Of a stretch of DNA of 37,702 bases, positions 1 to 37,702 are shown one piece after another. A program made the position numbers and the translations under genes. The stretch comes from a virus (taxonomy: Duplodnaviria > Heunggongvirae > Uroviricota > Caudoviricetes). The stretch is taken from IMG/VR virus record IMGVR_UViG_2657245588_000004. One strand, given 5' to 3'. The notes beneath the pieces are model-generated. The model worked only from the letters and a program-made list of their open reading frames with translations. It was not told the origin of the DNA and did not search any database. Positions within the stretch are counted from its first letter, which is position 1. The number at the start of each line of letters is the position of its first letter.

Positions 1-1053
1 TTACGGGGTAATGCCAACCGCTGCCGCCACTTTGTCGCCACTTGGCAGCGTTGCCAGAGGATTGAAACGGAGCGCCGTTTCTAGATGATCCGGTGCCAGA
101 TGTGCGTAACGCATAGTCATTTTTATATCGTGGTGTCCGAGAATTTTTTGTAAGGCCAGAATGTTTCCACCCGACATCATGAAGTGCGCCGCAAACGTAT
201 GGCGCAGAACGTGTGTGAGTTGACCGCGAGGGAGCACGATAGACGTTTTTTCCATCACGGATAAAAATTGAAAATAGCAGTCTGTGAAGAAATTGAACCC
301 ATCAAGCGCCATGATCTCTTCGTAAAGCTCTTTACTGATAGGGATGCTTCTGTTTTTCTTCCCCTTCGTTCTGACAAAGGTAATTCGGTATTTGGTCACC
401 TGTGAGCGGGTAAGATTTACGGCTTCACGCCAGCGTGCGCCTGTGCTTAAGCATATCTTAACTACCAGTGCCAGAATTGGGTCCTGACGTTTGCAATCAG
501 CCAGCAATTCAACAATCTGCTCATGGGTAAGCCATGCCATCTCTTTTTCTGCGATGGTGAATTTTCGCATGTTCTCCAGTGGGTTCGGATACGACCATTC
601 GCCCAGACGGGATAGTTCGCTAAAAACACTACTTAGATAGCTTTGCTCCAGGTTAATGGTGACCGGGCTTGCTCCTTTCTTCCATTTCTCGCTGAAGTAG
701 ATCTCGCCTGTCAGGCGTTTATCTCGATAGTGGGCAAACATTTTAGAGGTGAGATCGGTTGCAAGAGGATTGCCCAGAGCGTCAACCATCAACAGCAATT
801 TGTCATAGACATGCTGCCCAGCTGTCAGAGATTTACCATGTAGTTTGAACCATAGCTCAACCACGTCTTTCAGTGTTCGACGATCCACTGATTCACCCAG
901 CCAGGGCTTTGCTTCGGTTTCTTCCATCGTGTGGCGCTCAAAAGCCAGTGCTTCGCCTTTGGTAGCGAATTGTTTACGCACACGACGCCCACTTCGTCCG
1001 GCGGGGTAACATTCGCAAAGCCATTTCCCTGTGGTTAGTTTTCGTACTGCCAT
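1..1053 (-). CDS. int: Phage integrase, tyrosine recombinase (P2/186 Int-like)
   Basis: 350 aa; C-terminal catalytic region with HxxR (LRHTFAAHF) and terminal HDIKMTMRYAHL motif; ATG at 1053. Confidence 0.9.
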   Translation of the reverse strand: MAVRKLTTGKWLCECYPAGRSGRRVRKQFATKGEALAFERHTMEETEAKPWLGESVDRRTLKDVVELWFKLHGKSLTAGQHVYDKLLLMVDALGNPLATDLTSKMFAHYRDKRLTGEIYFSEKWKKGASPVTINLEQSYLSSVFSELSRLGEWSYPNPLENMRKFTIAEKEMAWLTHEQIVELLADCKRQDPILALVVKICLSTGARWREAVNLTRSQVTKYRITFVRTKGKKNRSIPISKELYEEIMALDGFNFFTDCYFQFLSVMEKTSIVLPRGQLTHVLRHTFAAHFMMSGGNILALQKILGHHDIKMTMRYAHLAPDHLETALRFNPLATLPSGDKVAAAVGITP

Positions 1054-1057
1054 AAAA

Positions 1058-1078
1058 AGCCCTCATATCAGAGGGCTA
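1058..1078 (-). other. Hairpin (gccctc/gagggc stem) followed by a U-run on the minus strand, directly abutting the int start codon and containing its GAGGG Shine-Dalgarno
   Basis: Inverted repeat agccctc..gagggct read directly; minus-strand T-run immediately precedes int ATG. Function (terminator vs translational control) is inferred. Confidence 0.35.
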
Positions 1079-1135
1079 AATTTAACTGTATATGTAACCA
1101 GTAATCAATGTGTGATTACTATGAAACATACATTG

Positions 1136-2812
1136 CTAAGCAACATGTAGTTCATCGTTGGCGGAAGTGGCTGCTTTGCGCTCCTGCTCAATAGATAGAG
1201 ACTCTCTATATTCTTTCGCCTCTGCAAACATTGTCCAGTGGGCGTTGATGTTCATGTCTTCAATAACTGATTTGATTTCTTTTAAATTTACGTTAAAAAA
1301 CTCTTTTCGTGAGTTAATTTTATTGACCTGCTTTTCGTTGAAAACTTTATGCAGATGGTTTTCTAATGATGGTGCATCATCACTATAAATCATCGCATGA
1401 ACATCGAACGAAAAAGGAACACTAGCATCTCCGAGTTCACGAACACGATCAAGTGGTTCAAGGCGGCGTGTCATTCCAATTTTATATACATCTTCGCCAA
1501 ATGAACCAATATTACTAATGATATAGACGTGGCCTGATCTGGTTTGTTGAGCCATAGAAATAGCTCGTTGATTTTTAGCTTCAGCTTCTTCATATTTTAA
1601 CTGTAGTTCAGCTATTTTTTGCTCTAAAGCTAAGCGTTGTTCTTCATTTGCAAGCATAAGTTCTTTCGTTGCTTTATTTATAGCTTGCTGAATAGCTTTT
1701 TCTTCTTTTTCAGCTTCTTTTATCGCTTTTTCATATTCTCTACGAGCTCTTTCCTCTTCACGAAGCTGTTCTTTAATCCTTCTTTGCTCTTCTTTTTCTT
1801 CGAGCATAATTTCATTAACTGCTACACCCCATTTTAGCTCGTTGAGTCTTGCCTGAAGATAGATGTCACTTATTTTTGCGGACCTAAAGGCAGAGCCATT
1901 GTAATTTACTAGTTGAAATGCATCTTTTATTTCTTGGGAAAGTTTTCCAAAATTGTTGTGTTTGACTTTTGATAAAATACTGTCAACTCTTCCATTGAAG
2001 GCATCCAAAACAAAGTTTATGGCAGTATTACGCCTGTTTTGCTCAACATAATCACACGAAGCAGCTTTATTAGTTTTTATTAATGATTTGGTTAACTCTC
2101 TGGCTTTTTGTAATTCCTTGCCTGCATCTGTAAATTCATAATTTTCTGCCAGCTCATCAAGTACACTACGGTTAGGGATGATCCATTCATCACCATAACC
2201 TTCAATTTTATTTTTCATTGATTTTGCAACTGCTTCATATTTTTCTGCAAACTCTTTAGCTTCATATGCTGAACCAGCAATCTCCTTTGCTCTTTCTTCT
2301 GCATCAGAAATAATTTTTACTGCATTGTCATTAGCATTTGAGATTAGCTCATTTGCTTTATTATTAGCATTATCAAGACGTTCTTTGGCTTTCAGGCGTG
2401 CATCGCGAGCGTCTTTGGTGATTGCTATAGCTTCGCTATTAGCGTTGCTTATTGTCATCTGAGCTTGATAATTTGCTTCGTTTACTGTTTTAGCCGCCTT
2501 AATTTGGGCTTCATCTATTTTTTGCTTGGCTATTGAGTCCGCATTTTTTATCTTATTCTCTGCATCCATTACTGCGCTGTGCAATTCTTCGTATTGCCAC
2601 AATGGTGCTGCTCGCCCTTCAAGCTCTGATAATTCTCGTACGGTCTGTGCTAGTTTTTCTTGATTTTCAATCAGTTGGTTAGAAAGGGCTATGTTGTTAG
2701 CTGTCAGGTTATCTATAGCCGCTTTGTGTTTTTTACTTTGTTTAAATAATATTACAGCTAGAACAGGGGCGAGAAATGCTAATAAGAGTATAACGATGGC
2801 AAATGAATTCAT
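1136..2812 (-). CDS. Accessory protein: N-terminal TM helix, long coiled-coil, central DUF4041-like region, C-terminal GIY-YIG (T5orf172-type) nuclease-like domain
   Basis: 558 aa; hydrophobic N-terminus MNSFAIVILLLAFLAPVLAVILF; E/K/A-rich heptad-like stretches; C-terminus GHVYIISN..(10)..VYKIGMTRR fits the GIY-x10-YIG pattern; visibly AT-rich versus flanks. Family assignment from memory of motifs, not a search. Confidence 0.7.
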   Translation of the reverse strand: MNSFAIVILLLAFLAPVLAVILFKQSKKHKAAIDNLTANNIALSNQLIENQEKLAQTVRELSELEGRAAPLWQYEELHSAVMDAENKIKNADSIAKQKIDEAQIKAAKTVNEANYQAQMTISNANSEAIAITKDARDARLKAKERLDNANNKANELISNANDNAVKIISDAEERAKEIAGSAYEAKEFAEKYEAVAKSMKNKIEGYGDEWIIPNRSVLDELAENYEFTDAGKELQKARELTKSLIKTNKAASCDYVEQNRRNTAINFVLDAFNGRVDSILSKVKHNNFGKLSQEIKDAFQLVNYNGSAFRSAKISDIYLQARLNELKWGVAVNEIMLEEKEEQRRIKEQLREEERARREYEKAIKEAEKEEKAIQQAINKATKELMLANEEQRLALEQKIAELQLKYEEAEAKNQRAISMAQQTRSGHVYIISNIGSFGEDVYKIGMTRRLEPLDRVRELGDASVPFSFDVHAMIYSDDAPSLENHLHKVFNEKQVNKINSRKEFFNVNLKEIKSVIEDMNINAHWTMFAEAKEYRESLSIEQERKAATSANDELHVA

Positions 2813-2832
2813 TTTAAAATCCTTTTACTATA

Positions 2833-3429
2833 TTAATTCGAGACTATTGTACTTCTTATACAAGCAACCACTTCAATATCAGAAAATGCACATTCAAAGC
2901 TATTCTCTGCTGTTGTAATTTTAATCATTCCTTTAGGAAGCCTTGTGATTTTTCGAATGGAATAGGTTCCGTCGATATTGATTAACCAGTTTCCATCAAG
3001 TACTTCAGAAAATTTTTGATCACAAATGTATGTGACGAGTCCATCCTGAACAACAATTGGTGATGAAAGGTTTGCAGGAAGAAATGATGAATCGAAGACA
3101 TATGAACCGTCTTCAATCATTTTGCCTGCGGCAAGGCGAAACTTAACAAGCTCTTCTGTAGCTGCTGTCAGCGAGCTTTGCTTAAGGCCTTGTCCGGTAG
3201 TTAACCATTTGAGGGAGGTTCCTGTTTCAAGAGCACATTGGATTATCCAGTCAGCAGGAAATGTATCCCGCAAATACCTGTTCGCTAGTGTGCTTTTTGA
3301 TACTTCCAAGTGATCAGCTAAAGCCTGTCGTGTCGTAAAGCCATAGGCTTCGACTAATCGCTCAATCGCAGCCTTACCACCTTTATTGGGATTTATTTTG
3401 ATCTCACTTGGGTACTTTGATGTTGACAT
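2833..3429 (-). CDS. cI: CI-like lysogeny repressor (186-type, N-terminal HTH)
   Basis: 198 aa; HTH-like segment FTTRQALADHLEVSKSTLANRY; position between int and divergent Apl/CII genes. Confidence 0.75.
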   Translation of the reverse strand: MSTSKYPSEIKINPNKGGKAAIERLVEAYGFTTRQALADHLEVSKSTLANRYLRDTFPADWIIQCALETGTSLKWLTTGQGLKQSSLTAATEELVKFRLAAGKMIEDGSYVFDSSFLPANLSSPIVVQDGLVTYICDQKFSEVLDGNWLINIDGTYSIRKITRLPKGMIKITTAENSFECAFSDIEVVACIRSTIVSN

Positions 3430-3451
3430 ATCTCTTTTGCGATCCTAGTAT
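3423..3451 (+). promoter_or_regulatory. Candidate rightward early promoter (-35 TTGACA 3423-3428, -10 TAGTAT 3446-3451, 17-bp spacer)
   Basis: Hexamers read directly from sequence; assignment as pR-like is inference. Confidence 0.4.
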
Positions 3452-3458
3452 CAGTTTT

Positions 3459-3474
3459 GTACCCAATTGGGTAC
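3459..3474. promoter_or_regulatory. Perfect 16-bp palindrome GTACCCAATTGGGTAC, candidate repressor operator; extra TTGGGTAC half-site copy at 3408-3415
   Basis: Palindrome read directly; lies just downstream of the candidate -10 in the cI/apl divergent region. Confidence 0.45.
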
Positions 3475-3525
3475 TTGTCACGATTACTACAGGCTCACCA
3501 CAAGCCAATAGGAGATGTTGCATCA

Positions 3526-3746
3526 TGACCCCTAACATTTCAATAACTCTGAATACGCCACACGTCACAATCGAGCGTTATAGCGAACTTACTGGTCTTT
3601 CAATCGACACAATCAACGATATGTTGGCGGATGGTCGCATTCCTCGGCATCGTCTTCGTAAAGACAAGAAAAGAGAAAAGGTAATGATCAACCTTGCTGC
3701 TCTTACCGTTGATGCACTTACTGATTGCAATGTTGTATTCAACTAG
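3526..3746 (+). CDS. Apl/Cox-like small HTH excisionase/regulator
   Basis: 73 aa from ATG 3526 with upstream AGGAG; HTH-like [22 protein letters not shown]; first gene of the rightward operon. ORF-track start 3408 is upstream of a plausible RBS. Confidence 0.55.
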
Positions 3747-3778
3747 TTCCATTTTGGGATACATCAGAGGTGTCGACC

Positions 3779-4288
3779 ATGTTTGATTACCAAGTTTCCA
3801 AACATCCACATTTTGATGAAGCCTGTCGTGCATTCGCACTGCGCCACAATCTGGTGCAACTGGCAGAACGTGCGGGCATGAATGTGCAGATTCTGCGGAA
3901 CAAGCTGAACCCAGCTCAACCTCATTTATTAACCGCACCAGAAATCTGGCTGCTTACCGATCTGACTGAAGATTCAACGTTGGTAGATGGTTTTCTGGCA
4001 CAGATTCATTGTCTGCCATGTGTACCGATTAATGAGGTAGCAAAAGAGAAACTGCCGCATTACGTCATGAGCGCAACTGCAGAGATCGGGCGTGTTGCAG
4101 CAGGTGCGGTATCTGGTGATGTAAAAACTAGTGCCGGTCGTCGTGATGCTATCAGCAGCATTAACTCTGTAACACGACTGATGGCGCTGGCTGCTGTTTC
4201 ATTGCAAGCCCGTTTACAGGCTAATCCTGCGATGGCGAGTGCAGTTGATACCATGACTGGCCTTGGTGCTTCATTCGGTTTGCTGTGA
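3779..4288 (+). CDS. cII: CII-like lysogeny establishment regulator (186 CII-like)
   Basis: 169 aa from ATG 3779 ([19 protein letters not shown]...); length and position fit 186 CII; similarity is recalled from memory. Confidence 0.7.
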
Positions 4289-4295
4289 GGTGTTT

Positions 4296-4592
4296 ATGCT
4301 GACGAAAGAACCATCATTTGCATCGCTGCTGGTAAAACAAAGCCCGGCAATGCACTACGGTCACGGCTGGATCACGGGTGAGGATGGAAAACGCTGGCAT
4401 CCATGTCATTCACAAGATGAATTGCTGTCTGAATTGACCACGAGGAAACGGAGAAAGTCCAAATGTATGCGGCAGAAAGTGAAGTGGTTTATCAGTTTCG
4501 TTACAGAGGGGAGAGTTATTCAGTACCTGAAGATGATTTGCTCTGTTGCTATCCGTCATTGTCGGGCGATGGCAGTTACTTTTTCACGTTAA
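4296..4592 (+). CDS. Hypothetical small early protein (overlaps next ORF in another frame)
   Basis: ATG 4296 with GAGG upstream; overlaps cII stop; basic C-terminus. One of this and the 4463 ORF may be spurious. Confidence 0.3.
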   Translation: MLTKEPSFASLLVKQSPAMHYGHGWITGEDGKRWHPCHSQDELLSELTTRKRRKSKCMRQKVKWFISFVTEGRVIQYLKMICSVAIRHCRAMAVTFSR

Positions 4593-4687
4593 AGGATGGG
4601 ACGTTTTTACGGGGAGAGCAGGTTAAAGAGACGATACGAAAAAATGTATCTCCTCTTGAGCGTTACCGTAAGAACAAAGAACGATAG
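4463..4687 (+). CDS. Hypothetical small early protein
   Basis: 74 aa; ATG 4463 preceded by GGAG at about 9 nt. Confidence 0.35.
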   Translation: MYAAESEVVYQFRYRGESYSVPEDDLLCCYPSLSGDGSYFFTLKDGTFLRGEQVKETIRKNVSPLERYRKNKER

Positions 4688-4709
4688 CTGCGTTTGGGGG
4701 ATATGAAGT

Positions 4710-5051
4710 ATGGCAATTAATGGCGCTGCAGCAACTGTTCCATTAAGCCCCGGTGAACGCCTGAATGGACTTAATCACATTGCGGAGTTAAGGGCGAAAG
4801 TTTTTGGCCTGAATATTGAGTCAGAGCTTGAGCGGTTTATTAAAGATATGCGTGATCCACGGGATATCAATAATGAACAAAATAAACGGGCACTGGCTGC
4901 CATATTCTTTATGGCAAAAATTCCAGCTGAACGTCATAGCATCAGCATTAATGAGCTGACCACTGACGAAAAGCGGGAGCTGATTAAAGCAATGAATCAT
5001 TTTCGTGCAGTGGTGAGCTTATTTCCCAGACGGCTAACCATGCCGAATTAA
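4710..5051 (+). CDS. Hypothetical early protein
   Basis: 113 aa; ATG 4710; no recognisable motif. Confidence 0.5.
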   Translation: MAINGAAATVPLSPGERLNGLNHIAELRAKVFGLNIESELERFIKDMRDPRDINNEQNKRALAAIFFMAKIPAERHSISINELTTDEKRELIKAMNHFRAVVSLFPRRLTMPN

Positions 5052-5118
5052 CCAACTAATGAAATTAATGGCGTAAACCCGCCGGGCATCCCTTTATCTA
5101 AATTCAGGAGAATTGATT

Positions 5119-5352
5119 ATGCGTAATATTGAAACCCTCACGACTAAAACCGGACCGGATGACGCAGGGCTTAATATTTTACTGACAGAGGCTCGTCTGG
5201 AAGAACGCCGGGCAAGGGCTGAAGCAATGGCTGCTCGCCTTGATAGCCTGGCGTGTCATATCTCATCCCGCCAGCTAAACCACGTGGAAGCGGCAGAACT
5301 GCTGCGCGTGACTGCTGAAGCAATCCAGAACGAAGCGCAGGAGATCCACTAA
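5119..5352 (+). CDS. Hypothetical early protein
   Basis: ATG 5119 preceded by AGGAG (5106-5110); track start 5113 is TTG. Confidence 0.5.
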   Translation: MRNIETLTTKTGPDDAGLNILLTEARLEERRARAEAMAARLDSLACHISSRQLNHVEAAELLRVTAEAIQNEAQEIH

Positions 5353-5579
5353 TGGCTGATGCAATGGATCTCGTACAGCAGCGCGTTGAAGAAGAACGCC
5401 AGCGCCATATCCGTGCAGCCCGTGCCAAATCACCGGGCGTGTCACGCGTACTTTGCATTGAATGTGAAGCGCCAATTCCGCCAGCACGACGCCGCGCCAT
5501 TCCGGGAGTGCAGCTTTGCATTACCTGTCAGGAAATCGCAGAACTGAAAGGCAAACATTACAACGGAGGTGCTGTATGA
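5352..5579 (+). CDS. TraR/DksA-family C4 zinc-finger protein
   Basis: 75 aa; CIECEAPIPP...(~20 aa)...CITCQE four-cysteine pattern; stop overlaps Dam start (ATGA). Confidence 0.7.
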   Translation: MADAMDLVQQRVEEERQRHIRAARAKSPGVSRVLCIECEAPIPPARRRAIPGVQLCITCQEIAELKGKHYNGGAV

Positions 5580-6433
5580 GCACTATCCTGAAATGGGCGG
5601 GAAATAAAACCGCCATTATGCCAGAACTGAAAAAATACCTTCCTGCTGGCCCGCGACTGGTTGAACCTTTCGCGGGTTCCTGTGCTGTGATGATGGAAAC
5701 GGATTATCCCAGCTATCTGGTTGCGGATATTAATCCTGATTTAATCAACCTCTATAAAAAGGTTGCCGCTGATTGTGAATCGTTTATATCTCGCGCCAGA
5801 GTTTTATTTGAGATCGCAAACAGGGAGGTGGCTTATTACAACATAAGGCAGGAGTTTAACTGCTCAACTGAAATTACTGATTTCATGAAAGCGGTATATT
5901 TCCTGTATCTCAATCGTCACGGTTACCGTGGTTTATGTCGCTATAACAAGAGCGGGCATTTCAACATTCCCTACGGTAATTATAAAAATCCGTATTTCCC
6001 TGAAAAAGAACTTCGCACATTTGCAGAAAAAGCCCAGCGAGCAACGTTTATCTGCGCCAGCTTTGATGAAACGCTGGCGATGTTGAAGGCGGGAGATGTG
6101 GTGTATTGCGATCCGCCATATGACGGTACGTTTTCCGGCTATCACACTGATGGTTTCACTGAAGATGACCAGTATCACCTGGCATCCGTTCTTGAACATC
6201 GGTCATCAGAAGGACATCCGGTCATTGTTTCTAACAGTGACACATCCCTGATCCGTTCGCTGTATCGCAATTTTACTCACCACTATATCAAGGTAAAACG
6301 CAGCATCGGTGTGGCAGCTGGCGAGGGTAAATCAGCAACAGAAATCATTGCTGTTTCCGGGCCGCGCTGCTGGATGGGATTTGATTATTCGCGTGGCGTG
6401 GATAGTTCTGCCGTGTACGGAGTACGTGCATGA
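5576..6433 (+). CDS. dam: DNA adenine methyltransferase (Dam-like, N6-A MTase)
   Basis: 285 aa from ATG 5576 with GGAGG upstream; N-terminal LKWAGNK and catalytic DPPY motif (CDPPYDGT). Confidence 0.85.
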
Positions 6434-8841
6434 GTCATGCCGATATGAACAAGTGCTGCGGCTTTAACGAGGCTGCCGCAGCATTCTCATGGAACAGCCC
6501 GAAAAAGGCCATTAACCCTTATCTGGACCCGGCGGAAGTTGCGCCGGTTTCTACGCTTTCAAACCTGATCACTCTGTACGCTGCCGATAACGAGCAGGAA
6601 CAGTTGCGCCGCGAGGCACTGAGTGATCAGGTCTGGGAGCGTTATTTCTTTAATGAATCACGTGATCCTGTCCAGCGCGAAATGGAGCAGGATAAGCTCA
6701 TTAGCCGGGCAAAGCTGGCGCATGAGCAGCAGCGTTTTAATTCAGACATGGTCATTCTGGCGGACGTCAACGCCCAGCCTTCCAATATCAGCAAGCCGCT
6801 GATGCAACGTATTGAATACTTCAGCAGCCTGGGCAGGCCAAAGGCTTATTCCCGCTATTTACGTGAGACGATTAAGCCATGTCTGGAACGACTGGAGCAT
6901 GTACGCGACAGTCAGCTATCTGCATCTTTTCGCTTTATGGCAAGCCATGAAGGGCTGGACGGCCTGCTGATCCTGCCTGAAATGAGTCAGGATCAGGTGA
7001 AACGCCTGTCCACCCTGGTAGCTGCGCATATGAGTATGTGCCTTGATGCAGCTTGTGGTGATTTGTATGCCACCGATGACGTTAAGCCAGAAGAAATCCG
7101 CAAGACATGGGAAAAGGTGGCAGCGGAAACCCTGCGTCTGGATGTCATCCCACCTGCGTTTGAGCAACTCCGTCGGAAAAGAAACCGCCGTAAACCCGTG
7201 CCCTATGAACTCATTCCGGGTTCGCTGGCGCGTATGTTGTGCGCCGACTGGTGGTATCGGAAATTATGGAAGATGCGTTGCGAATGGCGGGAAGAGCAGT
7301 TGCGCGCTGTTTGCCTGGTCAGCAAAAAAGCATCTCCTTATGTCAGCTATGAAGCCGTGATGCATAAACGTGAGCAGCGCCGTAAGTCGCTGGAGTTTTT
7401 CCGTTCTCATGAACTGGTGAACGAAGACGGCGACACGCTGGACATGGAGGATGTGGTAAACGCCAGCAGCAGCAACCCTGCGCATCGCCGCAATGAGATG
7501 ATGGCCTGTGTTAAAGGTCTGGAGCTTATCGCGGAAATGCGCGGTGACTGCGCCGTTTTCTACACTATCACCTGTCCGTCGCGTTTCCATTCCACGCTAA
7601 ATAACGGCAGACCAAACCCGACCTGGACAAACGCGACGGTAAGACAAAGCAGCGATTATCTGGTCGGCATGTTTGCTGCATTTCGTAAGGCGATGCACAA
7701 AGCCGGGTTGCGCTGGTATGGCGTGCGGGTGGCTGAGCCGCATCATGATGGCACAGTTCACTGGCACCTGTTGTGTTTCATGCGCAAAAAAGACCGCCGT
7801 GCCATCACTGCATTACTGCGTAAGTTTGCCATCCGTGAAGACCGCGAGGAGCTGGGCAATAACACTGGGCCGCGCTTTAAGTCTGAGTTGATTAACCCGC
7901 GCAAAGGAACGCCGACAAGCTACATCGCGAAATATATCAGTAAGAACATTGACGGTCGTGGTCTGGCTGGCGAGATCAGCAAGGAAACGGGTAAATCTCT
8001 GCGTGATAACGCTGAATACGTGAATGCCTGGGCGTCTCTGCATCGTGTTCAGCAATTCCGCTTCTTTGGTATTCCGGGGCGTCAGGCTTACCGTGAACTT
8101 CGCTTGCTGGCTGGTCAGGCGGCAAGGCAACAGGGTGACAAAAAAGCAGGTGCGCCGGTACTGGATAACCCGCGTCTTGATGCCATTCTGGCTGCTGCTG
8201 ATGCTGGTTGTTTTGCCACCTACATCATGAAGCAGGGCGGCGTACTGGTTCCCCGTAAATATCACCTCATCAGAACCGCTTATGAAATCAACGAAGAGCC
8301 GACCGCCTATGGCGATCACGGCATTCGTATTTATGGCATCTGGTCACCCATTGCAGAGGGCAAGATCTGCACTCATGCAGTGAAGTGGAAAATGGTTCGT
8401 AAAGCCGTTGACGTTCAGGAGGCGGCAGCCCAGGGCGCTTGCGCCCCTTGGACTCGTGGCAATAACTGTCCCCTTGCTGAAAATTTGAACCAACAGGAGA
8501 AAGATAAATCAGCTGATGGGGACCCCAGAACGGACATTACCAGCATGGATGACAAGGAGTTGCACGATTACCTGCACAGTATGAACAAAAAAGAGCGCCG
8601 GGAACTGGCTGCAAGGTTACGCCTGGTGAAACCGAAACGGCGTAAAGACTACAAACAGCGAATTACAGACCATCAGCGACTGCAGCTCGTGTATGAGCTG
8701 AAGTCCAGAGGATTTGATGGCAGCGAGAAAGAGGTCGATTTACTCCTTCGCGGAGGCAGTATTCCGTCAGGAGCAGGCCTGCGTATCTTCTATCGGAACC
8801 AGCGTTTGCAAGAAGATGATCAGTGGCGGAACCTGTATTAA
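6430..8841 (+). CDS. A: Replication initiation endonuclease (P2 gpA-like, rolling-circle HUH)
   Basis: 803 aa; HUH-like VHWHLL and tyrosine motif YIAKYISK; position after early operon. Confidence 0.85.
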
Positions 8842-8933
8842 TTACGCGGGTTAACAATTCGTGCTCTTTATAATACCAGGCATATCAGGCTGATGAACGT
8901 AAAAAAACGTTTTACATCAGTAAGATTATTATA

Positions 8934-8953
8934 TACTGTAAATATAAACAGTG
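8934..8953. promoter_or_regulatory. LexA (SOS) box TACTGTAAATATAAACAGTG
   Basis: CTGT-N8-ACAG read directly, 17 of 20 matches to the E. coli consensus TACTGTATATATATACAGTA; about 40 bp upstream of the next ORF. Confidence 0.6.
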
Positions 8954-8994
8954 GTTATGCGTACAGTATTGCGTGTGGTGTCATAGGAGGAAAG

Positions 8995-9183
8995 ATGCAG
9001 GACTATTTTTTGGAGTCTTTGAAGCTCCAGCGCATTGATTTTTTTCTTAAGCTTGTAGCGGCTAGTGAGTGTAGTGATGAAGAGAAGGGGCTGGCTCTGC
9101 AGTGGGTTTCTGAATTGACTGATGAACTCATGGCAAAAATCAGAACCCACGAATACAACCGCTCAATGGATGTCATCAGCTGA
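8995..9183 (+). CDS. Small SOS-module protein, possible Tum-like antirepressor N-terminal part
   Basis: 62 aa from ATG 8995 with AGGAGG upstream, downstream of the LexA box; function inferred from position only. Confidence 0.4.
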   Translation: MQDYFLESLKLQRIDFFLKLVAASECSDEEKGLALQWVSELTDELMAKIRTHEYNRSMDVIS

Positions 9184-9193
9184 GGTGACTTTT

Positions 9194-9427
9194 ATGCGCA
9201 TTGAAATAATGATCGATAAAGAGCAGAAGATTAGCCAGTCTACCCTGGACGCCCTTGAATCCGAGCTTTACCGCAATCTGCGCCCCCTGTATCCCAAAAC
9301 GGTAATTCGCATTCGCAAAGGTAGCTCTAACGGTGTGGAACTAACCGGACTGCAACTGGACGAAGAAAGAAAACAAGTGATGAAAATTATGCAGAAGGTG
9401 TGGGAAGACGACAGCTGGCTGCATTAA
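9194..9427 (+). CDS. DinI-family protein
   Basis: 77 aa; MRIEIMIDKEQ...IRKGSSNGVELTG...WEDDSWL resembles DinI (recalled); GAGGTGA RBS. Confidence 0.65.
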   Translation: MRIEIMIDKEQKISQSTLDALESELYRNLRPLYPKTVIRIRKGSSNGVELTGLQLDEERKQVMKIMQKVWEDDSWLH

Positions 9428-9562
9428 GAAACGTTGCTGGCGTCTGAACTTGCTTCTGGCGTCAGCAAGGTTGAACAACGAGCCCTTGCGAGGCGTTAGC
9501 TCTGTAGTGCATGTCTATGCCGCATGAGATCGCATGATCGTTTGAGGATCGTTTTTGCTAAG

Positions 9563-9587
9563 GCCCGCCAGAACTGGCGGGCTTTTG
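9563..9587 (+). terminator. Rho-independent terminator (gcccgccagaactggcgggc + TTTT)
   Basis: GC-rich inverted repeat followed by T-run, read directly. Confidence 0.5.
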
Positions 9588-9631
9588 CGTAGATCATGCA
9601 GGTGCATGAAAACCACTACATAAAGCGGGCA

Positions 9632-9650
9632 GGCGTGGCGGGGATACGAG
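9632..9650. other. Candidate cos cohesive-end sequence GGCGTGGCGGGGATACGAG
   Basis: First 13 nt match my recollection of the 186/P2 19-nt cohesive end (GGCGTGGCGGGGAAAGCAT for 186); recalled, not verified. Confidence 0.35.
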
Positions 9651-9736
9651 CGCGCGCAACTTGAGATAGTGTGATACTTATCTGAGAAATCTTAACAAGG
9701 TTCAATACAATACCCTTTCAAAAAAAGGGGAGTGTG

Positions 9737-10888
9737 ATGTTTGTAAAAAATAACTTTAATACAAATAATTTCGATGCGGAATTAGTTGAAGCGATTGGTA
9801 ATAGGCTGGAAAACAACCAATTTTCGGATGCAATACTTGCAGGAACCAAATATCTAACAACTTTGCTGCGTGAAAAAGGGCAATGTGAAGGGGATGGGGC
9901 TCAGCTTGTTGGTACTGTTTTGGGTGGACAATCACCTAGAATCCAAATTAATAGTCTTCAATCTGTATCAGAGCAGGACGAACAGCGCGGATTTGAAGCA
10001 CTATTAAGAGGCTACTATCAGTGTATAAGAAATCCAAGGACACATGACAATTTCCCTGATACAGAAGATTCCTGCATGAGAATATTGATCATGTTGGATA
10101 CTTTTATTAAGTATTTAAAAAGAGATGTTGCTGAGTTCGATTACACAGCAATTCTTGAAAGAATTTATGAGGTTCACTTTGTAAATAATTCTGATTATGC
10201 AGAAGCTTTAATATCACAAATTCCAGAAAAAAAACTACTAGATTTTTTCCAAAGTTTAATTTCTCGCTTTAATGAAAGGCCAACCAAGGAAATTGATTCT
10301 ATATTCAAAGCAATAAACCAACGCTTTTCAGGAGAGGAAGAAAAAGCCGCAATGCGGTTGCTAGGTGATGAGTTACGCAAGGCTAGCAATAATGTTGAGT
10401 TTGCTAATGTATTTAGAATAATTAAGCCGAGCGCATGGAGAAATCTTCCTGATGATGTTTTAATTAGAATGGAAAATATAATCATCGAAGAGTGCAAAAA
10501 AGGATATTTGGATTTCTATTCTGATGCGACCAAAGGAGCTATAGGAACATGGGGTAATACATTTGGTAGCAAATTTAAAAGAAGAGGTGATCTTGGTGAT
10601 GCTTTAATTGGATTGTTATATGATAGTTGGTATACGCAAAATTATGTTGCGAAATATTACGTTTTTTCAATCCCTTCTATCATTACTGATGATGTGAAAG
10701 TTAAGGAGTTAGCTGATGCTTTAGCTTATGCCACCATTGTAAATGGTGCTAAGCTTTTACGAACAAAATTGATTGATGCATGTAAAAATTATCCTGATAA
10801 GTTGAAAGAGCATCTTAGGGATGCTGTTCAGCAACGGATGGATAGTGATAAAAAATATGCGGAAGAATTATTAGGTCAAATAAGCTGA
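9737..10888 (+). CDS. Accessory protein with N-terminal HEPN-like region (Rx4H motif, TIGR02391/Ymh-like)
   Basis: 383 aa from ATG 9737 (track start 9734 is GTG); GGGGAG RBS; motif CIRNPRTHDNF (R-x4-H); visibly AT-rich; lies between candidate cos and portal gene. Confidence 0.65.
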   Translation: MFVKNNFNTNNFDAELVEAIGNRLENNQFSDAILAGTKYLTTLLREKGQCEGDGAQLVGTVLGGQSPRIQINSLQSVSEQDEQRGFEALLRGYYQCIRNPRTHDNFPDTEDSCMRILIMLDTFIKYLKRDVAEFDYTAILERIYEVHFVNNSDYAEALISQIPEKKLLDFFQSLISRFNERPTKEIDSIFKAINQRFSGEEEKAAMRLLGDELRKASNNVEFANVFRIIKPSAWRNLPDDVLIRMENIIIEECKKGYLDFYSDATKGAIGTWGNTFGSKFKRRGDLGDALIGLLYDSWYTQNYVAKYYVFSIPSIITDDVKVKELADALAYATIVNGAKLLRTKLIDACKNYPDKLKEHLRDAVQQRMDSDKKYAEELLGQIS

Positions 10889-10939
10889 TTATTATTTGCA
10901 CCTAATCTCACTTTCGATGTTAGGTGCATTTCTATATGC

Positions 10940-11974
10940 CTAATCTAATTCATATGAGGTAAATTTAACCAGTTCTTCATTAAGTCCAATCCATGAGTTA
11001 ATTTCAGATATTCTGTGTTGTAGCGGAATTAACTCATTCCTGACAAAAACCTTACTAGCCTTTTCAACATCCCCAAACCCGCCAACATTACTAGGCATAA
11101 TCCCCATCATCTGCGGCGGTACACGGTGCGCTGCCATCATGTCATCCCGGCTCACGTTCTTGATGTTAAGAAACTCATCTTTTGCCGCCACCTCTGACAG
11201 CGGGATGATCTGAATCCCGTCTTTCTTTCCGTTGGGTGAGTACATAAACAAGTTGCGGAAGTTGCCCGGCCCTTTGGCGCTTTTCATCGCATTGCGGAGG
11301 TTGTTCACATCCTCCTGGTTCTGCGCGGCATCGGTCATGTACATGATGAAGCCTGCATGACTACCGTTAATGTAATATTTGCGGCGGAACAGCGTGGCGG
11401 ACTCGTTGAGCAAAGCGGATGGGATGGCAGAAAGATAGCCGGGCAGGCCGTAGATCTCCTGATTAATATCTGGTTCCATCAGATGAAAAATGCTGCCTTT
11501 CGTGAACTGATATGGCTGGGTTGTCATACCGTATTGCACAAACCAGTAGGTATCCAGGTCTAACCCGCGTCGGGTATATTTTGCCAGGGCAGGCTCAAGG
11601 GCGATAACTTCACCGAAGCGGTTCGTGCGTTTCTCCAGGTAGGCGTTACCAAATACCAGGTAGTCCTGCACAAAACGTGAAAAAGCCTGCTGGCTGAGCA
11701 GCGGGTGAGGGATATAGGTACTGGTCAGAATGTTGCACTTTACTGCAATCGGGGAACTGTGATGCACGGCAGCGCGGAAGGTGCGCGCCAGTCCGTCAAA
11801 GCTGACGGGCGGCTCATACCAACGGTCCATCTGTACGCATTCCACATAATCCAGCAGTTCTCGGCGGTCCAGAACAGGAACGGGATCGCCGAAGCTGAAT
11901 GCTTCGGCTGTAGTTTGACTTTTAAGCTGGATCTGTTTCGTCGCCGCAGCGCGGTTCTTCTTACTCTTTCCCAT
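10940..11974 (-). CDS. Q: Portal protein (P2 gpQ-like)
   Basis: 344 aa from ATG 11974 (track start 11977 is TTG); start overlaps terminase stop; leftward Q-P pair. Confidence 0.85.
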   Translation of the reverse strand: MGKSKKNRAAATKQIQLKSQTTAEAFSFGDPVPVLDRRELLDYVECVQMDRWYEPPVSFDGLARTFRAAVHHSSPIAVKCNILTSTYIPHPLLSQQAFSRFVQDYLVFGNAYLEKRTNRFGEVIALEPALAKYTRRGLDLDTYWFVQYGMTTQPYQFTKGSIFHLMEPDINQEIYGLPGYLSAIPSALLNESATLFRRKYYINGSHAGFIMYMTDAAQNQEDVNNLRNAMKSAKGPGNFRNLFMYSPNGKKDGIQIIPLSEVAAKDEFLNIKNVSRDDMMAAHRVPPQMMGIMPSNVGGFGDVEKASKVFVRNELIPLQHRISEINSWIGLNEELVKFTSYELD

Positions 11975-13740
11975 CAAAAAATCTCCACAATATTGCTGGT
12001 ATTGGCGGATTCGCCCTGCAGCGGTTCGTTAAACAGTGCGTGCATTGTTGCCCAGGCCAGATCGGCATGGCTGGCTTCTTCGCTGCGGCTGGCTTCATAG
12101 GTTGGGCGGTTGCCGCTGGCGGTGGTGGCGCGACGGATTGCCATAAATGACTGCGCTATGTCGGTGTGTCCGGCGTCAAACTCCAGACGACGGTGACTGA
12201 TAATGTCGTAGGCCTTGAGTACCAGGGCGTTTTTAACGTTGGGGTTGTAGACAAACTCCCGGACGGCTGGAAAAAACGCTTTCACGTTCTCGTAAACCCC
12301 GTGGCCGACACCTGTCGAGTCGATGCCGATGTAGGTCACGTTGTACTGTTCGGTCAGTTTTTTGATGGCGTCAGCCTGGGCGCGAAAGTCCATTCCGCGC
12401 CACTGGTGACGCTCAAGAATGCGGAACTTGCCGCCCGGCACGGCTGGCGGTGCCACCACCACGCATCCGGCGCTGTCGCCATTCTGCGTACCTTTCGCCG
12501 GGTCATAACCGATCCATACTTCGCGCCAGCCAAACGGGCGCAGGGCCAGTGCATGAAAGTCAGTCCAGACTTCCCAGCTGTCTACCATGCACGCCTGCAG
12601 CTCGCTGAGCGGGAACACGGACGCGAGATCGTCCACAAACTCGCACATCAGCAGGTTCTGGTATTCGTCCGGGCTGTACTCCATGCGCAACTGGTCAAGG
12701 TCGAACAGGTTACAGCCGCCGCGCACCGCATCTTCCACGGTGACTATCTGGCGGTATTGCCCGTCTGCGCACAGCAGGCCGGGGGCCAGATTGCTGTGGG
12801 ACAGGTCGATGTCCACCTTATCGGCTTTGTTGCGCCCACGGTTGAACAGCGCACCGGACCAGAACGGATAAGCACTGTGTGTCAGGCTGGATGGCGTGGA
12901 AAAATAGGTTTGTCGCCATTTTTTGTGAATAGCCATACCGGAAGCCACTTTGCGCAGCTCCTGGAATTTCGGTATCCAGAAATATTCATCCAGATACAGG
13001 TTGCCGTGGTAACTCTGGGCCGTGCGGGCATTGGTGCCGAGGAAGTAAAGCGTGGCCCCGTTGGGAAGCACCATCGGATCGCCTTTCAGCTCCACCTCCA
13101 CTTCTTTGGCGAAGTCGATGATGTACTGCTTAAAGACGTGGGCCTGTGCCTTACTGGCAGAAAGGAAAATCTGGTTACGTCCGGTAAGCAGGGCGTCAAT
13201 CAGGGCTTCACGGGCAAAATAGAAGGTCGCGCCGATCTGGCGTGACTTCAGCAGGTTGCGGATGCGGTTGGTTTTTCCGGCTTCCCACCAGTGGCGCTGG
13301 TAGTTGAACATGGAGGAATGGAAAATTTCTTCCAGCTTCTCAATCTGTTCATCGGTGAAAACATTCTTTTCAGGCTGACGGCGTGGGCCTTTGTTGCGGT
13401 TGGCGACGTTAGGGTTTAAGTCAGCTTCGTTGCCGCCATTGTTAAACTTGCCGATCCGCGCGTGGCGCTCCGACTGGCGCGCCAGCAGGTCAATCTCTTT
13501 GAAATCTTTCCCTTCTTTGTGCTCCTTCATGATGAGCTGGCAGTAGCGTGCGGCGGTGGTGAGCTGCATCTGATCCAGCGGCCCATAGTCACCCCACTTG
13601 TCGCGTTTTTTCCAGCTGTGAACGGTTGCAACTTTCTCGCCCAGCATTTCAGCAATGCGGGCTACGCGGTATCCCTGAAAGTACAGCAGCATGGCCTGCC
13701 GACGGGGATCGAGATCTGCGGGTGTCAGTGTGGTGTTCAT
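11974..13740 (-). CDS. P: Terminase large subunit / ATPase (P2 gpP-like)
   Basis: 588 aa; size and position divergent from the capsid operon; assignment by P2 synteny. Confidence 0.85.
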   Translation of the reverse strand: MNTTLTPADLDPRRQAMLLYFQGYRVARIAEMLGEKVATVHSWKKRDKWGDYGPLDQMQLTTAARYCQLIMKEHKEGKDFKEIDLLARQSERHARIGKFNNGGNEADLNPNVANRNKGPRRQPEKNVFTDEQIEKLEEIFHSSMFNYQRHWWEAGKTNRIRNLLKSRQIGATFYFAREALIDALLTGRNQIFLSASKAQAHVFKQYIIDFAKEVEVELKGDPMVLPNGATLYFLGTNARTAQSYHGNLYLDEYFWIPKFQELRKVASGMAIHKKWRQTYFSTPSSLTHSAYPFWSGALFNRGRNKADKVDIDLSHSNLAPGLLCADGQYRQIVTVEDAVRGGCNLFDLDQLRMEYSPDEYQNLLMCEFVDDLASVFPLSELQACMVDSWEVWTDFHALALRPFGWREVWIGYDPAKGTQNGDSAGCVVVAPPAVPGGKFRILERHQWRGMDFRAQADAIKKLTEQYNVTYIGIDSTGVGHGVYENVKAFFPAVREFVYNPNVKNALVLKAYDIISHRRLEFDAGHTDIAQSFMAIRRATTASGNRPTYEASRSEEASHADLAWATMHALFNEPLQGESANTSNIVEIF

Positions 13741-13786
13741 GGCACAAACCTACAACCTTGAATGAAGGCTTTCCCCGCCTGCGGTT

Positions 13787-13804
13787 TGTGTGGTTGTCGG
13801 TACA
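13787..13804. promoter_or_regulatory. TGT-N12-ACA dyad, candidate Ogr-type late activator site in the P/O divergent region
   Basis: TGTgtggttgtcggtACA read directly, about 90 bp upstream of O; the consensus is recalled P2 late-promoter knowledge. Confidence 0.45.
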
Positions 13805-13882
13805 AATACCGCGCATTGTTTCACTGCCCCCATCACCGCAACCATAAGGCTCCAGTAAGTTTTTTCTAACGGAGCACGGCTC

Positions 13883-14716
13883 ATGACAGTGAAAGCAAAG
13901 CGTTTTCGCATCGGGGTGGAAGGTGCCACCACCGACGGACGCGAAATCCAGCGTGAATGGCTGGAACAGATGGCAGCCAGCTACAACCCGGCGGTGTATA
14001 CCGCGCTGATTAACCTTGAGCACATCAAGTCTTATCTGCCGGACAGCACCTTTAACCGCTACGGTAAGGTGACGGCGCTGTTTGCTGAAGAAATCACGGA
14101 AGGTCCGCTGGCAGGCAAGATGGCGCTGTATGCCGACGTTGAGCCAACGGAGTCCCTGGTGGAACTGGTGAAAAAAGGCCAGAAATTATTCACCTCTATG
14201 GAAGTCAGCCCGAAGTTTGCTGATACGGGCAAAGCCTACCTGGTCGGCCTGGCAGCCACTGATGACCCTGCCAGTCTGGGCACTGAAATGCTGACATTCA
14301 GCGCCAGTGCAGCCCATAACCCGCTGGCAAACCGCAAGCAGAATCCCGCCAATCTCTTTACAGCCGCAGAGGAAACGGTGATCGAACTGGAAGAAATCCA
14401 GGAGGACAAGCCGTCCCTGTTTGCCCGTGTCACGGCGCTGTTCACCAAAAAAGAGCAGTCCGATGACGCCCGGTTCTCTGATGTGCATAAGGCCGTGGAA
14501 CTGGTCGCCACTGAGCAGCAGAACCTGAGTGCGCGCACCGAAAAATCCCTGTCTGAGCAGGAAGAGCGCCTGTCTGAGCTGGAGACAGCCCTGCAGGCAC
14601 AGCAGACCGCCTTTAACGAACTGGTGGACAAGCTGAGCCAAGAAGACAGCCGCCAGGACTACCGCCAGCGTGCAACAGGCGGTAACGCCCCCGCTGACAC
14701 TCTGACCAATTGCTGA
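13883..14716 (+). CDS. O: Capsid scaffolding protein (gpO-like)
   Basis: 277 aa; first gene of rightward capsid operon; acidic/coiled C-terminal half. Confidence 0.8.
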   Translation: MTVKAKRFRIGVEGATTDGREIQREWLEQMAASYNPAVYTALINLEHIKSYLPDSTFNRYGKVTALFAEEITEGPLAGKMALYADVEPTESLVELVKKGQKLFTSMEVSPKFADTGKAYLVGLAATDDPASLGTEMLTFSASAAHNPLANRKQNPANLFTAAEETVIELEEIQEDKPSLFARVTALFTKKEQSDDARFSDVHKAVELVATEQQNLSARTEKSLSEQEERLSELETALQAQQTAFNELVDKLSQEDSRQDYRQRATGGNAPADTLTNC

Positions 14717-14732
14717 TGGAGCACAAAACCTG

Positions 14733-15788
14733 ATGAAGAAGAATACCCGCTTTGCTTTTAACGCTTACCTGCAGCAACTGGCGCGTCTGAACGGTGTGGC
14801 AGTTGAAGAACTGTCCAGCAAGTTCACCGTAGAGCCGTCCGTGCAGCAGACATTGGAAGACCAGATCCAGCAGTCCGCCGCTTTCCTGACGCTGATTAAC
14901 GTCACGCCAGTGACTGAGCAGTCCGGTCAGCTGCTGGGGTTGGGAGTTGGCAGCACCATTGCCGGAACCACTGATACCACCGCGAAAGAGCGTGAACCTG
15001 TCGATCCGACGCTGATGGTCGATGTGGAATATAAATGCGAGCAGACCAACTTTGACACGGTGCTGACCTACGCGAAGCTGGACCTGTGGGCGAAGTTTCA
15101 GGATTTTCAGGTGCGTATCCGTGACGCCATCGTGAAACGTCAGGCACTGGACCGCATCATGATCGGCTTTAACGGCGTGAAGCGTGCGAAAACCTCCAAC
15201 CGTAGCGAAAACCCGCTGCTGCAGGATGTGAATAAAGGCTGGCTGCAGAAAATCCGTGAGGATGCACCGGATCACGTCATGGGCAGCACCACCACGGGCG
15301 GTGAAACCACACCGGGCGCGGTGAAAGTCGGTAAAGGTGGCGAATATGCCAACCTGGACGCCGTGGTGATGGATGCCGTTAATGAGCTTATCGACGTGGT
15401 CTACCAGGACGATGACGATCTGGTGGTGATTTGCGGTCGTGAACTGTTGTCTGATAAGTATTTCCCGCTGGTCAACAAAGAGCAGGAAAACAGTGAAAAA
15501 CTGGCTGCCGATATGATCATCAGCCAGAAACGCATGGGTGGCCTGCAGGCCGTGCGTGCGCCGTTCTTCCCGCCGAATGCGCTGCTGATCACCCGTCTGG
15601 ATAACCTGTCCATCTACTGGCAGGAAGACACCCGCCGCCGTTCAGTTATCGACAACCCGAAACGTGACCGGATTGAAAACTTTGAATCCGTTAACGAAGC
15701 CTATGTGGTTGAGGACTACCGCTGCGCAGCACTGGTGGAAAACATCCAGATTGGCGACTTCAGCACCGCCGCAGAAGCCGGAGCATAA
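14733..15788 (+). CDS. N: Major capsid protein (gpN-like)
   Basis: 351 aa; position and size as in P2. Confidence 0.85.
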   Translation: MKKNTRFAFNAYLQQLARLNGVAVEELSSKFTVEPSVQQTLEDQIQQSAAFLTLINVTPVTEQSGQLLGLGVGSTIAGTTDTTAKEREPVDPTLMVDVEYKCEQTNFDTVLTYAKLDLWAKFQDFQVRIRDAIVKRQALDRIMIGFNGVKRAKTSNRSENPLLQDVNKGWLQKIREDAPDHVMGSTTTGGETTPGAVKVGKGGEYANLDAVVMDAVNELIDVVYQDDDDLVVICGRELLSDKYFPLVNKEQENSEKLAADMIISQKRMGGLQAVRAPFFPPNALLITRLDNLSIYWQEDTRRRSVIDNPKRDRIENFESVNEAYVVEDYRCAALVENIQIGDFSTAAEAGA

Positions 15789-15791
15789 ACC

Positions 15792-16442
15792 ATGAGCCTG
15801 AGTCCCGCACGGCAGCATCGCCTGCGCGTTCAGGCTGAACAGGCCGCCCGCGAGGGCGGCAGTGTTCGCCACGCGTCGGGCTATGACCTGATGCTACTGC
15901 AACTGGCGGAAGACCGCCGCCGTCTCAAGGGCGTTCAGTCCACGGTCAAAAAAGCGGAAATCAAAGTGGAGCTGCTGCCGAAGTACGCCGCCTGGGCGGA
16001 GGGTGTCCTGGCTGCCGGAGGCGCACAGCAGGATGACGTGCTGATGTACGTGATGCTGTGGCGCATTGATGCCGGAGATTATGCCGGGGCGCTGGAGATC
16101 GGGCGTCATGCCCTGCGTCATGGCTGGGTGATGCCGCTGGGTAACCGCAACGTGCAGACCGTGCTGGCAGAGGAAATGGCAGACGCAGCGCAGAGCGCAA
16201 TGCTTGCCGCCATCGGCTTTGATGCTGATCTGTTGCTGCAGACGCTGGAACTGACAGACGATCTGGATATGCCGGACCAGTCACGGGCGCGTCTGCATAA
16301 AGCGATTGGCGCAGTCCTGAGTGAAAGCAATCCGGCTTCCGCCCTTAATCATCTCAACCATGCGTTACAGCTCGATCCCCGCTGTGGCGTGAAAAAAGAC
16401 AAACAGCAGCTGGAGCGCAGACTGCGCAATGACAGCCGCTGA
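15792..16442 (+). CDS. M: Terminase small/endonuclease subunit (gpM-like)
   Basis: 216 aa; synteny O-N-M. Confidence 0.8.
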   Translation: MSLSPARQHRLRVQAEQAAREGGSVRHASGYDLMLLQLAEDRRRLKGVQSTVKKAEIKVELLPKYAAWAEGVLAAGGAQQDDVLMYVMLWRIDAGDYAGALEIGRHALRHGWVMPLGNRNVQTVLAEEMADAAQSAMLAAIGFDADLLLQTLELTDDLDMPDQSRARLHKAIGAVLSESNPASALNHLNHALQLDPRCGVKKDKQQLERRLRNDSR

Positions 16443-16537
16443 CAGAACGTGCCCCCGCGCACGGGCGGCACGGGGTGGCGAAAGGCTCTGCCACATCAAA
16501 ACCCCGTCCACCGCCCTTTATTTCAGGAGAAAGCAGC

Positions 16538-17002
16538 ATGAAGTTTGTTGCGCCAGAACAGGCACCGGAACAGGCGGAAATCATCAGAAATACGCCGTTC
16601 TGGCCTGATGTGGACCTGTCGGAGTTTCGCAGTGTGATGCGCACTGACGGCACGGTGACGCAGCCGCGTTTAAAGCAGGTTGCGCTGTCGGCAATTTCGG
16701 AGGTCAACGCAGAGCTGTATGAGTTTCGCAGACGTCAGCAGATGCTGGGGTATGCGTCGCTGGCTGAGGTTCCGGCGGAACAGTTGGACGGCAAAAGTGA
16801 GCGCATTCAGCACTATTTCAACGCGGTTTACTGCTGGGCACGCGCCATGCTCAACGAGCGTTATCAGGACTATGACGCCACGGCGTCCGGTGTGAAGCGA
16901 GGCGAGGAACTGGCGGAAGCAAGCGGTGATTTGTGGCGTGACGCCCGCTGGGCCATCAGCCGGGTGCAGGATGCGCCGCACTGCACAGTGGAGCTTATCT
17001 GA
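16538..17002 (+). CDS. L: Head completion protein (gpL-like)
   Basis: ATG 16538 with AGGAGA upstream (track start 16475 is GTG); stop overlaps X start. Confidence 0.75.
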   Translation: MKFVAPEQAPEQAEIIRNTPFWPDVDLSEFRSVMRTDGTVTQPRLKQVALSAISEVNAELYEFRRRQQMLGYASLAEVPAEQLDGKSERIQHYFNAVYCWARAMLNERYQDYDATASGVKRGEELAEASGDLWRDARWAISRVQDAPHCTVELI

Positions 17003-17205
17003 TGAAAGTGCGTGCGCATCAGTATGACACGGTGGACGCGCTTTGCTGGCGTCATTACGGGCGCACGCAGGGTGTCACGGAGCAGGTACTGAAGGCAAAT
17101 CCGGGGCTTGCCGAATACGGCCCCTTTTTACCTCACGGGCTGCAGGTGGAGCTGCCGGACATTCCGGCAACCACCACCGTGCAGACCGTCCAGCTATGGG
17201 ACTGA
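17002..17205 (+). CDS. X: Tail protein X-like
   Basis: 67 aa; synteny. Confidence 0.7.
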   Translation: MKVRAHQYDTVDALCWRHYGRTQGVTEQVLKANPGLAEYGPFLPHGLQVELPDIPATTTVQTVQLWD

Positions 17206-17208
17206 ATT

Positions 17209-17424
17209 ATGACGCTTGAGCGAATCAGCGCCTTTATCACGTATTGCATCGCCGTCGTGCTGGCCTGGCTGGGCGATTTGTCCATCAAGGATATCTCAAC
17301 GCTGGGCGGCCTGATGATTGGTGTGCTGATGCTGGCTATCAACTGGTACTACAAACACAAAGCCTACCAGCTTCTGCGCGACGGGCAGATCTCGCGGGAG
17401 GACTATGAATCCATCAGTCGTTAA
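17209..17424 (+). CDS. Holin-like small membrane protein
   Basis: 71 aa with two hydrophobic segments and charged C-terminus; directly upstream of endolysin. Confidence 0.65.
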   Translation: MTLERISAFITYCIAVVLAWLGDLSIKDISTLGGLMIGVLMLAINWYYKHKAYQLLRDGQISREDYESISR

Positions 17425-17917
17425 ACGCTGCCTTGTCGGGGCCGTGCTGGCTATTGCTGCCACGCTGCCGGGCTTTCAGCAGCTTCATACGTCCGTGGAA
17501 GGGCTGAAACTGATTGCCGATTACGAAGGCTGTCGTCTGCAGCCGTATCAGTGCAGCGCGGGTGTCTGGACTGACGGCATTGGTAATACATCGGGCGTCA
17601 TTCCCGGCAAAACAATCACGGAACGACAGGCAGCAGAAGGGCTGATCTCCAACGTGCTGCGTGTGGAGCGGGCACTGGAAAGGTGTGTGAAGCAACAGCC
17701 ACCACAGAAGGTGTATGACGCTACGGTGTCGTTTGCCTTCAACGTGGGAACTAGCAATGCCTGCAGTTCCACACTGGTGAAATTGCTCAATCAGCGGCGC
17801 TGGGCGGATGCGTGCCGACAGTTACCGCGCTGGGTTTATGTGAAAGGTGTGTTTAATCAGGGGCTGGATAACCGCCGTGCGCGGGAGATGGCCTGGTGTT
17901 TACAGGGAGCAAACTGA
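17405..17917 (+). CDS. K: Endolysin, phage lysozyme (gpK-like)
   Basis: 170 aa; Glu-8aa-Asp-5aa-Thr spacing around EGLKL...DGIGNT typical of T4/lambda-type lysozymes; overlaps holin. Confidence 0.8.
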   Translation: MNPSVVKRCLVGAVLAIAATLPGFQQLHTSVEGLKLIADYEGCRLQPYQCSAGVWTDGIGNTSGVIPGKTITERQAAEGLISNVLRVERALERCVKQQPPQKVYDATVSFAFNVGTSNACSSTLVKLLNQRRWADACRQLPRWVYVKGVFNQGLDNRRAREMAWCLQGAN

Positions 17918-17918
17918 A

Positions 17919-18296
17919 ATGAAAAAGAAATTAATCAGCGGGCTGTTTCTGATGTTATGGATGGCGCTGTTAATTGCAGCAATGGTGTATCCGCAGGGGA
18001 TTTTTCCGGTACTGGCAGCGTCCGGCGTTTGGGTAGCCTGTTTACTGACATGGGCGGTAATTCCGGTAGCACTGGCTGCGTTAATTAAGAATGGCTCGCT
18101 CTGGCAGGAGTTGAGGGCATCTTTGCTGAAGACCATTACCCGAAAAGAAAACGTATTTATCAGCTGGGTGATGCGATTGCTGATTGTCGTAAGTCTCGCC
18201 TGGACGGGGTGGGCTATTACCCTGGTCTTTTATCTACTGACCGTTATTGCCTTCTGGATCACCCGTAATCAGATGGCGCAACAGGTAGCAGCATGA
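17919..18296 (+). CDS. LysA-like membrane protein (lysis timing)
   Basis: ATG 17919; multiple hydrophobic helices. Confidence 0.55.
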   Translation: MKKKLISGLFLMLWMALLIAAMVYPQGIFPVLAASGVWVACLLTWAVIPVALAALIKNGSLWQELRASLLKTITRKENVFISWVMRLLIVVSLAWTGWAITLVFYLLTVIAFWITRNQMAQQVAA

Positions 18297-18721
18297 ACCG
18301 GTTGCTGCTGGTTGTGCTGGCGTTATTACTGGCGGCGCTGGGCTGGCAGACGTGGCGGCTGGCTGATGCCAGCCAGACCATCAGCACGCAGGCAGACGAG
18401 CTGCAGAGCAAAAGTCAGGCACTGGCAAAGAGCAACAGCCAGCTTATCAGCCTGTCCATTCTGACTGAAACTAATAACCGGGAGCAGGCGCGGCTCTATG
18501 CCGAAGCAGAACAGACCAGCGCACAGCTGAGACAACGACAACGCCGGATCGAAGAACTGAAACGTGAGAACGAGGATTTACGCCGCTGGGCTGATACTCC
18601 TTTGCCTGTTGACATTATCCGGCTGCGGGAACGTCCGGCACTCACCGGAGGTGCAGCTTACCGTCAGTGGTTGTCCGCGAGTGACGCCGTGTCGGCTGGA
18701 TCAGACAGCGCCGCGCACTAA
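18293..18721 (+). CDS. LysB-like i-spanin (Rz-like)
   Basis: N-terminal TM helix then coiled-coil rich in Q/E/R. Confidence 0.65.
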   Translation: MNRLLLVVLALLLAALGWQTWRLADASQTISTQADELQSKSQALAKSNSQLISLSILTETNNREQARLYAEAEQTSAQLRQRQRRIEELKRENEDLRRWADTPLPVDIIRLRERPALTGGAAYRQWLSASDAVSAGSDSAAH

Positions 18722-18851
18722 CGGTGATCTGAACGCATTGCTGGATGAAACGGAGGCCGCCTGGGCGGTCTGTGCAGACAAAGTGGACATGATTATTGCG
18801 TGTCAGGAGCGAAACAGTGAACAAACCACAATCCCTGCGCCACGCCCTTAA
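18564..18851 (+). CDS. LysC-like o-spanin lipoprotein embedded in the +1 frame of lysB
   Basis: Lipobox LTLSGC near N-terminus; GTG start; overlaps lysB end and R start. Confidence 0.45.
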   Translation: MRTRIYAAGLILLCLLTLSGCGNVRHSPEVQLTVSGCPRVTPCRLDQTAPRTNGDLNALLDETEAAWAVCADKVDMIIACQERNSEQTTIPAPRP

Positions 18852-19248
18852 TAAAGCAGTGCCTTATGTCCGTAATAACCCGGACAAACTGCATCTGTTT
18901 GTGGATAACGGTTCGCTGGTTGCCACGGGGGCCAGCTCCATGTCATGGGAGTACCGCTACACCCTGAACGTGGTGATAGAGGATTTCAGTGGTGACCAGA
19001 ATCTGTTGATGGCCCCGGTTTTGCTGTGGCTGCGTGATAACCAGCCCGATGCCATCAATAATCCCGCTTTACGGGAAAAGTTATTCACCTTTGAGGTGGA
19101 TATTCTGCGCAACGATGTCTGTGATATCAGCCTTAACCTGCAACTGACGGAACGTGTGCTGGTCAGCACTGACGGCACAGTGTCCAGCGTTGAAGCTGTA
19201 GCGGAACCCGATGAACCTGAAGAAATGTGGACGGTGAAACGTGGCTGA
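18817..19248 (+). CDS. R: Tail completion protein (gpR-like)
   Basis: GTG 18817 preceded by AGGAG; synteny. Confidence 0.7.
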   Translation: MNKPQSLRHALNKAVPYVRNNPDKLHLFVDNGSLVATGASSMSWEYRYTLNVVIEDFSGDQNLLMAPVLLWLRDNQPDAINNPALREKLFTFEVDILRNDVCDISLNLQLTERVLVSTDGTVSSVEAVAEPDEPEEMWTVKRG

Positions 19249-19687
19249 ATTGCAGAAGGTGGACGACTGGCTGAGTGCCTTGCTGGCGAATCTGGAGCCA
19301 GCCGCAAGAAGCCGTATGATGCGCCAACTGGCGCAGGAACTTCGCCGGACACAGCAGCAGAATATCAGGATGCAGCGCAACCCTGACGGCAGCAGCTATG
19401 AACCGCGACGGGTAACAGCACGCAGTAAAAAAGGCCGCATTAAACGTCAGATGTTTGCGAAGCTGCGCACCACAAAATACCTGAAAACTGCCGCCAGCGC
19501 CGATTCTGCCAGCGTGCAGTTTGAAGGCAAGGTGCAGCGCATTGCCCGCGTTCATCACTACGGCCTGCGTGATCGCGTCAGTCGCAAAGGACCTGAGGTC
19601 CGTTACGCAGAGCGTAAGCTATTGGGTATCCACGATAAAGAATATTATCAAATCAAGGATACCCTATTTGAATGGTTATCTACATAA
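19241..19687 (+). CDS. S: Tail completion protein (gpS-like)
   Basis: 148 aa; synteny; GTG start overlapping R stop. Confidence 0.75.
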   Translation: MAELQKVDDWLSALLANLEPAARSRMMRQLAQELRRTQQQNIRMQRNPDGSSYEPRRVTARSKKGRIKRQMFAKLRTTKYLKTAASADSASVQFEGKVQRIARVHHYGLRDRVSRKGPEVRYAERKLLGIHDKEYYQIKDTLFEWLST

Positions 19688-19690
19688 TAT

Positions 19691-19710
19691 AAAAATACAT
19701 CTGTATTTTT
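19691..19710. terminator. AT-rich perfect hairpin AAAAATACA-tc-TGTATTTTT between convergent S and accessory operon (bidirectional terminator candidate)
   Basis: Inverted repeat read directly; A-run one side, T-run the other. Confidence 0.4.
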
Positions 19711-19712
19711 TC

Positions 19713-20564
19713 TTATTTCATTTCGTGTGGCATATTTATGGCTTTAATTTTTTCGTGGTAATGATTAAACTCAATATGAGTATTGGTAAAATTGGATTCA
19801 AATGTATTCATTAAATTGGAATATAATGATTCATATGATAAGGATACTTTTTTTCCATTTTTTTCTGCAGTTGTGCTAATGTACCTATGTACTGCAGAAA
19901 AAAGAAAATGACCTCTAAGCCACTTTCTGTATTCTATCGATTTTGATTTGAAAGATGAATCGATGTTATCTGGTTCCACACCTAATTTTTCAATGATGGT
20001 GTTTTTGTAACTCGTGATTTTTTGCTCGCAAATTTCATTTGATTTTCTAGATTTCATGAAACGATCTGCACTGTCACCAATAACTGAAATGCCTTTTCTA
20101 TAAATATGATTGTATATATCAAGTTTTATTAGGGGTTCCATTTTGGTATAAAAGTCTTCTGTCCAAGAATCGACGTTGACATCGTTCATTATCTTTTGAG
20201 GTAATTTTCCTAGAGTTTTTATTGCCTTATATATGCCTGTTTTGTCAATAAACGTGTTTTCGATGGAGTGCCCATAAGTTTTTACAATGCGACTATCAGC
20301 GTTTTCCTCATTTTCAAATGTAGTGAAGTCTGCATCACATGCAATTATAATTTGAAGATCTTCATCAGTAACTCTATCAATATATTTTTTTAATTCTTCA
20401 CAGCCGCCAACATCTTTGATTTCAACCTTTAATGAACTAGCTTTATTAAAGATGATTTCCCAAAAGCAAATATCATCTGGGCCTTCAACATAAACCATGG
20501 CTTCAGCTTGGTAAAATAAATTCATTACATTTTCTGCTTCGGCAGAATAATGGAAATCATCCAT
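19713..20564 (-). CDS. Toprim-like (DUF4435/RloB-like) partner of the ATPase; AriB/AbiLii-like
   Basis: About 283 aa from ATG 20564 (alternatives 20594, 20648); N-terminal VYVEGPDDICFWEII then IIACDADF (E..DxD Toprim-like); 8-nt overlap with upstream ATPase stop; AT-rich. Confidence 0.65.
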   Translation of the reverse strand: MDDFHYSAEAENVMNLFYQAEAMVYVEGPDDICFWEIIFNKASSLKVEIKDVGGCEELKKYIDRVTDEDLQIIIACDADFTTFENEENADSRIVKTYGHSIENTFIDKTGIYKAIKTLGKLPQKIMNDVNVDSWTEDFYTKMEPLIKLDIYNHIYRKGISVIGDSADRFMKSRKSNEICEQKITSYKNTIIEKLGVEPDNIDSSFKSKSIEYRKWLRGHFLFSAVHRYISTTAEKNGKKVSLSYESLYSNLMNTFESNFTNTHIEFNHYHEKIKAINMPHEMK

Positions 20565-21816
20565 GAACCAATTTCTCCATATCAAAGATTGCATTTCGAT
20601 ATTTAGAAGCCACTTCTGGTGAATGCGTAGCGGCGATAATTTGCGCATTAGGATTAAGTTGTTTGATTGCAGGTATTATTTTTCGTTGCCATGCAATATG
20701 TAGCGATAATTCTGGTTCATCAGTAAGATAGATGAAAGGTTTGTTTTGCTGTAGCAAAGTTTCAATAAAAAGAATTAATAGCTGTTTTTCACCAGACGAT
20801 AAATTACTATGGCTAATCGGCCCATGCTCGTTTTCTATTACTAGCTCACCGGAGATAAAATTAAATTTTTTATCGGTTATGAACTCATGTAATGTTTCTA
20901 AAAATAGATTTATAGGAAGAAATATGTTTTTTATTTTCTCCTCGGATTTTAAAGACATCTTTATAATTCTTTGCGTCTTTCGTAATGCCTCAAATGATCT
21001 GTAATCTACATTTAAAATATTTCTGTTATTTTTTTCTGCAAGTCGTAATTCTTCAAATGTTTTGGCAATAGATTCAACGTGAAAGTTAATCTTCTTTCTG
21101 ACATCACTATCAAAAGCTCCAAGCTGAGAATATGCAGCTATTAAATTTCTACGTTCTTTTTCTTTATCAAAAGAAAAGTTAAATGTGTCATCGATACCAT
21201 CTTCTTTACTATAAAGAATAGAAGCAAGAACCTCTTTCTGTAATATTGCAGAAACATCACGAGCTCTTTGTGATAAATAAAGTTGATATTTTGTTAGGTT
21301 CTGCAATAATTGTTCTAATCGGTAATCAACAGGGTTGATTAATTTTGAGCCATATTTGTCTCTGATTTCAAAATCTTCACCGCTTCTAAGTCGGTAAACT
21401 GATAGAGAAGATAAAGCAACTAATTTATCTAACTCTAACTTAAGTTTTTCAACGTCTTCCTGATATTTTCTCCTCATATATATAGGTAGTCTACGATCTT
21501 CAAAGGATCTGATAATATATTTCTTTCTAGAAATTGTATATTCAAACGTAGGCAAAGCTTTAGTTATGTCAAATTTACTCACAACTTTTATTGTTTTAGT
21601 TTTGCTTCCTTCTTTTATTTTTATTGTTACATTATCAAAACTATTCTCATTTAGTGATTCGAGTTCTAATGCCAGAACTGAGTGAAGAATATTCATAAAG
21701 GTTGTTTTACCGGTCCCATTTCGACCAATAATAATATTTACATCTTCATTAAATGAACATGATGCATTTAGTCTTCCCCAAAAACCTTCAATCTTGACAC
21801 TAGATAATCTAAACAT
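20557..21816 (-). CDS. ABC-type ATPase (AAA_15/21-like), AriA/AbiLi/OLD-N-terminal-like
   Basis: 419 aa; Walker A GRNGTGKTT, signature-like LSSGEKQ, Walker B FIYLTDEPELSLH, H-loop ATHSPE; AAGGA RBS. Confidence 0.8.
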   Translation of the reverse strand: MFRLSSVKIEGFWGRLNASCSFNEDVNIIIGRNGTGKTTFMNILHSVLALELESLNENSFDNVTIKIKEGSKTKTIKVVSKFDITKALPTFEYTISRKKYIIRSFEDRRLPIYMRRKYQEDVEKLKLELDKLVALSSLSVYRLRSGEDFEIRDKYGSKLINPVDYRLEQLLQNLTKYQLYLSQRARDVSAILQKEVLASILYSKEDGIDDTFNFSFDKEKERRNLIAAYSQLGAFDSDVRKKINFHVESIAKTFEELRLAEKNNRNILNVDYRSFEALRKTQRIIKMSLKSEEKIKNIFLPINLFLETLHEFITDKKFNFISGELVIENEHGPISHSNLSSGEKQLLILFIETLLQQNKPFIYLTDEPELSLHIAWQRKIIPAIKQLNPNAQIIAATHSPEVASKYRNAIFDMEKLVHG

Positions 21817-21852
21817 AGGAATCCTTTATTTAGTCCATGAGTAAATGCACTT

Positions 21853-21870
21853 TGTATCATAACTGGCACA
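21853..21870. promoter_or_regulatory. TGT-N12-ACA dyad, candidate late promoter activator site upstream of V
   Basis: TGTatcataactggcACA read directly, centred about 56 bp upstream of V ATG. Confidence 0.4.
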
Positions 21871-21916
21871 AAACTAAAGAGTTTTTTTATCAATCTTATC
21901 TCGGCATGATTAAATT

Positions 21917-22495
21917 ATGAACGCACAATTAACCGAAATCATGCGCCTTATCACCAACCTGATCCGCACTGGTGTAGTCACCGAAGTGGACCGGGAACAC
22001 TGGCTTTGTCGGGTGAAAACGGGCGACCTTGAAACCAACTGGATTAACTGGCTGACGCTGCGCGCGGGTAATGCCCGCACATGGTGGCGACCATCGGAAG
22101 GTGAGCAGGTGGTGCTGCTGAGTCTGGGCGGCAATCTGGAAACCGCCTTTGCGCTGCCCGCTGTATATTCGAATCAGTTCGCACCACCGTCGGCGTCGGT
22201 GGACGCCTGTGTGACAGAACATCCTGACGGTGGCTGGTTTGAATACGAACCCGCTACCGGGCGCTGGTATGTCAGGGGAATCAAATCCATGGTCATTGAA
22301 GCTGCCGACAACATCACCCTGAAAACCAGTGAGTTTGTACTGGAGGCTGACCGCACACGCATTAACAGCGAAGTAGTGATCAATGGTGGTGTTACCCAGG
22401 GCGGCGGTGCAATGAGTTCTAACGGAATTGTGGTTGATGCACATCAGCATACTGGCGTCCTGAAAGGCGGCGACACAACCGGAGGCCCGGTATGA
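21917..22495 (+). CDS. V: Baseplate spike protein (gpV-like)
   Basis: 192 aa; synteny V-W-J-I-H. Confidence 0.8.
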   Translation: MNAQLTEIMRLITNLIRTGVVTEVDREHWLCRVKTGDLETNWINWLTLRAGNARTWWRPSEGEQVVLLSLGGNLETAFALPAVYSNQFAPPSASVDACVTEHPDGGWFEYEPATGRWYVRGIKSMVIEAADNITLKTSEFVLEADRTRINSEVVINGGVTQGGGAMSSNGIVVDAHQHTGVLKGGDTTGGPV

Positions 22496-22851
22496 CGCTT
22501 TATAGCGGGATGAACAATACCAGCGGTAAAGCCATTACTGATATTGACCATCTGCGCCAGTCGGTGCGGGACATTTTGCTGACGCCGCAGGGTAGCCGCA
22601 TTGCCCGTCGGGAATATGGTTCCCTGCTGTCGGCACTGATAGACCAGCCACAAAATCCGGCGTTACGCCTGCAGGTCATGTCGGCTGTGTATGTGGCACT
22701 GAGTCGCTGGGAGCCACGGCTGACGCTGGATTCCATCACTATTAACAGCAATTTTGACGGTTCAATGGTGGTGGAGCTGACCGGGCGGCGGAATAACGGT
22801 GTGCCTGTGTCCCTTTCCGTATCAACAGGAGCAGAGAATGGCAGTGATTGA
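22492..22851 (+). CDS. W: Baseplate wedge protein (gpW-like, gp25-like)
   Basis: 119 aa; synteny. Confidence 0.8.
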   Translation: MTLYSGMNNTSGKAITDIDHLRQSVRDILLTPQGSRIARREYGSLLSALIDQPQNPALRLQVMSAVYVALSRWEPRLTLDSITINSNFDGSMVVELTGRRNNGVPVSLSVSTGAENGSD

Positions 22852-23746
22852 CCTTTCGCAGTTGCCTGCACCGCAGATTGTGGATGTGCCGGACTTTGAG
22901 ACGCTGCTTGCCGAACGCAAGGCAGAATTTGTGGCGCTTCATCCGAAAGATGAGCAGGAAGCAGTGATCCGCACGCTGGAACTGGAATCTGAACCAGTCA
23001 CCAAATTGTTGCAGGAGAACGCTTACCGTGAGTTGCTTCTGCGCCAGCGCATTAACGAAGCCGCGCAGGCGGTGATGGTGGCTTACGCGATGGGCGGCGA
23101 TCTTGACCAGCTCGCTGCCAACTACAACGTGAAACGCCTGACGGTGACGCCTGCTGATAATGACGCTGTGCCGCCCGTTGCGGCTGTGATGGAAAGCGAT
23201 GAAGCGTTACGCCTGCGTGTGCCTGCAGCCTTTGAAGGGCTTTCGGTTGCGGGGCCAACTGCCGCTTATGAATTTCATGCCCGAAGCGCCGACGGTCGGG
23301 TGGCGGATGCCAGTGCAACCAGCCCGGCACCTGCAGAGGTGGTGCTGACTGTCCTTAGCCGCGAAGGCGACGGAACTGCAGAAAAAGACTTGCTGGATGT
23401 GGTGGAGAACGCCCTGAACAGTGAGAACGTCCGCCCGGTGGCTGACCGTCTGACGGTTCGCAGCGCAGAAATCATCCCGTACCGAGTGGAAGCCACCATT
23501 TTTCTTTATCCGGGACCGGAAGCAGAGCCGGTAATGGCAGCGGCAAAAGCCAGCCTGCAGAAGTACATCGCCAGTCAGACGCGTCTTGGTCGGGATATTC
23601 GCCGTAGCGCCATCTTTGCCGCCCTGCATGTTGAGGGTGTGCAGCGTGTGGAGCTGGCTTCCCCTCTGGCGGATGTGGTCCTGAACAAAACACAGGCGGC
23701 ATCATGTACGCAGTGGAGCGTAACCAACGGAGGAACGGATGAATAG
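22838..23746 (+). CDS. J: Baseplate assembly protein (gpJ-like)
   Basis: 302 aa from ATG 22838 with AGGAG upstream. Confidence 0.8.
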   Translation: MAVIDLSQLPAPQIVDVPDFETLLAERKAEFVALHPKDEQEAVIRTLELESEPVTKLLQENAYRELLLRQRINEAAQAVMVAYAMGGDLDQLAANYNVKRLTVTPADNDAVPPVAAVMESDEALRLRVPAAFEGLSVAGPTAAYEFHARSADGRVADASATSPAPAEVVLTVLSREGDGTAEKDLLDVVENALNSENVRPVADRLTVRSAEIIPYRVEATIFLYPGPEAEPVMAAAKASLQKYIASQTRLGRDIRRSAIFAALHVEGVQRVELASPLADVVLNKTQAASCTQWSVTNGGTDE

Positions 23747-24344
23747 TCTGCTGCCACCGGGTTCAACGCCACTGGAGCGCCGACTGGCGCAAGCGTGCAG
23801 CGGGATTTCTGATTTGCAGGTGCCGCTGCGTGACCTGTGGGATCCGGCGACCTGTCCGGTCAGTTTCCTGCCTTATCTCGCCTGGGCGTTCTCTGTGGAT
23901 CGCTGGGACGAGGGCTGGACAGAAAGCGTCAAGCGCCAGGTGGTGAAGGATGCTTTTTATATTCATCAGCATAAAGGAACCACCAGTGCCGTGCGGCGGG
24001 TGGTGGAGCCGTTCGGCTTCCTGATACGCATTATTGAGTGGTGGCAGACTGGAGAAACACCGGGCACGTTTCGCCTGGACATCGGCGTGCAAGACCAGGG
24101 CATCACTGAAGATACCTATCTGGAACTTGAGCGGCTGATAAGCGATGCCAAACCATGTAGCCGTCACATGATCGGCATGTCCATCAATCTGCAAACTAGT
24201 GGCCCGCACTGGGTAGGGGCCGCCAGCTATCTTGGTGAAGAAATCACGATCTATCCGTATATCAACGAAACAATTATTTCTGGCGGCACCGCGCATGAAG
24301 GCGGGGCGGTCCATGTTATTGACACAATGAGAGTGAATCCATGA
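23739..24344 (+). CDS. I: Baseplate/tail fibre attachment protein (gpI-like)
   Basis: 201 aa; synteny. Confidence 0.75.
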   Translation: MNSLLPPGSTPLERRLAQACSGISDLQVPLRDLWDPATCPVSFLPYLAWAFSVDRWDEGWTESVKRQVVKDAFYIHQHKGTTSAVRRVVEPFGFLIRIIEWWQTGETPGTFRLDIGVQDQGITEDTYLELERLISDAKPCSRHMIGMSINLQTSGPHWVGAASYLGEEITIYPYINETIISGGTAHEGGAVHVIDTMRVNP

Positions 24345-25825
24345 GCACAAAATTTTATACCCTGCTGACGGATATTGGCGCGGCGAAACTTGCCAGCGCC
24401 GCCGCGCTCGGTGTGCCGTTAAAAATTACCCATATGGCGGTAGGCGATGGCGGCGGAACATTACCAACGCCGGACGCAAAGCAGACTGCACTGGTAAATG
24501 AGAAACGCCGGGCTGCGCTGAATATGCTCTATATCGACCCGCAAAACAGCAGCCAGATTATTGCTGAACAGGTGATCCCTGAAAACGAGGGCGGTTGGTG
24601 GATACGTGAAGTGGGCCTGTTTGATGAATCCGGGGCATTGATTGCCGTGGGCAACTGCCCGGAAAGCTATAAGCCGCAACTGGCTGAAGGCAGCGGGCGC
24701 ACCCAGACCGTGCGCATGGTGCTGATTACCAGCAGCACGGACAATATCACCCTGAAAATCGACCCTGCCGTCGTGCTGGCAACCCGCAAGTATGTGGATG
24801 ATAAGGTACTGGAGCTGAAGGTGTACGTGGATGATCAGATGGCAAAACATCTTGCAGCACCGGACCCGCATTCACAGTATGCACCCAAAGAAAGTCCTAT
24901 GTTTACCGGGACACCCAAAGCGCCAACGCCAGCGGCGGGGAATAACACCACGCAGGTTGCGACCACCGCGTTTGTTCAGGTGGCACTGACGGCTCTTATT
25001 AATGGTGCGCCAGCCACGCTGGACACGCTGAAAGAAATTGCCGCAGCCATAAACAATGACCCGAAATTCAGTACCACCATTAACAATGCGCTGGCACTGA
25101 AAGCGCCGCTGTTAAGTCCGGCACTCACCGGAACGCCAACAGCCCCCACTGCCGCACAGTCGGTTAACAATACACAGATTGCCACCACGGCTTTTGTGAA
25201 ATCGGCAATTGCGGCAATGGTGGGGTCTGCACCTGCTGCACTGGATACACTGAACGAACTGGCTGCGGCGCTGGGGAATGACCCGAACTTTGCCACGACA
25301 ATGCTTAATGCGCTGGCAGGTAAACAACCGCTGGACAATACGCTGACTAATTTGAGTGGAAAGGATGTAGCTGGTCTTCTCGCATACCTTCAATTGGGAG
25401 AAGCGGCAAAACGGGATGTCGGAACCGGTAATAATCAACTCCCGGACATGTCCGCATTTGGTATGTCGCGAAACGGACAAACTGCCTGGGATATTCTCCC
25501 AAATGGTATGATTCGACAGGCTGGCACTGTGACACTGACACCAGTTGGTAACTTCAACGCGCAGGTGCTTGGTGGGGTGACGTACTACACCCATTACTAC
25601 AGGGTTAATTTCCCCAGACAATTCCCAAATGCACAAATAGCAACGCTGGCAACACTAGCGAGTTACAGCTATTCGACCCAGGCAACAATGGCCGGAAAAT
25701 CACTGGCAACGCATCGCGATACTGATTCTGGCACTGACGTATCAAGAACGCGATTCACTGTGGCGTATACGACACCCAATCTCGGCGAAACACCGACACT
25801 GCATTTTGAAGCAATAGGATACTAA
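24341..25825 (+). CDS. H: Tail fibre protein (gpH-like)
   Basis: 494 aa; Ala/Thr-rich repeats (TTAFV..AP..LDTL twice); C-terminus ...EAIGY shared in pattern with inverted alternative. Confidence 0.8.
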   Translation: MSTKFYTLLTDIGAAKLASAAALGVPLKITHMAVGDGGGTLPTPDAKQTALVNEKRRAALNMLYIDPQNSSQIIAEQVIPENEGGWWIREVGLFDESGALIAVGNCPESYKPQLAEGSGRTQTVRMVLITSSTDNITLKIDPAVVLATRKYVDDKVLELKVYVDDQMAKHLAAPDPHSQYAPKESPMFTGTPKAPTPAAGNNTTQVATTAFVQVALTALINGAPATLDTLKEIAAAINNDPKFSTTINNALALKAPLLSPALTGTPTAPTAAQSVNNTQIATTAFVKSAIAAMVGSAPAALDTLNELAAALGNDPNFATTMLNALAGKQPLDNTLTNLSGKDVAGLLAYLQLGEAAKRDVGTGNNQLPDMSAFGMSRNGQTAWDILPNGMIRQAGTVTLTPVGNFNAQVLGGVTYYTHYYRVNFPRQFPNAQIATLATLASYSYSTQATMAGKSLATHRDTDSGTDVSRTRFTVAYTTPNLGETPTLHFEAIGY

Positions 25826-25827
25826 AT

Positions 25828-26061
25828 ATGGAGAATATCTATTTCAGCCCAACGACCGTTGGTTTTTATGTTTCTGAACAAGAGCGACCTGATGATGCGG
25901 TTGAAGTCTCGCCAGAGGTGGAGGCATTTTTGAGGGAGTGTGTTATCTGGGGAGCGGATACATTTAACGTAGAGCGAGATGCAGCAACGGTGACATATCC
26001 AACAGAACTGCTTGAATATGTCACCACCTACAACGCCCCCGTTAAATATCCTGCGGATTGA
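25828..26061 (+). CDS. Tail fibre assembly protein, N-terminal domain only (possibly truncated)
   Basis: 77 aa; MENIYFSPTTVGFYVSEQ N-terminal pattern but lacks the conserved C-terminal W/P-rich end seen in the convergent copy. Confidence 0.45.
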   Translation: MENIYFSPTTVGFYVSEQERPDDAVEVSPEVEAFLRECVIWGADTFNVERDAATVTYPTELLEYVTTYNAPVKYPAD

Positions 26062-26452
26062 CAGGCCATACGGGTTTTGCTGTATCAACGCGCATCAGCA
26101 AGACCCGGTATTTTTTCCATTCAGATAACGCGGCGGTTTCTTCTGCCGTCGCGATTTCCGCATCAAAAGCATCCTGTCTCCAGGCTATTTCCTTATCAGC
26201 CATAGAACGCAATACCGTTCTTTTCTGTTCAGCCTGAATAATCTGTTGTTCAGCGGAGAGTGGCGGGATATCAATCCACGCAGGATTACCATTTTTATCA
26301 GCCCCCAGCGTTTTGCCTTGTGGCGCTACGCCTGTGTAAATTGCCATTGTTTCATCATCAACATCAACGCCATTTTCAGGCCATGAACCGGCGCTGATAT
26401 ATACCTCTTTTAGTGCTTTCGGATAGAAAGAGCCTTTATAAAATTTATTCAT
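26042..26452 (-). CDS. Tail fibre assembly protein (alternative, inverted orientation)
   Basis: ATG 26452 (track start 26482 is TTG); MNKFYKGSFYP N-terminus; C-terminus EWKKYRVLLMRVDTAKPVWPVNP resembles the P2 G / Mu U family end (recalled). Confidence 0.65.
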   Translation of the reverse strand: MNKFYKGSFYPKALKEVYISAGSWPENGVDVDDETMAIYTGVAPQGKTLGADKNGNPAWIDIPPLSAEQQIIQAEQKRTVLRSMADKEIAWRQDAFDAEIATAEETAALSEWKKYRVLLMRVDTAKPVWPVNPQDI

Positions 26453-26454
26453 TC

Positions 26455-26964
26455 TTAATACCCCAGCGCGATAAAACAACAATCTTCGGTGCCCTCTCCG
26501 GATGGCGACCAGTTCTGAATACTGATATGCGTTCTGCTGGCAATACGCACATTCATCGCGGCATTGTAGCCAGATGTTCCACGGTTTCCGGTCGCAAATA
26601 AGCCTGCATAGGGAAAAGCAAATGGTAAGGCATATCCAGCATCAGCTCCCTTTTGTGTTGCCACCGTTCCCCACTGCAACATAAGTTTCACCGGGTTTCC
26701 TGTCGTCGCAATGCATGGAATGTAGATGTAGCCATTCCCTGACATCATTGACCTGAAGCTGTCTAAATCCAGTAACTTCGAGGCATTATCTGCTCCAACA
26801 TCTCGTGTTGCGGCGGTCCCTAACTGGAGCGCATTTTGGAAGGCTGATACATCAGAAATATCAGCTCCATTAGCCGATTTCTGCATAGCTCCGGAGGCTT
26901 TATTTATCGTTTCGCCCAAACCAACGTTTATGAAAATGCAGAGATAACGGCTAACTGGCATCAT
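26455..26964 (-). CDS. Alternative tail fibre C-terminal segment in inverted orientation
   Basis: 169 aa; shares LQLG..A..RDVG and terminal ..A(I/L)GY with H; stop directly precedes assembly-protein ATG as H does with its partner. Confidence 0.6.
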   Translation of the reverse strand: MMPVSRYLCIFINVGLGETINKASGAMQKSANGADISDVSAFQNALQLGTAATRDVGADNASKLLDLDSFRSMMSGNGYIYIPCIATTGNPVKLMLQWGTVATQKGADAGYALPFAFPYAGLFATGNRGTSGYNAAMNVRIASRTHISIQNWSPSGEGTEDCCFIALGY

Positions 26965-26991
26965 CTCCGGTTTTTATTCAGGGGGATGATC

Positions 26992-27558
26992 ATGCTTATT
27001 GGCTATGTACGCGTGTCAACAAATGACCAGAACACCGATTTGCAACGCAATGCACTGAACTGTGCGGGATGTGAGCGGATTTTTGAGGATAAAATCAGTG
27101 GCACCAAGTCCGACAGACCGGGGCTGAAAAAGCTGCTCAGGACACTATCGGCAGGAGACACTCTGGTTGTCTGGAAGCTGGACAGGTTGGGGCGCAGTAT
27201 GCGGCATCTTGTTACGCTGATAGAAGAGTTGCGTCAGCGTGGCGTGAATTTCCGAAGCCTGACTGACAGTATTGATACCAGCACCCCAATGGGCCGTTTC
27301 TTTTTTCATGTCATGGGGGCCCTGGCTGAAATGGAACGCGAACTGATAGTTGAACATACCATGGCAGGGCTGGCTGCAGCTCGTGCCAAAGGCAGAGTAG
27401 GTGGACGCCGTCCTAAGTTGACCACCGAACAGTGGGCACAGATTGGGCGTTTACTCGAGGCCGGAGAATCAAGACAGCGTATTGCACTGATTTTTGATGT
27501 AGGCGTTTCTACCATTTATAGAAAATTTCCGGCAAATAAGAGCAATGAATCCCCCTGA
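26992..27558 (+). CDS. pin: Serine DNA invertase (Pin/Gin/Hin/Cin family)
   Basis: MLIGYVRVSTNDQNTDLQRNAL N-terminus with catalytic Ser, near-identical in pattern to e14 Pin as recalled; C-terminal HTH. Confidence 0.9.
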   Translation: MLIGYVRVSTNDQNTDLQRNALNCAGCERIFEDKISGTKSDRPGLKKLLRTLSAGDTLVVWKLDRLGRSMRHLVTLIEELRQRGVNFRSLTDSIDTSTPMGRFFFHVMGALAEMERELIVEHTMAGLAAARAKGRVGGRRPKLTTEQWAQIGRLLEAGESRQRIALIFDVGVSTIYRKFPANKSNESP

Positions 27559-27606
27559 ATCAGCATTATTTTGATTATCCCTGCAAGTAGACAAATACCG
27601 TCATTT

Positions 27607-27624
27607 TGTGTGAATAACGACACA
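27607..27624. promoter_or_regulatory. TGT-N12-ACA dyad, candidate late promoter activator site upstream of FI
   Basis: TGTgtgaataacgacACA read directly, about 85 bp upstream of FI ATG. Confidence 0.4.
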
Positions 27625-27700
27625 ACTGCGCTTAGCTGTTTGTCAGGCACAATCACTTCAACATAGGGCGAAGCCTAATCCAATCAGGAGGTTCGCCACT

Positions 27701-28873
27701 ATGGCTCAGGATTACCACCACGGGGTGCGCGTTGTTGAAGTCAACGAAGGCACCCGATCTATTACCACGGTGAGCACCGCCATCGTGGGTATGGTCTGCA
27801 CGGGCGATGATGCCGATGCAAAAATGTTTCCTCTTAATAAACCCGTACTGATCACTGATGTGCTGACTGCCAGCGGTAAAGCGGGTGAGTCAGGTACTCT
27901 GGCCCGTTCGCTGGATGCCATCGCTGACCAGGCAAAACCCGTGACCATTGTTGTGCGTGTGCCGCAGGGTGAAACGGAAGACGAAACCACGACCAATATC
28001 ATCGGCGCAGTGACTGCTGAAGGTAAAAAAACAGGTATGAAAGCCCTGTTATCTGCCCAGTCACAGCTCGGCGTTAAACCGCGCATTCTCGGCGTGCCAG
28101 GCCACGACACCAAGGCGGTAGCTACTGAGTTGCTGAGCGTGGCGCAAAGCCTGCGTGGATTTGCTTACCTGTCAGCGTATGGCTGCAAGACAGTGCAGGA
28201 GGCGATCACTTACCGCGAAAACTTCAGCCAGCGCGAAGGGATGCTGATCTGGCCTGACTTTACTGGCTGGGACACGGTGCTGAATGCCGAAGCAACGGCA
28301 TATGCCACCGCCCGTGCGCTTGGTCTGCGCGCCAAAATTGACGAGCAGACCGGATGGCACAAAAGCCTGTCCAACGTGGGCGTGAACGGTATCACCGGAA
28401 TTTCTGCAGATGTGTTCTGGGATCTGCAGGACCCGGCAACCGATGCAGGTCTGCTGAACCAGAACGACGTCACCACGCTTGTGCGTAAAGACGGTTTCCG
28501 CTTCTGGGGTTCCCGCTGCCTGAGTGATGACCCGCTCTTTGCCTTCGAAAACTACACCCGCACGGCGCAGGTGCTGATGGACACGATGGCAGAAGCACAC
28601 ATGTGGGCGGTGGATAAACCGCTTAACCCGTCGCTGGCCCGCGACATTATCGAAGGTATCCGCGCCAAAATGCGCAGCCTGGTCAGTCAGGGCTATCTCA
28701 TTGGTGGTGATTGCTGGCTGGATGAGTCGGTGAACGACAAAGACACGCTGAAAGCCGGAAAACTCACCATCGACTACGACTACACGCCAGTGCCGCCACT
28801 TGAAAACCTGATGCTGCGTCAGCGCATCACCGATCAGTACCTGGTGAATTTCGCCAGCCAGGTCAGCGCGTAA
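27701..28873 (+). CDS. FI: Tail sheath protein (gpFI-like)
   Basis: 390 aa; synteny FI-FII-E-T-U-D. Confidence 0.85.
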
Positions 28874-28882
28874 GGGGACAAC

Positions 28883-29398
28883 ATGGCTTTACCACGCAAA
28901 TTAAAACACCTGAACCTGTTTAACGACGGGAACAACTGGCAGGGGATCGTTGAGTCGCTGACGCTGCCGAAATTTACCCGCAAATATGAGAAGTATCGCG
29001 GCGGCGGAATGCCGGGTGCGGTGGATGTGGATCTGGGGCTTGATGACTGTGCGCTGGACACAGAATTTTCCATTGGTGGTACTGAATTGCTGCTGTTTAA
29101 ACAGATGGGTAAAGCCACGGTGGATGGCATCCAGCTGCGCTTTACCGGCTCTATTCAGCGTGACGATACCGGGGAAGTGCAGGCCGTGGAGCTTGTCGTG
29201 CGTGGACGTCACAAAGAAGTGGATTCCGGCGAGTGGAAGACGGGCGAAAGCAACACCACCAAAGTGACCAGTACCAACAGCTACGCGAAGCTGACCATCA
29301 ATGGTGAGGTGCTCTATGAAGTGGACCTTATCAACATGGTGGAAATTGTGGACGGTGTGGACCTGATGGAAGCGCACCGCAACGCCCTCGGCCTCTGA
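28883..29398 (+). CDS. FII: Tail tube protein (gpFII-like)
   Basis: 171 aa; synteny. Confidence 0.85.
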   Translation: MALPRKLKHLNLFNDGNNWQGIVESLTLPKFTRKYEKYRGGGMPGAVDVDLGLDDCALDTEFSIGGTELLLFKQMGKATVDGIQLRFTGSIQRDDTGEVQAVELVVRGRHKEVDSGEWKTGESNTTKVTSTNSYAKLTINGEVLYEVDLINMVEIVDGVDLMEAHRNALGL

Positions 29399-29452
29399 TA
29401 TATCTGAACGGCGCGGGATACCGCGCCAGAACCCAATTGACAGGACAGCAAA

Positions 29453-29755
29453 ATGAGCGATAAGCAGACTGAAAAGACCATTCAACTGGATACCCCCATC
29501 AAGCGCGGTAAAACAGAAATCACCGAAATTGTGCTGCGTAAACCGCAGTCCGGTGCGCTGCGCGGTACACGCCTGCAGGCCATTATGGATATGGATGTAA
29601 ACGCGATGATGACCGTGATCCCCCGCATCTCCAGTCCGGCACTGACTGCACAGGAAATTGCAGAGATGGACCCGGCAGATCTCACTGCCATGTCGGTTGA
29701 GGTTGTCACTTTTTTGTTGAAGAAGTCGGTGCTTGCCGGTTTACCGACAGCCTGA
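29453..29755 (+). CDS. E: Tail assembly chaperone (gpE-like)
   Basis: 100 aa; directly upstream of tape measure. Confidence 0.75.
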   Translation: MSDKQTEKTIQLDTPIKRGKTEITEIVLRKPQSGALRGTRLQAIMDMDVNAMMTVIPRISSPALTAQEIAEMDPADLTAMSVEVVTFLLKKSVLAGLPTA

Positions 29756-29889
29756 CGGTTGACGATCTGGTGGCAGATATCGCCACCATTTTTCACTGGC
29801 CGCCATCCGTTACTGACGTTATGCCGCTGACCGAAGTGCTGGAATGGCGGTATAAAGCGATTCAGAGAAGCGGGGCCAACGATGAGTGA
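29710..29889 (+). other. Candidate -1 programmed frameshift: slippery TTTTTTG (29710-29716) giving E+E' extension ending at 29889
   Basis: Heptamer in the E frame read directly; -1 frame stays open for 57 codons to a TGA overlapping T start. Confidence 0.5.
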
Positions 29890-32800
29890 TAACAATCTGC
29901 GTCTGCAGGTCATTCTTAATGCGGTTGACAAGCTCACCCGCCCATTTCGATCTGCGCAGGCCAGTTCAAGAGAACTGGCTGCTGCTGTCAAAAAATCCCG
30001 CGATGCAATAAAGCAGCTTGATCAGGCCGGGAGCAGTCTGGACAGCTTCCGAGAGCTGCAGGCAGAAAATCAGAAATTAGGCGACAGGCTGAACTATGCC
30101 CGCCAGCGTGCAAATTTGCTCAGTCAGGAACTGGGAGCGATGGGGCCGCCTTCGCAACGTCAGGTTGTTGCTCTGGGCCGTCAACGGCTGGCTGTTCAGC
30201 GCCTGGAAGAACGCCAGAAAAAGCTGCAGCAGCAGACGGCGCTTGTGCGTGCTGAACTGTACCGGGCGGGAATTTCTGCGAAAGACGATGCGGGAGCAAC
30301 TGCCCGTTTAGCCCGTGAAACATCACGTTATAACCAGGAACTTTCGAAACAGGAGGCGCGGCTGAAGCGACTGGGGGAAGCTCAGCGCAGGATGAATGCA
30401 GCGCGTGCCAGTTATGCCCGTTCGCTGGAGGTGCGTGATCGTATTGCAGGTGCCGGAGCCACCACCACGGCTGCAGGGCTGGCAATGGGTGCGCCAGTGA
30501 TGGCGGCAGTAAAAAGCTATACCAGCATGGAAGATGCCATGAAAGGTGTGGCAAAGCAGGTCAATGGTCTGCGTGACGATAATGGCAACCGCACTGCACG
30601 TTTTTATGAAATGCAGGATGCCATCAAGGCTGCCAGCGAACAGTTGCCGATGGAAAACGGTGCGGTGGACTTCGCTGCACTGGTTGAAGGTGGTGCGCGC
30701 ATGAACGTCGCAAACCCTGACGACAGCTGGGAAGATCAGAAACGTGACCTGCTGGCCTTCGCCAGTACGGCAGCAAAGGCGGCAACAGCCTTTGAGCTGC
30801 CAGCGGATGAACTGTCAGAAAGTCTGGGGAAAATCGCCCAGCTCTACAAAATCCCCACCCGCAATATTGAACAGCTCGGTGATGCGCTGAACTATCTGGA
30901 TGATAACGCCATGTCGAAAGGGGCAGACATCATTGATGTGATGCAACGTCTGGGCGGTGTGGCTGACCGTCTGGATTATCGTAAAGCGGCGGCGCTGGGT
31001 TCCACCTTCCTGACACTGGGCGCTGCGCCAGAGGTTGCAGCCAGTGCAGCAAACGCGATGGTGCGTGAATTGTCCATTGCCACCATGCAAAGCAAGAGTT
31101 TCTTTGAAGGGATGAATCTGCTGAAACTCAATCCTGAAGTGATTGAAAAGCAGATGACGAAGGATGCGATGGGAACCATCCAGCGCGTGCTGGAGAAGGT
31201 AAACGCGCTGCCGCAGGACAAGCGCCTGTCTGCCATGACTATGTTGTTTGGTAAAGAGTTTGGCGATGACGCGGCGAAACTGGCAAACAACCTGCCGGAA
31301 CTGCAGCGTCAGTTAAAACTGACAGCGGGCAATGATGCGCTCGGCTCCATGCAGAAAGAATCCGACATTAACAAGGATTCACTTTCTGCGCAGTGGTTGC
31401 TGGTCAAAACCGGAGCGCAGAACACCTTCAGCAGCCTGGGCGAAACGCTGCGCCAGCCGCTGATGGATATTCTGTACACGGTGAAAAGCGTCACGGGGGC
31501 GTTGCGTCGCTGGGTGGAAGCTAACCCGGAACTGACAGGCACACTGATGAAAGCATCGGCTGTTGTGGCTGCGGTTACCGTCGGCCTCGGCACCTTAGCG
31601 GTGGCGCTGGCTGCAGTGCTGGGGCCGCTGGCAGTGATCCGTCTGGGATTCTCTGTGTTGGGTATCAAAACGTTATCTTCCGTTACGGCAGCAGTAACTC
31701 GAACCAGCAGCGCGTTGTCCTGGCTGGCTGGCGCGCCACTGGCACTGCTGCGACGCGGGCTTGCTTCATCGGGCAACGCCGCAGGTTTACTTACTGCGCC
31801 GTTGTCGTCTTTGCGCCGCACGGCATCACTGACGGGAAATGTCCTGAAAACTGTAGCAGGTGCGCCGGTTGCACTTTTGCGGTCTGGATTATCCGGTTTA
31901 CGTGCTGTTGCTGTGATGTTTATGAATCCTCTGGCGGTACTGCGCGGTGGACTGGCCGCCGCAGGCACGGTGCTGCGAGTACTGGCATCTGGTCCACTGG
32001 CGATGCTGCGCGTTGCCCTGTATGCCATATCTGGTCTGTTAGGTGCTCTGCTCAGTCCGATAGGTCTTGTGGTTACTGCACTGGCGGGCGTGGCGCTGGT
32101 TGTCTGGAAATACTGGCAACCCATCACCGCATTTCTCGGTGGCGTGGTGGAAGGATTCAAAGCGGCGGCAGGTCCCATCAGTGCAGCGTTCGAACCGCTT
32201 AAGCCCGTGTTCCAGTGGATTGGCGACAAAGTGCAGGCGCTGTGGGGCTGGTTTACTGATCTGCTGACGCCCGTTAAGTCGACCTCTGCCGAACTGCAGA
32301 GCGCAGCGGCCATGGGGCGACGATTCGGGGAGGCACTGGCAGAAGGGCTGAATATGGTCATGCATCCGCTGGACTCCCTGAAATCCGGCGTTTCCTGGTT
32401 GCTGGAGAAACTCGGCATTGTCAGTAAAGAGGCTGCAAAGGCGAAACTGCCGGAAAGCGTGACGCGTCAGCAACCTGCGACGGTGAAGGCAGACGGTAAA
32501 GTGATGATGCCATCGGGTGATTTTCCGTCATGGGGATATGGCTTTGCGGGGATGTATGACAGCGGCGGCTATATCCCGCGCGGGCAGTTTGGCATCGTCG
32601 GTGAAAACGGGCCGGAAATTGTTAACGGCCCGGCAAACGTGACCAGCCGGAGAAATACAGCTGCACTGGCTGCCGTTGTCGCCGGAATGATGGGTGTTGC
32701 TGCCGCGCCAGCAGAGCTTCCACCGTTGCATCCTTTGGCGCTTCCCGCAAAAGGCGGTGAAGCGATGGTGAGTCGTGCAGCTACTGTGCCGCCCATTTAC

Positions 32801-32959
32801 CGGATTGAAGCACCGACGCAGATCATCATCCAGACACAGCCAGGACAAAGTGCGCAGGATATTGCGCGGGAGGTGGCCCGCCAGCTTGATGAACGTGAAC
32901 GCAGGCTGAAGGCAAAAGCCAGGAGTAACTACAGCGATCAGGGGGGATACGACGCATGA
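29882..32959 (+). CDS. T: Tail tape measure protein (gpT-like)
   Basis: 1025 aa; coiled N-terminus, repeated P-L-A-x-L-R segments, Gly-rich C-terminus. Confidence 0.85.
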   Translation: MSDNNLRLQVILNAVDKLTRPFRSAQASSRELAAAVKKSRDAIKQLDQAGSSLDSFRELQAENQKLGDRLNYARQRANLLSQELGAMGPPSQRQVVALGRQRLAVQRLEERQKKLQQQTALVRAELYRAGISAKDDAGATARLARETSRYNQELSKQEARLKRLGEAQRRMNAARASYARSLEVRDRIAGAGATTTAAGLAMGAPVMAAVKSYTSMEDAMKGVAKQVNGLRDDNGNRTARFYEMQDAIKAASEQLPMENGAVDFAALVEGGARMNVANPDDSWEDQKRDLLAFASTAAKAATAFELPADELSESLGKIAQLYKIPTRNIEQLGDALNYLDDNAMSKGADIIDVMQRLGGVADRLDYRKAAALGSTFLTLGAAPEVAASAANAMVRELSIATMQSKSFFEGMNLLKLNPEVIEKQMTKDAMGTIQRVLEKVNALPQDKRLSAMTMLFGKEFGDDAAKLANNLPELQRQLKLTAGNDALGSMQKESDINKDSLSAQWLLVKTGAQNTFSSLGETLRQPLMDILYTVKSVTGALRRWVEANPELTGTLMKASAVVAAVTVGLGTLAVALAAVLGPLAVIRLGFSVLGIKTLSSVTAAVTRTSSALSWLAGAPLALLRRGLASSGNAAGLLTAPLSSLRRTASLTGNVLKTVAGAPVALLRSGLSGLRAVAVMFMNPLAVLRGGLAAAGTVLRVLASGPLAMLRVALYAISGLLGALLSPIGLVVTALAGVALVVWKYWQPITAFLGGVVEGFKAAAGPISAAFEPLKPVFQWIGDKVQALWGWFTDLLTPVKSTSAELQSAAAMGRRFGEALAEGLNMVMHPLDSLKSGVSWLLEKLGIVSKEAAKAKLPESVTRQQPATVKADGKVMMPSGDFPSWGYGFAGMYDSGGYIPRGQFGIVGENGPEIVNGPANVTSRRNTAALAAVVAGMMGVAAAPAELPPLHPLALPAKGGEAMVSRAATVPPIYRIEAPTQIIIQTQPGQSAQDIAREVARQLDERERRLKAKARSNYSDQGGYDA

Positions 32960-33441
32960 TGATGGTGCTGGGATTGTACGTGTTTATGCTGCGCACCGTG
33001 CCATATCAGGAGCTGCAGTATCAACGCAGCTGGCGACATGCGGCAAACAGCCGGGTAAACCGATGTCCGTCCACGCAGTTTCTGGGACCGGACAACGACA
33101 TGCTGACGCTTTCCGGTGTTCTTATGCCGGAGATAACAGGTGGCAGGCTGTCGTTGCTGGCACTGGAGCAGATGGCAGAACAGGGGAAAGCATGGCCCCT
33201 GATTGAAGGCAGTGGCACGATTTATGGCATGTATGTGATTGAGGGACTGAATCAGACTAAAACGGAGTTTTTCCGCGACGGTATGCCGCGCCGGATTGAG
33301 TTCACCCTGTCGCTCAAACGGGTGGATGAATCCCTGTCCGATATATTCGGTGATCTCAGTGCGCAACTGAATAATCTGCAGGACACAGCAACGTCTGCCT
33401 TAAGCGATATCAGTAAAACGGTGGGAGGGCTGCTGTCATGA
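32956..33441 (+). CDS. U: Tail protein gpU-like
   Basis: 161 aa; synteny. Confidence 0.8.
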   Translation: MMMVLGLYVFMLRTVPYQELQYQRSWRHAANSRVNRCPSTQFLGPDNDMLTLSGVLMPEITGGRLSLLALEQMAEQGKAWPLIEGSGTIYGMYVIEGLNQTKTEFFRDGMPRRIEFTLSLKRVDESLSDIFGDLSAQLNNLQDTATSALSDISKTVGGLLS

Positions 33442-34538
33442 ATTTCAGCTCTGAACTGCTTAACAAAGGCAACAAAACTCCCGCATTCAGCATCAGTATT
33501 GAGGGCAGGGATATCACCACTGTGCTGGATAACCGCCTGATGAGTTTGACGCTGACGGACAATCGGGGCTTTGAAGCGGACCAGCTTGATCTGGAGCTGG
33601 ACGACGCCGACGGAAAAATCGTGCTGCCGCGCCGTGGTGCGGTCATTACGCTGGCGCTGGGCTGGAAGGGGCAGCCGCTTTTCCCGAAAGGGGCATTCAC
33701 GGTGGACGAGATTGAACACACTGGCGCACCGGACCGCCTGACTATCCGGGCGCGAAGTGCTGATTTTCGTGAAACACTGAATACCCGTCGTGAAAAGTCG
33801 TGGCACAAGACCACCGTTGGGGAAGTGGTGAAGGAAATAGCTGCGCGGCACAAACTGAAGATGGCATTGGGTAAAGACCTGTCAGATAAACCCGTGGAAC
33901 ATATAGATCAGACCAATGAGAGTGACGGCAGTTTTCTGATGCGGCTGGCGCGCCAGTACGGTGCTATTGCGTCGGTGAAAAATGGCAATCTGTTATTCAT
34001 CCGACAGGGGCAGGGTAAAAGCGCCAGTGGTAAACCACTACCGGTTATCACTATCACACGTAAGGACGGCGACAGTCACCGCTTTACCCTGGCAGATCGC
34101 GGAGCTTACACGGGCGTAATTGCCAGCTGGTTGCATACCCGCGAACCCGCGAAGAAAGAAAGCACCGCGGTGAAGCGTAAGCGCAGGACTAAGAAGCAGA
34201 AGAAAGAGCCGGAAACGAAGCAGGGCGATTATCTGGTGGGTACGGATGAAAACGTGCTGGTACTTAATCGCACCTATGCTAATCGGAGTAACGCCGAACG
34301 GGCAGCGAAAATGCAGTGGGAACGCCTGCAACGCGGCGTTGCGTCATTCTCGCTACAACTGGCGGAAGGGCGGGCAGATCTCTACACGGAAATGCCAGTG
34401 AAAGTCAGTGGCTTTAAACAGCCGATAGATGATGCGGAATGGACCATTACGACTCTGACGCATACCGTCAACCCCGATAACGGTTTTACAACCAGTCTGG
34501 AGCTTGAAGTGAGGATTGATGATTTCGAAATGGAATGA
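33438..34538 (+). CDS. D: Tail protein gpD-like (late control D)
   Basis: 366 aa; synteny. Confidence 0.8.
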   Translation: MNFSSELLNKGNKTPAFSISIEGRDITTVLDNRLMSLTLTDNRGFEADQLDLELDDADGKIVLPRRGAVITLALGWKGQPLFPKGAFTVDEIEHTGAPDRLTIRARSADFRETLNTRREKSWHKTTVGEVVKEIAARHKLKMALGKDLSDKPVEHIDQTNESDGSFLMRLARQYGAIASVKNGNLLFIRQGQGKSASGKPLPVITITRKDGDSHRFTLADRGAYTGVIASWLHTREPAKKESTAVKRKRRTKKQKKEPETKQGDYLVGTDENVLVLNRTYANRSNAERAAKMQWERLQRGVASFSLQLAEGRADLYTEMPVKVSGFKQPIDDAEWTITTLTHTVNPDNGFTTSLELEVRIDDFEME

Positions 34539-34628
34539 TTCTTCGCAATGGAGAACTTTTAAGTTTGCAAAATGGAATAATGCGGTATCATTATTGTGAA
34601 TTTAGCAAAAATGGGGAGAATTCGAAAA

Positions 34629-34847
34629 ATGATGATTTGCCCACTGTGTGGAAGTGCCGCCCATACTCGCAGCAGTTTTCAGGTATCTTCATTGACCAAA
34701 GAGCGTTACAACCAGTGCCAGAACATTAACTGCAGCCATACTTTTGTTACCCATGAAACTTTTGTTCGTTCGATTGCAACGCCAAAAGAGTCAAATCCGG
34801 TTCAGCCACATCCAATGAAATCAGGACAGGTGGCGCTCTCTCTTTGA
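34629..34847 (+). CDS. ogr: Ogr/Delta-type zinc-finger late transcription activator
   Basis: 72 aa from ATG 34629; CPLCGSAAH...CQNINCSHTF matches the recalled Ogr Cys pattern; track start 34596 is GTG. Confidence 0.8.
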   Translation: MMICPLCGSAAHTRSSFQVSSLTKERYNQCQNINCSHTFVTHETFVRSIATPKESNPVQPHPMKSGQVALSL

Positions 34848-34933
34848 CGCTGCCGCCATTTTGTCGCCATCGTTAAAAAACAGTGTTTCTAACATCATGA
34901 TTTTAAACAGCTTAAATTTCAGGCAACAAAAAA

Positions 34934-34970
34934 CCCATCAACCTTGAACCGAAATGGCGGGGTTGATGGG
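34934..34970 (-). terminator. Hairpin CCCATCAACC...GGTTGATGGG followed by T-run on minus strand; likely terminator of the downstream host transporter gene
   Basis: Inverted repeat read directly; 17-nt loop is long, so moderate. Confidence 0.4.
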
Positions 34971-35082
34971 CTCCACAAAATGGGGACATCAAAGAAAAGC
35001 AGTGGCACTAATTAAGACTGATGCCCTGCGGAAAAGTTCTGCGGTTGTGCAAAAAAATTTCATTTTCAGGGCAACTTCAGTT

Positions 35083-36768
35083 TTATCCTAATCCTGGCCA
35101 TACCATGACGATGATTGTCCCTGCCAGCGTCAGCAGGACGTTGGCGATTGCATAGGTGCCCGCATAGCCCAGCGCCGGGATGTTACTGCGAGCTGTATCA
35201 CTGATGATCTCCATTGCCGGCGCGCAGGTACGTGCGCCCATCATTGCGCCGAACAACAGCGCGCGGTTCATTCGCAATACATAAGCACCGAACAAGAAAC
35301 AGATAACCACGGGCACCAGACTGACAATCAATCCGGCAATCAACATCTGACCGCCAATCGCGCCCAGGCCGTTATTAATACCGCTACCGGCGCTCAGACC
35401 AACGCCTGCCATAAACACCATCAAGCCGAACTCTTTCACCATGCTTAATGCACCCTGCGGAATGTAACCGAAGGTCGGGTGGTTAGCACGCATAAAGCCC
35501 AGCATAATTCCGGCGAATAACAACCCGGCAGCGTTCCCCATGCCGAAACTGAATGTGCTGAACTGGAAGGTGATCATCCCGATCATCAGCCCAATAACAA
35601 AGAAGGCGCAGAATGCCAGCAGGTCAGTGACCTGGCTGTGAATCGAGATAAAGCCGATGCGATCGGCGATGGTTTTTACGCGGCGGGCATCGCCGCTGAC
35701 TTGTAAAACGTCACCTTTGTTAAGCACGACGTTGTCATCTATCGGCATCTCAATCTGGCTACGAATGACGCGGTTAAGGAAGCAACCGTGATCGGTCAAC
35801 TTCAGTTGTGCGAGACGTTTACCTACAGCGTTATGGTTTTTAACGACCACTTCTTCAGTGACGATACGCATGTCGAGAAGGTCACGATCGAAAACTTCTT
35901 TACCGTTACGGAAGCTGGGATCGAGTCGGGCATGGGCGTCGGGATAGCCTACCAACGCTATTTCATCGCCCATTTGTAGCACGGCATCACCGTCTGGATT
36001 TGCCAGAATCCCGTTACGTCGAATACGTTCAATGTAGCAGCCGGTTTGTCGATAAATACCCAGTTCACGCAGATTTTTGCCGTCGGTCCAGGCCACCAGT
36101 TCCGGGCCGACGCGATAGGCGCGGATCACCGGTAAATAAACCTTACGGTTGGCATCAGTGTCCAGGCCACGTTCGCGGGCGATTTGCTGGGCGCTGGTCT
36201 GTAAGTCCTGATGCTGCAATTTCGGCAAGTAACGCGCACCAACAATCAAACTCACCAGACCGATTAAATAGGTTAAGGCATACCCGAGGCTCAGATTATC
36301 CAGTGCCAGTGAGAGCTGCCTGCTTTCCATGCCGGAATGACGCAGTGTATCGCCAGCACCGACCAGAACCGGTGTCGACGTCATAGAGCCTGCTAACATA
36401 CCGGCCGTCAGGCCAATATCCCAGCCAAACAGCTTACCTAACCCTAAGGCGATCACCAGCGCACTGCCAACCATCACCAGTGCTAACATTAGGTAATTTT
36501 TCCCATCGCGAAAAAAAATGGAAAAAAAGTTCGGTCCGGCTTCGACCCCGACGCAGAAAATAAACAGCATAAAGCCAAGATTAAGCGCATCGGTGTTAAT
36601 GCTGAAATGTTGTTGGCCTAATAACAGCGATACGACTAAAACGCCAATGGAATTACCCAGTTGGATCGAACCAAGTCGTAACTTTCCGAGACATAGCCCA
36701 AGCGCGAGGACCACAAATAATAACAGAATGTAATTCCCATTTAACAATTCGGCGACGTTTATATTCAC
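35083..36768 (-). CDS. ybjL: Host putative transport protein, YbjL-like (AAE transporter family)
   Basis: 561 aa; polytopic membrane N- and C-terminal halves with a central soluble region; recognised from memory as E. coli YbjL; GTG start. Confidence 0.85.
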
Positions 36769-37037
36769 GGAGGCTAACTTCTTGTTTACTAGTAAGCTGT
36801 TGAAAGAAATGGTAATTTACGATAATGTTTTTTACCAGAATTCAGGGCGCAGATTCATTCAGCGCACCTAAACGATAGTAAAGTAACAATATATTTTACT
36901 AGTGTAATCACATTAGGTATCAACGGCTATATGAATTGCGTTGGCCTATATTAGCATGGAATGCGAAGCGGCTTTATCTTACTGAACGCCACACTGGCGA
37001 AAAATGTGTTCGATAGACGCAGTGTCAGGAGGAACGA

Positions 37038-37415
37038 GTGAAACATAAACAACGTTGGGCGGGGGCAATCTGCTGTTTTGTCCTCTTCATTGTGGTGTGC
37101 CTTTTTCTGGCGACGCACATGAAAGGCGCTTTTCGGGCTGCCGGGCATCCTGAAATCGGCTTGCTATTTTTCATTCTTCCTGGAGCAGTCGCCAGCTTCT
37201 TTTCACAGCGTAGAGAAGTCCTGAAACCTCTGTTTGGCGCAATGCTGGCGGCACCCTGTTCGATGCTCATTATGCGGCTGTTTTTTTCACCGACGCGCTC
37301 ATTCTGGCAAGAGCTGGCATGGTTACTAAGCGCGGTGTTCTGGTGTGCGCTGGGGGCACTGTGTTTCTTATTTATCAGTAGTTTGTTTAAACCACAGCAC
37401 AGAAAAAATCAGTAA
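37038..37415 (+). CDS. ybjM: Host inner membrane protein, YbjM-like
   Basis: 125 aa; four hydrophobic segments; AGGAGG RBS, GTG start; between ybjL and grxA as in E. coli K-12 (recalled). Confidence 0.75.
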   Translation: MKHKQRWAGAICCFVLFIVVCLFLATHMKGAFRAAGHPEIGLLFFILPGAVASFFSQRREVLKPLFGAMLAAPCSMLIMRLFFSPTRSFWQELAWLLSAVFWCALGALCFLFISSLFKPQHRKNQ

Positions 37416-37444
37416 AGCCCTCAACGCGAGGGCTTGTCAGACGA

Positions 37445-37702
37445 TCAGGCGTCCAGATTTTCTTTCACCCATGCAGCAAAATCGGTATAGCCGCCGATAT
37501 GTTGCTGATCGACAAAAATCTGCGGCACGGTTTCTACGGGTTTACCTGCCTTTTGTTGTAGATCTTCTTTAGTGATCCCTTCCGCACGAATATCTACATA
37601 CTGATACTGAAAATCATCGCGTTCATTGCTCAATTTCTCAGCCAGATCTTTTGCACGCACACAGTAAGGGCAACCCGAACGACCAAAAATAACGGTTTGC
37701 AT
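37445..37702 (-). CDS. grxA: Glutaredoxin 1
   Basis: 85 aa; CPYC active site (GRSGCPYCVRAK); ATG at the last bases of the window. Confidence 0.9.
   Translation of the reverse strand: MQTVIFGRSGCPYCVRAKDLAEKLSNERDDFQYQYVDIRAEGITKEDLQQKAGKPVETVPQIFVDQQHIGGYTDFAAWVKENLDA

Follow-up and report, generated by a model that had tools for sequence, protein, structure and literature searches.

A predicted anti-phage gene of the SNIPE (PD-lambda-1) family located between cI and int in a 186-like prophage

The window analyzed here is the whole stretch of 37,702 nucleotides held under the IMG/VR record IMGVR_UViG_2657245588_000004, a virus of the Caudoviricetes. At its left end, three genes follow one another on the minus strand: a tyrosine integrase gene of 350 aa (int, 1..1053; Pfam Int_N and Phage_integrase), an ORF of 558 aa with an ATG start (1136..2812, stop codon at 1136-1138) and a CI repressor gene of 198 aa (cI, 2833..3429; Pfam Phage_CI_repr at 8e-32 and Phage_CI_C at 4e-27). 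The ORF is located downstream of cI at a distance of 20 bp and upstream of int at a distance of 82 bp. An original prediction, made from the DNA letters, had described a 558-aa ORF between a repressor and an integrase gene on the same strand, and this arrangement is real. Only the span that was given, 1136-2832, has to be trimmed at one end, as the ORF itself extends to 2812 and the remaining positions are those of the spacer to the CI stop codon. The AT-richness pointed out at the time is also evident from the base composition, with a GC content of 36.9% for the 558-aa gene compared to 51.2% for the remaining prophage; the values for cI and int are 40.2% and 48.8%, respectively. An AT-rich gene of this kind may be silenced, for example by H-NS.

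The 20-bp spacer between cI and the 558-aa gene (2813..2832, minus strand) contains a Shine-Dalgarno sequence (AAGGA) at a distance of 8 nt from the ATG, and both the spacing and the core of the spacer, AAAAGGATTT, recur in relatives from Klebsiella, Salmonella and E. coli HZ13. No terminator-like site was found between cI and the 558-aa gene, and no promoter of its own was detected for the latter by a promoter scan, which returned fewer sites than expected from shuffled sequences. In front of the int ATG lies a GC-rich hairpin followed by a run of T residues (1058..1077, minus strand; AGCCCTC-TGATAT-GAGGGCT and then TTTTT), with the Shine-Dalgarno sequence of int situated in the 3' arm. This hairpin is kept in relatives with changes confined to the loop, and since prophages without the 558-aa gene are homologous up to approximately positions 1115-1135, it belongs to the int side of the locus, where it may limit either read-through into int or int translation. 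In phage 186 (NC_001317), cI (22433-23011) directly abuts int (21423-22433) within the annotated pL/pE lysogenic operon, just as the original prediction had stated. The position of the 558-aa gene inside the lysogenic gene block, flanked by cI and int on the same strand, is likewise as claimed, and from this layout it is reasonable to infer that the gene is transcribed together with cI in the lysogen.

The encoded protein starts with a single hydrophobic helix (aa 4-23, 2744..2803, minus strand; FAIVILLLAFLAPVLAVILF) whose Kyte-Doolittle mean over 19 residues is 3.16, with the basic stretch KQSKKHK (2723-2743) directly behind it. A second membrane span was not found in the 558-aa protein, with all other Kyte-Doolittle windows at or below 1.6, and the positive-inside rule predicts an N-out/C-in topology. 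The helix is followed by a variable helical or coiled-coil stalk (aa 24-254, 2051..2743, minus strand) that is rich in heptads. Coiled-coil propensity was assessed with a crude heptad score relative to shuffled sequences, and this score exceeded the 99th percentile of the shuffles at aa 73-204 and aa 354-423. The stalk further gave weak matches to DivIVA and to V-ATPase-E stalk-like sequences; the NCBIfam matches to DivIVA/Wag31, SMC and V-ATPase E are below threshold, reflect coiled-coil character only and were discarded.

The middle of the protein contains the DUF4041 core (Pfam PF13250, since renamed SNIPE; aa 267-322, 1847..2014, minus strand), which is matched over the full profile with an E-value of 3.1e-12 and 46.6 bits (cut-off 27), and the surrounding region (aa 261-330) has a net charge of +4. 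It is connected through a charged helical linker (aa 323-425, 1538..1846, minus strand) to a C-terminal T5orf172/MUG113 domain of the GIY-YIG type (aa 427-520, 1253..1534, minus strand). In an AlphaFold2 model built on an alignment of 78 diverse representatives (pLDDT 93.4), unbroken helices span aa 316-387 and aa 390-425, so that the linker, which includes the second heptad region, has the shape of a helical hairpin. An earlier model of aa 255-558, based on 24 sequences of 87-99% identity, reached a pLDDT of 50.5 and was dropped. The C-terminal assignment rests on Pfam matches to T5orf172 (aa 427-520, 3e-17) and MUG113 (aa 443-520, 4e-20), and these matches, like that to DUF4041, exceed the curated Pfam cut-offs. 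The transmembrane helix, the coiled-coils, the DUF4041 middle region and the C-terminal nuclease-like domain are therefore all present as originally described, and the Pfam search that had been proposed as a check returns T5orf172 in the C-terminal part and DUF4041 in the middle. The GIY/YIG motif also stands, with the exception of its proposed x10 spacing, as 12 residues separate Y430 (in 'HVY') from Y443 (in 'YKIG'). In the AlphaFold2 model, the nuclease domain follows a beta-beta-alpha-beta-alpha order, and the best globular matches in a Foldseek search against the PDB are Slx1 GIY-YIG nucleases, although their E-values (0.35-0.56) are not significant. Searches of PDB chains by sequence and by profile did not find a GIY-YIG entry; the matches that they gave to Rho GEF, haemagglutinin HA2 and Hbl-L1 were set aside as coiled-coil noise. 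Residues of the catalytic type are invariant across the 78 diverse homologues, namely Y430, K444, G446, R449, R450, H472, E484 (codon 1361-1363), N497 and N500.

With regard to family membership, sequence comparison makes the gene a diverged member of the already characterized SNIPE (PD-lambda-1) anti-phage family. The PADLOC PD-Lambda-1 model PDLC03976 matches aa 106-550 over model positions 36-481 of 491 with an E-value of 3.1e-120, a second PADLOC model, PDLC03977, matches at 4.9e-116, and phrog_1847 matches at 1e-132. The order and spacing of the domains are as published for PD-lambda-1, where DUF4041 occupies aa 197-252 and T5orf172 aa 357-448 of a 500-aa protein, with a constant shift of +70. 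The precomputed Pfam label of the gene is PF13250:SNIPE, while RefSeq names it either 'DUF4041 domain-containing protein' or 'SNIPE associated domain-containing protein'. The family is large, with 1358 representatives of 50%-identity clusters at E<=1e-30, and is variable in the length of the N-terminal part; a hydrophobic N-terminal segment occurs in 111 of 145 complete representatives. The labels 'chromosome segregation ATPase' and 'V-ATPase subunit H' that some records carry were rejected; no ATPase domain was detected. In the GenBank records ON470620 and OM835953, the former label is a misannotation that calls for correction.

PD-lambda-1 was recovered from E. coli ECOR26 by functional selection against lambda (RCP76574.1, 1503 nt, 500 aa; Vassallo et al. 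2022, PMC9519451) and was subsequently renamed SNIPE and characterized (Saxton et al., Nature 2026, PMC13190303). As the SNIPE reference, we used a 500-aa E. coli protein encoded in a lambdoid prophage (L008:6805-8307), which contains all nine residues named in the SNIPE paper (E223, N250, L253, W257, E264, K305, I308, T319 and E414). SNIPE and the 558-aa protein are both prophage-encoded single-gene products that share an N-terminal transmembrane helix with a basic flank, a helical stalk, DUF4041, a long helical linker and a C-terminal GIY-YIG/T5orf172 nuclease domain. BLASTP aligns the two proteins over 293 aa (aa 265-555 of the 558-aa protein) with 49% identity and an E-value of 1e-76. This identity is distributed very unevenly, amounting to 75% in the nuclease domain and 47% in the linker, but to 25% in the DUF4041 core and 28% in the C-terminal tail. 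The catalytic glutamate is kept, with SNIPE E414 aligning to E484, whereas the positions that tune SNIPE toward the tape-measure protein differ (E223 to S292, N250 to Q320 and W257 to K327). No BLAST similarity to SNIPE was found over the N-terminal ~260 aa. Within the SNIPE family, the nuclease is conserved, DUF4041 less so and the N-terminal adapter is highly variable (PMC13190303), and the unalignable N-terminal half of the 558-aa protein fits this description. The protein is 58 aa longer than SNIPE overall, with ~70 added residues in the stalk after the transmembrane helix. The genomic settings differ too: a near-identical copy of SNIPE is flanked by ren and the nin region of a lambdoid prophage, and the gene studied here by cI and int of a 186-like myovirus. 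Because the parts used for recognition, the DUF4041 core and the N-terminal region, have diverged, the target range of SNIPE cannot be transferred to the 558-aa protein. Nor should its activity be taken for granted, since two homologues from Streptococcus thermophilus that are 98.5% identical had opposite outcomes, one of them being inactive (10.1101/2024.10.22.618286).

Escherichia phage vB_EcoM-813R9 (ON470620, Peduoviridae) matches the window with an identity of 100% and Klebsiella phage KP12 with one of 95.9%, and both phage records label the SNIPE gene 'chromosome segregation ATPase'. In a survey of 5426 complete E. coli genomes, int-related DNA was present in 1135, and megablast detected the SNIPE gene in 164 of these genomes with this integrase type. 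The cI allele of the window was found at a coverage of at least 80% in 165 genomes, that is, in the 164 with the SNIPE gene and in HZ13, which carries a diverged cI (82% DNA identity) beside a more diverged 558-aa SNIPE gene at another chromosomal site. Prophages with the same integrase and other cI alleles fill the slot differently, either with a 63-aa ORF or with IS4, an ASCH protein and two hypotheticals, and in Klebsiella phage 4LV2017 it holds a 349-aa hypothetical. Contigs from Klebsiella and Salmonella show exactly this arrangement of CI (198 aa), 20 bp, SNIPE (558 aa), 82 bp and int, which is also found in another E. coli lineage. The 558-aa frame is intact in Escherichia, Klebsiella, Citrobacter, Salmonella and Enterobacter, with an amino-acid identity to the window copy of 82-85% across genera, similar to that of the neighbouring products (81-87% for cI, 90-93% for int, 88-89% for cox and 78-88% for cII). 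A recent insertion was rejected on these grounds, as the divergence of the SNIPE gene across genera keeps pace with that of cI, cox, cII and int. Among the SNIPE orthologues, aa 1-105 are least conserved (56-68%) and conservation peaks in DUF4041, the linker and the nuclease (87-95%), which points to purifying selection on the functional core. The gene is thus optional across the phage family, yet an old and fixed companion of one immunity type. The description as variable cargo holds in comparison with phage 186, in which the gene is missing, and across the family (164/1135), and the low GC content fits it as well; it has to be qualified for the one cI allele, to which the gene is fixed (~165/165 E. 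coli genomes) and with which, as with int, it has diverged jointly. PARIS and a HEPN-like gene are found in this prophage too, at known P2 hotspots.

The mechanism of the characterized SNIPE is known in considerable detail (PMC13190303). SNIPE is an inner-membrane nuclease with an experimentally proven N-out/C-in topology that cuts siphovirus DNA during injection, and its defence depends on DUF4041 as well as on E414, the catalytic residue of the GIY-YIG domain. The transmembrane helix anchors the protein constitutively, so that the nuclease stays clear of the chromosome, and SNIPE without this helix is highly toxic, with the chromosome being cut. Recognition resides in the N-terminal region, through association with ManYZ, and in DUF4041, through the DNA and the tape-measure protein, with both ManYZ and the tape-measure protein associating with SNIPE. 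Lambda DNA is cut on injection, but prophage DNA is not cut after induction. The defence is direct and non-abortive, as infected cells survive at high MOI, unlike those of the Abi control PD-lambda-3. Many siphoviruses are affected, compared to 0 myoviruses and 0 podoviruses of the BASEL set. At the family level, the proposal of a single-gene anti-phage determinant agrees with these studies, with members tested in E. coli (PMC9519451, PMC13190303) and in S. thermophilus (10.1101/2024.10.22.618286). The proposal of a membrane sensor coupled to a nuclease effector fits only loosely, as the transmembrane helix of SNIPE is an anchor and recognition lies in the N-terminal region and in DUF4041.

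Against this background, the gene is in our estimation quite likely to be a diverged SNIPE orthologue that acts as an optional defence gene in the cI-SNIPE-int lysogenic block of a 186-like (Peduoviridae) prophage and works by homology with SNIPE. The lysogen would produce the protein alongside CI, and an N-out/C-in membrane anchor would hold the nuclease at the membrane and off the chromosome. Upon injection by a superinfecting phage, the N-terminal region and DUF4041 would engage the injection machinery, that is, a host inner-membrane partner and the tape-measure protein, as well as the entering DNA, after which the GIY-YIG-type domain would cut this DNA during entry and the cell would survive. 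The carrier phage would remain unharmed because its own DNA is already inside, in line with the sparing of resident and induced prophage DNA by SNIPE.

A different assignment of targets has a small chance of being correct. It holds that the protein excludes superinfecting P2/186-like myoviruses of other immunity types, with the diverged DUF4041 and the longer stalk reading the tape-measure protein or injection complex, and that the linkage to cI is functional and provides a second layer of immunity. The constant association of the gene with one cI allele and their co-divergence (cI 81-87%, SNIPE 82-85%) would fit such a role, as would the tape-measure-contact residues, which are unlike those of SNIPE; moreover, in our reading of PMC13190303, the BASEL panel that was tested did not contain P2-like temperate phages. 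However, the myoviruses that were included in that panel were all insensitive to SNIPE, the other tested family members hit siphoviruses, and the distance of 20 bp to cI is the simplest explanation of the linkage. That the cI-linked 558-aa subfamily as a whole differs from SNIPE in target range or membrane partner, with heteroimmune P2/186-like myoviruses as a possible example, is similarly improbable.

It is very unlikely that the protein is an abortive or toxic effector, in which sensing at the membrane would release or activate the nuclease against host DNA and the infected cell would die. The toxicity of SNIPE lacking its transmembrane helix and the divergence of the sensing parts would accommodate such a scheme, but full-length SNIPE protects directly, and the 558-aa protein shares the SNIPE architecture with its membrane anchor in place. 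The abortive-infection option that the original prediction had offered is therefore contradicted for the characterized member, in which the DNA is cut at injection and the infected cells survive (PMC13190303). Finally, the least probable reading is that the gene has decayed or fallen silent and travels with cI as a passenger devoid of present function, as the low GC content, the occasional broken copies (interrupted by ISVsa5 in DETEC-S560 and truncated in strain 500111, among few such genomes) and the one inactive member of the near-identical S. thermophilus pair are countered by a frame that is intact across five genera at 82-85% identity and by catalytic residues that are invariant in 78 homologues.

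With the assignment to a diverged SNIPE orthologue, the finding is mainly a closed one: the gene can be recognized as belonging to a defence family with a mechanism published in 2026, and it is located in a slot that is known for defence cargo. The novelty implied by the original prediction does not hold, as publications already cover the family, its mechanism and the defence cargo in the cI-int interval of P2-related phages, and standard tools detect the gene. What the locus does offer is a naturally occurring case of a SNIPE homologue that is apparently wired into a lysogenic operon (cI-SNIPE-hairpin-int), and the diverged DUF4041 together with the N-terminal variant could help to map SNIPE specificity. 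In addition, a single prophage carries three defence cargoes, SNIPE, PARIS and the HEPN-like gene. If the 558-aa subfamily did exclude heteroimmune myoviruses, it would represent a second immunity layer that is functionally coupled to one repressor type.

Several known systems resemble the locus in part. A defence hotspot between cI and int has been described in P2-related Vibrio phages (K139-like) (Rousset et al. 2022). The same slot holds alternative defence cargo there, and other genes occupy it in the E. coli relatives of the prophage described here, whereas the cargo of this prophage is fixed to one cI allele instead of being freely shuffled. In the searched text, the papers on this hotspot do not name SNIPE specifically as a gene of the slot, and the terms 'SNIPE' and 'PD-Lambda-1' have 0 occurrences in the main text of the preprint. 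The lambda rexAB genes, to which the original prediction had compared the arrangement, similarly represent a defence locus directly downstream of the repressor gene and placed for expression in the lysogen, but they have no sequence relationship with SNIPE, which is a direct-defence nuclease. RexAB is a two-protein abortive system that depolarizes the membrane. Zorya and Kiwa are multi-protein systems with unrelated components and no homology to SNIPE, but, like SNIPE, they are membrane-localized and act on DNA at the site of injection (PMC12904381).

The phage records ON470620.1 and OM835953.1 in GenBank both label the SNIPE-family gene a "chromosome segregation ATPase". The protein has no detectable ATPase domain, and the label probably stems from the likeness of its coiled coils to SMC proteins. 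Two instances of loss of the gene are seen: in Escherichia coli DETEC-S560 (NZ_CP116094.1), in the region that matches positions 1100-2832 of the window, the gene is split by an insertion of ISVsa5 (IS4-like), and in strain 500111 it is reduced to 57%.

Between this gene and int lies a conserved hairpin (1058-1077, minus strand; AGCCCTC-loop-GAGGGCT followed by a T-run), which ends 4 nt upstream of the int ATG and holds the Shine-Dalgarno sequence of int (GAGGG) within its 3' arm. Changes in the hairpin among relatives are confined to the loop. Upstream of it, within 1078-1135, a promoter-like TTGAYY-N17-TTAAAT sequence is likewise conserved and received no call in the promoter scan. The hairpin could act as a terminator or attenuator, or could serve in the translational control of int.

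Elsewhere in the window, an island of 31-36% GC carries a PARIS-like gene pair (19713-21816, minus strand), flanked by genes on the tail-completion side (ORF 19241-19687) and by an ORF on the baseplate side (21917-22495). The first gene encodes a 419-aa AAA_21/AAA_15 ATPase that matches the PADLOC model for AriA (6e-40), and the second encodes a 311-aa DUF4435 protein that matches AriB (3e-24). The two ORFs as listed overlap by approximately 90 nt, and the true AriB start therefore probably lies further downstream. A low-GC ORF of 384 aa (9734-10888, plus strand) occupies the classic P2 hotspot, with the replication endonuclease gene (6430-8841) on one side and the portal gene (10940-11977, minus strand) on the other. 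Its N-terminal part (aa 12-126) matches Pfam Hypoth_Ymh (3e-23), PADLOC PD-Lambda-3_B (2e-14) and also Aga_HEPN, whereas no hit was obtained for the remaining ~250 aa at the C terminus. The ORF is possibly a HEPN-type defence gene. Just past the replication gene lies a DinI-like ORF (9122-9427, plus strand; Pfam 1e-22), labelled "SOS induction modulator" in ON470620.

The right end of the window holds two host genes, encoding an Asp-Al_Ex/TrkA_C permease (35083-36768, minus strand) and YbjM (37038-37415, plus strand), and the prophage therefore stops near 34.6-35.0 kb. On the left, the window begins inside the prophage, at int, with rcdA/ybjJ just beyond it (locus L001). In related prophages of E. 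coli NCTC8623 and MB06022, additional genes separate int from the attachment site (L005:4636-5619 and L006:4541-5769, respectively), with a DUF4917 protein encoded in one prophage and a Panacea-domain protein plus a hypothetical protein in the other. This arrangement agrees with the reported minor defence slot of P2 "between integrase and att site".

What the first reader, a model, noticed from the sequence alone, without database searches (positions are those of the whole stretch)
8934..9427. LexA-boxed SOS module with a small ORF followed by a DinI-like gene
A near-consensus LexA box (CTGT-N8-ACAG) sits about 40 bp upstream of a 62-aa ORF, which is followed by a DinI-family ORF and then a strong terminator. 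In phage 186 the SOS-inducible antirepressor Tum is encoded near cos, and I recall its C-terminal part being DinI-like. Here the module appears split into two ORFs, which would be a useful natural dissection of antirepressor versus DinI functions.
Basis: partly seen in the sequence, partly recalled or inferred. Interest (0 to 1): 0.55.

Follow-up and report, generated by a model that had tools for sequence, protein, structure and literature searches.

The report
Split Tum antirepressor SOS module
This is the DNA-damage switch of a 186/Fels-2-type prophage: a LexA-repressed promoter drives a 62-residue antirepressor and a separate DinI-like gene. The split arrangement is already published, and deleting a 61/62-identical copy in E. 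coli HS abolishes induction.

Summary

- **Context:** the window is a 186-like (Peduoviridae) prophage.
- **Operator and genes:** after replication gene A lies a near-consensus LexA box (8934-8953). It sits 41 nt before a 62-aa ORF (8995-9183). A 77-aa DinI-family gene follows 10 nt later (9194-9427).
- **Homology to Tum:** a profile built only from relatives of the 62-aa ORF hits residues 6-48 of 186 Tum (E 5e-7). The DinI ORF is 41% identical to Tum's C-terminal half.
- **Prior knowledge:** this is the tumA/tumB arrangement annotated in phage PSP3 and described for Fels-2 (Bunny 2002, as cited by Lemire 2011).
- **Experimental proof elsewhere:** in E. coli HS prophage DuoHS the same ORF is 61/62 identical and the deletion primers match this window exactly. 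An in-frame deletion of it, or lexA(Ind-), abolishes mitomycin C induction (Nat Microbiol 2025).
- **Frequency:** the module occurs in 1143 of 5426 complete E. coli genomes.

Additions from this work:
- The operator looks like a colicin-type double SOS box.
- tumA is under strong purifying selection (dN/dS 0.07) and often occurs without dinI.
- The Tum type tracks the N-terminal domain of the CI repressor, not its C-terminal domain.
- The "strong terminator" lies 134 nt beyond the stated end.

The parts
8911..8916 (+). -35 hexamer TTTACA of the SOS promoter (counterpart of 186 p95)
   Evidence: It lies 17 nt upstream of TACTGT. It is among the most conserved columns in 28 aligned upstream regions from different species, while the spacer varies. 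186 p95 is annotated as TTCACA-18-TACTGT.
8934..8939 (+). -10 hexamer TACTGT, inside LexA box 1
   Evidence: This follows the annotated 186 p95 -10. The site is conserved. The consensus promoter scan did not list it because it matches only 3 of 6 positions of TATAAT.
8934..8953 (.). LexA (SOS) box 1, TACTGTAAATATAAACAGTG
   Evidence: 17 of 20 matches to the consensus. It is the only such site in the window, and 0 of 100 shuffles give one. A box is conserved upstream of the homologous ORF in 32 of 34 loci checked. lexA(Ind-) blocks induction of the HS prophage, which carries the identical box.
8949..8968 (.). Putative LexA box 2, overlapping box 1 (16-mer core GTGG-N8-ACAG at 8951-8966); colicin-type double SOS box
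   Evidence: ACAG occurs at +27 from the first CTGT in 24 of 28 relatives and is as conserved as box 1; conservation collapses just downstream. The 45-nt operator matches the region upstream of colicin genes on more than 1000 plasmids. Colicin operators are known to bind two LexA dimers (PMC2994835). In this window the left half-site is poor, with 7 mismatches to the 20-mer.
8985..8990 (+). Shine-Dalgarno sequence AGGAGG for tumA
   Evidence: Read from the sequence. It is conserved as AGGAGG or GGAGGG in relatives.
8995..9183 (+). tumA: 62-aa antirepressor, homologue of the N-terminal half of 186 Tum
   Evidence: phrog_698 at 3.6e-38. HMM link to Tum residues 6-48. 61/62 identical to E. coli HS ECHS_RS04495, whose in-frame deletion abolishes MMC induction. 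98.4% identical to Fels-2 STM2728. dN/dS 0.07. The AF2 model is a two-helix hairpin with pLDDT 86.7.
9182..9187 (+). Shine-Dalgarno sequence GAGGTG for the dinI-like gene, overlapping the tumA stop codon
   Evidence: Read from the sequence. The gap between the tumA stop and the dinI start is 8-12 nt in relatives.
9194..9427 (+). tumB: 77-aa DinI-family protein, homologue of the C-terminal half of 186 Tum
   Evidence: Pfam DinI 6.6e-23. 41% identical to Tum 71-145. 78% identical to PSP3 TumB. 100% identical to the E. coli HS protein. Matches E. coli DinI structure 1GHH at 2.7e-6.
9434..9468 (+). Hairpin directly after the dinI stop codon, without a U-tract
   Evidence: Seen in the fold. A similar sequence follows tumB in PSP3. 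Its function is unknown.
9560..9590 (+). Intrinsic terminator (GC-rich stem plus TTTT); probable end of the SOS transcript
   Evidence: Seen in the fold. The segment 9509-9659 is 96% conserved in E. coli HS and Fels-2, where it follows an extra cargo gene.
2833..3429 (-). cI: 198-aa immunity repressor of the 186 type, the presumed target of TumA
   Evidence: Pfam Phage_CI_repr 8e-32 plus Phage_CI_C 3.5e-27. About 30% identical to 186 CI along nearly its full length: 31.8% by tblastn over residues 22-189, 29% in the MAFFT alignment.

Best explanation
This is the SOS-induction operon of a 186/Fels-2-type temperate phage.

In an undamaged lysogen, LexA occupies the operator. The operator overlaps the -10 element of the promoter TTTACA-17-TACTGT. 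It is probably a colicin-type double box that binds two LexA dimers, which would keep basal expression very low.

DNA damage activates RecA and LexA cleaves itself. The promoter then fires and a short transcript is made, encoding TumA and the DinI-like TumB and ending at the terminator at 9560-9590.

TumA is a 62-residue two-helix protein. It binds the prophage CI repressor and stops it holding the lytic promoter, as shown biochemically for full-length 186 Tum. The prophage then enters lytic growth. No repressor cleavage is needed, and the block is reversible once LexA is restored.

TumB, like host DinI, most likely binds RecA filaments and tunes the strength or duration of the SOS signal. It is an accessory, not the trigger.

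What is shown: the sequence features, the homologies, their conservation, and, in a 61/62-identical copy, the need for tumA and for cleavable LexA.

What is inferred: direct TumA-CI binding for this variant, the CI N-terminal domain as the contact, LexA occupancy of box 2, and the role of TumB.
For: - Layout int / cI / apl-cox / cII / fil / B / dam / A / tumA / dinI / portal, as in 186.
- LexA box is significant and conserved.
- TumA is homologous to Tum 6-48. DinI is homologous to Tum 71-145.
- PSP3 annotates tumA as 'UV induction of prophage' and tumB as similar to dinI.
- In E. coli HS DuoHS, in-frame deletion of ECHS_RS04495 or lexA(Ind-) abolishes MMC-induced lysis and virion foci. The deletion primers match window 8975-8997 and 9181-9203 exactly and leave dinI intact. 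That protein is 61/62 identical, DinI is 77/77 identical, and box 1 (8934-8953) is identical; box 2 differs at 3 spacer positions.
- Purifying selection: dN/dS 0.07 over 348 pairs.
- tumA occurs alone, without dinI, in 13 of 33 species-level loci and in phages ESSI-2, YenM_324 and ENT90. This fits dinI being an accessory.
- Double box.
- The CI N-terminal domain tracks Tum type.
Against: - No binding or expression data exist for this exact sequence.
- TumA shows no BLASTP alignment with 186 Tum or PSP3 TumA, so transfer of the biochemical mechanism rests on profile-level homology plus genetics in HS.
- Box 2 has a poor left half-site here (GTGG).
- The link between the CI N-terminal domain and TumA type can also be explained by linkage. 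The mosaic break between this phage and DuoHS falls inside cI, so the N-terminal domain travels with the early region.
- Non-polar dinI deletions in Gifsy prophages had no measurable effect on induction (Lemire 2011), so TumB's role is unclear.
Confidence: 0.9

Rival explanations
1. The two ORFs are a decayed tum gene: a recent nonsense or frameshift mutation split a fused Tum, and the upstream piece is a non-functional remnant.
For: 186 has a single fused 146-aa Tum. In PSP3 the two genes are in frame, separated only by TAG ATT.
Against: The split form keeps a 62-codon ORF in 30 species-level loci with dN/dS 0.07. Each ORF has its own Shine-Dalgarno sequence. The relative frame of dinI takes all three values across relatives with an 8-12 nt gap, so the split is old and maintained. 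There are 484 protein clusters at 90% identity. Deleting the upstream ORF alone abolishes induction in HS.
Confidence: 0.02
2. The LexA-like sequence is a chance match or only a promoter element, and the operon is not LexA-controlled.
For: The bare CTGT-N8-ACAG pattern is expected about 0.5 times per window by chance. No binding was measured here.
Against: The 20-mer match is never seen in shuffles. The box and its position relative to the -35 element are conserved while the spacer varies. The same position in 186 is the annotated LexA site of p95. lexA(Ind-) blocks induction of the HS prophage, which has the identical box. The operator is nearly identical to colicin operators.
Confidence: 0.03
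3. TumA triggers induction by a route other than sequestering CI through its N-terminal DNA-binding domain. Examples are disrupting the C-terminal oligomerisation wheel, or acting on another regulator such as Apl or CII.
For: No direct data exist on the contact surface. The link with the N-terminal domain could be linkage, since the mosaic break lies inside cI. The HS paper says only that tum 'inhibits pro-lysogenic regulators'.
Against: 186 Tum is described as binding CI and preventing operator binding (Shearwin 1998, as cited). Phages with 98-100% identical TumA have CI C-terminal domains only 24-55% identical, the same as between Tum types, while their N-terminal domains stay 59-84% identical. 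One TumA is unlikely to recognise such different C-terminal domains.
Confidence: 0.2
4. The DinI-like TumB, not TumA, is the functionally important product for the phage (for example by prolonging RecA activity), with TumA only assisting.
For: dinI is 100% conserved between this phage and DuoHS. 186 makes truncated DinI-like Tum forms annotated as modulating SOS induction.
Against: The HS deletion left dinI intact and still abolished induction. 13 of 33 loci, and several phages, carry tumA without dinI. dinI deletions in Gifsy prophages had no effect.
Confidence: 0.03

Closest known systems
Tum of coliphage 186 (p95-tum SOS operon)
   Same: Same genomic place (after A, near cos). LexA box overlapping a TACTGT -10 element. 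A CI repressor of the same two-domain family. N-terminal antirepressor domain and C-terminal DinI-like domain, both homologous to the two ORFs here.
   Different: In 186 the two domains are one 146-aa polypeptide, with internal starts giving DinI-like truncated forms. p95 has a single LexA box, and orf97 follows. Here there are two genes, a probable double box and no orf97. TumA is too diverged from Tum for BLASTP to detect.
tumA/tumB of phage PSP3
   Same: The same split: a small upstream gene annotated 'similar to 5' end 186 tum; UV induction of prophage', and a downstream dinI-like gene 78% identical to the one here.
   Different: PSP3 TumA belongs to a different subfamily (phrog_1993 versus phrog_698) and shows no BLASTP match. 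The two PSP3 genes are in frame, separated by TAG ATT. PSP3 has a single LexA box.
Fels-2 STM2728 / STM2726.1 and E. coli HS DuoHS tum (ECHS_RS04495) / ECHS_RS04500
   Same: Essentially the same module. TumA is 61/62 identical and the relative frame is the same. Against E. coli HS, DinI is identical, and box 1 is identical while box 2 differs in its spacer. The DuoHS copy is experimentally required for MMC induction together with cleavable LexA.
   Different: The CI repressors differ: 55% identity to DuoHS CI, with a divergent C-terminal domain. Fels-2 and HS carry an extra gene between dinI and the terminator.
Gifsy-1/2/3 dinI-antirepressor operons (gfoA, gftA, gfhA)
   Same: A LexA-controlled operon combining a small antirepressor with a dinI homologue. 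Induction occurs without repressor cleavage (Lemire 2011).
   Different: The gene order is reversed (dinI first). The phages are lambdoid, and the paper describes a different repressor family (GfoR/GtgR, with DicA and RacR as members). Similarity of those antirepressors to TumA was not tested here.
Colicin operators (two overlapping SOS boxes)
   Same: The sequence CTGT-N8-(A/C)CAGTGGTTAT..GTACAGTAT is shared almost base for base, including its position relative to the -35 element. In colicins it binds two LexA dimers and gives very tight repression (PMC2994835).
   Different: Here it drives a phage antirepressor rather than a toxin. LexA occupancy of the second box is untested for this promoter.
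E. coli DinI (PDB 1GHH)
   Same: Same Pfam family and length. Aligns end to end, including the C-terminal W-E-D acidic helix region.
   Different: Phage-borne and co-transcribed with an antirepressor. RecA binding is untested.

Membership tests
Tum-type LexA-controlled antirepressor (N-terminal domain of 186 Tum / PSP3 TumA) | Sequence homology to residues ~1-60 of 186 Tum | tested here: met
   BLASTP is negative. Both proteins hit phrog_698, phrog_8554 and phrog_1993. An HMM built from window-ORF relatives only hits Tum 6-48 with 34 bits, E 5e-7 at Z=1e6, and no decoy ORF scored.
Tum-type LexA-controlled antirepressor (N-terminal domain of 186 Tum / PSP3 TumA) | Gene preceded by a LexA operator overlapping its promoter | tested here: met
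   The 20-mer has 3 mismatches and is unique, with 0 of 100 shuffles matching. It is conserved in 32 of 34 loci checked. Actual LexA binding is not testable here.
Tum-type LexA-controlled antirepressor (N-terminal domain of 186 Tum / PSP3 TumA) | Located after replication gene A in a P2/186-like phage that has a 186-type two-domain CI | tested here: met
   Pfam Phage_GPA for the upstream gene. Phage_CI_repr plus Phage_CI_C for cI. Annotated layout of the 100%-identical phage.
Tum-type LexA-controlled antirepressor (N-terminal domain of 186 Tum / PSP3 TumA) | Required for SOS induction of the prophage; binds CI and blocks its DNA binding | not testable with these tools
   The genetic requirement is shown for the 61/62-identical DuoHS gene. 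CI binding is shown only for 186 Tum in the literature.
DinI family (Pfam PF06183) | Match to the family model above the curated threshold, over the full length | tested here: met
   81.3 bits against a 24.2-bit cut-off, covering profile positions 1-63 of 63. phrog_189. Matches structure 1GHH at 2.7e-6.
DinI family (Pfam PF06183) | Binds RecA filaments and modulates SOS | not testable with these tools
   Inferred from family membership only.
Colicin-type double SOS box | Two CTGT-N8-ACAG boxes overlapping by one or two bases | tested here: inconclusive
   Box 1 has perfect cores. Box 2 is GTGG-N8-ACAG, offset by 15 nt and overlapping box 1 by 1 nt. The left core has 2 mismatches, as in the two colicin operators aligned.
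Colicin-type double SOS box | Second box conserved as an element, and similar to bona fide colicin operators | tested here: met
   ACAG at +27 in 24 of 28 relatives, with information content equal to box 1. The operator aligns with regions upstream of a colicin-like tRNase and a pore-forming colicin.
Rho-independent terminator | GC-rich hairpin followed by a U-run downstream of the last gene | tested here: met
   At 9560-9590 there is a stem with 8 G-C or C-G pairs, then TTTT. It lies 134 nt after the dinI stop codon. The simple consensus scan did not report it.

The most novel reading that the evidence does not exclude
A single, almost invariant TumA acts on many CI repressors that differ strongly, because it recognises their conserved N-terminal DNA-binding domain. 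The repressors are 40-55% identical overall, with C-terminal domains as low as 24%. Co-resident P2/186-like prophages would then be cross-induced in trans, as Gifsy prophages are; up to 4 copies of the module occur per E. coli genome. The colicin-type double SOS box would give this switch a high, all-or-none damage threshold, shared by horizontal transfer between colicin plasmids and phages.
Probability: 0.3. Interest if true: 0.4.

Novelty: already known. Interest (0 to 1): 0.15.

Why it matters
This is the trigger that converts DNA damage into prophage induction for a very common group of enterobacterial P2/186-like prophages. The module is present in about a fifth of complete E. coli genomes. 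The biology is established, so the value here is mainly in annotation.

- **Annotation gap:** the antirepressor gene is called 'hypothetical protein' by PGAP and in most phage records. It is sometimes mis-started at an upstream ATG that runs through the operator, and sometimes mislabelled 'levan regulatory protein'. It has no Pfam family. Meanwhile the neighbouring DinI gene tends to receive the 'Tum' or 'SOS' label.
- **Testable additions:** the colicin-type double SOS box, and the tracking of Tum type with the CI N-terminal domain, are modest leads on induction threshold and cross-talk.

Tried and rejected
- **Direct BLASTP** of the 62-aa ORF against 186 Tum and PSP3 TumA, and of Tum(1-70) against PSP3 TumA, gave no alignment. 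Homology had to be shown with profiles.
- **Pfam** has no family for the 62-aa ORF.
- **PDB** sequence search found nothing.
- **Foldseek** with the AF2 model gave only generic helical hairpins, none at E 0.001 or better.
- **phmmer against 1.84 billion representatives** found 66 relatives, nearly all stand-alone proteins of 50-100 aa and none a fused Tum. The single-sequence search does not bridge to 186.
- **Rfam** found nothing in 8800-9800, so the conserved hairpin after dinI is unassigned.
- **The consensus promoter/terminator scan** missed both the promoter and the real terminator.
The single protein worked.
- **Bunny et al. 2002** could not be read. Its content is cited through Lemire 2011.
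- **A text search for TumA/TumB** returned only irrelevant papers.
- **Pseudogene reading** was considered and rejected.
- **Downstream Hypoth_Ymh gene as part of the SOS operon** was considered and rejected. A strong terminator and promoter-like sites separate it.
- **186 orf97** has no homologue here, and none in the Fels-2/HS cargo gene either.

Full report
**What the window is.** The window is a 186-like prophage of the Peduoviridae.
- The 8842-9620 segment is 100% identical to Escherichia phage vB_EcoM-813R9 and 95-99% identical to many Klebsiella, Salmonella and Escherichia P2-like phages.
- The annotated twin shows this order: int, a cargo gene, cI, cox/apl, cII, fil, B, orf80, a zinc-finger gene, dam, A, then a 'hypothetical protein', an 'SOS induction modulator', a Hypoth_Ymh gene, portal and terminase.
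- Phage 186 has the same order, with p95, a LexA site, tum, t95a, orf97 and t95b after gene A.

**The observation.** It holds, with one caveat about the terminator.
- *LexA box.* TACTGTAAATATAAACAGTG lies at 8934-8953. The bare CTGT-N8-ACAG pattern is not significant: there is one hit, and 40 of 100 shuffles give at least one. The 20-mer consensus at 3 or fewer mismatches hits only here, and no shuffle gives a hit.
- *Upstream ORF.* The ATG of a 62-codon ORF is at 8995, 41 nt downstream, preceded by AGGAGG. The mechanical 96-aa ORF from 8893 would run through the operator.
- *DinI ORF.* Ten nucleotides after the TGA stop, a 77-codon ORF (9194-9427) begins. Its GAGGTG ribosome-binding site overlaps that stop codon. 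It scores 81 bits on Pfam DinI.
- *Terminator.* The sequence just after the stop codon is a hairpin without a U-tract (9434-9468).

**Relation to Tum.**
- The DinI ORF aligns with 186 Tum residues 71-145 at 41% identity, E 3e-24.
- The 62-aa ORF gives no BLASTP alignment with Tum.
- The ORF hits phrog_698 (3.6e-38), phrog_8554 (2.4e-8) and phrog_1993 (2e-3). Tum(1-70) hits phrog_1993 (1.5e-23), phrog_8554 (3.4e-12) and phrog_698 (5.9e-6).
- As an independent test, I took relatives found from the window ORF alone, built an HMM and searched 186 Tum together with 466 ORF translations from all six frames of the window. Tum residues 6-48 scored 34 bits, E 5e-7 at Z=1e6. Of the 466 translations only the query ORF itself scored.
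- The shared motif is (Q/E)R(I/V)-x-(L/M/F)-(I/V/F)-x-(R/K)-L-x-A-x3-C-x4-(K/R)-E-(L/I)-A-L-x-(W/L)-(I/V)-x-E.

**It is already known.**
- PSP3 annotates tumA ('similar to 5' end 186 tum; UV induction of prophage') and tumB ('similar to dinI and 3' end of 186 tum'). The window DinI is 78% identical to TumB.
- The Fels-2 record carries the same pair, and its small ORF is 61/62 identical to the one here.
- Lemire et al. [quoted passage not shown] 2002). [quoted passage not shown]
- Most directly, the 'Phollow' paper (Nat Microbiol 2025, PMC12055606) made an in-frame deletion of 'tum' (ECHS_RS04495) in the E. coli HS prophage DuoHS. It showed that this deletion, or lexA(Ind-), abolishes mitomycin-induced lysis and virion assembly.
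- Their junction primers match window 8975-8997 and 9181-9203 exactly. They removed precisely this 62-codon ORF and left dinI intact.
- DuoHS Tum is 61/62 identical to the window ORF, its DinI is 77/77 identical, and LexA box 1 is identical; the second box differs at 3 spacer positions. The prophage sits at the same rcdA-proximal site.

**How common and how constrained.**
- The 779-bp module is found in 1143 of 5426 complete E. coli genomes, with up to four copies per genome. PGAP names the genes 'hypothetical protein' and 'DinI-like family protein'.
- There are 484 protein clusters at 90% identity, none with a Pfam domain.
- In 33 loci from different enterobacterial species, the ORF is 62 codons in 30 of them.
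- dN/dS is 0.07 over 348 pairs, and every pair is below 1.
- DinI follows in about 20 loci, always 8-12 nt after the stop codon but in any of the three relative frames. It is absent in 13 loci and in phages ESSI-2, YenM_324 and ENT90.
- The split is therefore old and maintained, not a decayed fusion, and DinI is a dispensable accessory.
- AlphaFold2 predicts a two-helix hairpin with pLDDT 86.7. It has no informative structural match.

**The operator is probably double.**
- I aligned 28 upstream regions anchored on CTGT. The conserved blocks are TTTACA (-35), a variable 17-nt spacer, TATACTGT, AAACAGTG, an AT-rich run, and then a second ACAGT at +27. Conservation collapses after that.
- The second ACAG is present in 24 of 28 regions. 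This gives a second box overlapping the first by one base (GTGG-N8-ACAG, 8951-8966).
- The same 45 nt match the regions upstream of colicin genes on more than 1000 mostly small mobilizable plasmids. The alignment with a colicin-like tRNase promoter and a pore-forming colicin promoter is nearly base for base.
- 186 and PSP3 have a single box, as do the Pantoea, Erwinia and Tatumella relatives.
- Occupancy of box 2 here is an inference. Its left half-site is poor.

**Target of TumA.** The cI gene (2833-3429, minus strand) is of the 186 type, with Phage_CI_repr and Phage_CI_C domains. I compared CI domains across phages grouped by Tum type.

| Comparison | CI N-terminal domain identity | CI C-terminal domain identity |
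|---|---|---|
| Among phages with 98-100% identical TumA | 59-84% | 24-55% |
| Among phages with 186-type Tum | 78-98% | 60-87% |
| Between the two groups | 31-48% | 24-36% |

- Phages with 98-100% identical TumA have CI proteins only 40-55% identical overall.
- Tum type therefore tracks the DNA-binding domain, which fits an antirepressor that blocks operator binding.
- The caveat is linkage. Against DuoHS, the DNA mosaic break falls inside cI: the C-terminal domain is unalignable, the N-terminal domain through cII is 83% identical, and B through dinI is 97% identical.

**Downstream.**
- The terminator segment 9509-9659 is 96% conserved in E. coli HS and Fels-2. There it follows an extra 225/243-aa gene that is unrelated to 186 orf97.
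- In this window no gene lies between dinI and the terminator, so the SOS transcript most likely encodes only TumA and TumB.

**Verdict.** The feature is real and correctly interpreted, and it is already described and genetically validated in a near-identical prophage. Interest is low. The residual value lies in the annotation gap and in two small testable points: the double SOS box, and the N-terminal domain of CI as the likely determinant of specificity.

Noticed in passing
window 1136-2812 (-): A 558-aa cargo gene lies between int and cI. It matches the PD-Lambda-1 anti-phage defence protein (PADLOC 3e-120; Pfam DUF4041 plus T5orf172/MUG113). The twin phage record annotates it as 'chromosome segregation ATPase'.
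   Followed up: partly
window 19713-21816 (-): Two overlapping minus-strand genes lie between tail-completion gene S and baseplate gene V. They match AriA (419 aa, 5.7e-40, AAA_21/AAA_15) and AriB (311 aa, 2.8e-24, DUF4435). This looks like a PARIS defence system in a P2 cargo hotspot.
   Followed up: partly
window 9734-10888 (+): A 383-aa gene follows directly after the SOS-operon terminator, in the place of 186 orf97. Its N-terminal region matches Hypoth_Ymh (Pfam 2.9e-23) and resembles PD-Lambda-3_B and Aga_HEPN defence models (2.4e-14, 2.1e-9). It has its own promoter-like sites at 9682-9711 and 9741-9769. It is probably another defence cargo gene.
   Followed up: partly
window 9434-9468 and 9428-9508: A strong hairpin without a U-tract sits directly after the dinI stop codon. 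A similar sequence, including GGTTGAACAAC, follows tumB in PSP3. There is no Rfam match. E. coli HS lacks this stretch, and similarity to HS ends exactly at the dinI stop codon. Its function is unknown; it could be an RNA stabiliser, a partial terminator like 186 t95a, or a recombination boundary of the cargo slot.
   Followed up: partly
proteins P0147, P0149, P0152, P0155, P0164, P0169, P0172, P0177, P0181 (distant TumA relatives): Many distant stand-alone TumA homologues carry a C-terminal tail of the form KNPQxGG...GGxx(L/F)Q, which the window protein lacks. The meaning of this glycine-rich tail ending in LQ or FQ is unknown.
   Followed up: no
locus L009 (Klebsiella phage ST258-KPC3phi16.2 cI): This phage's CI ORF is 311 aa and contains two tandem copies of the N-terminal HTH domain before the C-terminal domain. 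It is either a duplicated DNA-binding domain or an annotation that joins two genes.
   Followed up: no
window 8893-9183 and loci L001, L003: Annotation is inconsistent across records. The tumA homologue is called 'hypothetical protein', 'levan regulatory (domain) protein' or 'unknown', and is sometimes started at the upstream ATG that overlaps the LexA operator. In phage 500465-1 the DinI gene is extended to 318 nt.
   Followed up: yes

Follow-up and report, generated by a model that had tools for sequence, protein, structure and literature searches.

A candidate anti-phage protein in the cos-proximal hotspot of a P2/186-like prophage of E. coli joins a Ymh-type HEPN domain to a predicted C-terminal alpha-solenoid shared with kinases and a CHAT protease

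The window, by which we mean the whole 37,702-nucleotide stretch of DNA analysed here, is a P2/186-like (Peduoviridae) prophage of E. coli. The gene under study lies between the replication gene A and the portal gene Q, beyond the cohesive-end site cos. Gene A (gpA) occupies positions 6430–8841 on the plus strand and is followed on the same strand, at 8995–9427, by two small genes for a 62-aa hypothetical protein and a 77-aa DinI-like protein (RefSeq annotation, phage record ON470620). Both small genes are conserved in P2-like phages, where they lie between gpA and cos, and they form the left border of the region. The cos site itself, GGCGTGGCGGGGATACGAG followed by a conserved CGCGCGC, was located at 9632–9650 by alignment with the left ends of P2 (NC_001895) and 186 (NC_001317), in which a 19-nt cosL is annotated at positions 1–19. 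Searching the window for the 19-nt cos of P2, with as many as 3 mismatches allowed, gave no match, the site being identified by that alignment; its first 13 nt are found at a single place in the window, where 0.03 occurrences would be expected. Gene Q (10940–11977) is on the minus strand and forms the right border of the insert; like the terminase gene P beyond it, Q is convergent with the gene under study.

From cos to the Q/W stop codon the distance is 168 bp in P2 and 177 bp in 186, with only a terminator in between, compared with 1290 bp in the window (9650 to 10940); the gene therefore occupies a gap that is normally short. Homology with other P2-like prophages ends ~7–10 bp past cos (~9657–9660) and resumes around the 3' end of Q, which argues that the gene is a discrete insert. 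GC content is 0.33 across positions 10001–11000, as against 0.49–0.59 in the neighbouring Q, P and A genes (flanks ~0.55). Elsewhere in the same prophage there are two other AT-rich islands, and both are recognisable as defence systems: PD-Lambda-1 (1136–2812) and PARIS AriA/AriB (19713–21816).

The insert contains one ORF, at 9737–10888 on the plus strand, which starts with the ATG at 9737 and encodes 383 aa. It coincides exactly with the RefSeq CDS call, and the product is identical to WP_000497736.1, annotated as 'TIGR02391 family protein'. An in-frame GTG at 9734 lies upstream of the ATG, and a Shine–Dalgarno sequence, GGGGAG, could be read at 9727–9732, 4 nt before it. A weak sigma-70-like promoter candidate, CTGAGA-18-TACAAT, lies at 9682–9711 on the same strand with 9 of 12 consensus matches; the promoter scan upstream of the gene returned as many sites as shuffled sequence would, and this candidate is indistinguishable from chance. 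Between the gene and convergent Q, a stem-loop with a 10-bp stem in the GCACCTAATC/GATGTTAGGTGC region (10897–10928) has a computed RNA folding energy of −16.6 kcal/mol (z −4.3; 0 of 200 shuffles as stable) and is a probable bidirectional terminator. The P2 and 186 terminators tQ and tW stand at the place equivalent to this hairpin. Dozens of E. coli chromosomes, as well as the phage record vB_EcoM-813R9, contain a 2.2-kb stretch around the gene with 100% identity, and Klebsiella phage Kp4865-2 encodes a 100% identical protein; the gene is intact in both deposited phage records. The initial annotation of this DNA had described an AT-rich 383-aa ORF with its own ribosome-binding site, in the normally short gap between a candidate cos and Q. 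The ORF and its ribosome-binding site are as described, the candidate cos is a genuine one, and the gap is indeed short in P2 and 186.

Variability of the locus among related prophages, which had been named there as a check on its reading, was evident. When 5426 complete E. coli genomes were scanned, 1280 matched some part of the cos-to-Q query, and 51 of these 1280 carried the gene; it is absent from ~96% of the region-matching genomes, and also from P2 and 186. In other prophages the site holds different genes, for example those for a DUF4145 (HEPN) protein together with an HNH endonuclease, or one for a P-loop NTPase. The order gpA, cos, gene, Q at the coordinates given above is that expected of hotspot cargo, as are the variable occupancy (51/1280) and the foreign base composition (GC 0.33 versus ~0.55). 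The gene is accessory, and we read it as a one-gene moron cassette carried by the P2/186-like prophage in its cos-proximal defence hotspot.

The A–Q, cos-proximal region of P2-like phages is a published anti-phage hotspot (Rousset et al., 2022, PMC9122126; Vassallo et al., 2022, PMC9519451; PMC13586616). The known gpA–gpQ cargo (old/tin and the systems of Rousset et al., 2022 and Vassallo et al., 2022) resembles the present gene in locus, in its AT-rich, single-cassette style and in its variable occupancy; P2 old/tin, however, lie on the A side of cos and the window gene on the Q side. The identical protein sequence is already listed in Table S5B of PMC9122126 as system 31, 'Hypoth_Ymh', with 118 occurrences and the description 'Putative nuclease', and the loci given for system 31 in Table S5A include E. 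coli CFT073; the protein is absent from the tables of tested systems in that paper. Two other proteins of that paper, a P4-hotspot 'HEPN-TPR' and a different P2 'putative HEPN', appear in Table S2B with the further systems tested and not in Table S2A, which holds the validated ones. The P2 'putative HEPN', pFR103, begins MNDIFVLTREE and was rejected as a match to the window protein. Full-text literature searches on the family (TIGR02391, Hypoth_Ymh, PF09509) and on the protein's accession turned up no functional study. The HEPN candidate put forward by the initial annotation stands, but is less novel than supposed there, since the hotspot is published and the exact protein was catalogued in 2022 as a candidate. 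Novelty is accordingly modest: the protein is an uncharacterised HEPN-effector in a known hotspot.

The N-terminal 125 aa of the protein are a bona fide Ymh-type HEPN family member. Residues 11–125 (9767–10111, plus strand) match PF09509 (Hypoth_Ymh) at E 2.9e-23 and 82.5 bits, against a curated cut-off of 25, over profile positions 2–117 of 119, and match TIGR02391 at E 1.2e-11 and 44.8 bits, against a curated cut-off of 39.45. Anantharaman et al. (2013, PMC3710099) class Ymh (PF09509) among the HEPN families and describe its Rx4-6H motif as conserved. In the window protein the motif takes the form R98-N-P-R-T-H103 (Rx4H, predicted to be catalytic); it is encoded at 10028–10045 on the plus strand and falls in a helical region of the structure model. 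The R of such motifs usually precedes a polar residue (N, D or H), here N99. All 32 full-length homologues in an alignment (35–92% identity) keep R98, N99, R101 and H103, and most of the 87 HEPN-type representatives described below have an RN[PT]RxH match there too. That the region passes the curated cut-offs of both families indicates that the motif is not there by chance. The model (pLDDT 91) is the up-down helical bundle expected of a HEPN domain, and its fold matches include the HEPN structures 2hsb and 3o10. By sequence, neither the single protein nor a profile of the 32 homologues found a meaningful match in the PDB (best E 0.7–0.8), and for the Ymh family as a whole our searches found no sequence-detectable solved structure and no reported activity for any member. 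Both the R-N-P-R-T-H motif of residues 98–103, which the initial annotation had placed in a helical N-terminal region, and the link that it had drawn from this motif to the TIGR02391/Ymh family are borne out. The domain is predicted to be a metal-independent endoribonuclease acting through R98 and H103.

The remainder of the protein, residues 131–383 (10127–10885, plus strand), is predicted to be an all-helical HEAT/ARM-like solenoid with a single beta-hairpin at residues 257–266, and is modelled with pLDDT 89–98. The domain is distinct and, as had been proposed, unrecognised: no Pfam, NCBIfam, PADLOC or PHROG model spans residues ~131–383, and the only match that the protein gave in PHROGs, to a family of unknown function, was insignificant (E 0.0027). 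A weak match to Pfam PUF_NOP9 was seen at E 0.19. Foldseek searches against the PDB and the viral BFVD gave nothing at E <= 0.001, the matches being generic repeat proteins (E at least 0.05), PUF-like ones among them. Conserved residues in the solenoid are P163, W234, R244, E246, G256 and the segment 'WYTQNY' at 298–303.

We searched 1.84 billion cluster representatives exhaustively with the C-terminal domain alone (phmmer, E <= 1e-3) and found it in 293 clusters. Among the best 150 of these 293, the domain is fused to a Ymh-type HEPN domain in 87, to an N-terminal Ser/Thr kinase in 28, and to a CHAT (caspase-like) protease in 1; most of the remaining representatives among the 150 are short fragments. 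When the C-terminal alignment was used as a profile against a word-indexed protein database, only two more kinase fusions came to light. Recurrence of the solenoid with at least three effector enzymes argues that it is a portable module. In an alignment across the HEPN, kinase and CHAT fusions, P163, W234, R244, E246 and G256 are invariant and WY(T/S)QNY is largely kept. Mean pairwise identity is 63–68% in the HEPN domain and 52% in the solenoid, and greater conservation of the HEPN domain fits the pattern expected of an effector with a sensor. Near-invariant solenoid residues across the fusions would, however, be unexpected in a fast-evolving sensor of phage proteins; they may instead reflect a conserved host ligand or an intramolecular role. 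We infer that the C-terminal solenoid behaves as a portable recognition or regulatory module, and a portable C-terminal module common to kinases and a CHAT protease seems to be new to the literature.

HEPN, Ser/Thr kinase and CHAT effectors are typically activated by induced proximity. Fusion of the solenoid to proximity-activated kinases and a CHAT protease, as well as to HEPN domains, fits a shared trigger-sensing module. HEPN RNases generally have a composite active site built from two HEPN domains, and sensing of the trigger in known single-chain defence proteins usually falls to their non-catalytic repeats. The reading that we favour, with moderate confidence, is that the window protein is a single-chain abortive-infection or anti-phage defence protein with a HEPN effector and a solenoid sensor. 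A lysogen would make the protein constitutively in an autoinhibited form. On superinfection, the solenoid would bind its ligand, which could be made by the phage or be a host component that the phage has altered, and binding would leave two HEPN domains free to form a composite active site together. Translation would stop as tRNA, rRNA or mRNA is cut, and the infection would be aborted. 'Sensor' and 'abortive infection' are used here as putative labels for the window protein.

It is also conceivable, though we think it unlikely, that the solenoid serves for targeting rather than for sensing phage, and brings the effector to some conserved RNA or ribonucleoprotein of the cell: the ribosome, for example, or a tRNA or translation factor. 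One host machine would then be the victim of the HEPN, kinase and CHAT versions alike, with control exerted by other means, through how much protein is made, its proteolysis, or a change that the phage brings about in the target. Retention of W234, R244, E246 and WYTQNY across all three kinds of fusion suggests one conserved ligand and is in keeping with such docking, as are the weak PUF_NOP9 match and the PUF-like proteins among the fold matches. Those fold matches, however, are to generic alpha-solenoids and none is significant by Foldseek. Moreover, an RNase kept on its target at all times, and lacking an antitoxin gene in the neighbourhood, would poison the cell, and by analogy with single-chain defence proteins, in which the repeat domain usually senses the trigger, the solenoid would more naturally be a sensor.

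A separate proposal, which we put forward tentatively, concerns the novelty of the solenoid itself. It may be a recognition module, portable and hitherto undescribed, whose fixed W-R-E-'WYTQNY' site links three unrelated effectors (HEPN RNase, Ser/Thr kinase and CHAT protease) to the same conserved ligand. P2-like and lambdoid prophages, and defence islands across many phyla, would then carry a new family of single-chain immune sensors that do without an NTPase.

Full-length homologues of the window protein were found in Klebsiella, Vibrio, Aeromonas, Marinomonas, Sulfurovum and Desulfovibrio, and also in metagenome-assembled genomes of Acidobacteriota, Bacillota, Latescibacterota and Planctomycetota. 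The full 383-aa length is kept from Gammaproteobacteria to Campylobacterota at 35–55% identity with the motifs invariant, which argues for purifying selection on a portable function. In Aeromonas dhakensis the homologue is a moron in a lambdoid prophage, where its neighbours are NinB, Rha and Cro. Elsewhere the neighbours are an AAA_15/SMC_N ATPase or a BilD/GIY-YIG/ImmA cluster, and in the distant phyla Shedu with a serine recombinase, HsdS with a transposase, or an SMC_N/AAA_21 ATPase. No neighbour is conserved among the homologue loci in Aeromonas, Sulfurovum, the metagenomes and the distant phyla, which indicates a one-gene system. Around a metagenomic homologue that lies in a one-directional gene array, a possible integron cassette array, a search for attC-like repeats found none. 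Contigs of the kinase-fused representatives were mostly too short for context; one such relative directly follows a cI/LexA-type repressor on a 60-kb viral contig, and another adjoins a DUF4145 protein in Pseudomonas. Weighed together with the hotspot position, the AT-rich insert and the defence neighbours in distant phyla, the defence reading is plausible.

These contexts also bear on an altogether different service to the phage, namely that the gene encodes an RNase for lysogenic conversion or host RNA turnover, an addiction element that stabilises the prophage, or a weapon or counter-weapon in P2–P4 satellite conflict. The gene adjoins cos, the sole region common to P2 and P4 (PMC9122126), and about one-quarter of P2 hotspots carry non-defence cargo, for example partition systems, with ~2% carrying a toxin (PMC9122126); nor was a defence phenotype found in the literature searched. 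We nevertheless regard such a role as improbable, for the family occurs in a lambdoid Aeromonas prophage and in defence-island-like loci of Bacillota, Latescibacterota and Acidobacteriota, away from P2 and P4, and the pairing of a HEPN domain with repeats is typical of defence proteins. A part in virion structure or DNA packaging linked to cos and Q, or decay into a functionless remnant, has the position between cos and the portal gene in its favour and nothing else, and it is hardly credible for a gene that is missing from P2, 186 and ~96% of region-matching E. coli genomes, is intact in vB_EcoM-813R9 and Kp4865-2, and is conserved over 383 aa with invariant motifs; a morphogenetic role in particular was rejected on distribution (51/1280 E. 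coli genomes). The initial annotation had been prepared to abandon its reading if profile searches gave no HEPN-fold similarity and the gene were a constant morphogenetic component of related phages; HEPN similarity was found, and conserved morphogenetic presence was not.

The favoured defence reading was compared with known systems. Published Ymh proteins are solo domains or are fused to paraMORC, AbiJ-NTD1/2 or AbiTii, in restriction-modification and Abi contexts (PMC3710099); in those architectures the HEPN domain is solo or C-terminal, whereas here it is N-terminal and followed by a predicted solenoid of 250 aa that has no earlier description. Two PADLOC models share the Ymh-type HEPN domain with the window protein: component B of PD-Lambda-3 (E 2.4e-14, profile positions 139–258 of 270 only) and the Argonaute-associated HEPN protein (E 2.1e-9, positions 254–348 of 382 only). 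In both, the HEPN domain is C-terminal and the protein has a partner gene (PD-Lambda-3 A or a short pAgo, respectively), whereas no partner is present here, and no full-length PADLOC model matches the window protein. Membership of PD-Lambda-3 was rejected since the HEPN part alone matches and the locus has no A component, the upstream genes being those for the 62-aa hypothetical and the DinI-like protein. Assignment to the short-pAgo-associated HEPN proteins was likewise rejected, the match being limited to the HEPN domain and the locus having no Argonaute or APAZ gene. HEPN-MNT and other HEPN toxin–antitoxin systems were rejected because the gene stands alone between cos and convergent Q, with no antitoxin and no conserved neighbour.

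Single-chain effectors with helical-repeat sensors, such as the P4-hotspot HEPN-TPR and the TPR-sensor Avs/NLR-like proteins, follow the same logic, with a toxic effector on a repeat scaffold and the effector swappable. Compared with these, the window protein has no NTPase switch, its repeats are predicted to be HEAT/ARM-like rather than TPR and belong to no described family, and its core residues are unusually conserved. Models of the PD-T4-6 type of defence Ser/Thr kinase match the kinase-fused relatives with E values as low as 1e-49, in the N-lobe and catalytic loop. This likeness is confined to the kinase: no PADLOC model, PD-T4-6 included, matches the solenoid, and a kinase domain is absent from the window protein.

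Apart from the C-terminal module and any handle that it may give on its family, the gene is the kind of cargo expected in an already described hotspot. If the protein is active as proposed, it would provide the first functional handle on the widespread Ymh/TIGR02391 HEPN family, and would constitute a compact, 1.15-kb one-gene abortive-infection module present in ~1% of complete E. coli genomes (51/5426). It would also represent a further prophage-borne barrier to phage therapy against E. coli and Klebsiella. With one recognition domain carried on an RNase, a kinase or a protease, identification of a single ligand would explain three kinds of effector.

On the left-hand side of the slot between cos and the portal gene Q, in which the HEPN-solenoid gene (a Ymh-type HEPN domain with a C-terminal alpha-solenoid) resides, the interval from gpA to cos contains two small plus-strand genes, which encode a 62-amino-acid hypothetical protein and a 77-amino-acid DinI-like protein (window 8995-9427). 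Both are kept across many P2-like prophages whose cargo differs, and the DinI-like gene may resemble the Tum region of phage 186, which is linked to the SOS response. On the right-hand side, megablast matches to most other P2-like prophages pick up again within Q, but not until about 60-120 bp in from its 3' end (window 10998-11061); the cargo cassette may therefore take the final portal-gene codons along when it moves, or else these codons may just be more divergent. In other E. coli P2-like prophages the slot is filled by DUF4145, another HEPN family, as in E. coli 2020N21-246 (locus L010, 3652-4350).

A DUF4145 gene was also found in Pseudomonas azerbaijanoccidentalis (locus L033, 6932-7531), where it directly adjoins a relative of the C-terminal domain fused to a Ser/Thr kinase. 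In Aeromonas, Sulfurovum and Pseudomonas (L001, 986-2685; L004, 2573-3838; L033, 8850-10127), genes of the umuD/umuC type (Peptidase_S24, IMS) recur within a few kilobases of genes for HEPN-solenoid or kinase-solenoid proteins, probably as shared cargo of mobile elements. In an IMG/VR viral contig (L023, 4414-8417), a kinase-solenoid gene is flanked by a cI/LexA-like repressor and a 498-amino-acid protein that contains the Walker-A sequence GKKGSGKT; this may be one more defence gene, lodged in a moron slot of the prophage immunity region. The metagenomic homologue P0015 (L008, 1-7000) lies among small unrelated genes (DUF6615, ankyrin, DUF3601, esterase and cupin) on one strand at spacings of about 100 bp, a run resembling an integron cassette array; a simple repeat search of this region detected no attC-like repeats.

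Elsewhere in the window, an AT-rich island (GC about 0.32) within the tail-gene region encodes AriA (419 amino acids, E = 5.7e-40) and AriB (311 amino acids, E = 2.8e-24) on the minus strand (19713-21816). The pair is a PARIS system, and its island occupies the second P2 hotspot, the Z/fun position. A separate island of AT-rich DNA (GC 0.35-0.39), close to the window's left end, carries a minus-strand gene for a 558-amino-acid protein matching PD-Lambda-1 (1136-2812, E = 3e-120), adjoined by a 198-amino-acid ORF (2833-3429) that has no PADLOC match. Together with PARIS and the HEPN-solenoid gene, the PD-Lambda-1-matching locus thus brings the candidate defence loci on this one prophage to three, each at its own site.

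What the first reader, a model, noticed from the sequence alone, without database searches (positions are those of the whole stretch)
19691..21916. ABC-ATPase plus Toprim-like two-gene operon inserted between tail genes S and V
The sequence shows two overlapping minus-strand genes in an AT-rich block, convergent with S and divergent from V. The first is an ABC-type ATPase with Walker A, signature-like, Walker B and H-loop motifs; the second carries E..DxD Toprim-like motifs. By established knowledge this split OLD-like architecture is that of PARIS (AriA/AriB) and AbiL anti-phage systems. P2 itself, as I recall it, has no genes between S and V, and the candidate late promoter site for V is retained just downstream of the insert. 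That suggests cargo carried at a site other than the classical P2 hotspots.
Basis: partly seen in the sequence, partly recalled or inferred. Interest (0 to 1): 0.8.

Follow-up and report, generated by a model that had tools for sequence, protein, structure and literature searches.

The report
PARIS defence genes in P2-like prophage
A P2-like E. coli prophage carries an intact but divergent copy of the known PARIS anti-phage system (AriA ATPase plus AriB nuclease) between tail genes S and V, a site that also holds a non-essential gene in phage P2 and turns out to be a swap-site for many different defence genes.

Summary
Two overlapping minus-strand genes sit in a 31% GC block between S and V, against 56-58% GC in the flanks.

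- **Identity:** the genes are ariA (20557-21816, 419 aa) and ariB (19713-20564, 283 aa). They meet the published PARIS detection rule: AAA_21 82 bits, AAA_15 65 bits, DUF4435 91 bits. Their best PADLOC hits are AriA (6e-40) and AriB (3e-24).
- **Structure:** predicted structures of both proteins have the solved PARIS AriA and AriB chains as top PDB matches. All ATPase and Toprim catalytic residues are present.
- **Divergence:** this is a distant clade, about 16% AriB identity to the characterised E. coli B185 system.
P2 does have a gene here, the non-essential Orf30. The classical P2 literature already lists the "orf30 region" as one of three variable regions.
- **The S-V site in E. coli:** among relatives, roughly half of sampled prophages have an empty 68-bp gap. 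Others carry Septu, SIR2, TIR, KAP-NTPase or GmrSD-like genes. This exact PARIS cassette is in 18 of 5426 complete genomes.
- **Cassette structure:** each cassette brings its own S C-terminal tail and its own V late-promoter dyad.

Verdict: a new member of a known system at a known variable site. Interest is modest.

The parts
19241..19687 (+). Tail completion gene S. Its last 24 codons (19616-19687, GC 0.31) belong to the swapped cassette.
   Evidence: Pfam Phage_tail_S 4.9e-41. Identity to empty-site relatives breaks at 19615/19616. GC is 0.306 in the tail against 0.579 in the body. Each cargo type has its own diverged tail after a conserved LLG motif.
19616..21916 (.). Replaced block (cassette): S tail, terminator-like hairpin, ariB, ariA, and the divergent promoter region with the V late-promoter dyad.
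   Evidence: Alignments to Klebsiella phage 4LV2017 and Escherichia phage 500465-1, which have 68 bp here. GC 0.309.
19691..19710 (.). AT-only hairpin between the convergent S and ariB stop codons. It is a weak candidate bidirectional terminator.
   Evidence: RNA fold -4.1 kcal/mol, z = -3.0 on the + strand; -5.1 kcal/mol, z = -1.9 on the - strand. It was not picked up by the GC-rich terminator scan. P2 has an annotated terminator at the equivalent place.
19713..20564 (-). ariB: DUF4435/Toprim nuclease effector, 283 aa.
   Evidence: DUF4435 1.4e-25, 90.9 bits. PADLOC AriB 2.8e-24. AlphaFold pLDDT 93. Top PDB fold hits are AriB chains 8ux9_A and 8v46_D, prob 1.0, TM about 0.52. Invariant E27, D31, D77, D79, E102.
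20557..21816 (-). ariA: ABC/SMC-type ATPase sensor, 419 aa. It overlaps ariB by 8 nt.
   Evidence: AAA_21 8.2e-23, AAA_15 1.6e-17. PADLOC AriA 5.7e-40. The profile hits PDB AriA at 5e-27, against 3e-14 for the next family. The top 15 fold hits are AriA chains, E about 1e-18, TM 0.56-0.66. Walker A K37, Walker B D366-E367, signature LSSGE, H398.
21817..21916 (.). 100-nt divergent intergenic region. It holds the ariA Shine-Dalgarno AAGGA (21822-21826, minus strand) and the ariAB promoter, which I could not locate.
   Evidence: Sequence. Across nine cassettes only the dyad, the SD and the start codons are conserved. The sigma-70 scan found nothing convincing.
21853..21870 (+). TGT-N12-ACA dyad, the late-activator (Ogr-type) binding-site consensus of the V operon promoter.
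   Evidence: A dyad is present 63-65 nt upstream of the V ATG in 15 of the 17 sequences examined, whatever the cargo and including empty sites. The exceptions are L072 (78 nt) and P2, where the strict pattern did not match. P2 has an annotated activator binding site at the equivalent place.
21917..22495 (+). Baseplate spike gene V. Homology to empty-site relatives resumes at its start codon.
   Evidence: Pfam Phage_base_V 6.1e-18, Apex 6.7e-06. Alignment.

Best explanation
The block is a PARIS-type anti-phage system carried as accessory cargo in the orf30 (S-V) variable site of a P2-like (Peduoviridae) E. coli prophage.

The mechanism is inferred by homology with E. coli B185 PARIS:
- In the lysogen, AriA, an ABC ATPase, assembles into an oligomer (a hexamer in B185). 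This oligomer holds AriB monomers inactive.
- ATP-dependent recognition of a protein from an incoming phage releases AriB. In B185 such triggers are anti-restriction proteins like T7 Ocr.
- Released AriB dimerises. Its Toprim active site cuts specific host tRNAs, which stops translation and aborts the infection.

Shown here: gene order, the conserved 8-nt overlap that suggests coupled translation, family membership by sequence and by predicted fold, and intact catalytic residues. Also shown: presence or absence among near-identical phage backbones, and recurrent residence of this clade in three P2 hotspots.

Inferred only: complex stoichiometry, the trigger, the tRNA target, and expression in the lysogen.

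The cassette appears to be exchanged between P2-like phages by homologous recombination. The breakpoints lie in the conserved part of S (just before its last ~24 codons) and at the V start codon. Each cassette therefore carries its own S tail and its own V late-promoter dyad.
For: Family membership:
- Pfam and PADLOC hits.
- The published PARIS rule requires adjacent genes with AAA_15 >= 32 or AAA_21 >= 27 bits, plus DUF4435 >= 27 bits (PMC9122126). The scores here are 64.6, 82.3 and 90.9 bits.
- The AriA profile hits PDB AriA at 5e-27. The next family, retron PtuA, scores 3e-14.
- AriA model: the top 15 PDB hits are AriA chains.
- AriB model (pLDDT 93): the top 2 hits are AriB chains from the two independent PARIS structures, followed by OLD Toprim regions.

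Catalytic residues:
- AriA K37 and E367 match B185 K39 and E393.
- AriB E27, D31, D77, D79 and E102 match B185 E26, D30, D88, E90 and E122.
- Mechanism of the reference system: PMC11464382 and PMC12409363.

Cargo status:
- Empty site in phages 4LV2017 and 500465-1.
- This cassette is in 18 of 5426 E. coli genomes, and a second allele is in 3 of 5426.
- In a spread sample of 60 of 1085 E. coli records of this phage lineage, about 28 sites are empty.
- The occupied sites carry TIR, SIR2, Septu PtuAB, KAP NTPase, GmrSD-like and other genes.

Recurrence of this clade:
- At S-V in 20 fetched loci, with AriB identity 42-100%.
- At cI-int in 3 loci.
- At A-Q in 3 loci.

The same backbone (I, J, W and V proteins 96-99% identical) carries a PARIS allele with AriA 62% and AriB 44% identity in L054 and L055.
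Against: - No experiment on this clade is known to me.
- AriB is only about 16% identical to the solved AriB. Neither the single sequence nor a 50-member profile reaches it in the PDB by sequence. The effector link therefore rests on the DUF4435/PADLOC models and on fold similarity with TM of only about 0.5.
- NCBIfam has no model that names either protein.
- No convincing sigma-70 promoter was found upstream of ariA, so expression in the lysogen is assumed.
- The trigger and the tRNA target may differ from B185. The AriA segments that vary most here are residues 61-120 and 201-280. In the HMMER alignment the first of these includes the position aligned with the B185 central-pore arginines.
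Confidence: 0.85

Rival explanations
1. It is another ABC-ATPase/Toprim defence system (AbiL, Gabija, class-1 OLD, or Septu/retron PtuA-like) rather than PARIS, with a different effector logic such as DNA nicking.
For: The ATPase also matches many PtuA and MADS3 models at 1e-15 to 1e-23 and retron or Septu PtuA structures at about 1e-12. OLD C-terminal Toprim regions are the 3rd and 4th fold hits for AriB. Burman et al. place AbiL and MADS3-4 in the same ABC-ATPase plus Toprim group.
Against: AriA models and structures score 13-17 orders of magnitude better than PtuA and have higher TM, 0.6 against 0.4. The second protein matches only AriB and AriAB models in PADLOC, and DUF4435 in Pfam, not Toprim_Old or HNH. 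The split two-gene architecture is unlike single-chain OLD or GajA.
Confidence: 0.07
2. The pair acts mainly as an addiction or toxin-antitoxin-like module that stabilises the prophage or the cassette, not as an anti-phage sensor.
For: One set of PDB entries names AriA 'antitoxin'. The cassette is conserved at >= 99.8% identity in all 18 E. coli genomes that carry it.
Against: [quoted passage not shown] The site is empty in about half of the related prophages and holds many unrelated defence genes in others. That pattern fits diversifying defence cargo rather than a maintenance function.
Confidence: 0.05
3. The genes are decaying or silent passengers with no current function.
For: No clear promoter was found. 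The GenBank phage record annotates them only as 'putative enzyme with ATPase activity' and 'hypothetical protein'.
Against: Both ORFs are full length and all catalytic motifs are intact. The active-site residues are invariant across homologues down to 28% identity. The 8-nt gene overlap and the Shine-Dalgarno sequence are conserved across cassettes. Both structure models are confident.
Confidence: 0.03

Closest known systems
PARIS (AriA/AriB) of E. coli B185, from a P4-like satellite hotspot; structures 8UX9 and 8V45-8V49
   Same: Two adjacent co-oriented genes encode an ABC ATPase (AAA_15/AAA_21) and a DUF4435 Toprim protein. The Walker A Lys, Walker B Glu and Toprim acidic residues are shared. 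The predicted folds of both proteins best match the solved chains. Both are carried by a mobile viral element as accessory cargo.
   Different: The sequences are very distant: AriB about 16% and AriA about 16-21% identity in structural alignments. AriB cannot be linked to the solved AriB by sequence search against the PDB. AriA is 419 aa against 464 aa. The system sits in a P2-like phage between tail genes S and V, not at the P4 psu-int site. The trigger and tRNA targets are untested. The AriA segment aligned to the B185 central pore lies in the most variable part of this clade.
Phage P2 orf30 region, the S-V variable locus of P2-like phages
   Same: The position is the same: after the O-operon end and before the V late promoter. 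The cargo is likewise on the minus strand, AT-rich and non-essential (P2 S-V gap GC 0.35).
   Different: P2 Orf30 (261 aa) has no Pfam or PADLOC match and no known function. Here the site holds a recognisable two-gene defence system.
P2 defence hotspots gpA-gpQ (old/tin) and Z/fun
   Same: They follow the same principle: an AT-rich accessory cassette between conserved phage genes, with diverse defence cargo. The same AriAB clade also occurs at A-Q (L056-L058) and at cI-int (L006, L048, L049).
   Different: The locus is different. The defence papers I could read analyse gpA-gpQ, Z/fun and a tail-cI site, but not S-V.
OLD-family nucleases (P2 Old, Gabija GajA) and lactococcal AbiL
   Same: They share the pairing of an ABC ATPase with a Toprim nuclease. 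OLD Toprim regions are the next-best fold hits for AriB.
   Different: Old and GajA are single polypeptides with a Toprim_Old domain. Here the two functions are split, and the nuclease is DUF4435. AbiL was not compared directly.

Membership tests
PARIS (AriA/AriB) | Two adjacent, co-oriented genes: an AAA_15/AAA_21 ABC ATPase followed by a DUF4435 protein, above the published score thresholds (32, 27 and 27 bits) | tested here: met
   AAA_15 64.6 bits, AAA_21 82.3 bits, DUF4435 90.9 bits. The genes overlap by 8 nt. The rule is from PMC9122126.
PARIS (AriA/AriB) | AriA ATPase catalytic motifs (Walker A Lys and Walker B Glu, both required for defence in B185) | tested here: met
   K37 in GRNGTGKT, D366-E367 in FIYLTDE, signature LSSGE, H398. 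These are invariant in 41 homologues.
PARIS (AriA/AriB) | AriB Toprim acidic residues (B185 E26, D30, D88, E90, E122) | tested here: met
   E27, D31, D77, D79 and E102 are invariant in 50 homologues.
PARIS (AriA/AriB) | Fold of both subunits matches the solved PARIS subunits better than any other solved protein | tested here: met
   AriB: 8ux9_A E 7.8e-6 and 8v46_D 5e-5, TM 0.51-0.55. AriA: 15 AriA chains at E 1e-12 to 8e-19, TM 0.56-0.66 for the top 14, then retron PtuA with TM about 0.4.
PARIS (AriA/AriB) | Direct sequence homology of AriB to the characterised B185 AriB | tested here: inconclusive
   phmmer and a 50-sequence profile found no AriB chain in the PDB. The link is only through the DUF4435/PADLOC profile models and fold.
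PARIS (AriA/AriB) | AriA6:AriB3 complex, trigger-dependent AriB release, tRNA cleavage, and anti-phage protection | not testable with these tools
   This needs multimer modelling or cryo-EM, pull-downs, tRNA sequencing and plaque assays.
P2 orf30-region accessory cargo (variable-locus 'moron') | Located between S and V, absent from close relatives, atypical composition, variable content among P2-like phages | tested here: met
   P2 Orf30 is at the same site. Relatives have an empty 68-bp site. GC is 0.31 against 0.56-0.58. At least 10 different cargo types appear in the E. coli sample.
Class 1/2 OLD-family nucleases (P2 Old, GajA) | A single polypeptide with an N-terminal ABC ATPase and a C-terminal Toprim_Old domain | tested here: not met
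   There are two separate ORFs. The nuclease matches DUF4435 and has no Toprim_Old hit.
AbiL (AbiLi/AbiLii) | Sequence membership in the lactococcal AbiLi/AbiLii families | not tested
   No AbiL sequence was available for direct comparison. In PADLOC the second protein matched only AriB and AriAB models.

The most novel reading that the evidence does not exclude
Three linked readings remain open:
- The S-V (orf30) site may be a fourth, so far unexploited, defence hotspot of P2-like phages. Whole cassettes (S C-terminal tail, cargo, V late-promoter dyad) would be swapped there by recombination.
- This divergent PARIS clade may sense a different trigger or cut different tRNAs than B185 PARIS. 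It has colonised three P2 hotspots, and its AriB evolves faster than its AriA.
- The only conserved element of the 100-nt ariA-V divergent region is the late-activator dyad, which overlaps an extended -10-like TGATACAAA on the ariA strand. The prophage's own Ogr-type activator might therefore also modulate ariAB expression when the prophage goes lytic, as a form of self-immunity control.
Probability: 0.15. Interest if true: 0.55.

Novelty: new member of a known kind. Interest (0 to 1): 0.3.

Why it matters
The system itself is known, and standard defence-finder rules would flag it, so it does not open a new question.

Its modest value is threefold:
1. It is a distant, untested PARIS clade. That makes it useful for asking which parts of AriA set trigger specificity and whether the tRNA targets are conserved.
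2. It shows that the old 'orf30 region' of P2-like phages is a real defence-cargo exchange site. The cargo seen there includes PARIS, Septu, SIR2, TIR, KAP-NTPase and GmrSD-like genes, plus several unannotated genes. This site could be mined in the same way as the gpA-gpQ and Z/fun hotspots.
3. This one prophage stacks cargo at three hotspots: PD-Lambda-1, a Hypoth_Ymh/HEPN-like gene, and PARIS. This shows how a 35-kb phage arms its host.

Tried and rejected
- Sequence search of AriB against the PDB, as a single sequence and as a 50-member profile, found no AriB. Only a spurious bacterioferritin hit at E = 0.39 appeared. The link had to be made through the predicted structure.
- NCBIfam gave no hit above any cut-off for AriA and nothing for AriB.
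- The sigma-70 and terminator consensus scan of 19400-22100 was not enriched (7 promoter-like sites against 11.4 expected). It found nothing in the ariA upstream region and no GC-rich terminator between S and ariB.
- Aligning nine ariA upstream regions showed only the dyad, the SD and the start codons as conserved, so the ariAB promoter is not located.
- The hairpin at 19691-19710 is weak, -4.1 kcal/mol.
- No tRNA gene is in the window, so there is no self-encoded PARIS-resistant tRNA.
- A literature search for the phage name found nothing relevant. Searches for S-V, gpS/gpV or Peduoviridae as a defence hotspot found nothing specific.
- A structural role for the pair was rejected, because near-identical backbones have an empty site.
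- The idea that this clade is exclusive to P2-like phages was rejected. More distant homologues (L008-L025, L059-L066) have no P2 genes within 8 kb.
Full report
**1. What is there**

The window is a complete P2-like (Peduoviridae) prophage. It starts with int at 1-1053 (minus strand) and ends with gene D at 34538. Host genes ybjL and ybjM follow at the right end. Positions 1-25388 are 100% identical to GenBank ON470620.1, 'Escherichia phage vB_EcoM-813R9'.

Two minus-strand ORFs lie between tail completion gene S (19241-19687, +) and baseplate gene V (21917-22495, +):
- A 419-aa ORF at 20557-21816.
- A 283-aa ORF at 19713-20564.

They overlap by 8 nt (ATGGATGA). The longer mechanical ORF to 20648 is not the annotated start.

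**2. What it is**

Sequence models:
- The first protein matches AAA_21 (8e-23), AAA_15 (2e-17) and SMC_N.
- The second matches DUF4435 (1.4e-25).
- In PADLOC the best models are AriA (5.7e-40) and AriB (2.8e-24). For the second protein nothing but AriB and AriAB models matched.
- The published PARIS detection rule asks for adjacent AAA_15 >= 32 or AAA_21 >= 27 bits, plus DUF4435 >= 27 bits (PMC9122126). That rule is met.

AriA against solved structures:
- The single sequence hits the solved AriA at 6e-17.
- A 41-member profile hits it at 5e-27. The next family, retron or Septu PtuA, scores 3e-14.
- The AlphaFold model (pLDDT 81) has AriA chains as its top 15 PDB matches. These come from two independent cryo-EM studies.

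AriB against solved structures:
- AriB could not be linked to the solved AriB by sequence.
- Its model (pLDDT 93) has the two solved AriB chains as the only matches below E = 1e-3, with full-length alignment and TM about 0.5. OLD-nuclease Toprim regions come next.

Catalytic residues correspond to those shown to be essential or structurally defined in E. coli B185 PARIS:
- AriA K37 and E367 match B185 K39 and E393.
- AriB E27, D31, D77, D79 and E102 match B185 E26, D30, D88, E90 and E122.

I therefore file it as a PARIS system of a distant clade, with about 16% AriB identity to the reference.

**3. How it most likely works**

This is inferred by homology; nothing was tested here. In B185, an AriA hexamer holds three AriB monomers. 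ATP-dependent binding of a phage protein such as T7 Ocr releases AriB. [quoted passage not shown] Phage T5 escapes with its own tRNA variants (PMC11464382, PMC12409363).

Features of this clade that bear on the mechanism:
- The gene order, the conserved 8-nt overlap and intact active sites fit the same scheme.
- AriA varies most at residues 61-120 and 201-280, while the ATPase motifs are 87-92% conserved.
- In HMMER's alignment, B185 central-pore residue R116 falls in the first variable segment. This is consistent with trigger specificity being the evolving part, as Burman et al. propose.
- AriB diverges faster than AriA across cassettes, for example 70% against 86% and 44% against 62%.
- The window encodes no tRNA.

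**4. The site**

- P2 (NC_001895) has the non-essential Orf30 on the minus strand there. It is flanked by the O-operon terminator and the activator site of the V promoter.
- The orf30 region is named as one of three loci, with the TO region and Z region, where P2-like phages commonly carry foreign genes (PMC3091744).
- Phage R18C has a different ORF at this site (PMC6823313).
- The defence-hotspot papers I could read analyse gpA-gpQ (Rousset 2022; Vassallo 2022), Z/fun and a tail-cI site (iLund4u preprint). None analyses S-V.

**5. Survey of the site in E. coli**

I used the empty-site phage 500465-1 as the query.
- 1079 of 5426 complete E. coli genomes carry this phage lineage.
- I looked at 60 records taken at even steps down the ranking.
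- About 28 of them have the empty 68-bp junction.
- About 23 carry an insert.

I checked five inserts, and the cargo lies exactly between S and V in every case:

| Locus | Cargo | Evidence |
|---|---|---|
| L070 | TIR-domain protein | TIR_2 1.5e-07 |
| L071 | SIR2 protein | SIR2_2 3.4e-26 |
| L072 | Septu PtuA and PtuB | 1.6e-138 and 5e-100 |
| L073 | KAP NTPase | PDC-S49 2.7e-135 |
| L074 | GmrSD_N/DUF262 protein | GmrSD_N 1.7e-17 |

Other annotated cargo includes DUF2971, DUF6216 (also in E. coli B/BL21), PcfJ and FRG proteins.

This exact PARIS cassette is in 18 of 5426 genomes at >= 99.8% identity. It sits at S-V in the copies I inspected. A second allele (AriA 62%, AriB 44%) sits at the same site in an almost identical backbone in 3 of 5426 genomes.

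**6. Wider distribution of the clade**

Of the AriB-homologue loci fetched from genomes, IMG/VR and Logan:
- 20 have the pair at S-V in the same orientation, with AriB identity from 100% down to 42%.
- 3 have it between cI and int or the prophage end.
- 3 have it between A and Q.

More distant homologues in other phyla are not in P2-like contexts.

**7. Cassette anatomy and exchange**

- Identity to empty-site relatives stops inside S at 19615/19616 and resumes at the V start codon.
- The last 24 codons of S are recoded and AT-rich (GC 0.31). They are still a homologous tail of normal length.
- Every cargo type has its own diverged tail after a conserved 'LLG' motif.
- In 15 of the 17 sequences examined a TGT-N12-ACA dyad sits 63-65 nt upstream of the V ATG, although the surrounding sequence differs. 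In L072 the dyad is at 78 nt, and the strict pattern did not match in P2.

The unit of exchange is therefore S tail, cargo and V promoter. The mechanism is most simply homologous recombination in S and V between co-infecting or resident P2-like phages. This is an inference.

A weak AT hairpin separates the convergent S and ariB. The ariAB promoter could not be located.

**8. Verdict**

The finding is real and correctly identified as PARIS-like. It is a new member of a known system at a known variable locus, and standard tools would call it. The useful by-products are the evidence that S-V is a defence-cargo swap site and the description of its cassette structure. Interest is modest, 0.3.

Noticed in passing
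window 1136-2812 (-): The AT-rich island (GC about 0.35) between int and cI encodes a 558-aa protein. It matches PADLOC PD-Lambda-1 at 3e-120, with DUF4041 and T5orf172/MUG113 domains. GenBank annotates it as 'chromosome segregation ATPase'. This is a second defence cargo in the same prophage.
   Followed up: partly
window 9737-10888 (+): The AT-rich island between A and Q (the old/tin hotspot) encodes a 383-aa Hypoth_Ymh-domain protein (Pfam 2.9e-23). It has weaker PADLOC matches to PD-Lambda-3_B (2.4e-14) and Aga_HEPN. It is a probable third defence cargo.
   Followed up: partly
window 26042-27558: A resolvase-type DNA invertase (26986-27558 +) lies next to minus-strand tail-fibre C-terminal and tail-fibre-assembly ORFs (26042-26964). 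The location is between H and FI, the Z/fun position. This looks like an invertible host-range segment.
   Followed up: partly
window 25388 onward; ON470620.1 (L068): The GenBank 'phage' record is identical to the window only up to 25388, inside gene H. In the record a truncated H (358 aa against 494 aa) is followed directly by host ybjT and ybjS. The record also carries host genes on both sides. It is therefore a prophage region with host flanks, and it lacks the tail sheath-to-D genes that the window has.
   Followed up: partly
L004 1440-2225 (-), phage P2 Orf30: P2 Orf30 (261 aa), the reference occupant of the S-V site, has no Pfam or PADLOC match at the thresholds used. Its function remains open.
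   Followed up: partly
L007 8835-10017 ([Erwinia] mediterraneensis prophage): In this prophage the S-V interval is 3325 bp. About 1.1 kb of extra sequence lies between ariB and S, possibly a second cargo gene next to PARIS. I did not examine it.
   Followed up: no
L005, L007, L043-L055 against the window: Within this PARIS clade the effector AriB diverges faster than the sensor AriA. For example, AriB is 70%, 54% and 44% identical where AriA is 86%, 74% and 62%. I know of no explanation. It may reflect pressure from phage inhibitors or tRNA decoys on AriB.
   Followed up: partly
hits H101-H103 (E. coli B, BL21, C2566): The P2-like remnant of laboratory E. coli B strains carries a DUF6216-family gene in the matched L-to-I region. 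I did not confirm that it lies between S and V in these strains. It is an easily testable candidate cargo of unknown function.
   Followed up: no
L070 3273-4073 (+): The other four S-V cargoes checked here, and ariAB, are on the minus strand, opposite to the late genes. The TIR-domain gene in E. coli CX08 is on the plus strand, co-directional with S and V.
   Followed up: no

Follow-up and report, generated by a model that had tools for sequence, protein, structure and literature searches.

Invertible fibre segments are classical: Mu has the G segment and its invertase Gin, P1 the C segment and Cin, and e14 the P segment and Pin. The stretch of viral DNA analysed here (37,702 nucleotides in all, the window) contains, next to the tail-fibre gene of a P2-like prophage, an arrangement of genes that raises the question of whether it is a working switch of this kind. 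An initial annotation, made from the window alone, likened the region to the host-range switches of Mu G and e14 P, with a Pin/Gin-type invertase. It also described the crossover sites as not evident, and proposed that the cassette might be degenerate or might use a different exchange geometry. We conclude, with a probability of about 0.93, that the P2-like prophage has here a functional invertible host-range segment of the Pin/Gin/Cin type.

Gene layout and crossover sites

The tail module in the window has the order V, W, J, I and H, followed by the switch region and then by the sheath gene FI and the tube gene FII; the module appears intact. The gene layout given in the initial annotation is correct, in that it agrees with the ORF positions and with the Pfam domains found for H, the 77-aa ORF, the Caudo_TAP protein, the Gp53-like_C tip and the invertase (Table 1). 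A search of NCBIfam found no family for the fibre proteins or for the 77-aa ORF. The constant part of H is the same in either orientation across related genomes.

Table 1. Features of the switch region, in positions of the window
Feature	Position	Strand	Basis and remarks
H, P2 H-like tail-fibre gene, 494 aa	24341-25825	+	Phage_tail_fib N and Gp53-like_C domains
H constant part, start codon to crossover core	24341-25388	+	Pfam Phage_tail_fib N-terminal domain, E = 2.5e-65
Left crossover site (pix-like) in H, TTCTCGCATACC-TT-CAATTGGGAGAA	25377-25402	+	Core TT at 25389-25390; four mismatches to the Din consensus
Invertible segment, core to core, 1536 bp	25389-26924		Synthetic flip and natural inversions
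Fibre tip A (144 aa), the variable C-terminus of H and the tip expressed in this orientation	25391-25825	+	Gp53-like_C, H residues 386-494
77-aa partner gene of tip A, short Tfa-like protein	25828-26061	+	RefSeq WP_001340317.1, 'hypothetical protein'; starts 2 nt past the H stop
Tail-fibre assembly protein (Tfa), 136 aa from ATG, partner of tip B, expressed after inversion	26042-26452	-	Full-length match to Pfam Caudo_TAP, E = 2.4e-31
Fibre tip B (155 aa), the alternative fibre C-terminus, silent in the window	26455-26922	-	Gp53-like_C, E = 1.7e-8
Right crossover site, TTCGCCCAAACC-AA-CGTTTATGAAAA	26911-26936	+	Core AA at 26923-26924; one mismatch to the Din consensus
Din-family serine DNA invertase (Pin-like), 188 aa from the ATG used by RefSeq and homologues	26992-27558	+	Resolvase, E = 5.3e-52; HTH_7, E = 1.6e-15
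Stretch equivalent to the annotated Cin recombinational (Fis) enhancer	27010-27081	+	Assigned by position only; cin nt 19-90 in the P1 record

Each of the two fibre tips has its own partner ORF, so that inversion swaps the fibre C-terminus together with the partner gene downstream of it. The gap from the stop of the tip to the start of the partner is 2 nt in both cases, for tip A with the 77-aa ORF and for tip B with the Tfa. The latter protein also matches phrog_188 (E = 3.8e-42). On the minus strand, the tip B ORF as called spans 26455-26964 and thus runs 42 nt past the core of the right crossover site to an ATG. As the initial annotation had remarked, this start lies by an in-frame stop; the ATG comes four codons after a TAA. 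The extra stretch to 26964 is outside the segment, in the spacer before the invertase, and it matches the same spacer in e14. The ATG at 26964 is incidental, an artefact of ORF calling on a promoterless gene fragment.

Canonical crossover sites were taken from the public records of e14, Mu and P1; that of P1 marks cixL and cixR along with the crossover points, and that of Mu delimits the G segment. The Din-family consensus TTNNCNNAAACCNNGGTTTNNGNNAA, which recovers all six known sites of these elements, was scanned over the whole window at up to three mismatches and then at four. The right site is the sole match in the whole window with three or fewer mismatches. The left site was identified at four mismatches in combination with comparative evidence, being the breakpoint of the natural inversions described below; its inner half-site is weak, with CAATT where GGTTT is expected. 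Between 24341 and 27000 the consensus gave four strand-hits at up to four mismatches, against 0.15 expected from shuffled sequences. Further four-mismatch matches at 20485 and 37217, with their poorly matching outer ends and neither a partner site nor an invertase nearby, were taken as chance. A second crossover site was also sought at the repeated QLGTAATRDVG motif in tip B, where no consensus-like sequence was found.

The segment is flanked by a pair of 26-bp sites, each made of two imperfect 12-bp half-sites that enclose a 2-bp core. Since the two cores, TT and AA, are reverse complements of one another, the sites are in inverted orientation. Alignment to the known gix, cix and e14 pix sites, a check that the initial annotation had itself suggested, places both sites of the window within the Din consensus, and its description of the sites as not evident does not stand. 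The 26-bp arms of the two sites agree at only 17 of 26 positions, and it is because of this dissimilarity that they escaped both the initial annotation and a generic repeat search (6-nt seed, 24341-27000), which returned 85 inverted pairs with the true sites absent among them. The region in which a repeat had been looked for next to the invertase (26965-26991) belongs to the spacer that separates the right site from the invertase gene and is not part of the invertible segment. The direct 9-mer GGTTTTTAT that had been pointed out is present, at 25861 and 26969; it lies outside the true sites and is at chance level, with five direct 9-mers common to the two regions against about 3.3 expected. 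The lack of a near-identical inverted repeat is thus not evidence against a Din-type switch, for which loosely similar half-sites and a complementary 2-bp core suffice.

Orientation of the segment in related genomes

We built the predicted flip by reverse-complementing 25389-26924, with exchange at the 2-bp centres of the sites, and searched it against 5,426 complete E. coli genomes. In the flipped sequence H reads in frame into tip B, with the fusion at H codon 350 (LLAYL followed by GLGETINKASG), to give a 505-aa fibre. The 494-aa and 505-aa fibres are both in frame and have codons 1-350 in common. The synthetic flip has an unbroken match of 100.0% over its full 2801 bp in three E. coli chromosomes (H71-H73), and seven further genomes match it at 96-98% over at least 98% of the query. 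The window's own orientation matched 25 genomes along the full query, with an identity of at least 97%.

The RefSeq annotation of the flipped genomes is as predicted. A 1518-nt fibre CDS (in H71) is followed directly by the 136-aa Tfa, and the 77-aa ORF and tip A lie silent by the invertase, tip A being annotated there as a free-standing 'gp53-like' CDS adjoining the invertase gene. The predicted flipped junctions are TTCTCGCATACC-TT-GGTTTGGGCGAA and TTCTCCCAATTG-AA-CGTTTATGAAAA, and the hybrid sites in the natural inversions are exactly those that exchange at the 2-bp core predicts. The ORFs that RefSeq labels 'gp53-like domain' and 'hypothetical' at this locus are best taken for the unexpressed halves of a fibre gene that undergoes phase variation.

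Related prophages were also compared over 5.8 kb after normalisation of the orientation. The window (orientation A) and strain XJW9B277 (L001, orientation B) have 0 differences, as have ECCRA-119 (L006, A) and CE12-1 (L007, B); p10A (L009, A) and strain 1283 (L008, B) have 18. Between lineages, by comparison, 72-273 positions differ. The presence of both orientations in three prophage lineages implies at least three independent inversions. Among ten compared loci the segment measures 1536 bp in nine and 1535 bp in the remaining one (L012). These comparisons between strains indicate that the segment inverts repeatedly, with exchange at the 2-bp core. Inversion in P2-like E. coli prophages has been shown experimentally (PMC4272514).

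The cassette (about 25310-26929) is also found in Mu-like, P1-like plasmid and e14-like contexts. Such cassettes often occur several times in an E. coli genome, in up to six places.

We propose that the switch would operate as follows. The late operon V-W-J-I-H would read into the 1536-bp segment between the two inverted 26-bp sites, one of them within H and the other 55 bp upstream of the start of the invertase gene. The serine invertase would cut both sites at the central 2 bp (TT and AA), rotate the strands and rejoin them, leaving the segment flipped. In the window's orientation, the 350 constant codons of H would be expressed with tip A and, after 2 nt, the 77-aa partner gene; after inversion, the same constant part would continue in frame into tip B, with the 136-aa Caudo_TAP chaperone 2 nt further on. 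Expression would be limited to the tip and the partner facing the promoter, and a lysogen population would be expected to give phage with two receptor specificities.

The invertase and explanations other than an active switch

The invertase is a small serine recombinase with an N-terminal resolvase domain and a C-terminal HTH_7 domain. It is 85% identical to PinE, 76% to Cin and 74% to Gin, retains the active-site Ser9 in the motif YVRVS, and has the Gin structures 3UJ3 and 4M6F as its best PDB matches (E = 5e-93). Its ORF has an alternative start at 26986. The 55 bp from the right site to the start of the gene are homologous to the corresponding interval in e14. Residue 122 is His (VEHT as against ERT), and this residue is confined to the lineage of the window, that is, to the window and L001; PinE, Gin, Cin and every sister prophage lineage have Arg. 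The conserved Arg probably aligns with Arg125 in the E-helix of γδ resolvase. His122 could lower the activity of the invertase.

The stretch of the invertase gene that is equivalent in position to the Cin enhancer is identical to cin at 55 of 72 positions. Synonymous sites are no more conserved in this stretch than elsewhere in the gene (p = 0.18-0.63 in the pairs with the window). By analogy of position, inversion would presumably depend on Fis and on this enhancer.

Two orientations of one segment could also be produced by assembly error or by RecA-mediated recombination between inverted repeats. In principle an assembler can be misled by such repeats, although nothing specific points to this here. 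All that the arms have in common at the junction is the 2-bp core, which is flanked by mismatches (C/G on both sides), and for this reason neither homologous recombination nor assembly error is credible. The overall match of 17/26 is far too little homology, and the repeat search of 24341-27000 disclosed no longer shared repeat at the breakpoints. Moreover, eleven flipped genomes are complete assemblies from independent sources, and the breakpoints coincide with a consensus Din site adjoining a Din invertase. We give this explanation practically no credence. Nor do we see much in the idea, raised in the initial annotation, that the cassette is degenerate, a relic switch frozen with decayed sites and a truncated plus-strand assembly gene. 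It would account for a left site with a weak inner half and four mismatches, for a 77-aa ORF without the Tfa C-terminal domain and for the change from Arg to His at a conserved position of the invertase. It does not, however, fit the finding of both orientations, with core-exact breakpoints, in otherwise identical prophages of three lineages (0, 0 and 18 differences over 5.8 kb). Every ORF is intact, and purifying selection acts on the 77-aa gene, which non-invertible phages carry on its own. We consider a relic very improbable. The alternative proposal of a different exchange geometry is contradicted by the inverted orientation of the sites, by their TT and AA cores and by the in-frame fusion.

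The change at residue 122 lends itself to another explanation, namely that the segment is invertible but that the resident His122 invertase is impaired and the flips are made in trans by a different Din-family enzyme, such as e14 Pin or the invertase of another prophage. Cross-complementation among Gin, Cin, Pin and Hin is established; the several cassettes often present in one E. coli genome could supply the enzyme, and the restriction of His122 to a single lineage, with Arg elsewhere, also speaks for this explanation. However, both orientations occur within the His122 lineage itself, with 0 differences, which an active enzyme explains equally well, and the rest of the invertase protein is unremarkable. 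We regard inversion in trans as unlikely.

We favour a functional switch, probably driven by its own invertase. The crossover sites, the in-frame fusion, the occurrence of both orientations and the identity of the enzyme together bear out in full the Mu G or e14 P-type host-range switch that the initial annotation had recognised. This type of switch is already known, and the comparisons made here point to one that is evidently active and of the ordinary Pin type. The main importance of the locus lies in its correct annotation.

The short partner gene and related systems

The plus-strand partner gene encodes only 77 aa, and the initial annotation had noted that it lacks the conserved C-terminal end of an assembly protein. 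This observation is correct. The 77-aa protein has no Pfam match at E ≤ 0.01, and so no Caudo_TAP domain, and its match to phrog_188 (tail fibre assembly) covers residues 1-31 only (E = 9e-5). A profile of the 77-aa family did not align significantly with the neighbouring 136-aa Tfa (hhalign, probability 0.7%). The AF2 model of the protein has a pLDDT of 93.4 and gave no structural match to solved Tfa structures, including the N-terminal beta-sandwich fold of TfaMu (PDB 5YVQ); its weak Foldseek neighbours include short 'tail fiber assembly' proteins.

The possibility that a sequencing frameshift had shortened the ORF is not supported, as both its length and its C-terminal residues are conserved across genera. 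Family members from Escherichia, Citrobacter, Enterobacter and Phytobacter, some of them only 59% identical, are 77-80 aa long, and their alignment has 22 invariant columns over the whole length. A dN/dS of about 0.08, obtained against homologues with near-saturated synonymous sites, indicates purifying selection. In three invertase-free P2-like phage contigs (L013, L015 and L016) the gene is the only one between H, with its gp53-like tip, and the sheath gene, where it occupies the position of P2 gene G. The gene also follows a gp53-like tip in L017, a Mu-like prophage in which it travels with the cassette, and in two phages, phi458 and phi456. The conserved length, the low dN/dS and the stand-alone presence rule out a truncated assembly gene.

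The 77-aa ORF lies immediately downstream of its cognate fibre and co-varies with the tip. Position and weak homology make the protein a probable fibre chaperone or cap, the short partner of tip A. It might instead be a small component of the virion or an adhesin, or an unrelated moron that travels with tip A. We find this rather unlikely, given that the gene is always immediately downstream of a tip of the A type, in the P2 gene G position, that its stop-to-start gap of 2 nt is the same as that between tip B and its Tfa, and that both the N-terminal likeness to phrog_188 and the Foldseek neighbours, weak as these are, lead to tail-fibre assembly proteins.

Compared with Tfa proteins of the TfaMu and lambda gpK type (Caudo_TAP), the 77-aa protein occupies the same gene position and has in common with phrog_188 the region of the N-terminal motif YFS..T.GFY...P.DAVEV. 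It differs from them in being without the conserved C-terminal helical domain. In the published model of Tfa function, as outlined in a passage of PMC9608196 that cites North et al. 2019, the C-terminal helical domain drives trimerisation and the variable N-domain binds the fibre. We tentatively raise the possibility that the 77-80-aa family (WP_001340317.1) is a minimal, single-domain partner of gp53-like tips that does without the TfaMu-type C-terminal trimerisation domain. It might then be a mini-chaperone with a mechanism of its own, or else a cap or an adhesin bound to the tip, paired here with a classical Tfa module in one invertible segment. The family is annotated 'hypothetical' everywhere, and this unannotated, strongly conserved family of fibre partners is the sole mildly new item of the locus. 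If the 77-aa protein is the only helper of its tip, it would provide a minimal case for the study of tail-fibre chaperones and would be useful for the engineering of tips.

The locus as a whole resembles the P segment of e14 in E. coli K-12 (stfP-tfaP / tfaE-stfE-pinE) in several respects. Besides the 85% identity of its invertase to PinE, its right site is one base off the pinE-proximal site, and its left site shares the position and the TT core of the site inside stfP. The distance from site to invertase start is equal in the two systems, with 83% identity in the intervening DNA, and the gene order is the same: tip, partner, inverted partner and tip, invertase. The two differ in their backbone, which is P2-like in the window (V W J I H ... 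FI FII) and lambdoid in e14, and in that e14 is defective whereas the prophage of the window looks intact across the tail module. In addition, one of the partner genes in the window is the 77-aa short form in place of a full Tfa, and the inner half of the left site is weaker.

With Mu G/Gin and P1 C/Cin the locus shares the enzyme family (74% and 76% identity, respectively), the 12-2-12 design of the sites, and the combination of a constant fibre N-terminus with alternative C-termini and cognate assembly genes. At 1.5 kb, its segment is shorter than those of Mu (3 kb) and P1 (4.2 kb). The gix sites of Mu are embedded in longer, near-perfect inverted repeats, in contrast to the 17/26 agreement of the arms in the window, and have TC/GA cores where the window, like cix and pix, has TT/AA.

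Other P2-like loci, in the prophages of EPEC E2348/69 (PMC4272514) and in phages Cartapus, 500465-1 and KP12, have the same position between H and FI and a Pin-like invertase. The isolated P2-like phages Cartapus and 500465-1 have the same right site as the window, and their invertase is in the same position. The outer half-site inside H, TTCTC[A/G]CATACC, is common to the window and its P2-like sister loci. Sister cassettes on the same H backbone nevertheless differ from the window in having a consensus inner half-site, TTCTC[A/G]CATACC-TT-GGTTTGGGAGAA, and two full-length Caudo_TAP genes, where the window has tip B with its Tfa and tip A with the 77-aa gene. The module of tip A and the 77-aa gene is otherwise seen in non-invertible P2-like phages, and the weaker inner half-site of the window is probably the result of the combination of this module with a classical one.

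Distribution of the cassette

The whole invertible tail-fibre cassette, comprising both fibre tips and both partner genes, was found again elsewhere at 93-98% identity. The elements carrying it include Mu-like phages (phi458, which is H41, and the Mu-like prophage L017), plasmids of about 95 kb (H85 and H86) that are presumed to be P1-like, and e14-like elements (H37, where it lies in a pinE context). The shared homology begins some 80 bp before the left crossover core is reached and extends as far as the right site. The whole cassette is a portable unit.

Altered copies were also seen. At locus L012, from E. coli TUM9812, the cassette is in the flipped orientation and decaying, with a fibre gene reduced to 1332 nt, a Tfa annotated as frameshifted and a segment of 1535 bp versus 1536 bp. 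In H7 (NZ_AP027829.1, strain 2017.17.03CC), the matched cassette region is interrupted by IS2, an IS3-family element, and the match falls into two pieces across 4135 bp. Separately, L013, a P2-like phage of metagenomic origin that lacks an invertase, encodes a 480-aa SEFIR/TIR_2-domain protein directly upstream of the baseplate gene V, which may be defence-type cargo.

Coordinates of the features discussed (in the window unless another locus is named)
Feature	Position	Strand
Cassette region found elsewhere	about 25310-26929	
Tip B (repeated motif within residues 1-45)	26455-26922	-
Invertase codon 122	27355-27357	
Further Din-consensus match	20485-20510	
Further Din-consensus match	37217-37242	
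Decaying cassette, L012	940-2869	
SEFIR/TIR_2-domain gene, L013	1-244	-

Short partner family and site-like sequences

P0028, a 78-aa homologue of the 77-aa partner of tip A, has the C-terminus ...YPDEPDIDWPEKPTK, which resembles DI.WP..P, the typical ending of full-length Tfa proteins. This Tfa-like ending hints that the short family is derived from a Tfa that lost its internal helical region.

The motif encoded by the crossover site occurs twice in tip B, as GLGETINKASG at the junction and as QLGTAATRDVG 32 residues further on. The second copy aligns with QLGEAAKRDVG of tip A, where the motif is present once. A second Din-like site was not found in the DNA at the repeated motif. The Din site consensus is matched with 4 mismatches at two further positions in the window, both far from any invertible context; because their outer half-sites are poor, these matches are probably due to chance.

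Invertase residue 122

Codon 122 of the Pin-like invertase is CAT, encoding His. Among the invertases compared, His122 is carried only by the window and by strain XJW9B277, which harbours the flipped-orientation prophage; the invertases of the eight sister prophages that were examined invariably have Arg (8/8). By our own count, residue 122 corresponds to Arg125 in the E-helix of γδ resolvase. His122 may lower the activity of the invertase; PinE, Gin and Cin have Arg at the same position.
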